Source: a virus (taxonomy: Duplodnaviria; Caudoviricetes). From it: DNA of 36,392 nt. This document shows, one piece after another, positions 1 through 36,392 of this stretch; the stretch's first letter is position 1, and the number at the start of each line of letters is the position of its first letter. The notes beneath the pieces were generated by a model. That model had not been told where the DNA came from, ran no database searches, and saw only the letters and a list, made by a program, of their open reading frames with translations. The DNA is taken from IMG/VR virus record IMGVR_UViG_3300005611_000089, positions 1 through 36,392 of that record, one strand, 5' to 3'. Both the position numbers and the translations under genes were made by a program.

Positions 1-77
1 CATTAATGTACACTCCCTGTGTCTCTGTCGTAATCCACATACAACGATATGAAGTAGTTGGAGCCTTTGTATTGGAA
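1..77. repeat. Terminal direct repeat, identical to 36316-36392 (circular-contig overlap)
   Basis: Exact 77-nt match at both ends; 77 is a common assembler k-mer; minus-strand genes run across the junction with a TAATG stop/start overlap. Confidence 0.95.
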
Positions 78-206
78 AGGAACACGTGTCTCTTCAGGCC
101 CACCAATCACTAACAGCTCATTGTCAATCACTACTTTAGCTGCCTGACTCATTATCTCGAGGTAAACATCTATTGCTTCATCTTTGGTCATCTTCTTAGC
201 CATCAT
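3..206 (-). CDS. Hypothetical protein, 67 aa
   Basis: ORF coupled to terS by a 4-nt overlap and to the next gene by TAATG. Confidence 0.7.
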   Translation of the reverse strand: MMAKKMTKDEAIDVYLEIMSQAAKVVIDNELLVIGGPEETRVPFQYKGSNYFISLYVDYDRDTGSVH

Positions 207-706
207 TTGTCCTCTGTATTGTTTTCAATTGCTTTAGGTTGCTCAGCGTTAACAAACTCTATTGTCCATTGCTTCTCAGGCTTCTTAGTTGTCTGTAACG
301 TTTTAGCACTGTGCATATCTTCGCCACTCTGTATTTCAATCTGCTTGTAATCTTTCATTCCTGTGATGTTCTTTGCGAGGAAGATACTAAATGCCTTCTC
401 ATAATTACCAGCTAATCCATTCTGTACAAGGATTTCCTCTTGCATTGTCTTTGCTAGTTTATAAGCCTCGAAAAAGTCTTCATGTTTATGAGTCCAATTG
501 AGTAATGTTTCTTGGTGAACTCCGATGGAGATAGCGAATCCGCTAAGCGTAGGAAGAGCGCAAGGCATAAGTACAGGCTTACCATTCTTGTCAAAGCAAG
601 GGTTTCCATCTTGGTCTAAGACTGCTGTAAATGGAGTGCGATTGAAGAACTTTATAATCTGCTCACAATAGTCTGGATTGTACTTAGTTGGTCTACCAAA
701 TGCCAT
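203..706 (-). CDS. terS: Terminase small subunit
   Basis: N-terminal GRPTKYNP motif, HTH-like LPTLSGFAISIGVHQETLLNW, FxEAY and IFLAKN motifs typical of P22 gp3-like small terminases. ATG at 706 preferred over the track's TTG at 757, which lies at the predicted transcription start. Confidence 0.85.
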   Translation of the reverse strand: MAFGRPTKYNPDYCEQIIKFFNRTPFTAVLDQDGNPCFDKNGKPVLMPCALPTLSGFAISIGVHQETLLNWTHKHEDFFEAYKLAKTMQEEILVQNGLAGNYEKAFSIFLAKNITGMKDYKQIEIQSGEDMHSAKTLQTTKKPEKQWTIEFVNAEQPKAIENNTEDK

Positions 707-763
707 TGAATTGATTCCCACATATGAAATGATTTGTTGTTGCTTTGTTTGGATCAAGCTTTA

Positions 764-792
764 AGTATAGTAGTAGAATAGGTATTTTACAA
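764..792 (-). promoter_or_regulatory. Sigma70-like promoter for the terS/packaging operon
   Basis: TTGTAA (792-787), 17-nt spacer, TATACT (769-764) on the minus strand. Confidence 0.65.
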
Positions 793-854
793 GGGAATGT
801 GAAACATATGTTGACAAGTATTGTGTTTTAATGTAAGTGGTTGTTTTACATAGA

Positions 855-990
855 GCATTTAATGAGTAGTTAAATGCGATATAACATGTTAAATGTTTAT
901 ACATGTTTAATATGTGTACATGTTAAAGAAATGTGTTTAAGAAGTGTTAAAGAGTGTACATGTTACTTGTTTAAATACTACTTGTTTTCT
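855..990. repeat. AT-rich array of short TGTT(T)AA / ACATGTT repeats
   Basis: TGTT at 887, 894, 904, 921, 934, 945, 961, 968, 983; GTGTACATGTTA at 914-925 and 954-965; inverted repeat GCATTTAA/TTAAATGC at 855-877. Confidence 0.75.
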
Positions 991-1140
991 CTTTCTGTCT
1001 TATCGGATGTTTGCCTTGGAGGCACATCCTCTAGCCATCATTCGAAGGGTTCATATTCTTAGCTTATACGCTAATCATATTCACCAACCCCCCAACAGCT
1101 CGCTTAACAGCTCACTGTGATACCCCCCTTAACCCCCAAT

Positions 1141-1168
1141 AGTATGGCAGTTATTGAAATCTTGTCAA
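1141..1168 (-). promoter_or_regulatory. Leftward sigma70 promoter with extended -10
   Basis: TTGACA (1168-1163), 16-nt spacer ending in TGc, CATACT (1146-1141). Confidence 0.6.
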
Positions 1169-1188
1169 TACTGTAAATAAAAACAGTA
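1169..1188. promoter_or_regulatory. LexA (SOS) box, gammaproteobacterial type
   Basis: TACTGTAAATAAAAACAGTA fits taCTGT-N8-ACAGta with an AT-rich core; it abuts the -35 at 1163-1168. Confidence 0.7.
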
Positions 1189-1265
1189 CTTTTAACTAGT
1201 ACACCTGTAGGCCTTGGTACATATAGGATTGAAGGTAAAGTACCCGATAAATTTTTTTCACTTCC

Positions 1266-1294
1266 TTGACAACTGTACAAGTGTCGAGTAACAT
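1266..1294 (+). promoter_or_regulatory. Rightward sigma70 promoter for the HNH-AP2 gene
   Basis: TTGACA (1266-1271), 17-nt spacer, TAACAT (1289-1294); AAGGAG RBS upstream of ATG 1322. Confidence 0.7.
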
Positions 1295-1321
1295 TAGATA
1301 TATACAGCTAAGGAGCACACT

Positions 1322-1822
1322 ATGATTACACAAGAGTTTTTAAAGGAAAGAGTAACCTACTCACATAAGACAGGTTTGTTTAAATGGAAGAAGAGTAAGT
1401 ACTCAAGGGCAGTAGAGGGTGAGGTAGCAGGTAGGCCCACAACTGCTGGACACGTACAGTTGAGTATAGAAGGTAAGAGGTATGCAGCCCACAGGTTAGT
1501 ATATCTGTATGTGTACGGTAAGATGCCGAACAAAACTTTAGTTGTTGACCACATCAATGGTAACAAGCAGGACAACCGGCTATCTAACCTACGTGTGGTA
1601 TCTCATGCACAAAACTTACAGAACTCTAAGAGGTCAAAGGCAAACTCGTCAGGTTATAAGGGTGTGACGTTTGAGAAGAACATAGGTAAGTGGAGAGCCT
1701 ACATAACCAAGAACTACAAGACAACAAAGTTAGGATTCTTTGATACCAAAGAAGAGGCCTACCAAGCACGTCTTGCTAAAGAGGAAGAGTACAAATGGTT
1801 ATCCGGTTGTGAGACATTATAA
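1322..1822 (+). CDS. HNH endonuclease with C-terminal AP2 DNA-binding domain (free-standing homing endonuclease)
   Basis: AHRLVY...VDHINGNKQDNRLSNLR HNH motif; SSGYKGV...KWRAYI...LGFFDTKEEAYQAR AP2 motif. Confidence 0.92.
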   Translation: MITQEFLKERVTYSHKTGLFKWKKSKYSRAVEGEVAGRPTTAGHVQLSIEGKRYAAHRLVYLYVYGKMPNKTLVVDHINGNKQDNRLSNLRVVSHAQNLQNSKRSKANSSGYKGVTFEKNIGKWRAYITKNYKTTKLGFFDTKEEAYQARLAKEEEYKWLSGCETL

Positions 1823-1913
1823 CTTATTACTATATGTATATAACAAAATGTTATAAGCATAACTCTGATAGATGTACTAAGCTTTATGGATAAGCTGTAT
1901 ATGGAGGATAGTT

Positions 1914-2096
1914 ATGAGTCGTAATGTTAAGATAACGCATAGAGAACTCTTGTGTGATCCAATGATAGCGCAAGGTTATCTGTCAGAAGCCATTGAAACA
2001 AGAGATGCCAGAATCATAGACATGGCTTACAGGAATATATTAGAGGTCATGAGATGGAAAGAGGAACAAGACAATGCACCTACATCAGATAATTGA
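1914..2096 (+). CDS. Small protein resembling the N-terminal half of HI1420-type addiction-module antidotes, without the HTH
   Basis: GGAGG RBS; ELLCDPMIAQGYLSEAIETRDARIIDMAYRNILEV follows the L.DP..A..YL..A.E..D......L.NV pattern recalled for this family. Confidence 0.5.
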   Translation: MSRNVKITHRELLCDPMIAQGYLSEAIETRDARIIDMAYRNILEVMRWKEEQDNAPTSDN

Positions 2097-2433
2097 AGAC
2101 CACCCAGATGGGTTCATCGTTGACTTATATGGTGAGGATGCCACAACTAAATTCCATCAGGGATACCTCACCCCCTATCACAGTCAGCTATCTTTTGCAC
2201 TGGAAGGGAAGAATGACAGCTTTGTATTGCAAGTGTTCATGGCTGTGCTTAGCTCTGAGACTATTCACAACCCACACTTGTTCATATCAGGATACCTCGA
2301 TGAGGAAGAGGCTACCTATCACCTCACGATATTAAAACCCGTCCTTGACATTCACGATGCTATCAGGCTGACTGAGAAGGCTAAGCAAGAGATGTTCTAT
2401 GACCTCAAGAACAAAACCTTCCTGTCTTTGTAA
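2074..2433 (+). CDS. Hypothetical protein, 119 aa
   Basis: GAGG RBS, overlaps the previous gene, followed by a terminator. Confidence 0.75.
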   Translation: MHLHQIIEDHPDGFIVDLYGEDATTKFHQGYLTPYHSQLSFALEGKNDSFVLQVFMAVLSSETIHNPHLFISGYLDEEEATYHLTILKPVLDIHDAIRLTEKAKQEMFYDLKNKTFLSL

Positions 2434-2457
2434 TCAAATAAGGTTACAAAATCTCTG

Positions 2458-2490
2458 AAGTGTAATCTTAAATGGTTACACTTTTTTTTT
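2458..2490 (+). terminator. Rho-independent terminator (also the second copy of a palindrome)
   Basis: AAGTGTAATC-TTAAAT-GGTTACACTT stem-loop running into a 9-T tract. Confidence 0.7.
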
Positions 2491-2530
2491 GTCCATAAGT
2501 CAGTAACTTATACCACTCATCCAACCAGTG

Positions 2531-2567
2531 AAAAAATATTTGCAGTACTCTATTCTTGTGCCATAGT
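2531..2567 (+). promoter_or_regulatory. Early sigma70 promoter with UP element and extended -10
   Basis: AAAAAATAT, TTGCAG (2540-2545), 16-nt spacer ending in TGc, CATAGT (2562-2567). Confidence 0.55.
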
Positions 2568-2597
2568 TAAAACATGAGAACAAAGGAGATACAAGAC

Positions 2598-2738
2598 ATG
2601 GAAACGTTAGCAAACATCGTTGGAACAATGATATTCGGGGCGTGGTTGGCACTAACTACTACATTCTTTGGATTTGCTGCATTTGCATTTGGGTCGGCAT
2701 TGTGTGAAGTGTTGTTCGGATTCGGAGGTTGGGTATGA
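2598..2738 (+). CDS. Small hydrophobic membrane protein, 46 aa (below the ORF-track cutoff)
   Basis: AAGGAG RBS; METLANIVGTMIFGAWLALTTTFFGFAAFAFGSALCEVLFGFGGWV; ATGA overlap with the next gene. Confidence 0.75.
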   Translation: METLANIVGTMIFGAWLALTTTFFGFAAFAFGSALCEVLFGFGGWV

Positions 2739-2995
2739 ACATAGAAATTAGATTTGAAAAAGATTTAGGAGAGGTTCTTTTAGACAGCATTTATACCGAT
2801 GATAGTTGTGGTGATGCTAGGAAGTTAATGGAAGAAGCAATCCTATTTACTTATCAGAAATTTAGCCTTGAGTACTGGATGTTACGTCACCTTGAGCTAC
2901 CAGTATCATCTTTACGAGCTGGTGATTATTTATTGACAGCTACATATGACCGAGGTGACTACCAGATTACCTCACTCACTAGGATAGAGGATTAA
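2735..2995 (+). CDS. Early small acidic protein, paralog family member 1
   Basis: GGAGG RBS and ATG at 2735; motif shared with 2999-3283 and 3288-3569. Confidence 0.8.
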   Translation: MNIEIRFEKDLGEVLLDSIYTDDSCGDARKLMEEAILFTYQKFSLEYWMLRHLELPVSSLRAGDYLLTATYDRGDYQITSLTRIED

Positions 2996-2998
2996 GAC

Positions 2999-3283
2999 AT
3001 GAAACTAGTAATGGCAGTGACAGTAGGGCTTGCCGATACGGTAGCACTTACAAACATGTGGTCTTATTCACCAACTGGTGATGAGGAGCATGAAGACCAA
3101 TTCGAGAAGATGGTATTGTTGGAAGTATCTTCTAGAGGTTTGGAGTACATCCTAGAGGATAAGTTGAACTGGGATTCAAGCACTGAAGAAGAGGGTGAAT
3201 ACAGACTAGACATCTTATATACACCTGAAACTGAATATGACAGTGAAGAGTGGGAACTTACCGACGTGGATTTCAGAGGATAG
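2999..3283 (+). CDS. Early small acidic protein, paralog family member 2
   Basis: GAGG RBS; GLEYIL...GEYRL...DVDFRG. Confidence 0.8.
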   Translation: MKLVMAVTVGLADTVALTNMWSYSPTGDEEHEDQFEKMVLLEVSSRGLEYILEDKLNWDSSTEEEGEYRLDILYTPETEYDSEEWELTDVDFRG

Positions 3284-3287
3284 TACC

Positions 3288-3569
3288 ATGAGAGTAGATT
3301 TGTATATTGTTAAAGGGATAAAGGAGACATACTCTCTTACTTATCTCAATGTAGAAGATGAACAAGAGATTTTATTCTGGTGTTTTGAGGAGTTTTTGGG
3401 CTACTCGGTAGGGCATCATCATGATGGTGGGCTTAGAGAATTTTTAATAAATCACCTAGAAATACAATGTTACCTGTGGGGTGAAGGTAAATATAAATTA
3501 ACACTTGAAGGTAACAACTACATGGACACAGTTGTTAAGGAAGTAGAATTCAGGGGGCCAGTGTTATGA
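3288..3569 (+). CDS. Early small protein, paralog family member 3
   Basis: AGAGGA RBS before ATG 3288; GLREFL...GKYKL...EVEFRG. Confidence 0.8.
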   Translation: MRVDLYIVKGIKETYSLTYLNVEDEQEILFWCFEEFLGYSVGHHHDGGLREFLINHLEIQCYLWGEGKYKLTLEGNNYMDTVVKEVEFRGPVL

Positions 3570-3739
3570 ACATGTTAAGACACACTTATCAAGTAGTAGT
3601 GCTTTATAGTAACACAGTAGATATCTGGAGTGAGGATAGTAGAGAGTTGTTCAATGTAACCTATGAGGTGGTGAACGACTTGATACGCAAAGGGGATATT
3701 GTATTCCCATCTTGTTATAACAGCAGAGTAAGGCACTAA
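3566..3739 (+). CDS. Hypothetical protein, 57 aa (below the track cutoff)
   Basis: ATGA overlap at 3566-3569; fills the gap up to the next ATG at 3741. Confidence 0.65.
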   Translation: MNMLRHTYQVVVLYSNTVDIWSEDSRELFNVTYEVVNDLIRKGDIVFPSCYNSRVRH

Positions 3740-3740
3740 T

Positions 3741-4025
3741 ATGAATGACCTAGCAATAATGAAAGCTGAATACCTATTGAAGCTGGCCGACAGGCTGGAA
3801 GAGTTAGGAAGCAAAGAGCTAGCGGACAAGTATAGAGAGATGGTGGAGGTGGTATGTAAAGGTGACAAGACTGGGCATATGCCTTCTATAGATTTCTGGA
3901 ATGATTTCTGTAGAGCCGCAGAAGGTGTTATTGCTTTACATGAAGCTAAGCTGGACATAGATAAGATAAGGCAAACGATTAATAATGTTAAGGATTTTGA
4001 CAAGAAAGGTAATTTCTTAGCTTAA
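3741..4025 (+). CDS. Hypothetical helical protein, 94 aa
   Basis: ORF in the tightly packed + strand early operon. Confidence 0.75.
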   Translation: MNDLAIMKAEYLLKLADRLEELGSKELADKYREMVEVVCKGDKTGHMPSIDFWNDFCRAAEGVIALHEAKLDIDKIRQTINNVKDFDKKGNFLA

Positions 4026-4097
4026 TAGCACTGGTCGGAGTTGTTAAATCAGGATATGGATGTATCCTTTTAAGTAAAGGAACAAGGGAGGCATAGC

Positions 4098-4430
4098 ATG
4101 AAACCCAAGAAAGATAAGAATACTATGATGTTCCAAGTTAAACAGCATGTATATGTTACTTATCCAAAGGCGGGAAGTAGCACACCACATAACTTTGAAG
4201 CAGTAGTGGAGCAAGTAGTAAGTAAGGGAGACACTGCAACTTGTCCTCACTGTGGCAAGAAGGTGAAGGTTAAGGAAGGGTGGGAAAGTAACTTAGGATA
4301 TTACTTAGATATACCCAAGCATCCTAATTGTTGCCAGTACTTTAGAGACCACCACTTGAGGATAAAACATTTTACAAGTGCATTCTCTTTCAAACAATTG
4401 TTAGAACTTTTCAAAGGAGTGAAGAAATGA
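4098..4430 (+). CDS. Hypothetical protein with CPHCG zinc-ribbon-like motif
   Basis: GGAGG RBS; CxxC plus a distal CC/HH. Confidence 0.75.
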   Translation: MKPKKDKNTMMFQVKQHVYVTYPKAGSSTPHNFEAVVEQVVSKGDTATCPHCGKKVKVKEGWESNLGYYLDIPKHPNCCQYFRDHHLRIKHFTSAFSFKQLLELFKGVKK

Positions 4431-4576
4431 ACGATATCTATCAAACCCAAATAGTGAATATGCTTCTTGATGAGATTGAGAAGGAGCAAGAACACAAGCA
4501 AGACGTGGAGTTGTACCAGCTTACTAATTACGAGTGTGAGTGGGACAACGTTAGTGATTATCCAGTGGGGTATTAG
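4427..4576 (+). CDS. Small acidic protein, 49 aa (below the track cutoff)
   Basis: AAGGAG RBS, ATGA overlap; MNDIYQTQIVNMLLDEIEKEQ... Confidence 0.65.
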   Translation: MNDIYQTQIVNMLLDEIEKEQEHKQDVELYQLTNYECEWDNVSDYPVGY

Positions 4577-4578
4577 TT

Positions 4579-4833
4579 ATGTATCGTAAATGGTACGTAC
4601 TAGAGAAAGTAGGGGCAACCTTTGAAGTGGTGAGGGAATGTCACCTCGCATCTAGTGCTAAGGCAATAGCCGATGAGCTCAACAAAGAGCTTGAACCTGA
4701 GCCTAAGATGACACTGAATCCAAATGGTCTAGACTGGGATATAGATTACTTTGATATTAAGAAGTTCTTTGTGTCACACATACACCCAGACAATGCAACA
4801 CGGGAAGATTACGAACACTTCAAGGAGTATTAA
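4579..4833 (+). CDS. Hypothetical protein, 84 aa
   Basis: ORF packed in the operon. Confidence 0.75.
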   Translation: MYRKWYVLEKVGATFEVVRECHLASSAKAIADELNKELEPEPKMTLNPNGLDWDIDYFDIKKFFVSHIHPDNATREDYEHFKEY

Positions 4834-4835
4834 AG

Positions 4836-5372
4836 ATGAATAAACGTAATAACTTACAAGAACTTATCATTAAGTATGGATTAAGTATCTTACAACCTAT
4901 TAAAGGGATTGATGACGATTGCATAACAGTAATGTTTGATGTTCCTTTTGAACATTATAAGTTAATTCATTCAAATCACTTTGAAAATTCATTTACTTTC
5001 GAGGATAGAGATGAACTTTTCTGGCAATGTTCAGAGTTAACGAGGGAGTATAGGAATTATTGCCACCTAACTAATAAGAAAATTGATGATACAAATTACG
5101 ACATGATGAATGATATTGAAAAAATTATAATAGACAACTATTTAGAAATAGTATCTGAAGGTTTAGGTGTCTTTAGGGTTGGATGTGAATTTGGTAATGA
5201 ATATGAGCAGGTTATGTGTAAAGAGCATGAGCTATATGACACTTGTGTATCTATGGCTAAGCAAAGACAAGACGAGATGAAAAAAGAGAAAGTATTAGTA
5301 AAAGAAACAGATTACCACAAACGTTTAGATAAAATCGAGAGCATGTTACAACAACTACTTGATAAGGAATAG
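4836..5372 (+). CDS. Hypothetical protein, 178 aa, AT-rich, C-terminal coiled coil
   Basis: AAGGAG RBS; directly upstream of the primase-helicase. Confidence 0.75.
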   Translation: MNKRNNLQELIIKYGLSILQPIKGIDDDCITVMFDVPFEHYKLIHSNHFENSFTFEDRDELFWQCSELTREYRNYCHLTNKKIDDTNYDMMNDIEKIIIDNYLEIVSEGLGVFRVGCEFGNEYEQVMCKEHELYDTCVSMAKQRQDEMKKEKVLVKETDYHKRLDKIESMLQQLLDKE

Positions 5373-5374
5373 TC

Positions 5375-6961
5375 ATGGGCTTTGTAATCACACATCAAAC
5401 TTGTCCTAAGTGTCATCACCACAAGTGTTATGCCGTGGATGAGGAAGGATGGAGCCGGTGCTTTAGCTGTGGACACAGCGAGAGAGTGCCTGCTTCCATG
5501 ATAGAAGGACTACCAGTTAAGGAGAGTCTTGCCCTTATACATGATGTAGTGTTCAAGGAGCTTGGTACCCGTGGTATAACTGAAGAGACTTGCCGTAAGT
5601 TTAACTACGGTATAGGCAGGGATGACTACAAGAACCTTGTACATGTGGCACCCTACTATGACCTGAATGGTGAGAAGGTAGCCCAGAAGACACGCGACAA
5701 GGATAAGAACTTTGTATTTAGAGGGAAGTTTAAAGACGTACAACTATTCGGGCAGCAGGTATGGCAGAAGGGAGGCAAGAAGCTAGTCATTACAGAAGGT
5801 GAGATAGATGCTATGACTGTAGCCCAAGTGCAGGGGCTTAAGTGGGCCACGGTTAGTGTGCCTATGGGTGCAGGTACGGCAGCGAAGTATATCAAACAGA
5901 ACATAGAATTTATCTCAAGCTTCGAAGAGATTGTTGTAATGTTTGACAGTGATGAAGCCGGACAGACAGCAGCTAAAAAAGCAATGGAAGCCTTGCCCGT
6001 GGGTAAAGCATTCAATGCTGTGCTGCCAATGAAGGATGCAAACGAGATGCTCCTAGCCGGTAGAACAGATGAGATAATCAAAGCTATCTGGAATGCCAAG
6101 GAGTACAGGCCAGATGGTGTTGTTACCATAGCTGATATCAGAGACAAGCTCACAGATGAGCCTGTGTGGGGAGCTAACTGGTTCAACCCTGTACTTAACG
6201 CTTATCTTTACGGACGTAGGGACGGGGAGTTAATCATCATTGCGGCAGGAACTAACGTAGGTAAGACAGACTTCATGACACAACAGATGGCCTACGATAG
6301 GAAGGAGTTAGGTGAGAAGGTAGGCGGTATCTACCTAGAGACCAGCATGAACAAGCTCATATCCTACATAGCAGGTAAGATGGACGAGTGTATCTACCAC
6401 AGACCAGATGTTAAGTTTGACAAGGAGAAATACTGGGCCACTGTAGATAGCCTTAACGATTGGTTCTACCTATATGACCACGTAGGGGAAAAGAGCTGGA
6501 GTGTACTGAAGGAAAAGATTCGTTACATGGTGACAGGACTAGGTATCAAGCGTATCTATCTTGACAACCTAACAGCGATAGCCGATGCGGCTGACATGCG
6601 CACGAGCTTAGAGGAAGCTGTCAAGGACATGGTGAGTATGGTGCATGAGCTTAAGTTTACCTTGCATGTAGTATCACACTTAACACCACCTAAAGACCAA
6701 CGCCATGAGGAAGGTGCACGAGTGAGCCTCAACCAGATGTGGGGTAACAAGGGGATAGCTCGTTGGGCTGACACGGTGATAGGGTTAGAGCGTAACACTC
6801 AGGCAGAGGATTTATTTGAGAAGACCACCACCACTCTACGTATACTGAAAGAGCGGGAAGGTTCTAATACGGGACAAACTGTTAAGGTGTACTACGATTT
6901 GGATAAGGGCTTGTTGATGCCTAAACCAGTAATGGATCCAGCAGGACAAGGAGAGTTCTAA
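5375..6961 (+). CDS. T7 gp4-like DNA primase-helicase
   Basis: Zn finger CPKC...CFSC, TOPRIM ITEGEIDA / FDSDEAG / KDANE, Walker A AGTNVGKT, VVSHL, HEEG, IGLERN, RILKER. Confidence 0.96.
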   Translation: MGFVITHQTCPKCHHHKCYAVDEEGWSRCFSCGHSERVPASMIEGLPVKESLALIHDVVFKELGTRGITEETCRKFNYGIGRDDYKNLVHVAPYYDLNGEKVAQKTRDKDKNFVFRGKFKDVQLFGQQVWQKGGKKLVITEGEIDAMTVAQVQGLKWATVSVPMGAGTAAKYIKQNIEFISSFEEIVVMFDSDEAGQTAAKKAMEALPVGKAFNAVLPMKDANEMLLAGRTDEIIKAIWNAKEYRPDGVVTIADIRDKLTDEPVWGANWFNPVLNAYLYGRRDGELIIIAAGTNVGKTDFMTQQMAYDRKELGEKVGGIYLETSMNKLISYIAGKMDECIYHRPDVKFDKEKYWATVDSLNDWFYLYDHVGEKSWSVLKEKIRYMVTGLGIKRIYLDNLTAIADAADMRTSLEEAVKDMVSMVHELKFTLHVVSHLTPPKDQRHEEGARVSLNQMWGNKGIARWADTVIGLERNTQAEDLFEKTTTTLRILKEREGSNTGQTVKVYYDLDKGLLMPKPVMDPAGQGEF

Positions 6962-8751
6962 TGAAACTAATATTTGATATTGAAACAGATGGGCTACTCC
7001 ATGAGATGAGCACAATACATTCCTTGTGTATGTATGACTTAGATAATGGTGACTTCCACTCACTATATGGTGACAAGATAGCTGGTGGTATTAAGCTCTT
7101 ACAATCTGCTGACCTGTTAATAGGTCATAACATAATCGGCTTTGACATCCCCGCTATCCAGAAGCTGTACCCTGATTTCAATATCGAGGATGACAAGCTA
7201 CATGATACCTTTATCTTGAGTAAGATATGCAACCCGCAGCTTAAAGAGAAAGACGCTAAGAGACGTAAGATACCACCCTACTTATGGGGTAGCCATGGAT
7301 TAGAAGCATGGGGGCAGCGTCTAGGCATGCACAAGGGTGACTACAAGAAAGAGATGAAGGACTTAGGTATCGATCCTTGGGCTGAGTGGAATGAGAACAT
7401 GCAGTCATATTGTGAACAGGATGTCAAGGTAACTAACGAGTTGTACAAACAGTTTGACTTTGACAAAGTTCCACAGCAAGCCTTTGAATTAGAGACTAGG
7501 TTCGCTGTCATCATAGCTAAGGTATGCCAGAGAGGGGTTGCCTTTGATGAGGCAGCGGCAGTCGACTTATACATAGACATGAAGAACCAACGTGACGAGT
7601 TGACGGAAGTATTACAGGAACATTTTGGCGACGTGGTGACAGAAGAAGAGTTCATCCCTAAGAGGGACAACTCAACCAAGGGATACAAGGCAGGGGTACC
7701 TGTTATTAAACGAAAGGTGGAACCATTCAATGTCAATAGCCCTAAGCAGATAGGCGAGAAGCTACAGGAAGTAGATGGATGGAAACCACAGGTATTCACT
7801 AAGGGTGGACAGCCATCATGTACAGATGATGTACTTACCAACCTGAATTACCCCATATGTGAGGTGTTAGCCAAGGCACTCAAGGTTAAGAAATTAGTAG
7901 GTACTCTGGCTGAAGGTAACAGTGCTTGGCTTAACCGTGTACGTAAGGGCAGGCTTCACGGGAACATCAATCCTGTAGGCACACGTACCTTTAGATGTAC
8001 GCACACTAACCCTAATCTAGGGAACATACCTAGTGTGGATGCCTTCATGGGTAGAGAATGCCGCCAACTGTTTAAGGCTAGTGAGGGGATGGTGTTGGTG
8101 GGTAGTGACGCATCAAGCCTAGAGCTACGTTGTCTTGCACATTACCTAGCGCCTTATGATGGGGGTGAGTACGCAAGGAAAATTGTTTCATGTGATGACG
8201 TACATATCCTGAATATGGAGATGATGGGATTAGCATCCAGAGGGGAAGCCAAAACGGCAATCTATGCCCTACTCTATGGACAAGGTGCAGAGGCCACAGG
8301 GATACAATTAGGCGGAGGGTTCAAGGAAGGTAAAGCCTTACAAACTAGGGTGTTCAATGGTATGCCATCCCTGAAGAGATTAACTGACGACATTGTAAAT
8401 GCTTGTAAGAAGAGAGGCTATCTAATTGCTGTGGATGGTACACTTTTAGAGAACACCGCGGACCATACAGCACCAAACACTACACTACAATCAGCAGGTA
8501 GTAAGATTGTTAAGAAAGCCACTATCAATATGTATGACAAGATGATAGAGAGAGGTTATGAGTGGGGTAAGGAATGGGCTATGGTGTTACACGTCCATGA
8601 TGAATGGCAGATTGAATGTATACCAGAGATTGCAGAGGAGGTAGCTCAACTATCCATCGAATCATTTGAACTGGCTGGGAAGCAGCTAGGTATTAAGTGC
8701 CCTATCACAGGTGAGAGTAAGATAGGGAATAACTGGGCTGAGACACACTAA
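6961..8751 (+). CDS. polA: Family A DNA polymerase, T7 gp5-like
   Basis: Exo motifs FDIETDG, GHNIIGFD, YCEQDV; motif A DASSLELRCLAHY; motif B RGEAKTAIYALLYG; motif C HVHDEWQ; C-terminal WAETH. Confidence 0.97.
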   Translation: MKLIFDIETDGLLHEMSTIHSLCMYDLDNGDFHSLYGDKIAGGIKLLQSADLLIGHNIIGFDIPAIQKLYPDFNIEDDKLHDTFILSKICNPQLKEKDAKRRKIPPYLWGSHGLEAWGQRLGMHKGDYKKEMKDLGIDPWAEWNENMQSYCEQDVKVTNELYKQFDFDKVPQQAFELETRFAVIIAKVCQRGVAFDEAAAVDLYIDMKNQRDELTEVLQEHFGDVVTEEEFIPKRDNSTKGYKAGVPVIKRKVEPFNVNSPKQIGEKLQEVDGWKPQVFTKGGQPSCTDDVLTNLNYPICEVLAKALKVKKLVGTLAEGNSAWLNRVRKGRLHGNINPVGTRTFRCTHTNPNLGNIPSVDAFMGRECRQLFKASEGMVLVGSDASSLELRCLAHYLAPYDGGEYARKIVSCDDVHILNMEMMGLASRGEAKTAIYALLYGQGAEATGIQLGGGFKEGKALQTRVFNGMPSLKRLTDDIVNACKKRGYLIAVDGTLLENTADHTAPNTTLQSAGSKIVKKATINMYDKMIERGYEWGKEWAMVLHVHDEWQIECIPEIAEEVAQLSIESFELAGKQLGIKCPITGESKIGNNWAETH

Positions 8752-8764
8752 GAAGGAGAGTAAC

Positions 8765-9037
8765 TTGGGATTGAAATTTGTACGACAAGAAGGGCCACGC
8801 CCTACGAGCAAGCAAGTAATTAACCAGTGTGTTGTTGTTATGTGTACAACCACGCTAAGTGATACAGAACTGGATGAGTTCCATAGGGTATACAAGGAGA
8901 ATGCAACACCAGATGAACTAGATATTTGTACAAACTTATTAATCAAGGGGGCTGAGCGATTATGCTTTATGCACCCAGAACTAATACCATTAATCAACAC
9001 ATACAGCAGTGACTTTAAAAAAGGAGTAAAGGAATGA
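8765..9037 (+). CDS. Hypothetical protein, 90 aa
   Basis: AAGGAG RBS before a TTG start; fills the gap between pol and the SSB-like gene. Confidence 0.6.
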   Translation: MGLKFVRQEGPRPTSKQVINQCVVVMCTTTLSDTELDEFHRVYKENATPDELDICTNLLIKGAERLCFMHPELIPLINTYSSDFKKGVKE

Positions 9038-9612
9038 ACGTATTAAACAATGTTACAGTAGAAAAAATCTATGCCAACGAGCGCATTAGCAAGAAGACTG
9101 GCGAAGCCTTCACGTCTTACAATGTAAAGGTGGGTGGTAAGTCTGTAGGGTTTGGTTTCAAGGCACCTGAGTTTAAGGAAGGAGACGTTATAAGCGTAGC
9201 ACTTAAACAGAATGGCAACTTCTTGGAAGCAATTCGTGACACACTAGAGATTGTAAGCGGCGGTACTGTTGCACCTGCACAACAACCAGCCACCCAACAG
9301 TCTGTAAGCAAGCCAGTAGCTCAACCAAGTGCAGCACCAGTACAGAAAACTAACTGGGCCGAGAAAGATACCCGCGCTGGACTAGGTTTTGCACGTGAAC
9401 AATCTATCAAGGTGTTAGCAGCTATGATGCAAGCAAACCTAGTGACTATTGCTAACCAAGCTCACTACCTAGCAGAGTTAGATAAGCTCACTATGCACTT
9501 CTTAGCACAAGCAGACTCTCTTGTTAACACTGGTGACATTGCAGTAGGTACACTGGAGCAAGGCCGAGCTGAACTAGCTGATGAAGAGTTCGACGACGCA
9601 GTACATTTCTAA
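9034..9612 (+). CDS. Probable single-stranded DNA-binding protein
   Basis: Beta-rich OB-like N-terminus, Pro/Gln/Ala linker, acidic tail ending in an aromatic residue (ADEEFDDAVHF), position in the replication module, own terminator. Confidence 0.55.
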   Translation: MNVLNNVTVEKIYANERISKKTGEAFTSYNVKVGGKSVGFGFKAPEFKEGDVISVALKQNGNFLEAIRDTLEIVSGGTVAPAQQPATQQSVSKPVAQPSAAPVQKTNWAEKDTRAGLGFAREQSIKVLAAMMQANLVTIANQAHYLAELDKLTMHFLAQADSLVNTGDIAVGTLEQGRAELADEEFDDAVHF

Positions 9613-9621
9613 GAGTAACAT

Positions 9622-9642
9622 AGGGCTTCGGCCCTTTCTCTT
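9622..9642 (+). terminator. Rho-independent terminator with UUCG loop
   Basis: AGGGC-TTCG-GCCCT-TTCTCTT just after the SSB-like stop codon. Confidence 0.75.
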
Positions 9643-9655
9643 AAGGAGGAAAGGA

Positions 9656-10483
9656 ATGTTAGTTAACCCAATACCATATATGCCTAACATCACGGACAGA
9701 TTAGATAATGAGGTACACAAGTTAACCGTACCTCTCAATAAGACCACTGTCCTTATGGATGCAGACAGCCTTGTATACCTAGCTGGGTTTGCTGTGGAGC
9801 ATGGGGACGAGGTAGAAGAGTTTAAGAAGTGTGAATTCATCCTCCGCAATAAGAAGCGGGAGATAGAGAGACTCACACAAGGAGCTAACCAGCACTGGTA
9901 CCTTACCAAGGGCAGTACACTCTGGCGTAATGACTATGCGGAGTATGTAGAATACAAAGGTAATCGTAAGAATGCTAGTAAGCCTTACCATTATGACGAG
10001 TGTCGTGAGTTTCTAGTGAAGAAGTTTGGAGCAAAGATACTCAGTAATGTAGAGGCAGATGATGTAGTAGCTGACAGAGCTAGGCAGTATAGAGGCAGGG
10101 TTATAATCTGTTCTATGGATAAAGACCTACGCACAATAGCAGGTCACTACATAAACCCTAACAAGATTGATGATGGAATACAGTACGTGACCACTAGAGA
10201 AGCATGCCTCAACCTGTATGTACAGATGTTGATGGGGGACATAGCTGACAACATTAAAGGATTAAAGGGATGGGGTATTAAGAAGTCTACCCGTGCCCTA
10301 GAGGGATTCAGGACAGAAAAAGGAATGCAAGAGTTTGTGACACAGCAATACAAGGAAGCCTTCCCTAAGATTGTTGAAGGGTGGGGTGGTGTCGAGATGA
10401 CATGGGAAGACATACTCATTGAGACAGCTAACTTATTATTCCTACGGGAAGATGAAGAGGAGAAATTCACATGGAGTATTTAA
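9656..10483 (+). CDS. 5'-3' exonuclease, T7 gp6-like
   Basis: MDADSLVY, YKGNRK, VEADDV, SMDKDL, QMLMGDIADNIKG motifs; ATG 9656 follows AAGGAGG. Confidence 0.92.
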   Translation: MLVNPIPYMPNITDRLDNEVHKLTVPLNKTTVLMDADSLVYLAGFAVEHGDEVEEFKKCEFILRNKKREIERLTQGANQHWYLTKGSTLWRNDYAEYVEYKGNRKNASKPYHYDECREFLVKKFGAKILSNVEADDVVADRARQYRGRVIICSMDKDLRTIAGHYINPNKIDDGIQYVTTREACLNLYVQMLMGDIADNIKGLKGWGIKKSTRALEGFRTEKGMQEFVTQQYKEAFPKIVEGWGGVEMTWEDILIETANLLFLREDEEEKFTWSI

Positions 10484-10929
10484 AACTAATAGGCCCAGCA
10501 TGTAGCGAATCTGTATGTACTTACAAGGGGTCAGAGCTTGACTATATTTATAATATTTCATTAGGTATCCACGATGTGTCAGCCCACTATAAACAAACGG
10601 GTCACAAAATTTCTGAGTTAATAGTGTGCTCTTTAAACCTATTGCACAGATGGGGAGGAACACCACCTACACGTATAGATTATGATGACACTATAAAACT
10701 TAATGATGACCGCAGGATTGATGTTCTAAACCTTAATCTATTAGTAGCCGATATGTGGTTATATGGACAAGGTTCAGGAGATAAAACAATAGCTATTAAA
10801 CAACTTAAGAGATTAATACAGTTGAGTATGCGAATCCTCTCAACAATTGTGAAACATGAATCAGACGTTGAGAGGTGTATATTAGAAGTCGCTAACATTA
10901 AACATGATGGGAACCAGAGCCATGAGTAA
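10471..10929 (+). CDS. Hypothetical protein, 152 aa
   Basis: GAGGAG RBS; overlaps both neighbours. Confidence 0.65.
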   Translation: MEYLKLIGPACSESVCTYKGSELDYIYNISLGIHDVSAHYKQTGHKISELIVCSLNLLHRWGGTPPTRIDYDDTIKLNDDRRIDVLNLNLLVADMWLYGQGSGDKTIAIKQLKRLIQLSMRILSTIVKHESDVERCILEVANIKHDGNQSHE

Positions 10930-11497
10930 CACACCGTGGGGATCAGTACCTAAACTGTGGAAGGATGAGAAGTCATTCCTTAATTGGTTACGTTCACAAG
11001 TTCGTAAGGTGTGGAGCAGACATCCAGTGAAGAACACCTACGTAAGTAAGCGTAAGAAGATGCACCCTACAGAACTAGAAAAGCTAGGCATTGAGGTGGT
11101 GGGAGCTACAGCTAAGACTAGGGTGGTGCGCCAATGTGAGATGTGTGACAAATGGTTCCCCGTCTCACAGATGGAGGTCGACCACATCCACGGAGGTACA
11201 GGCTTCACTAACTATGAGGAGTTCCTAGCTTGGCAGAAGCGTACACTGTTCGTTGGCTTTGATGATATCAGGGAGATATGCAAGGGGTGCCACCAAAAAG
11301 TTACACTTAGCCAGAGATTAAATATCCCTATGAGTCAAGTACCTATGGAGCAAGAGAGAATTAAATTTTCAAAACTTAACTCATCCGACCAGACAAAGGA
11401 ATTAAATAGTCTACAGTTATGTAAAGGAAAGAACAAGGTAGAGCGTGAGGCAATATACTACGCCTACTTAAAGGATAAATATAGAGATTGTTTATAA
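10922..11497 (+). CDS. Zn-binding HNH-type endonuclease (possible resolvase)
   Basis: CEMC...EVDHIHG...ICKGCH pattern; located next to the exonuclease. Confidence 0.75.
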   Translation: MSNTPWGSVPKLWKDEKSFLNWLRSQVRKVWSRHPVKNTYVSKRKKMHPTELEKLGIEVVGATAKTRVVRQCEMCDKWFPVSQMEVDHIHGGTGFTNYEEFLAWQKRTLFVGFDDIREICKGCHQKVTLSQRLNIPMSQVPMEQERIKFSKLNSSDQTKELNSLQLCKGKNKVEREAIYYAYLKDKYRDCL

Positions 11498-11510
11498 GGA
11501 GATAGAGATT

Positions 11511-11819
11511 ATGGGTACTAAAGTTTTTTATAATGGTAGATGCTTACAGAATGAATTTGCTTATCCAGTAGTAATAAGCTTTATAAAGGATGAGGAAGGT
11601 AATCTAGAACTTGAACACTACCTTCATTCAGGTAGTAGTGATAATGCACCTATGGAAAATTTTTTTCATGACTTTGTTTCTAGGCATGGTTTAGACGACA
11701 CCTTGTTTATGATTGGTTTAGATACTGAGGAACTAGGTACGGGTAAACATTATGCACAAGTTCACTATGATACAGCAAGTAGGTTTTGGGAATTTGATGA
11801 GATAACCAGTTGGGGGTAA
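11511..11819 (+). CDS. Small acidic protein, possible dispersed fourth member of the early paralog family
   Basis: AAGGAG RBS; MENFF...HGLDDTL...GTGKHY...WEF pattern. Confidence 0.7.
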   Translation: MGTKVFYNGRCLQNEFAYPVVISFIKDEEGNLELEHYLHSGSSDNAPMENFFHDFVSRHGLDDTLFMIGLDTEELGTGKHYAQVHYDTASRFWEFDEITSWG

Positions 11820-11824
11820 GACAA

Positions 11825-12031
11825 ATGAAAACATTATTAATTGTTATAACATTGTTATTCCTTAGTGGTTGCTCACAGTTAGCAGTACACAACTCTATAT
11901 CATTAGGGGTAGAGTGTGAGTCTATGCTCGGTAAGGTAGGTAATAGCTGCACAATACATGCACCCGCCACTTCAGACATCCATGTTAATGGGGACACCAT
12001 CGAGATTATCTACGAGGGGTTGGAGCTATGA
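11825..12031 (+). CDS. Predicted lipoprotein
   Basis: MKTLLIVITLLFLSG-C lipobox. Confidence 0.7.
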   Translation: MKTLLIVITLLFLSGCSQLAVHNSISLGVECESMLGKVGNSCTIHAPATSDIHVNGDTIEIIYEGLEL

Positions 12032-12534
12032 AGATATTAATATTAGGACATGCCCGACATGGGAAGGATACAGTGGCAGAACTGTTAGTTAAGTATATGC
12101 CTCACCTATCCTTCACTTCCTCTAGTCTATTTGCAGCAGAGCGCGTACCAAAGCTTGTAGAGCTGAGCAAGAATTACACTTCCACTATCGCTATGTTTGA
12201 AGATAGGCATGGGTGCCGTGAGTTCTGGCGTAAGGCTATCGTTGAATACAATACACCGGACAAGGGTAGGTTGTGTAGTGAGATACTAGAGGAACATGAT
12301 ATCTATGTAGGTATGCGTGACAAGGAAGAGTACGAAGCAACTAAACATTTGTTTGACCACATTATTTATGTAGATGCTAACCCCCGCATCACTAGTGTGG
12401 AAGCAACGATGAACATAGAGTATGATGAGGATACAATGACAGGAATTATTAATGGGGGTACACTGAATCAATTAGATTATCTAGTTGATAGGTTCAGTAA
12501 GTACATAATGTTTGCCACTCTAACAGAAGATTAA
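12028..12534 (+). CDS. Deoxynucleoside monophosphate kinase-like P-loop protein
   Basis: MKILILGHARHGKDTVA P-loop; YVGMR; IINGGTL. Confidence 0.75.
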   Translation: MKILILGHARHGKDTVAELLVKYMPHLSFTSSSLFAAERVPKLVELSKNYTSTIAMFEDRHGCREFWRKAIVEYNTPDKGRLCSEILEEHDIYVGMRDKEEYEATKHLFDHIIYVDANPRITSVEATMNIEYDEDTMTGIINGGTLNQLDYLVDRFSKYIMFATLTED

Positions 12535-12537
12535 CTT

Positions 12538-12819
12538 ATGAAAAAACTAGAGAAGTTATTACTAATGATACTTGTTCCAATACTTATGTTAGCCTACTAC
12601 CATAATGCTAATGCCAGCGAGGAACAATTCGAGTGCTACCCTGTAGGATTCTTACAGGCTATAAAGGAGAAGCAAAGCATTGAGTTAAGCAGACAGAAAG
12701 TGAAGGTGCACAATGATGCTGTGCATTTAACATCGGATATAATCAGGGGCTTCATACATTACCAGTGTGCAGCACATGGACAAGTAACTATTCAAGGCCA
12801 ACTATTGGAGTGTAAGTAA
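12538..12819 (+). CDS. Predicted secreted/periplasmic protein
   Basis: Basic N-terminus, hydrophobic core and ANA cleavage motif; three Cys in the mature part. Confidence 0.6.
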   Translation: MKKLEKLLLMILVPILMLAYYHNANASEEQFECYPVGFLQAIKEKQSIELSRQKVKVHNDAVHLTSDIIRGFIHYQCAAHGQVTIQGQLLECK

Positions 12820-14060
12820 TGGGTAAGCATGCCAACTATTCAGATCCTGTATACATGGAAGCGTGTACCACAGAGAGACAAAAAGAAATATTAGAGGCTG
12901 TTAATATTACAGCTACCCTAGACGACGCTGCCACGTGGCTTAATATGCCTGCACGTTCATTACATAGAGCACTAGCACGCATAAGAACGCAGGCTGCTAA
13001 GACCAACCCTGACTTACACAATGGGACTAACATCCCTGAAGGGTACGCAATCAAGGGTAGCTCCTCTCTCATTGACGAGGAAGGTAACACAAAGCTTAAG
13101 TGGGTCAAGACAGATAGGGACATCCTCAAGCAACAAGAGATGATGACACTTGCCGCTGAAGAGTTTGCTCATCAACTACCACAGCTATCAGCTAGTGAGC
13201 ACTACCCTAGTGATGACACCAACACTAACATCATCCCATGGTTTAATATCGGTGATGCTCACTTAGGTATGGTGGCATATGCAATGGAAGTGGGACACAA
13301 CTTCGACCTAGGTATTGCAGAGCGTGAGTTATGTGAAGCTATGAAGATGCTTATTGACAGGGCTGCTGGTTATGAGCGCTGCGTCATTCAGGACATGGGA
13401 GACTTCACCCACTACGAGAACATGGCTGGTGTTACTGACCACTCAGGACACGCACTGGATTGTGATACACGCTTCCAGAAGATGATAAGAATATACACCC
13501 GTACCATGCGATTCATCGTGGACTATGCACTACAGAAGTTTAAGTATGTGGATGTAATCATCAACCAAGGCAACCACTCACGCACTAATGACTTCTGGAT
13601 GGCGCATTTCCTCCGCCATGTGTACGAGAAAGAGAAGCGTGTTCACGTGCTGAATAACGACAGTGTGTTCATTGGTTATCGCATGGGTAACACCTTTGTT
13701 ATGTGCCACCACACGGACAAGTGTAAAGCTAACAAGTTGATTGACGTTATGGCTACCGACTTCCGTACGCACTTTGGTGAGTGTAAGTACAAGTATGTAG
13801 ATGGTGGTCATGTTCATCATAAGTCTGTAGCTAAAGAGTATGGTGATGTAATCATTGAGACATTCAACCAGCTAGCCCCTGCTGATAAGTATGCACACGA
13901 TGGCGGGTGGAGAAGTAGAAGTTTCCTAACATGTGTACTACGCTCTAAAGAGTACGGTGAAGTGGGTAGACACATCGTTACAGCAGAAGAGGTACAGGAT
14001 AAGCTATCTCTTAAAGGACATGCAACTAGTAAAGGTGACAAGGGAGTGTATGAGGTATGA
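12819..14060 (+). CDS. Calcineurin-like metallophosphoesterase with N-terminal HTH-like region
   Basis: GDAHLG, DMGDFTH, QGNHS, HHTD, GHVHH motifs; N-terminal TERQKEIL...DDAATWLNMPARSL. Confidence 0.85.
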   Translation: MGKHANYSDPVYMEACTTERQKEILEAVNITATLDDAATWLNMPARSLHRALARIRTQAAKTNPDLHNGTNIPEGYAIKGSSSLIDEEGNTKLKWVKTDRDILKQQEMMTLAAEEFAHQLPQLSASEHYPSDDTNTNIIPWFNIGDAHLGMVAYAMEVGHNFDLGIAERELCEAMKMLIDRAAGYERCVIQDMGDFTHYENMAGVTDHSGHALDCDTRFQKMIRIYTRTMRFIVDYALQKFKYVDVIINQGNHSRTNDFWMAHFLRHVYEKEKRVHVLNNDSVFIGYRMGNTFVMCHHTDKCKANKLIDVMATDFRTHFGECKYKYVDGGHVHHKSVAKEYGDVIIETFNQLAPADKYAHDGGWRSRSFLTCVLRSKEYGEVGRHIVTAEEVQDKLSLKGHATSKGDKGVYEV

Positions 14061-14242
14061 GTAAACCACATCTAACACCAGAGCAACTTGATGACCTAGG
14101 GGATAGGTTCGAGGTGTTCATGGAAGGATACATGGACGGTTTATTCTTAGACAGGAATAAGAAGTACAACGGAGTACCAACTTATGAGCGCGGCTTCTCT
14201 ATGGGGAAGCTTCGCCGTAAGTACGAGATGGAGGAAAGATAA
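14057..14242 (+). CDS. Hypothetical protein, 61 aa
   Basis: ATGA overlap; EGYMDG...YERGF motif. Confidence 0.7.
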   Translation: MSKPHLTPEQLDDLGDRFEVFMEGYMDGLFLDRNKKYNGVPTYERGFSMGKLRRKYEMEER

Positions 14243-14460
14243 TGAGACCACACATTAGACTAGTATCAGAGCAAACCCAATCAGATGTTATGATGAAACA
14301 AGCTATCGAGGAGAGACGTCAAGAAGCAATGGATGAAGTGAAGAGACTCAAGGAATTTGAGGCTGGTCAACGTAAGGTAGCAATAATCACCAAGCTCATC
14401 CTTGTCAGCCCTATCATATTGTTTGGTGGGTTGGCTGGTCTTATCCTCTTAGTGGTATAA
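14242..14460 (+). CDS. Small protein with a C-terminal transmembrane helix
   Basis: GGAGG RBS, TAATG coupling, hydrophobic C-terminus. Confidence 0.7.
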   Translation: MRPHIRLVSEQTQSDVMMKQAIEERRQEAMDEVKRLKEFEAGQRKVAIITKLILVSPIILFGGLAGLILLVV

Positions 14461-14491
14461 GATTAACATTATCCGTATGGGGGTATAGGGT

Positions 14492-14779
14492 ATGAAGAAG
14501 AGTAAACCTATTGAGGAATTAGATAAACTCATTGATGGACGTGTATTAGCTGAGGCTAAGCGTAAAGGGATACAACTTCTTGAAGAGGTAAATGATATGT
14601 GTTTAGTAGGTAATGCTAAAGTTTTTGGTGATGCATCGAGATTAAAAGAAAGAGATGAAGAGTTAGAGAAGGAACATGAAGACTTTATCAACTCCCTATA
14701 CACCAAGAGTGATGACAGCCTCGATGCTCTAAGAGATGCTATTGACGCTGAGTATAACAACAGGAAGCCTAGGTACTAA
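14492..14779 (+). CDS. Hypothetical acidic helical protein, 95 aa
   Basis: ORF on the + arm. Confidence 0.7.
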   Translation: MKKSKPIEELDKLIDGRVLAEAKRKGIQLLEEVNDMCLVGNAKVFGDASRLKERDEELEKEHEDFINSLYTKSDDSLDALRDAIDAEYNNRKPRY

Positions 14780-14849
14780 TACAGTTACATTAGGTACCAC
14801 ATCATAGGTTAATGTTCCCATACTGGGACACTACAAGGAGGATAGATAG

Positions 14850-15143
14850 ATGGAAACTTTTCTAATAATGCTAGTAGTATTCATATTAGCCATCTGCTCC
14901 CTAGCCCTAATAATCTGTAAGCTTTGTGATGTCATGTATGATAAGAACACTCCACACTGGGTAGCTTACAAAGAAGGTTACTGGGATTATAGGTATGGCC
15001 TAGAGGGTTCTAAGAAGCACCCCTTTAGTAAGCCATATAGCCAAGGCTGGAGAGAGGCTCAGCTACAAAGACAAGCACGAGAGATAGAGGAAGGTAAATC
15101 TATTTACTCAAGTATGGCTAAGTATAGACAAGGAGGTAAGTAA
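14850..15143 (+). CDS. Membrane-anchored protein with an RMF-like motif
   Basis: AAGGAGG RBS; N-terminal TM helix; AYKEGY...G...P...GWREA. Confidence 0.65.
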   Translation: METFLIMLVVFILAICSLALIICKLCDVMYDKNTPHWVAYKEGYWDYRYGLEGSKKHPFSKPYSQGWREAQLQRQAREIEEGKSIYSSMAKYRQGGK

Positions 15144-15144
15144 T

Positions 15145-15258
15145 ATGATAGACATCTTAATCAACTACACCATTGCAGCAGTAGTATGGATAGGTTTCTT
15201 CTACGTTGCTACCAAGCTGGGTATCTGGTGGAAGTGCAGGAAGGTACACACAAAGTAA
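15145..15258 (+). CDS. Small membrane protein, 37 aa
   Basis: AAGGAGG RBS; MIDILINYTIAAVVWIGFFYVATKLGIWWKCRKVHTK. Confidence 0.65.
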   Translation: MIDILINYTIAAVVWIGFFYVATKLGIWWKCRKVHTK

Positions 15259-15313
15259 CTAAGACAGTAACAATATGTGCACTCATCCTCAATAACAGTA
15301 AATATAGTTTCAC

Positions 15314-15341
15314 AAAGGCTGGCTTAATCGCTGGCCTTTTT
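15314..15341 (+). terminator. Terminator at the convergence of the two arms
   Basis: AAAGGCTGGC-TTAATC-GCTGGCCTTT-TT with G-U pairs on the + strand. Confidence 0.7.
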
Positions 15342-16149
15342 AATTGTCTACGTATTTGAAGTGAGCCTCTATTCCAATGTTAGTGTTCATATCCGACACA
15401 TCAAACATAGTAAAGTGGATGATACTCCCACCTGCAAAGGTGAGGTTGTTACAAGGCAGAACAATTGTACCACTCTGGAGGTGCCACTCCCTAGCCACCA
15501 CGAAACTCCCACCATCCCTTTTAACATTGAGATGTACCACTGCACTACCTGCAATACCACTGGCCCTAGCAAGTGTCAATACAATCTCTTCAATGATTAT
15601 GGTCTTACCTTCGGGTACAGCAACTAATGCTTGAGGACTACAACCATACCCAATCGGTACATGAGCTAATACACTTGATGGGGTATCAGGTCTTCCTAAA
15701 GTGAAGGCTCCGGAGTTGGTGAAGTAAAGCTCACCTAGGTTGACTTGGTCTGCTCCAGACATGAATACAAAGTTTATATCCACACCTGTACCAAACAATA
15801 CAGGGGTACGGCCATCTGAGGCATCTGTAGTGGCGGTTATGAAGACTCTCTCACCTGCGGTGTTAATGGTGCTACATGTAATCACTATACCAGTATCAGC
15901 AGCGTTGCTGGAGGCTACATAAAAATTACTTAATGTGGTGGGAAAGGTTTTGTTGTCTGACCTTGGTGATATGTCATCATCGGCGAATGACCAGACCATT
16001 CTCTCAGGGTCATTACTATCTACCTGTAACACACGTCCATATAGGTAATCATTCTCTATGTTATTTATCTTACCTAGTTCAACGTCTACGTTAGCTGGGT
16101 ATACGTGGTCGAATAGTTTAGCTGGAGCGTGGTTCTTTGATGCTGGCAT
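15340..16149 (-). CDS. Beta-rich hypothetical protein, possibly virion-associated, 269 aa
   Basis: Long ORF rich in G/S/T/V at the end of the late arm. Confidence 0.7.
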   Translation of the reverse strand: MPASKNHAPAKLFDHVYPANVDVELGKINNIENDYLYGRVLQVDSNDPERMVWSFADDDISPRSDNKTFPTTLSNFYVASSNAADTGIVITCSTINTAGERVFITATTDASDGRTPVLFGTGVDINFVFMSGADQVNLGELYFTNSGAFTLGRPDTPSSVLAHVPIGYGCSPQALVAVPEGKTIIIEEIVLTLARASGIAGSAVVHLNVKRDGGSFVVAREWHLQSGTIVLPCNNLTFAGGSIIHFTMFDVSDMNTNIGIEAHFKYVDN

Positions 16150-16153
16150 TGGT

Positions 16154-16435
16154 CTACCCTTTAGTTATTGTTAGGTCTACATCTGTATACAGCGGGAAGA
16201 AGTAGATAGATTTACCGTGGTCAACGTCTGTGAAATAGAGAACATCCCCCACCTCTGAACGCATATAAGCTGGGGTTGCATCTGTGTAAGGAATGGCAAG
16301 AGATAACCCTGACGTATCCTCTGTATACACTACAGCAGTCTTGCCCCAGTTATGGTTTATCTGGGTAAGTATTGAACCTGCTGTTATTTCATGCCACTGC
16401 TTAGCAGCATAAGTGTTTCTAGTTAGTGTAGCCAT
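16154..16435 (-). CDS. Hypothetical beta-rich protein
   Basis: AAGG RBS; adjacent to 15340-16149. Confidence 0.65.
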   Translation of the reverse strand: MATLTRNTYAAKQWHEITAGSILTQINHNWGKTAVVYTEDTSGLSLAIPYTDATPAYMRSEVGDVLYFTDVDHGKSIYFFPLYTDVDLTITKG

Positions 16436-16560
16436 ATGCACCTTGATGAATAAATTTAGATTAATGTTCTACATCATACTCTTGACTATTGCAAATTGCC
16501 ACCACTTACTGTATATATAGGCATATGTTTTCTAACAATAATATATCAAGGGCTAGGACT

Positions 16561-16869
16561 GTGAGTAATGAGCATGTTCCATTAAGTGAGTTCACCTCTT
16601 TCAGGGCTGAGATGCGTGAGCATATGAATCAGCAGACACAATTGATGAAGCAGATGGTGGAACTTCAAACTAAGCACTCACACCTTGAGCTACAGTTGTC
16701 ACGGAATGAGGCTAAGCTGGATGGGTTGGAAGCACGTCTAAGACCAGTGGAAGCACAACAGCAATCCACTCTAGAGCGCACAAAGTATAATAGGGATATT
16801 GCTTGGTTGGTGCTAACAATCCTTGTCGGCATCGGGACATTCTCAATAAGAACTTTACTGAATAGTTAG
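16561..16869 (+). CDS. Coiled-coil protein with C-terminal TM helix (XhlA-like architecture)
   Basis: AGGA RBS before GTG 16561; long heptad helix then IAWLVLTILVGIGTFSI; convergent with the holin gene. Confidence 0.7.
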   Translation: MSNEHVPLSEFTSFRAEMREHMNQQTQLMKQMVELQTKHSHLELQLSRNEAKLDGLEARLRPVEAQQQSTLERTKYNRDIAWLVLTILVGIGTFSIRTLLNS

Positions 16870-17234
16870 TTTACTTTCTTAACCTTCTCAAGTGTACGCA
16901 TACCACCTAGGCCTAGTAGACCAAGTATAAGAGGCATCATCACTGAGAGGTCTACTTGTGGGATGACAACACCGAATGGGGCAGACAGTGGGGCCACTAG
17001 GAAGTTCACGGCTAAGCCCGTCACACATACCCAGCCTACAGCAGGCCTCCATCCAGACTGAAAGAAGTTACCCTTAGCCTCTTCCTTATTTACTTCTATC
17101 TGGGCTAAGGCTATCTCGTGTGCCTGCCTAGTTGCCAGTGTTGCAATCTCGTGGGCTATCTCATTCTTTTTGTCGGAGTCAGGGATTACCTTATCAAGGA
17201 TACCTAACACACCGCTTACTATTGAACCTATCAT
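16866..17234 (-). CDS. Holin, 3-TM gene-transfer-agent type
   Basis: LDKVIPD...QIEVNKEEAK...FQSGWRPAVGWVC...GLLGLGGMRTLEK signature. Confidence 0.88.
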   Translation of the reverse strand: MIGSIVSGVLGILDKVIPDSDKKNEIAHEIATLATRQAHEIALAQIEVNKEEAKGNFFQSGWRPAVGWVCVTGLAVNFLVAPLSAPFGVVIPQVDLSVMMPLILGLLGLGGMRTLEKVKKVN

Positions 17235-17584
17235 TTATGCCACCTCGCCTTTGTCTTGCGTACGTCGATGTGAACCCACCCACTATACAGACCAATACCA
17301 TAATAGTTAGGGAAGGTTTTGTCTAGCAAATCGTAAACCTCTCTAGGGGTGTAACCTTCCACGGTGATATCCGCGGCAATACCTAATATGTGCTTAGACC
17401 TTGGGGCACCCCCTACAGCTTTGTTGTGTGCTGGTGACCTATAGCCAGATGTGATAGTGACGGGTTTCCCTGTTACCTGCCTGACCAGTTCTAGGACAGC
17501 CAGTAGCTCTGTATCTAGGCGTACATCCCCACAACCTTTACAAGCAAATTCTTTCTCATTGAAGTGTTTCGTTTTAAGTTCCAT
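17231..17584 (-). CDS. Endolysin, peptidase M15 family
   Basis: HFNEKEFACKGCG, ITSGYRSPAHNKAVGGAPRSKH, AADI, WVHIDVR; GGAG RBS before ATG 17584. Confidence 0.92.
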   Translation of the reverse strand: MELKTKHFNEKEFACKGCGDVRLDTELLAVLELVRQVTGKPVTITSGYRSPAHNKAVGGAPRSKHILGIAADITVEGYTPREVYDLLDKTFPNYYGIGLYSGWVHIDVRKTKARWHK

Positions 17585-17656
17585 AATTATTGCTCCTGTA
17601 TGGCTCTCTAAGGTAGGCTTAGTCAGTAATGAATGGGTTAGTATACCTATAAGCGT

Positions 17657-17686
17657 AAAAAAGAGTAGGGCCAAGGGACGGCCCTT
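17657..17686 (-). terminator. Terminator between the tail genes and the lysis genes
   Basis: Minus strand AGGGCC-GTCCCTT-GGCCCT-ACTCTTTTTT. Confidence 0.65.
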
Positions 17687-17706
17687 AAAGGAGGATTCAA
17701 AGAATC

Positions 17707-17946
17707 TCATAATAATTTAGACTTCTTAAGTAAGGTCTCCAACTCTGCTATTGATGATGCCTTATCAATATAAGCCTGTAAGACATCGTCATTAGCCTTA
17801 ATATCCTTGCGCTTAGCTTCACCTGCTTCAGAAAGAACAGAATAGATGTTATCACCATCCACTTTCTGAAACTCTTCACTGCGCTTCTGTCTGCGTAGCG
17901 GGTGAGCTACTTTCTCTTTGGCTTTATCTAAATCAATCTTAATCAT
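17707..17946 (-). CDS. Tail-fibre-associated small protein (probable assembly chaperone)
   Basis: IDLDKAK...HPLRRQKR...IDKASSIAEL pattern; follows the tail fibre genes. Confidence 0.6.
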   Translation of the reverse strand: MIKIDLDKAKEKVAHPLRRQKRSEEFQKVDGDNIYSVLSEAGEAKRKDIKANDDVLQAYIDKASSIAELETLLKKSKLL

Positions 17947-17947
17947 G

Positions 17948-18163
17948 TTAAGCCCCTTTACCATCTGTTAGTTCACTATCATCAATATCCCATGCAGGCC
18001 TAAAGTCTCTATTAGCTGGAAGGTCTGAAATATCCACTATCTTATAAGGAAGTCCTGTAGGAACATCCTTAGCGGCTATCTGTTCTATAGTTAGGTTGCA
18101 TTTATGTGACGGGTGTATAACACATAGTCCACCATCATTCTTGTATATAATTACTTTGCTCAT
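17948..18163 (-). CDS. Tail-fibre-associated small protein
   Basis: IAAKDVPTGLPYKIVDISDLPANRDFRPAW motif, recalled from genes that follow fibres in aquatic phages. Confidence 0.65.
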   Translation of the reverse strand: MSKVIIYKNDGGLCVIHPSHKCNLTIEQIAAKDVPTGLPYKIVDISDLPANRDFRPAWDIDDSELTDGKGA

Positions 18164-18164
18164 T

Positions 18165-19262
18165 TTAATTTCCCCCATGAACCACTACACATATTATAGC
18201 ATTGTCTGCACTACCTATAGCTGCATTAGTACTCAATACCCTAACATTTGAGGTGCTTGTGGAACTTACCTGTAAGATAAGACCATTACCACCTGTAGTA
18301 CACATACCAGATACAGCATAGTTTGCATCGTTCAAAGTATTGGTAAAGTTAACTGTGTAATTACCTGCCCCGTTATCAGTGATGCTAGTTACATTATAGC
18401 TATCTCTTATAGCTACAGTTCCTGTACCGTTGAAGTTAACCCAAGCTGAGGCTAGCTGGTCTGGCTCGTCTTCAACAAACTCTAGCGCGGTGGCACCTGA
18501 ATTCACCTTAACACTATAACCACCTGATGATGTATAGTTGGCTGGTGTATCTGTTAAGCCTGTGAATGTGTCAATTGCTGCTGGTGCATTGACGAACTCT
18601 AAACCTGTCTCACCGCCGTTGACCGCCACATACTTACCTGACTGACCAGTGAATGTACTGCTTGTAACATCTGGTAGGTTTATGTAAGAGATATCTAGCG
18701 TGGTACGAGTGGTTGCTGCATCTGTGTCATCTAAGTAGGTCTTAGCAAAATCACTCACGTCTAGAGTGCCTAACCCTTCAAGGTTGGTATTCTCTAAGTT
18801 GCCATCTGATTTCCACCGTAGGAACTTCCCAGTCTCTGCAACTGGTACAGTTAGGCCATTAGAAGTCTGAGACTCGGACAGCTTCAAGGAGCGGTCAAGC
18901 TCTTCTTGTTGCTGCTGGGTAATCATTGTTAGTTTGTCAAGGGCTTCCTCATGACTCTCTGCTGGGAATGCATCATTCTCTACGTAGTCCGTACCCTGAG
19001 TTAGGGGGATGTCACGCTTGATTGTAAGCGTGTTACCACTTGGAGGAGCCACAAGCATTGTAACTGTGCCACCCGCGTCTAGGCCTGCGCCTGTCAACGT
19101 GTAGTTGGTTGTCTCGGCTTGTACTGTCTCAACTCCAGTGGAGTCCACCGTCAAGATAACCTTGATGTGTGAATTCTCTAGGAAGCGGAAGCCAGTAGCA
19201 AAGGCGGTGGTAGAGCCATTGCCTGCATAATCACTTCTTTTAGTCTCTGATGATACCGTCAT
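18165..19262 (-). CDS. Tail fibre protein
   Basis: T7 gp17-like N-terminal anchor (YAGNGSTTAF...DYVENDAFPAESHEEALDKLTM), two internal repeats ending LEFV, C-terminal AWVNFNGTG...SYNVTSITDNGAGNYTVNF domain. Confidence 0.88.
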   Translation of the reverse strand: MTVSSETKRSDYAGNGSTTAFATGFRFLENSHIKVILTVDSTGVETVQAETTNYTLTGAGLDAGGTVTMLVAPPSGNTLTIKRDIPLTQGTDYVENDAFPAESHEEALDKLTMITQQQQEELDRSLKLSESQTSNGLTVPVAETGKFLRWKSDGNLENTNLEGLGTLDVSDFAKTYLDDTDAATTRTTLDISYINLPDVTSSTFTGQSGKYVAVNGGETGLEFVNAPAAIDTFTGLTDTPANYTSSGGYSVKVNSGATALEFVEDEPDQLASAWVNFNGTGTVAIRDSYNVTSITDNGAGNYTVNFTNTLNDANYAVSGMCTTGGNGLILQVSSTSTSNVRVLSTNAAIGSADNAIICVVVHGGN

Positions 19263-21775
19263 TTTATTAGGAACTCCTGATCATTGTCGCGCTTCATACG
19301 CTTCTCTAGTCTACGTTTATACCCACTGTCCAAGCTCTCCATTATATTATAGTAGATAAGATTGTCCATTGCTGCTTTACCGTAGAATGTATTTAACATT
19401 GTTGCTGGAGGAAAGGCAATACCTGCCCCCACTTGTGCACCTTTATAGAAAGTCTGGAACAGGGAAGTAACTATCTTTTCATCACCTTCTCTGGCCTGCC
19501 CTACTATGTTTGCTAGTTTGTCTATCTGGCTGGCGGTAGGGCCTGCTGCTGTAGACATGAACCCACCACCGAATCTGTTCTTCAAGTCACCGAATAGGAA
19601 GTCTCCGTATATGCCTGCACCCCCACCTTTAAGAGCTGCTGCTAACCATGCTTTAGGGTCAGCAGGGTCTCTCGGTGTTTTGTTCTTGCTGAGGTCAGAA
19701 GCAGATTGGGAAACAAAGCCTAACAATGTAGAGAAGGCTATTATCTCTGATAGTGCTAAGGCAGAACTCTTAACACTGTCTCTACCTCGGATTTCCCTAC
19801 CATATACTTTCTGTAGGATAGCAAAAGGGAAGGACTTGAATTGCATCACTGCACGCATCACTTCACCAGCAATAGTTCCCGCTTGCGTATCTCTAAGCAT
19901 TGTGGCGCGGGTCTTGGCGTCTGGCTCTATCACGGCATACTGTGAGCGGTCAACGTAGTAGTTGCGGAGTTTACGTTGCATTTCGTCGCGTGTCTTCTCA
20001 ATCTGGAACTTTGTTGCCTTGATATCTTTATCTGCTAAATACTTCTTGATGGCACCGTCTTTAATTTCTGAAAGTGATTCAGGTGTAAAGAACTCCCCAT
20101 CCACCTTATCAAACTTCTTGGTTCCAACGGAGCGCATTAATTCCCACTCCCCTTCCTCTATGCCATGTAGCTTCATTGTTTTCTGTAGGCCAACTGGTAC
20201 ATCATTGTAACCCTTACCCGCTACTGAGCCTAAATGCTGGGCCATGCCTATAACAGCACCACCACGCATGGAGTCAGTCCACAACGTTAAACCGTTGAGG
20301 CGGAAGAACTTACGCATGGCCTCTGCCACTCGGCTATTCATTGGGTCACCAGAAGCATCAAATCTGGAGCGGAAGGCACCAGTCATACTGTCTAGGCTGA
20401 CGGATAACTCCGCCAACACTCGACGCTTGTCTTCATTCATAGGGTCTAGGCGTCTCTTCAATATGGACTTACCTAAATCTTTAAGGGCACCTGACGCATT
20501 GGCGAAAGCCTTACCATAGGCTTGAAACATATTCTGCCCTTGGTAGCGTAGCTCTGCACCAGATAAGGCTACATCGGGTATAGCACTTATAACAACACCA
20601 CCCATCATTTCTAGGCTGTTAAACCCACGTACGTTCTGACCTACCGATGCACCAATGTGGTTGGCAGGGATACTGGTCTGACCACTAACTGTTTTAAACT
20701 GATTGTCGAGATAACCTTCTCTAGCGCTAGCTAACTTTTGTGCGGCTTTATGGTCAGTCTTCTTAAGCTTAAGTAGCTGCTCATCAAAAATCTGATTAAG
20801 CATCACCTCTGGGTTAGTTCCTAACTTCTGCATCAAGGCTGTGTTCTGGGCTGACATAATCATACCCATCATGACGTTGTCAGATAGACCACCTCTACCA
20901 TATTTACTATGGTATTTTTTAAAAGAAGATGCATCTTTAAAATGTAGTACACGCTCTTGAGACATTCTGTTAGCTGCACTACCTGCCTTTACTTTACCAC
21001 CAACACTACCATTACCTAGGTGAATTCCAGTGGATAGATTGTCATAAACGCTATTCATAAATTCATCAACGTTATCAACACCGGCAAATGTGCGAGAGTC
21101 TAATAACTCGCTCATCTCTTTAACCCATTCAGCCTGCGGTGTTTTGCGTATCTTGTCCATATCGTGAGACTGACGCATTACATAACTAGGGCTTTTCTTT
21201 ATGAAGGCTCCTGCTTTATTAGCATCAACTCTCGATGCCTCTTGATGTTTATGTATCACTTTAGCTATGGCTATGGCGTTAGGGTCAATACCCTTTAAGG
21301 CGTCTGGGTTCTCAATATCCCACAGCGCATCGATGATAGCATCGTCTATCTTGCCTGATGTATATAGGTCGAACACTGGCTTACCTAAGTTATCCAACTC
21401 ATTGATGTATCCTGTTAGATACTTTTCACGCAGGCCTTCTTGGTTTGCTGCAACACTGTCTCGGCTTCCACCCTTGACACGGTTAACACCAACCAATAAT
21501 GCTTCTATACCTTCTTCGATATCGTCAAATTGTGCTAGGAATCTCCTTATATCCACTTTAACTAACTCGTTGATAGCCTTGTTGCGTACTTCTATTTTCT
21601 TGGCAAGGGCTACATCGGCCACTAGCTTATCTAGGTTCTCTGCTATCTCACCAGAGGCAGCTAGCTTGTTATCATCCATAATACGTGCAGCCTCTTTGAA
21701 TGCTGCAACGACTTCCTCTTCTGAAGCTCCTTCCATGGCTGCTGCTACTCTAGCCTTACAATCTTTAATGCTCAT
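19259..21775 (-). CDS. Large internal virion (ejection) protein
   Basis: About 840 aa, helical, last gene before the fibre; C-terminal QFKSFP...GGGAGIYGDFLFG...AGP pattern. Confidence 0.75.
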   Translation of the reverse strand: MSIKDCKARVAAAMEGASEEEVVAAFKEAARIMDDNKLAASGEIAENLDKLVADVALAKKIEVRNKAINELVKVDIRRFLAQFDDIEEGIEALLVGVNRVKGGSRDSVAANQEGLREKYLTGYINELDNLGKPVFDLYTSGKIDDAIIDALWDIENPDALKGIDPNAIAIAKVIHKHQEASRVDANKAGAFIKKSPSYVMRQSHDMDKIRKTPQAEWVKEMSELLDSRTFAGVDNVDEFMNSVYDNLSTGIHLGNGSVGGKVKAGSAANRMSQERVLHFKDASSFKKYHSKYGRGGLSDNVMMGMIMSAQNTALMQKLGTNPEVMLNQIFDEQLLKLKKTDHKAAQKLASAREGYLDNQFKTVSGQTSIPANHIGASVGQNVRGFNSLEMMGGVVISAIPDVALSGAELRYQGQNMFQAYGKAFANASGALKDLGKSILKRRLDPMNEDKRRVLAELSVSLDSMTGAFRSRFDASGDPMNSRVAEAMRKFFRLNGLTLWTDSMRGGAVIGMAQHLGSVAGKGYNDVPVGLQKTMKLHGIEEGEWELMRSVGTKKFDKVDGEFFTPESLSEIKDGAIKKYLADKDIKATKFQIEKTRDEMQRKLRNYYVDRSQYAVIEPDAKTRATMLRDTQAGTIAGEVMRAVMQFKSFPFAILQKVYGREIRGRDSVKSSALALSEIIAFSTLLGFVSQSASDLSKNKTPRDPADPKAWLAAALKGGGAGIYGDFLFGDLKNRFGGGFMSTAAGPTASQIDKLANIVGQAREGDEKIVTSLFQTFYKGAQVGAGIAFPPATMLNTFYGKAAMDNLIYYNIMESLDSGYKRRLEKRMKRDNDQEFLIK

Positions 21776-21777
21776 AG

Positions 21778-23064
21778 TTATTTCCCTACTGCGCACATGA
21801 TGCCTGCTTTAACCCCATCAAGGTCTCTATCAGACTTCTTATTTAGTTCCTCAATTTCACCCTTCAAGGATTTCATTTCCTCTGGGGAAAACTCATCTAA
21901 CTCATCTAGTGCTGTGAATATGTCATCTGTCTCTTGTTGGACACTCTGTATCTCTGCTTCTGGCGTTGTTGGTGTTGGTTCTTGTACGTCCACATCTTTT
22001 GGTTTAGGTGCCTTGAGAGGTTCTGATTTGAAATCCTCTACCTTAACACTGGCTGTGTTGGCTGCTTCCTGTACATCTGCTCTAGATGGTGTAGGCTCCT
22101 GTAAGCCTTCCTGAGCGTTTTTAATGGTTGTCTCATCCAAGGCCTGCGCCTTGTTCACATTCTGCAACTCAGCCTCGTCTAAGGCCCTGTTGAAGGTGTT
22201 CTTGGCAGAGGCGTTAACATCTGCGTCTACTCGTCCTGTCTCTACCTCACGATAGGCATCCCTAAATGACTGGTGCTCCTCTGCAATCTTGGATACGTTT
22301 ATCTCGCCTTCGTCTAGGAGCTGACCTGTGGCACCTTGTAACATATCTGACTTGGCCTTACCACTGGAACGGGCTATCACATCACCTATGGCCCCCGCTC
22401 CTGCGTGTAATCCACCACCTAGGACACCACCAAAGGTAATGTTCAGTAGAGAATCATATAAAGTGTAATCTGTTTGTAGTTCCATAAGTGGGAGAAGTAC
22501 AAGAGGTTCTACTACTGCTGCGCCTACGACACCACTAGCCGCACCCACCTTTACTCTGACACCCGCTCTGGCTCCGGCACTACCAGCCTTGGCTAACATG
22601 TTTGTATATCTCGCAGTACCTACTACAGGTATGAAGGCCGATGCAATGTTAATTGGGTCAGCTAGGCTAACAGCAAGCCCTACCCCAATATGGGCGGCAG
22701 TAGATAATACCCCATCCGGCGCTGTTCTCATTAATGCCTTGCGCTTAGTCTCTTCTCTCTCACGCTCAATCAAGAGGTCAAGGGCTTCTTGGCTTATACC
22801 TTGTTCACCTATCTCTAGGCTTACCTGTGCATCCTGAACTTGCTTTAGTGCATCCTCTTGGGATATGCGTGGCTTATGCTGAATGGTTGTATCAGTAGGT
22901 CTTATTGGCCTATTCTTTTTAGCCTGTAGTTCCCCATAATCAAATAACGCTGTAAGTGGGTTCTCTATAAATAGTTGCTCAGCCGTCGCACCAAGGGAGG
23001 TGCTAAACGGCGTATCCATATCTTCTAAGGTCATGGACTTGTTTATACGGATATCATTAGGCAT
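21778..23064 (-). CDS. Internal virion protein
   Basis: Position; ADPINIA motif and G/A-rich hydrophobic segments. Confidence 0.7.
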   Translation of the reverse strand: MPNDIRINKSMTLEDMDTPFSTSLGATAEQLFIENPLTALFDYGELQAKKNRPIRPTDTTIQHKPRISQEDALKQVQDAQVSLEIGEQGISQEALDLLIEREREETKRKALMRTAPDGVLSTAAHIGVGLAVSLADPINIASAFIPVVGTARYTNMLAKAGSAGARAGVRVKVGAASGVVGAAVVEPLVLLPLMELQTDYTLYDSLLNITFGGVLGGGLHAGAGAIGDVIARSSGKAKSDMLQGATGQLLDEGEINVSKIAEEHQSFRDAYREVETGRVDADVNASAKNTFNRALDEAELQNVNKAQALDETTIKNAQEGLQEPTPSRADVQEAANTASVKVEDFKSEPLKAPKPKDVDVQEPTPTTPEAEIQSVQQETDDIFTALDELDEFSPEEMKSLKGEIEELNKKSDRDLDGVKAGIMCAVGK

Positions 23065-23067
23065 AGC

Positions 23068-25107
23068 TTAAAATCCTATGTTCTGCCAGAATGTAGGTAT
23101 TGTTTTTTCTAGCTCGTCAAAGTCAACCACTAATGGTTCACCATCTTTATCAAGTATAGCATTCCCATTCTGATGCTCGAAAACAATTGATTTATTGTCC
23201 TGTGTGGTGCGGGCATTTGGAACTAATTTGTCTATGTACACTGCCTTAGCATCCTCTGGATTCATATCACTATCAGGTATCCAGAGTTCTATCTCACCAT
23301 CTTTAAGCTTGTCAATCATGTTATCAACACCAGCTTCTATAGCGTTAACGTTACGTTCTGCTGGTATTCTGTAGCTTCCCTTGAGTTCGAACCTGTTATT
23401 GATTACCTTGTCCATAGCTGATTCTATTGCATCACCAGCAGAGGATTCCAATCCATCCGTCATGAGCTTCATTGCTAAGCTTTCTATGGCTGCTTTATTC
23501 TCATTAAAGAATGCTGGGTCTTTGGTTGTCTCACCAAACTCTTGTAGTTCTAGTTTCACATCGTCTACTATCTCTTGGTAGTCTTCATTCTCAAGTCTAC
23601 CTTTATAATCCTTGTGGCTTACACTGATGGCCTCAGCTAGTTGAATCTGGTCTTGCTTGTTGGACATGTCACCAATCACCGTAACCCCTGACTTAACATT
23701 ACCACTGTTCACAAGTTGTGAACGTACTAGGGTATAGTCATCACCATAGGCTTCACGCATGAAGTTAAGCTGGTTAACAACGTGTTCACCACCTTCACTG
23801 AAATCATTCAGTTGCTGCGAGAATCTTGACTCTAGGTCTTTAGGTAGTAGTGTTACTGCACGTGGGTTTATGCCTAGCTCTACTTGGTTAGCCTTCTGTA
23901 CTGCGTTGTACTTAGTGATACTTTGCTGTATTGAGGCAAGCTCACCACTAGCCAAGGACTCTTGTAGTTCCTCATATGCGAACTGCCCGAACTTGGTATT
24001 CTGGTTAACATAGCCGGCTGGGTCAGCCTCAATGGCTTTCTGTCTCTGGTTGTATGCCTGAAGCAATACACCCATTTGCTTTGATTCCCGTGTGAAATTC
24101 TCCACACCCTGCGGGGCGTTCTTCTCAAATAACGCTTGTACTTCTTGTGGTGATGCATCTTTTAATTCCACTACGGCTTGACCGAATGCTCTAGCGTCTT
24201 CTATCTCTTCTGCTATCTTTGCTGCCTCTTCTTCCTTGAATGTGGTAGCTAGGTTCTCTTTGGTATACTTCTCAGCTAGGTCAGTGTCGTCTTGTCCTGT
24301 CTTAAGGAAGTTTATGTAATCCTTAGCTTCTTTGGTTGCACTTGTCTTGTTGATGTTCCCACGCTGGATTAGGTCTTTCTTGGCTACGTCGCTGAGGCGC
24401 TTCAATGTTCCTGCGTCGCCGTAGTTATCCCACTTACCTTTCTTGATTTCATCGATTACCAATTCGCCCTGACCTTGGTCGATACGTCCAGCTAACCAGC
24501 TAGTTGTTAGAGCGTTATAAGACTTGACACGCTCTTTATCCATATCCACAACACCACCTAGGGTGTTCTCCATGCCTACAAGGATTGCTTCCTGACGTCC
24601 TACAGCCTCTTCAAAATTAGTGCGTCCTAGTGCGACATCCTTTAACACAGCGTCCTTAGCTGCTGAGAAATCACTAGAGCGTTGCTGGATGTTACGCGCT
24701 GATTGGTGCTTAAGGTACATAGGCATAAGCTTTCTATTATAGAGAGTGTCTGCCTGCTGCTTAATAAAGTCACGTGCTTCCTCACTGGGAGCCGCTTCTA
24801 TAGATGCTTTGATACGTTCGTTAAAGTCTGCACGTGAAGACTCTAGGTCTATATCTTCACCACGTGTACTGATGTCATTAAAACGCTCAGACTCAGCTAG
24901 GGATATCTCGTTGAATGCTTTCGTTGTATAGGCTGCATCATCGGCCTGCTTCTTGGCAGCGCCTAACTGGGCTATTTGTGAGCCTAGATTGCTTATCTTC
25001 TGACCACTCTCTATCTGCTGCTTAGCTAACAGGTCAGCATTCCTAACCTTTGCTCCACCTAGGTTAGGCTGTGTGTTGAAGTTGTTACCTCGTGGGATAC
25101 GTGGCAT
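23068..25107 (-). CDS. Internal virion protein
   Basis: MPRIP start, all-helical 679 aa, in the ejection-protein block. Confidence 0.7.
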   Translation of the reverse strand: MPRIPRGNNFNTQPNLGGAKVRNADLLAKQQIESGQKISNLGSQIAQLGAAKKQADDAAYTTKAFNEISLAESERFNDISTRGEDIDLESSRADFNERIKASIEAAPSEEARDFIKQQADTLYNRKLMPMYLKHQSARNIQQRSSDFSAAKDAVLKDVALGRTNFEEAVGRQEAILVGMENTLGGVVDMDKERVKSYNALTTSWLAGRIDQGQGELVIDEIKKGKWDNYGDAGTLKRLSDVAKKDLIQRGNINKTSATKEAKDYINFLKTGQDDTDLAEKYTKENLATTFKEEEAAKIAEEIEDARAFGQAVVELKDASPQEVQALFEKNAPQGVENFTRESKQMGVLLQAYNQRQKAIEADPAGYVNQNTKFGQFAYEELQESLASGELASIQQSITKYNAVQKANQVELGINPRAVTLLPKDLESRFSQQLNDFSEGGEHVVNQLNFMREAYGDDYTLVRSQLVNSGNVKSGVTVIGDMSNKQDQIQLAEAISVSHKDYKGRLENEDYQEIVDDVKLELQEFGETTKDPAFFNENKAAIESLAMKLMTDGLESSAGDAIESAMDKVINNRFELKGSYRIPAERNVNAIEAGVDNMIDKLKDGEIELWIPDSDMNPEDAKAVYIDKLVPNARTTQDNKSIVFEHQNGNAILDKDGEPLVVDFDELEKTIPTFWQNIGF

Positions 25108-25122
25108 TTATCACCTTCCTTA

Positions 25123-25557
25123 TTAGGCTGCGCCTGATACTGATTTAGCTGCTTGACCTGCTGTTTCTAACAGAGTGCTTGTCATGCTATTGATTGCTGC
25201 ATTGTGAACATTCTGAGCTTCTATCTCTCGTGCCTGTGACGCTAGGTCAGCTCCATACTGCGCGTTCAGGGCTGCAAGTTCTGCCTCTTCTGCTGACGCT
25301 CGCATGACCTCCATGACGCTCCCGCTTGCCTGTACACCAGATTTAGCCGCCGCTACCTTCTGAGCGCCAAGAGTCTTCCTAGCCTGCTTGGCTATGGAGT
25401 CTTTTTTAAATATTGCCTGTAATTGTCCTAGCTCGGATTCTCTAGCAAGGCTCTGCATCTGTGCCTCGGCTGCGCTCTTCTGCCCGAACACTGATGTTAT
25501 ACCACCTGCTACATTTAGTCCGCCGCCTATTAAGGCGAATTCTGCTCCAGTACACAT
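25123..25557 (-). CDS. Small internal virion protein (gp14-like position)
   Basis: MC start, A/Q-rich, AAKSGVQASGS motif, follows tail tube B. Confidence 0.7.
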   Translation of the reverse strand: MCTGAEFALIGGGLNVAGGITSVFGQKSAAEAQMQSLARESELGQLQAIFKKDSIAKQARKTLGAQKVAAAKSGVQASGSVMEVMRASAEEAELAALNAQYGADLASQAREIEAQNVHNAAINSMTSTLLETAGQAAKSVSGAA

Positions 25558-27554
25558 TAGTTGTTAGTCCTCACTTTACTCATTATAGCCAATATAGTCA
25601 TCGGTAGTGGTTGGTCCTGTCTGATGAATGCTCGCCCTTCCATATCATATCCGTGATTGAATGGTACATCCTTGTCACCGGAGAATCTGGGAGCTGCACT
25701 GTCCATCGGGTCTGCTGTATTTCTGAATTTGATTATATCAAGCTTATCTTCACTTGGCCCATACTTTGCACCTAGTGTATCAAAGAATCTTAATGTTAGC
25801 TGGGAAATTCTCTTTATCTTACCTTGAGCTGAACCATCCGCGGAGCCTGCTTCTATCCGCATTGTCTCTAGGTCAGACACATAACCTAAACCTACACTAG
25901 CTTTTTCAACAGCCCTATCAAGGGTTATCTGACCTGACGACACAACCTTATCCGCCTGCACTGCACCATCACCAAGCACTTGAACTGTCTCGCCTTCTAA
26001 GTGAGTAAGGCCAGTGATGGTAGTGGTGGATGCTCCGTCATACTGGATACCAGAATCAACGTAGAAGTCATCTGAATCTAAGGCGGTGATAGGGTCTCTA
26101 CCAACCTGTATAACTTCTATGTGTCTAACTGTTGTGCTGTTAACATACCGCTTAACACTAAGCCATATCTCATCTTCATTGTCGTTCGGTATCACACATA
26201 CGCTTTCTACTTGCGCTTGTGTTCCATTTGCATCTGATACCCCGCCCATGATGTGCTTATGCCATCCTATCACCTCTTGGTCACGCTCGTATGTCATGCC
26301 GAGTAATGTACCATCTTTCTTGACCATCCATACAATAGAGTCGGGTGTACGCTGGTACTCAAGTTCGGTGATACCTGTACCTGTTATGTGTTCAGATAGT
26401 AGGGTAAGGTCTGGTGCAGTGTAGCTGTCAGACTCAAATTGATAAGTAAACTGTCTTAGCTTCCTGCTTGCCCGCTGTGCAAACACTAGTACACCGTTGG
26501 CACGTACTGGCGTTATATAGGCGCTACCATATTCCGTCTGCCTAACAATCTTTATATTGCTTGGGGTTATCGCCTCTTCACGGCTAGATGCTGATAGAAG
26601 GAACTCACCACCTACCGTACCAATCGTAAGTGACTTACCACTACTAAGCCAGCGTATTGCATTAACTTGGTCTGAGGCTATTGTATACTTGACACTGTTG
26701 TCATCCTCTGCGCCGGTGGTGAAGTCATTGTATATGTTAGAACTACTGCCCCATATCGTTTGTGGGTCTGAGGTAGTTCCTGCGTACATTAGACGTTGTT
26801 CAAAAAAGGTTACACTGGATGGATAACCAGTAGTATCTGAGAATGCTCCAAGCCTCCAAGTGGTTTGTGCTGATGTGCTTACAAAGTTATCTATCACTGT
26901 CGCTGTTACTGATGTAGCCGTGGAGTAGGCCGTTATCATTGCGTATCCAAAATCACTGCCTTGGTCTATGCGTACATAACGTCCAACGTCAGTAGATACA
27001 AACAAGTTTGCTGATGCTGTTAGTGTGATACCACTACCTGTCGTTGCGCTCGGAGCTATAGTTGTAGTACCAATGTTCTCATCAAGGAAAGGTGGTACAA
27101 CCCACGTCTCGTCAGCGATACTGAATGTATCCACCGCTGTTCGTGATAGTCTACGTGGGGGATGGTTAGGATGAACAATGAATAAGACATCTGCTGACTG
27201 TACGAATTGTAGCTCAAATAGTTCCGCTTCTAAGTAGTTGGTAGCTATCTCACTAGATACGTTTATCTGGCTTTGGTCTCGGTAGAACCTACAGTAGAGG
27301 TTCCCGAACTCGATAACGTAGGCTTGCTCTACAGAGAACTGGAAAGGGATAAGCCTAACCTTCTGAGAACCAGTCTTGTTAGATGCTATGTACTTCGTAC
27401 CGCCACGGCGGGTTACTCCACCATGAGGATAGATGAGCATGTTCTTTAAGGTTTGAACTCCATTGGCATATTTCGATATATCTACCCTGCCTTCTAGGCG
27501 TGGGGATAATTCACCAGCGGTAAAGTTCGTCTGTATGTAGGATGCTTTAGGCAT
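25557..27554 (-). CDS. Tail tubular protein B (nozzle)
   Basis: NFTAGELSPRL.GR.D, GGVTRRGGT, QSADVL, GYPSSVTFFEQRL motifs; 665 aa, beta-rich. Confidence 0.9.
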   Translation of the reverse strand: MPKASYIQTNFTAGELSPRLEGRVDISKYANGVQTLKNMLIYPHGGVTRRGGTKYIASNKTGSQKVRLIPFQFSVEQAYVIEFGNLYCRFYRDQSQINVSSEIATNYLEAELFELQFVQSADVLFIVHPNHPPRRLSRTAVDTFSIADETWVVPPFLDENIGTTTIAPSATTGSGITLTASANLFVSTDVGRYVRIDQGSDFGYAMITAYSTATSVTATVIDNFVSTSAQTTWRLGAFSDTTGYPSSVTFFEQRLMYAGTTSDPQTIWGSSSNIYNDFTTGAEDDNSVKYTIASDQVNAIRWLSSGKSLTIGTVGGEFLLSASSREEAITPSNIKIVRQTEYGSAYITPVRANGVLVFAQRASRKLRQFTYQFESDSYTAPDLTLLSEHITGTGITELEYQRTPDSIVWMVKKDGTLLGMTYERDQEVIGWHKHIMGGVSDANGTQAQVESVCVIPNDNEDEIWLSVKRYVNSTTVRHIEVIQVGRDPITALDSDDFYVDSGIQYDGASTTTITGLTHLEGETVQVLGDGAVQADKVVSSGQITLDRAVEKASVGLGYVSDLETMRIEAGSADGSAQGKIKRISQLTLRFFDTLGAKYGPSEDKLDIIKFRNTADPMDSAAPRFSGDKDVPFNHGYDMEGRAFIRQDQPLPMTILAIMSKVRTNN

Positions 27555-27556
27555 AC

Positions 27557-28114
27557 TTAAAACCTGCTGTTAAGCCACTCGTCCGCAAGGATTGGGTATG
27601 GTATACCTTCTTGCCCGTTAATACTTTTAGCTTTACGCAAAGCTTGCTCCGCGTCGCGTGCTAATAGGTCGGTTAATGTATTGTTGTCTGATAAGTTATA
27701 AGCTAATCTTGACGCTAGTGTGTTCCACATAACATCTACGAATACACTATCAAATTGCGCTGTGTCTTCTATACGCGCTATGTATTCTATCTTGGCTGTG
27801 TCTGTGTTGGCTAACAGCTTCTTACCTTCTACCCTGAATTCTAAATTCTTATTGTCAAGGTACATTACACGAAGGCAGTCAGCGGGTAGCTGATATTCGG
27901 ATGTAAATTCAAATGCTGGGGTTGTTGTAAGCTTCGCTAGTTCCACACGCTTAATAGCAAAGTTCCATGGGTGGGAACGGAGTAAGCTATCTCTGGTGTC
28001 AGCGTAGAAAAGGTTGCATAATCTTGCAGCCTTGGAGGCTTCGGTCAGGGAGATGATTGTATCTTCACCTATCTTAGTTAATGCAAAGTTGCAAATATCT
28101 ACTTCAGAGGCCAT
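27557..28114 (-). CDS. Tail tubular protein A (adaptor)
   Basis: SEVDICNFALTKIG, HPWNFAIKR, YQLPADCLR motifs. Confidence 0.9.
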   Translation of the reverse strand: MASEVDICNFALTKIGEDTIISLTEASKAARLCNLFYADTRDSLLRSHPWNFAIKRVELAKLTTTPAFEFTSEYQLPADCLRVMYLDNKNLEFRVEGKKLLANTDTAKIEYIARIEDTAQFDSVFVDVMWNTLASRLAYNLSDNNTLTDLLARDAEQALRKAKSINGQEGIPYPILADEWLNSRF

Positions 28115-28127
28115 TCTCTCACCTTAT

Positions 28128-28154
28128 AAATTAAAGGGGCACTATGTACCCCTT
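28128..28154 (-). terminator. Terminator after the capsid/decoration genes
   Basis: Minus strand AAGGGGTAC-ATA-GTGCCCCTT-TAATTT. Confidence 0.7.
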
Positions 28155-28173
28155 GTCTAGTCTTAGGGTTATC

Positions 28174-28677
28174 TTAGTCTAAAGTATAGAACAACTCTAG
28201 GGTAAGAGTACCTCCAACGTTAACTGCTGCGTCTTTCAAAGTGATTTTGATATCTAATTCACCTTTAGGGTCAGAAGTTTGGCCGTTTACGTGCTCATAC
28301 AATTTCTTGCCATAGTTAGCTACGTCTTTAACTACTGATGCCTCAATAGCTGCTGCTGCTGAAATACCGTCGTTAAGTGCGTCGTCGTCATCTGTGATAA
28401 CAGACTTGCCATCTAGGTTGAACACGCCAATATCTAAAGTAGGTGCGCCAGATGAAGCTAGGTCATCACCGTATAATTTAGATGCACCTAGGATTACAGC
28501 GTTGCTTGGTAAGCGAGCCATCAAGTAAGTAGAGGTTGCAGAGTCAGCGGAACCAACTTCTACAGTCTCAACTAAGCTTCTTACTGCACCGCCAGAAATT
28601 CCCGGATTTGCAAATTGCGAAGGGTTTGCATCAAGACCAGTGATGATTTTAGAACCCTTTAAGTTTACTACTGCCAT
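28174..28677 (-). CDS. Capsid decoration/cement protein
   Basis: 167 aa, beta-rich, directly after the major capsid gene and before a terminator. Confidence 0.7.
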   Translation of the reverse strand: MAVVNLKGSKIITGLDANPSQFANPGISGGAVRSLVETVEVGSADSATSTYLMARLPSNAVILGASKLYGDDLASSGAPTLDIGVFNLDGKSVITDDDDALNDGISAAAAIEASVVKDVANYGKKLYEHVNGQTSDPKGELDIKITLKDAAVNVGGTLTLELFYTLD

Positions 28678-28695
28678 TTTAATTTACCTTTTCAA

Positions 28696-29559
28696 TTATT
28701 CAGCACAAGCGATTTCAACAACTTTCTCTTCTTCCATACGAGTAGCACCGAACATTTCAGAACGGAAAACTTGTACAGAGTAAGACTTGTCAGCACGCTC
28801 AGTGATGCGAGTTTGGTTGCCGTTGTTACCAGTTGCAAGTAAAAGACCATCTTCGGCCCATGCAATAACTTGACGGTCACCATTGCTATCAGTGGTTAAA
28901 CGTTGAGTTTGGACGAACTTGAAGCCCATGAATGTGTCTACTTCACCTTGTACCAAAGCTTTAACACTATTGTAATCAGCATCGATTACTTCAGTAGTCG
29001 CTAACAAATCATCTAACTGTTTAGCAGTGATAGCCATGTAACGTGGAATATCTGGGTCAACGTCAGCAGCGTTAAGCTTCTGTGCAGCCGCACGGAGTTT
29101 AGCTAAAGTCAAACCAGAAGAGTTAACAGCAATCTTTTGGCTTGCTGGAAGCGCTACGATAGTGTCGCCATTCTTACCAGTCTTAGCATTGCCTAGAGCC
29201 GCTTCAATTATGATATCATCTTTAGCTTTGTTCATAGCCATCATTGCAGATTTAGCATAATGTGAAGTTGGGTCAATAAGCATCTTAACTTTATCTGCGT
29301 GGTCGATAAGGTCGGCCCACTCAAAAGTGCTAAGAGTTACAGCGCGGCGTGAGTGTGGGGTGTCGATGCGAGGTGTGTCAGCATGACGTGAAGTACGAGC
29401 GATTGCGGCAGTTTCACCAATTTGCTCATAAAAACCAATCTCGCCATTCTGGCTTTCCATGCGGACTTTACCCATGAAGCGAGAATCTTTTTGCTGTGAA
29501 AGCAAATCAATGTTAGCACCGAATTGGTTAACAAATGCGGTAGTTATTTCGAAAGACAT
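28696..29559 (-). CDS. Major capsid protein
   Basis: ITTAFVNQF...LLSQQKDSR, RHADTP, DYNSVKALVQGEVDTFMGFKF, GATRMEEEKVV. Confidence 0.93.
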   Translation of the reverse strand: MSFEITTAFVNQFGANIDLLSQQKDSRFMGKVRMESQNGEIGFYEQIGETAAIARTSRHADTPRIDTPHSRRAVTLSTFEWADLIDHADKVKMLIDPTSHYAKSAMMAMNKAKDDIIIEAALGNAKTGKNGDTIVALPASQKIAVNSSGLTLAKLRAAAQKLNAADVDPDIPRYMAITAKQLDDLLATTEVIDADYNSVKALVQGEVDTFMGFKFVQTQRLTTDSNGDRQVIAWAEDGLLLATGNNGNQTRITERADKSYSVQVFRSEMFGATRMEEEKVVEIACAE

Positions 29560-29600
29560 TATTTATATCCTGTGTAGTTAAACAAAATGTTTTAAGGTTT

Positions 29601-29716
29601 GCCTAGCTTTAGGATTGTCAGTCGCCTGATCCCTACACTAGAAGATATTCATTCAAGTTAAGGTTCAGGCCACGTAGTGGTTATCTGAGGTAGTAGCTAG
29701 TATTTCGCTACAAGGC
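29601..29716 (-). promoter_or_regulatory. Structured 5' leader of the major capsid mRNA
   Basis: Hairpins at 29665-29688 and 29611-29633, each with a YAA bulge; the second has a GCGA tetraloop. Confidence 0.65.
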
Positions 29717-29719
29717 TTC

Positions 29720-29748
29720 AATATAAAGGCTGGTCTTACCAGTGTCAA
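29720..29748 (-). promoter_or_regulatory. Sigma70 promoter for the capsid gene
   Basis: TTGACA (29748-29743), 17-nt spacer, TATATT (29725-29720); upstream A-tract. Confidence 0.8.
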
Positions 29749-29760
29749 CACTTTTTTACA

Positions 29761-30110
29761 GATGGTAGGTTATTTTAGACATAGTGGTCATTTAGACCTT
29801 TGGTGGTAAATGGATTACCTGACAAAGTTCTTTCACTGTGTTCTATGTGTACTCGATATGCAGAACTGTATTTCTCTTCCTGTCAAGAAGGGTAACCAGA
29901 GCCATCTGATAGTTGGTAGCTATCGGCTGTTATACTGGGTTTACCACCATCACCTGCTTTATCCTCGGTCTCAAAGTTGTTACACATAGCAGCTTGTTAC
30001 TTGTTGTCCTCGTATAAGTCTTAGTAAGCTATGTAAGACTCCAGTGACTAGCACCTTGAAAAGCTTGTTCCTGACTAAAAGCTACGAGACAATTAGCCAG
30101 TACCTACATT
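29761..30110. ncRNA. Candidate large structured non-coding RNA of unknown class
   Basis: No ORF of 60 aa or more; many nested inverted repeats including a perfect 10-bp long-range pair 29801-29810 / 29940-29949. Confidence 0.55.
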
Positions 30111-30135
30111 ATAGACTATAATTGAGGTATAGCAA
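30094..30135. promoter_or_regulatory. Palindrome ATTATAG-A-CTATAAT supplying a -10 on both strands
   Basis: Plus: TAGCCA (30094-30099), 17 nt, TATAAT (30117-30122). Minus: TTGCTA (30135-30130), 16 nt, TATAAT (30113-30108). Confidence 0.5.
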
Positions 30136-30152
30136 AAACAGGGGACAGGGTT

Positions 30153-30389
30153 ATGAAGCAATGGATGAAGGAAATAAAATACTTTTTAGTGGAAAGATTC
30201 ATCGGCACTGCCCGTTGGTATCAGATAGAGTGTGAACAGCCACACCGTAACCCTGACAACTTTGAAATCAAATGTAAGATGGTTAACCCCAACGTTGCTG
30301 TGATGGATATGGAATCCTTCCGTAAGAGTAAGGTAGTTAAGGAACAATGCGAGGCAGCCCTTAGAATAGTAGAGAGACAAAACAAATGA
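30153..30389 (+). CDS. Hypothetical protein, 78 aa, coupled to the HigA-like gene
   Basis: ATGA overlap with 30386; opposite strand to the head module. Confidence 0.65.
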   Translation: MKQWMKEIKYFLVERFIGTARWYQIECEQPHRNPDNFEIKCKMVNPNVAVMDMESFRKSKVVKEQCEAALRIVERQNK

Positions 30390-30694
30390 ATTATGAATAT
30401 GCACAATCCCCCGCTGAGTTACTGAAGGAAGTAATGGATGACCTCATCTTGGATGTGTGGGAATTATCGGAGATGTCAGGGATACCTGCTGAAGAGTTAG
30501 AGGCAATCCTGCAAGACAGGCAAGCAGTAACTCTTGACGATGCATTGTTGTTAGAGCTGGCTATTGGAGTTCCTTTTGAGCAGTGGCTTGACCTTGAGGA
30601 AGCATACCAGAAAGTATTATCTAACCTGTCCGAGGATGAGATTAACAGAGCACTGGACAACTCTCACCTACGCTCAATCAAGAAGTACCACTAA
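30386..30694 (+). CDS. HigA-family antitoxin-like HTH protein, unusually acidic
   Basis: SPAELLKE...ELSEMSGIP...AILQDRQAVTLDDALLLELAIGVPFEQWLDLEEAYQ follows the HigA pattern (P.E.L.E...LA..LG.....II.G...IT...AL.L....G.....WLNLQ..Y). Confidence 0.75.
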   Translation: MNYEYAQSPAELLKEVMDDLILDVWELSEMSGIPAEELEAILQDRQAVTLDDALLLELAIGVPFEQWLDLEEAYQKVLSNLSEDEINRALDNSHLRSIKKYH

Positions 30695-30696
30695 AC

Positions 30697-30727
30697 AAAA
30701 AGCCCCAATCAAGGGGCTTCTTATTTT
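30697..30727. terminator. Bidirectional terminator between the HigA-like and scaffold genes
   Basis: AAAA-AGCCCC-AATCAA-GGGGCT-TCTTATTTT. Confidence 0.8.
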
Positions 30728-30737
30728 CCTGAGTTCC

Positions 30738-31574
30738 TTATTCTGGGAACTGTAACTTAAATAACTCTTGAACCTGCCTGTTAATGGCTTTGTGTTCTGG
30801 GTGGTTACGGTTGGTGTATGCAGGATTAGCCATAAGCTGTGCTTGTTTATCCTGTAGCTGTGCTGGTGTTAAGGCCATCTCTGCACCTTTACCTTCCAAC
30901 TTGCCAGACTCCATCATACCTTTACCAATGCTTGACATAAGCTTAACAATCGCTGGGTGGTCACCTAGGGCAACGTTACCGACGAGTGTATTCTTAAGGA
31001 AGTCCATTGTGCTTTCATCTGCAAACTCACCTACTGCACGCTTGTAGATTTCAACGTTCTGGTCGTAAGCATTACCCCATTCTTTCTTAAGACCATCTAA
31101 GGCTTCCTGTGTGGACTGCTCGAACGTTTTGTTTAGGTTCTCCATAGATTCCTGTGTAGAAGAGAAATCGAACTCAGCGAGCGCCTCAGCTTGTTTTTGA
31201 GATAGTCCTATACTGTGGGCCAACTCTAGGAACTTACCTTGGCGAGCTTCATCTACTTCCACACCTTCTGGAGCTTTAATCTCATAACCGGTAGGCTCTT
31301 CTGGTCTGCCTAACTTGGCATACGTGTTAGCCCAGTCATCTTCTGTTACCGGCATGGGAATTTTATCTGCACCGATTAGGTGCTGAACATTGATGTAGCT
31401 CTTTGCCAACTCTTCTGCACTGTTAAACTTAGTGATGTTCTGGTTTTCGCGGATGTCCTCTGCGAACACATCATACCATGCACCGTTGTCTGTTGCAGGC
31501 TGTGCTACACTCTCTGCCGGTGCTCCACCATCTACTGGCTCATCGTTCATGATTCTTTCATTAAGCTTAAACAT
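30738..31574 (-). CDS. Capsid scaffolding protein
   Basis: ELAKSY..., KLGRPEEPTGY, GLSQKQA, LKKEWG.AYD, LGDHPAIVK, HPEHK; lies between portal and capsid. Confidence 0.88.
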   Translation of the reverse strand: MFKLNERIMNDEPVDGGAPAESVAQPATDNGAWYDVFAEDIRENQNITKFNSAEELAKSYINVQHLIGADKIPMPVTEDDWANTYAKLGRPEEPTGYEIKAPEGVEVDEARQGKFLELAHSIGLSQKQAEALAEFDFSSTQESMENLNKTFEQSTQEALDGLKKEWGNAYDQNVEIYKRAVGEFADESTMDFLKNTLVGNVALGDHPAIVKLMSSIGKGMMESGKLEGKGAEMALTPAQLQDKQAQLMANPAYTNRNHPEHKAINRQVQELFKLQFPE

Positions 31575-31875
31575 CTTTCTTCTCCACGTTCGTTATAAAG
31601 TCACGTTCATTCCAGTTAAGTTTTTGTAGGATTGTCAGGGCGACATCCCGTCTTGCTTCACGAATAATAATACTGTTAGTGTCTGTACTACCCACCAAAG
31701 GTTCCAAGATGTGGCAGTAGGACAGGATATCCTCTAACACTCTCTTACCTTGGGTGGTATTAAACACTTGACTATAATCAATTCTTAGTTGATTTAGCCT
31801 TTCCAGTTGACTTAGATGCTGGTGTCTTTCCTGCATTGTTGGAATTGTTTGCATTTGCCTTTTCCTCTTTCTCAA
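31567..31875 (-). CDS. Head-module small protein (Bbp19-like); true start may be 31836 or 31854
   Basis: YSQVFNTTQGKRVLEDI...EARRDVALTI motif, found between portal and scaffold. Confidence 0.75.
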   Translation of the reverse strand: MRKRKRQMQTIPTMQERHQHLSQLERLNQLRIDYSQVFNTTQGKRVLEDILSYCHILEPLVGSTDTNSIIIREARRDVALTILQKLNWNERDFITNVEKKDV

Positions 31876-32017
31876 GTTGGATAGTGGGGGCTAGATAGTT
31901 GACGTGGCGTTGTGAACATTTAATGGTGTTGCAACGGACAAACTTACCTTCTTGATGGTATTGCATCTGTCCATTACACTCACCGCAAAGTACTTCTACT
32001 CTGATTTGTGCTTTCAT
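31778..32017 (-). CDS. Small Cys-containing protein (CxxC...CxxxxC)
   Basis: AAGGA RBS; ATGA overlap with the portal stop codon. Confidence 0.55.
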   Translation of the reverse strand: MKAQIRVEVLCGECNGQMQYHQEGKFVRCNTIKCSQRHVNYLAPTIQLEKEEKANANNSNNAGKTPASKSTGKAKSTKN

Positions 32018-33615
32018 TGTCCTTGGTTCCTTTCAGCTTCTGATACAGTTTTAGCTACATCCCCTGCTTGCTGAGCTTTCATTAGCTGCTCTTGCTGCTG
32101 GGCCTGTTCTGCTTGTGCTTGTCTCTGGGCGTCTCTATCATCCTCATTTGATAGTTTGTCCATAGATACACCAAACACTTGCAAGGTGTCACGCAACAAC
32201 TTATCTGAGTTTAAATTGTCAGTAAGTAGCTGTGGGTTAATCTGTAAGAGTGGCCCCATAGTTTCGATACTACGTAGGAAACCTTGAGCCTCTTGCTGTT
32301 TCTGTGCCTGTGCCACTGCGCCGGTGAATTCAAATTCAAACTCAGCAGGCATTGACTCAGGTGGTTGTCCAAACTTACCTTGACGGAATAGTATTCCGAA
32401 CACACGGTCAAGTGTTGGGTACAGAAACTCCGACTGCACACGCCCGAGGATAGGGGCCATGAGGCGGGTCTTCTCTTCCGTACGCTGTAACACTTCTGTT
32501 GCTGTCATCTGTGGGCTACCTGCAAGCTGTAGCTGGTCAACAAAGAACACTGACCTAATCTTGTCCGTCAGGTATGCCACCATATCCAAACCAATGTTAG
32601 GATTCGCACTTGGTAGCTGACCAATCGCTTGATTCGCACTAAGGCCATTAGAGCTATCGAATACATTGATACCGCTTGGCGTTGTGCGTAGTGGCTGAAG
32701 GAATGCACCAGACGGGAGCAACAAAGCTGGGTCAACTGTCTTCTGTGCACCCTTGATAGTCACCTTCATTATCTCGTTAAGGAGCTTGATGTCAGGTAAT
32801 GCCGTCATTGCTGGGCTTCTTCCATACACTTCCATAGGTGACTTGTAGAATCTTCCCACTGGTAGTGGGTGCTCATGGTAGCCACCTTCCTCAAGGATTA
32901 ACTCGTCGGCTTTAAGCACGTAGACGCTTTCAATAGGTAGGTTCTTGGCGTCCTTCTTGTTGTCGTCATAGTTATCGCGGGGTTTAATGCAATGTATGAT
33001 GTCAAAGGTTTTATCAACTTCACCCTTAGAGTGATGCTTATTAACCACCTCGCTACCATTGTCCGGCCACCTTTCCATTATCTGGTTCACCGTGTACTCA
33101 AACTTCCTGAACACCGTGTCAATCTTGTTACTCGCACCCTCTGCCACTACAATTTCACTCAAAGAACGGGCCTGAAACCTTAATCCGCTTAGGTTTTCCT
33201 GCTCTTCAATTATCATAGCCGCAGTGCCGAAGGCACAAAACTCTGTAAAATATTCGTATGCAGCAGTGTAAAACCCGCTATCTGCCGCATTTATCTGGCG
33301 TAGCATCTCTTCACCCGCGGCATCTAGCCAGCGGGCGGCCTCTTCATCCATGTTCTCAGTGTTAGCTTTAAACCATTTAGTGGATGGGTTGACATTCAGG
33401 GCCACCATAGCAGAGGCCAACAACTCATTTGCGTGTATAGGTGACGAGTCGAACACCTTAGTCATGCGCTTCTCACCTGCTGAACGCTTAGTATCAAAGT
33501 CATCACGACGTGGGTACACAAGCTCTGCTATTTCACGCCAGTGGGAATCCCAGTTACCACGGTTCCCCTTCAGCGTGTCATAGCGCTTGATTACATTCTG
33601 GGCTTTGCTCATCAT
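32014..33615 (-). CDS. Portal (head-tail connector), T7 gp8/BPP-1 type
   Basis: FGTAAM, EVYGRSPAMTALPD, MTATEVLQRTEE, LGRVQSEFL motifs. Confidence 0.95.
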   Translation of the reverse strand: MMSKAQNVIKRYDTLKGNRGNWDSHWREIAELVYPRRDDFDTKRSAGEKRMTKVFDSSPIHANELLASAMVALNVNPSTKWFKANTENMDEEAARWLDAAGEEMLRQINAADSGFYTAAYEYFTEFCAFGTAAMIIEEQENLSGLRFQARSLSEIVVAEGASNKIDTVFRKFEYTVNQIMERWPDNGSEVVNKHHSKGEVDKTFDIIHCIKPRDNYDDNKKDAKNLPIESVYVLKADELILEEGGYHEHPLPVGRFYKSPMEVYGRSPAMTALPDIKLLNEIMKVTIKGAQKTVDPALLLPSGAFLQPLRTTPSGINVFDSSNGLSANQAIGQLPSANPNIGLDMVAYLTDKIRSVFFVDQLQLAGSPQMTATEVLQRTEEKTRLMAPILGRVQSEFLYPTLDRVFGILFRQGKFGQPPESMPAEFEFEFTGAVAQAQKQQEAQGFLRSIETMGPLLQINPQLLTDNLNSDKLLRDTLQVFGVSMDKLSNEDDRDAQRQAQAEQAQQQEQLMKAQQAGDVAKTVSEAERNQGQ

Positions 33616-33617
33616 AG

Positions 33618-33854
33618 TTAGCTACCTAGCTTGTCATTACCTGTTAGGATAGTGGACTGTCTTCCACCAGCTTTGATTTTACGTCTACGCTCTAAATCTT
33701 TGTTAGCTGCAATCTCAGCCGCTGCTGCCTTTTGAAGCTCGGCCTTCTTTGCTGCTGCTGCAACTGCTTTCTGTGGGTCTACAGCCTTGGGCTTATCTGG
33801 TGCCAGACCAATTGCCTTGAATATTTTACCGAATAAACCTTTGCTTCCGCACAT
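33618..33854 (-). CDS. Small basic virion-associated protein upstream of the portal
   Basis: MCG start, K/A-rich, GRQSTILT...LG ending. Confidence 0.75.
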   Translation of the reverse strand: MCGSKGLFGKIFKAIGLAPDKPKAVDPQKAVAAAAKKAELQKAAAAEIAANKDLERRRKIKAGGRQSTILTGNDKLGS

Positions 33855-33858
33855 ATCA

Positions 33859-34344
33859 CTAACCTCTGTTCATGTAATTGAAGTTGACACCACTAACCTT
33901 GAAACCTTTCTGCTCATATAGGGCAGTTGTCTTCTCAACGTTAACGCCTGTACTAATTCCGATGTTAATCTGACGGGGTTGTACCCCTTGCCCCCTAGCC
34001 CATGCAACGTACTCATCTAACAAAGATGGTGCAATCTTCTTGCCTTGGTGGGTTGGTGTGATATACAATAACAAATCTGAAGAAGATAAGCTATCCCCCC
34101 ACCAATAATCTGCAACAAATCCCATGAACATCCCAACAATGGTGTAATGCTCCCCGTCATACTCCTCTGCCACAAACACACACATATGCTCCTGCTCTAT
34201 CATCTCCCATATGCTGGATACTGTCTTGTCATAGCTGTAGTGGCTGTACTTAAAGGAGGAATTGTCGTGTAATTCCTTGACAAGTTGCTCCAGTGCTGGT
34301 ATATCCCGCTTCTGTCCTGCCCGTATATCTATAATCGTGCTCAT
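33859..34344 (-). CDS. GNAT-family acetyltransferase-like protein
   Basis: IRAGQKRDIPAL, LYITPTHQGKKIA (motif A), ALYEQKGF. Confidence 0.82.
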   Translation of the reverse strand: MSTIIDIRAGQKRDIPALEQLVKELHDNSSFKYSHYSYDKTVSSIWEMIEQEHMCVFVAEEYDGEHYTIVGMFMGFVADYWWGDSLSSSDLLLYITPTHQGKKIAPSLLDEYVAWARGQGVQPRQINIGISTGVNVEKTTALYEQKGFKVSGVNFNYMNRG

Positions 34345-34353
34345 GTCAACACC

Positions 34354-35847
34354 TCAATAGTTGAATGGGTCGTAATCTTGCGCTGTGTGCTGCTGATGCG
34401 TGAAGCTTAGAGCGTCCTGCCTCTTCCTCTTAGAGGACTGGGCGGGGTTCCACATACACATCATCAAACTATCTGCCATGTTAGGGCTTGCAATCCCTTC
34501 TTTCTTCATATCTTGCTTGTTCATTATCTGAATCAGGCCCCCATTGCTGTGCTTGCTGGGGATACGGCACACCTCACTACGTAGCTGGGCTATATTGGCG
34601 ATACCGTCCTTGTCAAGGCTGATGCACTCGTCGGGGTCTGCGTATACTCCATGCTCCACTAGGCGATATGTATTATAAAACCTGCGTGCTAGGGCCGTAT
34701 AGTACTGTGCCCTGTTGTTCTTGAACGTGTCACGGTAGGTGTACTGCTTCTGCCCCTGCTGGTGGCTGTCCTTCTCGTACACTCTGTCCGCATTGTCCTG
34801 ACCTGAGCCACTACTACTACCCTTGAACATGTGGAAGTCTGTACGTGTGCCTGCTAGTGTGTCGTGTACCTGCCTCTTGAGGCCTGTGCCCATGCCATCA
34901 CCATCCCACACGAACCAGTCCACGCGTTCCTGTAGGGCTATACTTGTGGCCCAATCACACTTCTCATCAATCTCACCGTGTTGCTTAGCTGCCACCTTTG
35001 TGATGACGCTCCCATGGCGTATGGCTAATCCTGCATCATCGTTACCGCTGTCACTAGGGTCATGGGCTGCTACCATCACACCACGAGCTTTGAAGAATTC
35101 CTCGTACTTGTCTATCTTGTGGGCGTCTATGGCTGCATCGAACCACTCAGACTTGATGATAGAGTTCTCCACCTCGTCGTTGAACGCACCTTCCCATACC
35201 CACTCATACTTAGCACGGGTCAGGTTAGCACGGTCATAGCGTCGTAAGGCGTCTGCCTCGTCTGTCCACCATGGGTTATCACGCCAGTTGATGACAACAA
35301 TGAGGTGCATGTCATCCTCGTAGTACCCATCCCTGTCCAGCCACTTCTTGAACGGGGCAATGAACCTCTTACTGAATGGGTCACCTTGGCTCTGTGGGTT
35401 GGCACTGAACCAGCACTCAGCCCCTTTGTTACGTAGGATGGTGGGTAGGAGCTTATCCAGTGTCTCTTGGCTTATGGTGTGTGCCTCTTCAAACCACGAG
35501 TACTTGAACCCTTGTGCGGACTGTATGCTGTTAGGGTTACGTGCTGCACCCTTGTATACGGTGCGTGCCCCATTAGGTGCAATGATGCTGTCACGCTGTA
35601 TTGTCCATCCCTCCAGCTTCAGGCGGTCATTGACACTACCTTCAAACACACGGTGCACAGAGTCGGCTATTGAGTCTTGGAACTCACGTAGGCAATATAC
35701 ATCTGCCTCTTCCGTAAGCATCTTGAACGTAAGCATATCACCGAACCCAAGTGACTTACCTGAGCCACGGCCACCAATAGCTACTTTAATTTGCTTGTTC
35801 TTGGTTAGGAATGGCTCAAGCTTCTTGCTTACTTGTAATGCAGGCAT
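34354..35847 (-). CDS. terL: Terminase large subunit, Sf6-like headful type
   Basis: KVAIGGRGSGKS Walker A, CLREFQDSIADSV, WFEEAH Walker B, AHDPSDSG...RHGSV nuclease motif, SPNMADSLMM. Confidence 0.95.
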   Translation of the reverse strand: MPALQVSKKLEPFLTKNKQIKVAIGGRGSGKSLGFGDMLTFKMLTEEADVYCLREFQDSIADSVHRVFEGSVNDRLKLEGWTIQRDSIIAPNGARTVYKGAARNPNSIQSAQGFKYSWFEEAHTISQETLDKLLPTILRNKGAECWFSANPQSQGDPFSKRFIAPFKKWLDRDGYYEDDMHLIVVINWRDNPWWTDEADALRRYDRANLTRAKYEWVWEGAFNDEVENSIIKSEWFDAAIDAHKIDKYEEFFKARGVMVAAHDPSDSGNDDAGLAIRHGSVITKVAAKQHGEIDEKCDWATSIALQERVDWFVWDGDGMGTGLKRQVHDTLAGTRTDFHMFKGSSSGSGQDNADRVYEKDSHQQGQKQYTYRDTFKNNRAQYYTALARRFYNTYRLVEHGVYADPDECISLDKDGIANIAQLRSEVCRIPSKHSNGGLIQIMNKQDMKKEGIASPNMADSLMMCMWNPAQSSKRKRQDALSFTHQQHTAQDYDPFNY

Positions 35848-35850
35848 ACG

Positions 35851-36045
35851 TTACAGTGCTCCGTTGTTTGCCAGAGACTTAAGGAAGCCTATTAGGAAGT
35901 ACACAACCACCACTAGGAACACGTATAGGACGGCTATGAGCCTATCACGCATAACACTACTCATATCAGTGTGGTCATCTAGCCAGTCATGTAGCAGGTA
36001 GACAGCGAATGGAACAATGATGAGGAACACGAATATCATATACAT
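35851..36045 (-). CDS. Small two-TM membrane protein
   Basis: Two hydrophobic stretches. Confidence 0.7.
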   Translation of the reverse strand: MYMIFVFLIIVPFAVYLLHDWLDDHTDMSSVMRDRLIAVLYVFLVVVVYFLIGFLKSLANNGAL

Positions 36046-36047
36046 AG

Positions 36048-36203
36048 CTAAGCCTTATTGTTGAAAGATTGCCACACGTCGTAACATATACAGAACACAA
36101 GTGCACCTACGAATACACCTACCGTTAAGCCTGCTGTAACACCTGCAATGCCTAGAGTGAGTGTGAGTAGGTTATCAAGTAGCACAATACCTGTGATGCT
36201 CAT
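36048..36203 (-). CDS. Small membrane protein, 51 aa (below the track cutoff)
   Basis: MSITGIVLLDNLLTLTLGIAGVTAGLTVGVFVGALVFCICYDVWQSFNNKA; tightly packed between neighbours. Confidence 0.65.
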   Translation of the reverse strand: MSITGIVLLDNLLTLTLGIAGVTAGLTVGVFVGALVFCICYDVWQSFNNKA

Positions 36204-36204
36204 G

Positions 36205-36318
36205 TTATTTAAACCTATAGTGCATGTAGATTAAGAAGCCTACCACATAGACCACTATGCCAATACATCCCCCTAGTGCGAAGTCTAAGGCCCCTTGGCT
36301 TATTGTGAATTCAACCAT
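36205..36318 (-). CDS. Small membrane protein, 37 aa (below the track cutoff)
   Basis: GGAG RBS; TAATG coupling to the 67-aa gene; MVEFTISQGALDFALGGCIGIVVYVVGFLIYMHYRFK. Confidence 0.65.
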   Translation of the reverse strand: MVEFTISQGALDFALGGCIGIVVYVVGFLIYMHYRFK

Positions 36319-36392
36319 TAATGTACACTCCCTGTGTCTCTGTCGTAATCCACATACAACGATATGAAGTAGTTGGAGCCTTTGTATTGGAA
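36316..36392. repeat. Second copy of the 77-nt terminal overlap
   Basis: Identical to 1-77. Confidence 0.95.

Follow-up and report, generated by a model that had tools for sequence, protein, structure and literature searches.

RNAC and RNAD are located in the tRNA region of phage T4. In the accessible part of PMC9697503 both are described as small phage RNAs whose function is unknown. GOLLD and ROOL are phage RNAs with multiple pseudoknots which sometimes occur beside tRNA genes and, according to the available sections of PMC12286853, have no known function or protein partner. HDV-like ribozymes have a nested double pseudoknot, with an unpaired catalytic C opening the joiner before the last helix (PMC10879173, in the portion available). 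In ColIb-P9 a loop sequence pairs with a partner that is otherwise held in a downstream hairpin near the start codon (PMC4705826, accessible part).

The locus considered here carries one copy of a real phage RNA family, apparently not described before, whose double pseudoknot is unusual and switch-like. The family is strongly co-varying, and was missed both by single-sequence folding and by Rfam. No paper describing it was found in the literature searched, most subscription journals being outside that coverage. The phage RNA candidates in the available part of PMC10690425 are of 29–151 nt, too short to include the complete RNA, though a piece could be there; in its supplement, three motifs of the RNA were not found in files 3, 5 and 6 and six contig ids were not in file 4. 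The cluster database of bioRxiv 10.64898/2026.10.21.760802, to judge from the part of that preprint at hand, could include the family.

Genomic setting

The window, meaning the whole stretch of DNA analysed, is a complete virus record of 36,392 bases with terminal repeats. It is a podovirus genome with genes for primase-helicase, family A polymerase, portal, scaffold-like protein and capsid, the last about 54% identical to Pelagibacter phage HTVC010P-type capsids. The element sits in a 593-base gap between the capsid gene start (29559, minus strand) and a pair of plus-strand ORFs, one of 78 aa with no family and one of 102 aa that is HTH antitoxin-like. The scaffold gene ends at 30738, farther up from the gap, and is followed by a terminator-like hairpin.

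A preliminary description had proposed a structured RNA of about 350 nt at 29761-30110 in a stretch free of ORFs, and no ORF of at least 60 aa is indeed present there. There is a 59-aa plus-strand ORF at 29810-29989; this antisense ORF is not conserved, the longest stop-free run being 31–41 codons in seven of eight other members and 68 in one. An uncatalogued multi-helix phage RNA is supported at this place, encoded on the minus strand. The window contains no tRNA or tmRNA gene by ARAGORN (0 genes).

A putative sigma-70 promoter for the RNA lies at 30108..30135 on the minus strand (10/12 consensus matches), and a separate strong sigma-70-like promoter for the capsid gene, also on the minus strand, at 29720..29748 (11/12), between the RNA and the next gene; these calls were made by consensus match alone, four sites being found versus 2.7 +/- 1.7 in shuffles. 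A divergent plus-strand promoter-like site (30094-30122) and a 14-bp palindrome (30101-30129) overlap the putative RNA promoter. Within 30094-30694 the divergent promoter-like sites and the palindrome precede the 78-aa ORF and the antitoxin-like ORF; close relatives of the window keep the antitoxin-like gene and lack the 78-aa ORF.

Two neighbouring features deserve mention in their own right. The capsid mRNA leader (29560-29715, minus strand) is kept with invariant blocks in loci L001-L003, and 120-nt segments across it fold at z about −2.9 on the minus strand, making it a candidate cis-regulatory element. At the scaffold-capsid junction of L002, the closest capsid relative, there are some 600 non-coding bases (L002:3250-3870) whose repeated, AT-rich palindromes resemble an origin by eye. 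Insertions seem to favour this junction, as at a hot spot.

Covariation and strand

Single-sequence folding gave little encouragement. The preliminary description had named folding no better than shuffles as grounds against its proposal, and folding of 29761-30110 was no better than that of shuffles (z −0.44 on the plus and −0.99 on the minus strand). No 120- or 200-nt segment wholly within the stretch reached z −1.3, and the mean z of 23 homolog cores is −0.8. Such scores proved uninformative and were set aside as evidence. Support comes from the homologs, and this comparative evidence rescues the element: the compensatory changes that were to be looked for among them are present, with helices A to D co-varying.

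Helices A, B and C were scored for covariation in 21 main-class sequences as aligned by MAFFT, with no hand editing, helix A comprising 4 + 9 bp with a 4-nt bulge. Fifteen of the 23 pairs tested vary on both sides. Base pairing is possible in 92.8% of 471 cells, a level matched by 0/500 shuffles, and when the partner is slid by 1–3 columns just 29–36% of cells pair; since related sequences can beat shuffles, the slid control and the compensating changes in 9/9 pairs of A2 are the stronger points. Exchanging partners among 23 representatives gave 0/20000 permutations for each of A, B, C and D, in a test that ignores relatedness, with windows anchored by eye and the helix C anchor chosen for its pairing. 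A pattern in which A, B and D were not encoded returned seven matches out of sample, all of them members. The four representatives analysed keep A, B and D, foreign partners being as good in 0–1/23 cases for A and B and 0–5/23 for D.

On the window's minus strand there are 35 G-U cells versus one A-C cell (7 pairs versus 1). This excess settles the strand, which the preliminary description had left undecided, as minus, and favours RNA. The strand order, A-B-C-D-C'-A'-D'-B', is that of a nested double pseudoknot. On comparative evidence, the fold is conserved, strand-specific and doubly pseudoknotted, has duplicated partners and is independent of any one neighbour gene; that the structure is real is highly probable.

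Parts of the RNA

The conserved structured core, defined by model R1 and the homologs, occupies 29772..29995 on the minus strand, to which all features below belong; at about 220 nt it is shorter than the 350 nt first proposed. Upstream of it is a 5′ leader (29995..30101) that contains what had been taken for a second domain (30004-30092). It folds at z −1.19, has no homolog alignment and is not common to homologs. A helix proposed to close the whole (29765-70/30102-07) lies past the −10 box of the minus-strand promoter and short of its expected start site, and for that reason is probably untranscribed.

The 5′ strand of helix A (29981..29993) consists of A1 (29993-90) and A2 (29989-81), and 11 of the 13 pairs of the helix vary on both sides; the first pair of A1 is purine-pyrimidine in 21/21 sequences. 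Its 3′ strand (29835..29851), defined by covariation, comprises A2' (29851-43), the 4-nt bulge and A1' (29838-35). Between the two strands comes first a short hairpin, H (29963..29976), with strand B (29971-67) in its loop. Hairpin H is less firmly supported (199/20000 permutations; one of its three pairs varies on both sides). Next is an A-rich joiner, GAUAAA (29958..29963), whose G, A, A and A are found in 27/27 representatives, a conservation that is partly by construction as the joiner was the search anchor. The 5′ strand of helix C (29953..29957) pairs, in 98% of cells and with four of five pairs varying on both sides, with 29864-60; this 3′ strand and the conserved joiner after it (29859-52), which starts with AU in 26/27 representatives, together make up 29852..29864 and are likewise defined by covariation.

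The swap tests indicate that the 5′ strand of helix D (29940..29949) can pair either locally with repeat 1 (29891..29897) or over a long range with repeat 2, which is D' (29801..29810, also seen by covariation). Pairing with repeat 2 gave 0/20000. Pairing with repeat 1 gave 2729/20000 at first, and passed, at 2/20000, only once the windows were re-anchored on hairpin E. The two repeats resemble each other at 7.1 nt within members versus 4.3 across members (0/20000; 14 main-class members). Between D and repeat 1 is a hairpin insert (29896..29938) whose length differs widely across relatives, and downstream of repeat 1 is hairpin E (29876..29890) with a conserved YGRCA-type loop that we take to be T-loop-like.

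Strand B' (29794..29798) may pair with B, both-side changes being seen in diverged members, or with B2 (29823..29830), a second B-like strand with which local pairing is possible (1/20000). For B2:B', 90.5% of cells are paired, changes in the main class are of the wobble type only, with no both-side change there, and the pairing fails in L115, L319 and L352. The conserved 3′ tail (29772..29793) pairs with the 5′ flank across the family (2/20000 in tests that left out L104 and L319); this closing helix is weak in the window copy (−4.7 kcal/mol). A role for A' as a splice-type guide pairing with the tail was considered and rejected (10645/20000).

The nine complementary segment pairs from which a fold had been drawn up at the outset all exist where they were reported. 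In its first domain, 29794-98/29967-71 and 29801-10/29940-49 are kept by covariation and correspond to helices B and D, and its inner hairpin (29896-29938) occurs in the predicted fold, relatives carrying a variable hairpin at the same place. The helices 29826-31/29862-67, 29815-19/29891-95 and 29820-24/29881-85 are unsupported (pair probabilities 0.06, 0.07 and 0.02), their strands finding other partners in the comparative model. That first fold therefore fell short, with three of its helices failing and two main conserved ones, A and C, missed.

Two predicted states

Both the D strand and B' have duplicated partners, repeats 1 and 2 for the former and a local one, B2, in addition to B for the latter. 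When the window copy is folded as a single sequence, A2 (0.85), C (0.60) and D paired to repeat 1 (0.44) are present and B (0.0) is not, which is the nested state. In the same copy the long-range pairing of D has an energy of −14.6 versus −9.3 kcal/mol for the local one, and that of B' −7.9 versus −5.7 kcal/mol, in a comparison of individual helices. Duplicated, co-varying partners, together with stronger long-range pairing, suggest that a nested precursor refolds into the knot, this two-state order being a prediction.

Local helices would form first, during synthesis. These are A, H and C, the pairing of D to repeat 1, hairpin E, and a hairpin at the 3′ side in which B2 pairs with B'. On completion of the 3′ end, repeat 2 would displace repeat 1 from D, and B' would leave B2 for loop B, the long-range helices being stronger by about 5 (D) and 2 (B') kcal/mol in the window copy. 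The end state reached by this strand displacement would be a locked double pseudoknot. Alternatively, part of the pairing redundancy could reflect a mobile three-way junction within one fold. With its two duplicated partners the RNA is a natural example of a fold that is apparently programmed to rearrange, and the predicted rearrangement lends itself to direct in vitro tests with a transcript of 200 nt.

Distribution and neighbours

A distant BLAST search of the gap against annotated phages matched 10 Vibrio phage records, always in unannotated gaps, and a profile search widened the homology to about 290 bases on the minus strand (E 1e-9 to 7e-8). Vibrio phages 1.016, 1.074, 1.189, 1.039, 1.275, NF (two copies), Seahorse, H2, L3, jenny and K30 carry the element, as do Pseudoalteromonas phages HS1, HS5, HS2 and BS5; pattern scans contributed environmental phage contigs, and a plasmid search a 108-kb Moellerella plasmid with a phage methyltransferase gene. 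The element is intergenic in these otherwise unrelated phages, in the contigs and in the plasmid. The carriers are podo- and sipho-type phages whose hosts are marine Gammaproteobacteria, along with at least one enteric plasmid that has phage genes. In the main class, 59 loci yield 31 distinct cores, several of these loci repeating a contig already counted, and there are diverged forms besides. Cores are 162–332 nt long, and those of the 22 other representatives are 44–64% identical to that of the window.

Model R1, whose training set includes the window, finds one copy in the window genome (29772-30001). It recovers the most diverged members incompletely (L093, L289, L312, L313, L319, L352 and L354); these are counted as members by their joiner motif, by the pairing of their helices, and by links through BLAST or pattern matches. 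A loose pattern scan of viral contigs gave at least 120 loci, six of them true by profile. A pattern scan of bacterial genomes gave 26 matches and no members, and a model search, with no positive control, of 151 genomes sampled from one enterobacterial order gave 0 matches.

In relatives about 94% identical to the window, from two oyster metagenome runs, the RNA region is retained and the 78-aa ORF is missing; one contig shows eight differences in 287 bases of that region. Among the 80 closest capsid loci the element was not found, the capsid leader of about 120 nt alone being common to L001-L003. That these closest capsid relatives lack the element implies that it moves independently of the head genes. 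Neither a tie to the scaffold-capsid junction nor the assembly role put forward at first is supported, homologs moreover occurring beside unrelated genes in other types of phage. An RNA antitoxin, also suggested, finds no linked toxin, and the oyster relatives retain the RNA with no 78-aa ORF next to it; types I and III were rejected given the lack of a constant neighbour gene, of a conserved antisense ORF and of tandem repeats, and the single copy.

In most siphophage-type carriers the order is a promoter-like site, an RNA of about 130 nt with a long terminator-like hairpin, a tRNA or tRNA-like slot, one or two hairpins, the element and then a gene. A start codon is found 21–39 nt after B' in 32/47 loci, many of them near-duplicates, 54 nt after it in two, more than 80 nt in nine and not within 260 nt in three (L115, the remaining locus, is left out of these classes); in 12/47, then, the next co-oriented gene is more than 80 nt away or absent within 260 nt. 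The downstream genes are mutually unrelated and include HNH, T5orf172, phosphoesterases and small unknowns. The first is a DNA methyltransferase in 7/47 loci and Lar-like in 2/47, one of these below the Pfam cut-off. Among the 47 loci there is no constant neighbour gene and no protein partner co-occurs; 23 members share no conserved leader or upstream ORF, and no segment pairs with the downstream ribosome-binding site at a fixed place. In L352-L356 the RNA is near a helicase-like gene, labelled so from its sequence. Vibrio phage NF (L086 and L312, both MN812722) has two diverged copies, each directly before a phosphoesterase-type gene.

The element is directly behind tRNA genes in L089, L090, L096, L105 and L297, helix A starting about 65–70 nt past the last tRNA in L089 and L090, and L357 has an Rfam tRNA match upstream. 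Even so, most members have no tRNA nearby: one was found in 3/36 loci, four of the 36 being non-member loci. The window copy, with its own promoter-like site and a separate capsid promoter, L357, with a terminator-like hairpin immediately past the tail, and L359, with no co-oriented ORF of at least 35 aa within 400 nt, stand alone.

The same loci point to at least two further uncatalogued RNA classes. One, unrelated to the element, takes its place in three phages, H105/1 of Pseudoalteromonas (L315:850-1060) and 1.276 and 1.029 of Vibrio (L316:1050-1255 and L318:890-1105). Its 5′ hairpin loop appears paired to the 3′ end, it has several tetraloop hairpins and a common 8-base motif, and it matches neither Rfam nor model R1. 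The other is the RNA of about 130 nt right after the promoter (L082:1155-1275, L084:1305-1420, L086:1235-1375, L087:1270-1395, L312:700-820 and others). Its terminator-like hairpin is long, and its 5′ loop has a complement in an inner segment, the complementary letters differing by eye from phage to phage as in attenuator or immunity RNAs, and has no Rfam match. As an antisense regulator of the element this upstream RNA was rejected: in most of 12 loci, complementarity to the locus's own element did not exceed in length that to the elements of other loci. In Vibrio phage 1.064 (L317:930-1300) the slot holds another non-coding sequence of about 370 bases, not a member and with no Rfam match. 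Where Seahorse and H2 have true tRNAs, L086 (1370-1475), L125, L137, L200, L310, L312, L313 and L314 have tRNA-sized inserts closed by a conserved acceptor-like stem, in which ARAGORN calls none.

Possible functions

The reading we prefer, tentatively and at rather less than even odds, is a stand-alone stable RNA that acts in trans as a counter-defence decoy. It would bind a host defence or RNA-binding protein, its paired ends and knot conferring nuclease resistance. The decoy role, the weakest step, is suggested by travel in accessory slots with methyltransferases, restriction-alleviation and antitoxin-like genes. The stand-alone contexts, the co-varying helix of 5′ flank and tail, the lack of fixed pairing to a ribosome-binding site and the tRNA-adjacent loci are in its favour. 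However, the 21–39 nt to the start codon in 32/47 loci would suit a role in cis equally well, and duplicated partners are more what one expects of a switch than of a static decoy.

That spacing, kept despite unrelated genes downstream, also favours a translational switch in cis like the ColIb-P9 rep leader, to which we would give perhaps one chance in four. Loop B would capture B' from the 3′ hairpin about 30 nt before the start codon, and so would switch the accessory gene that follows on or off; the use of a loop, a sequestered partner and a pseudoknot formed at long range is as in ColIb-P9, and a test for duplex formation between the whole RNA and its own Shine Dalgarno sequence gave 15/20000. 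Nevertheless, the Shine Dalgarno sequence and start codon are outside the B2:B' hairpin, six segment-wise tests for anti-Shine Dalgarno pairing were negative with the best pairing sites scattered, no leader ORF is conserved, and there is no adjacent gene to be controlled at the window copy, in L357 or in L359.

Somewhat less probable is a new self-cleaving or RNA-processing ribozyme, in the locked state of which A would correspond to P1, B to P2, C to P3 and D to P1.1. The nested precursor would delay a cut 5′ of helix A until the 3′ end had been made, and polycistronic small-RNA transcripts would be cut. The HDV-like strand order, which derives from covariation, the purine-pyrimidine first pair of A1 (21/21), the conserved A-rich joiners and the location behind tRNAs and other small RNAs are all consistent with it. 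Interchangeable ribozyme classes fill the same slot elsewhere, and an unrelated structured RNA does take the element's slot in L315, L316 and L318. Against it, the dimensions are far from those of HDV (D of 6–10 bp, long joiners, a loop of 60–230 nt), there are few invariant bases and no unpaired conserved C before B', the tRNA 3′ end is about 65–70 nt away in L089 and L090, and no Rfam ribozyme matched at E up to 1. A new natural ribozyme class of 160–330 nt with the HDV-type knot order and a different active site is a prospect of about the same probability. If true, its activation would be timed by a built-in double strand-displacement, its targets would be operons of phage small RNAs or the 5′ ends of mRNAs for accessory genes, and the second RNA class in the slot might do the same job.

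A self-assembling structural RNA, in which duplicated strands swap between molecules to form dimers or rings as with GOLLD, ROOL and OLE, seems improbable. D' and B' could equally pair with D and B of a second molecule, and GOLLD and ROOL, often near tRNA islands, form RNA-only cages (PMC12286853, available sections); but the element is about a third to a quarter of their size, a self-complementary kissing loop was not found in it, and intramolecular closure is available. A single-stranded DNA signal, mobile or origin element is most improbable, for though occurrence is patchy among related phages, with a helicase gene near in L352-L356 and two DnaA-box-like motifs upstream in L354, there are 35 G-U cells versus one A-C cell on one strand, the orientation always follows the promoter or flanking operon where context is seen, and there is no transposase, terminal repeat or consistent target duplication.

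Several of the carrier phages are in culture, and their hosts are harmless: Pseudoalteromonas phages HS1, HS2 and HS5 and those infecting Vibrio breoganii and V. natriegens. The HS2 copy lies at about 18000-18170 of KF302036. For PSA-HS2 there are infection transcriptomes (PMC7082346), in the accessible text of which a term search found no mention of non-coding RNA. With these carriers and transcriptomes, the long-open role of phage stable RNAs is open to attack here.

Relation to known systems

Against Rfam 15 the window gave no match at gathering level, with three weak matches far below it at E up to 10. Forty scans, run at E up to 1 on the loci of homologs and of neighbours, yielded tRNAs and weak sub-threshold matches only. 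Resemblances to twister, glmS, SAM-I, T-box, retron and kink-turn were set aside: the letters that match are not constant among members, and Rfam gave no match. The preliminary description saw no hallmarks of RNase P or group I/II introns, and tests for membership of both classes were negative. For introns there is no Rfam match, the catalytic core (P7 G-site; domain V) is not seen by eye in the alignment, and the test for a guide pairing of tail and A' was negative. The order of the 5′ half (end helix, long helix, hairpin, purine-rich joiner, two helices) resembles that of bacterial RNase P RNA. However, the P2/P4 knot is absent, C' preceding A' with C nested inside A, and while P4 is conserved in sequence, helix C varies in four of five pairs on both sides and has no Rfam match.

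With HDV-like and theta ribozymes the element shares the nested double-pseudoknot strand order, as A B C D C' A' D' B', and these ribozymes likewise occur in phages near tRNAs. The inner helix and loops of the element are far larger. The joiner before B' is A-rich and variable and lacks the catalytic C, a nearby C being paired in helix D, and whereas theta cleaves within 5 nt of a tRNA 3′ end, helix A is some 65–70 nt from it in L089 and L090. With the rep switches of ColIb-P9, IncB and IncL/M the shared feature is capture by a loop of a sequestered partner, hairpin H being moderately supported. In those leaders the hairpin masks the Shine Dalgarno sequence and start codon, which is not so here, and a leader peptide ends at the partner sequence, one that the 23 members lack; nor is an antisense RNA promoter seen over loop B, and the downstream gene is not fixed.

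T4 RNAC and RNAD, from T4-like myoviruses, are shorter than the element, the comparison being one of descriptions. GOLLD and ROOL, at about 600–800 nt versus about 160–330 nt, are longer, and no family model matches. The element differs from them also in its distinct four-helix knot with duplicated partners and in its hosts, so far Gammaproteobacteria; like them, it is a phage-encoded RNA with more than one pseudoknot, sometimes adjacent to tRNA genes.
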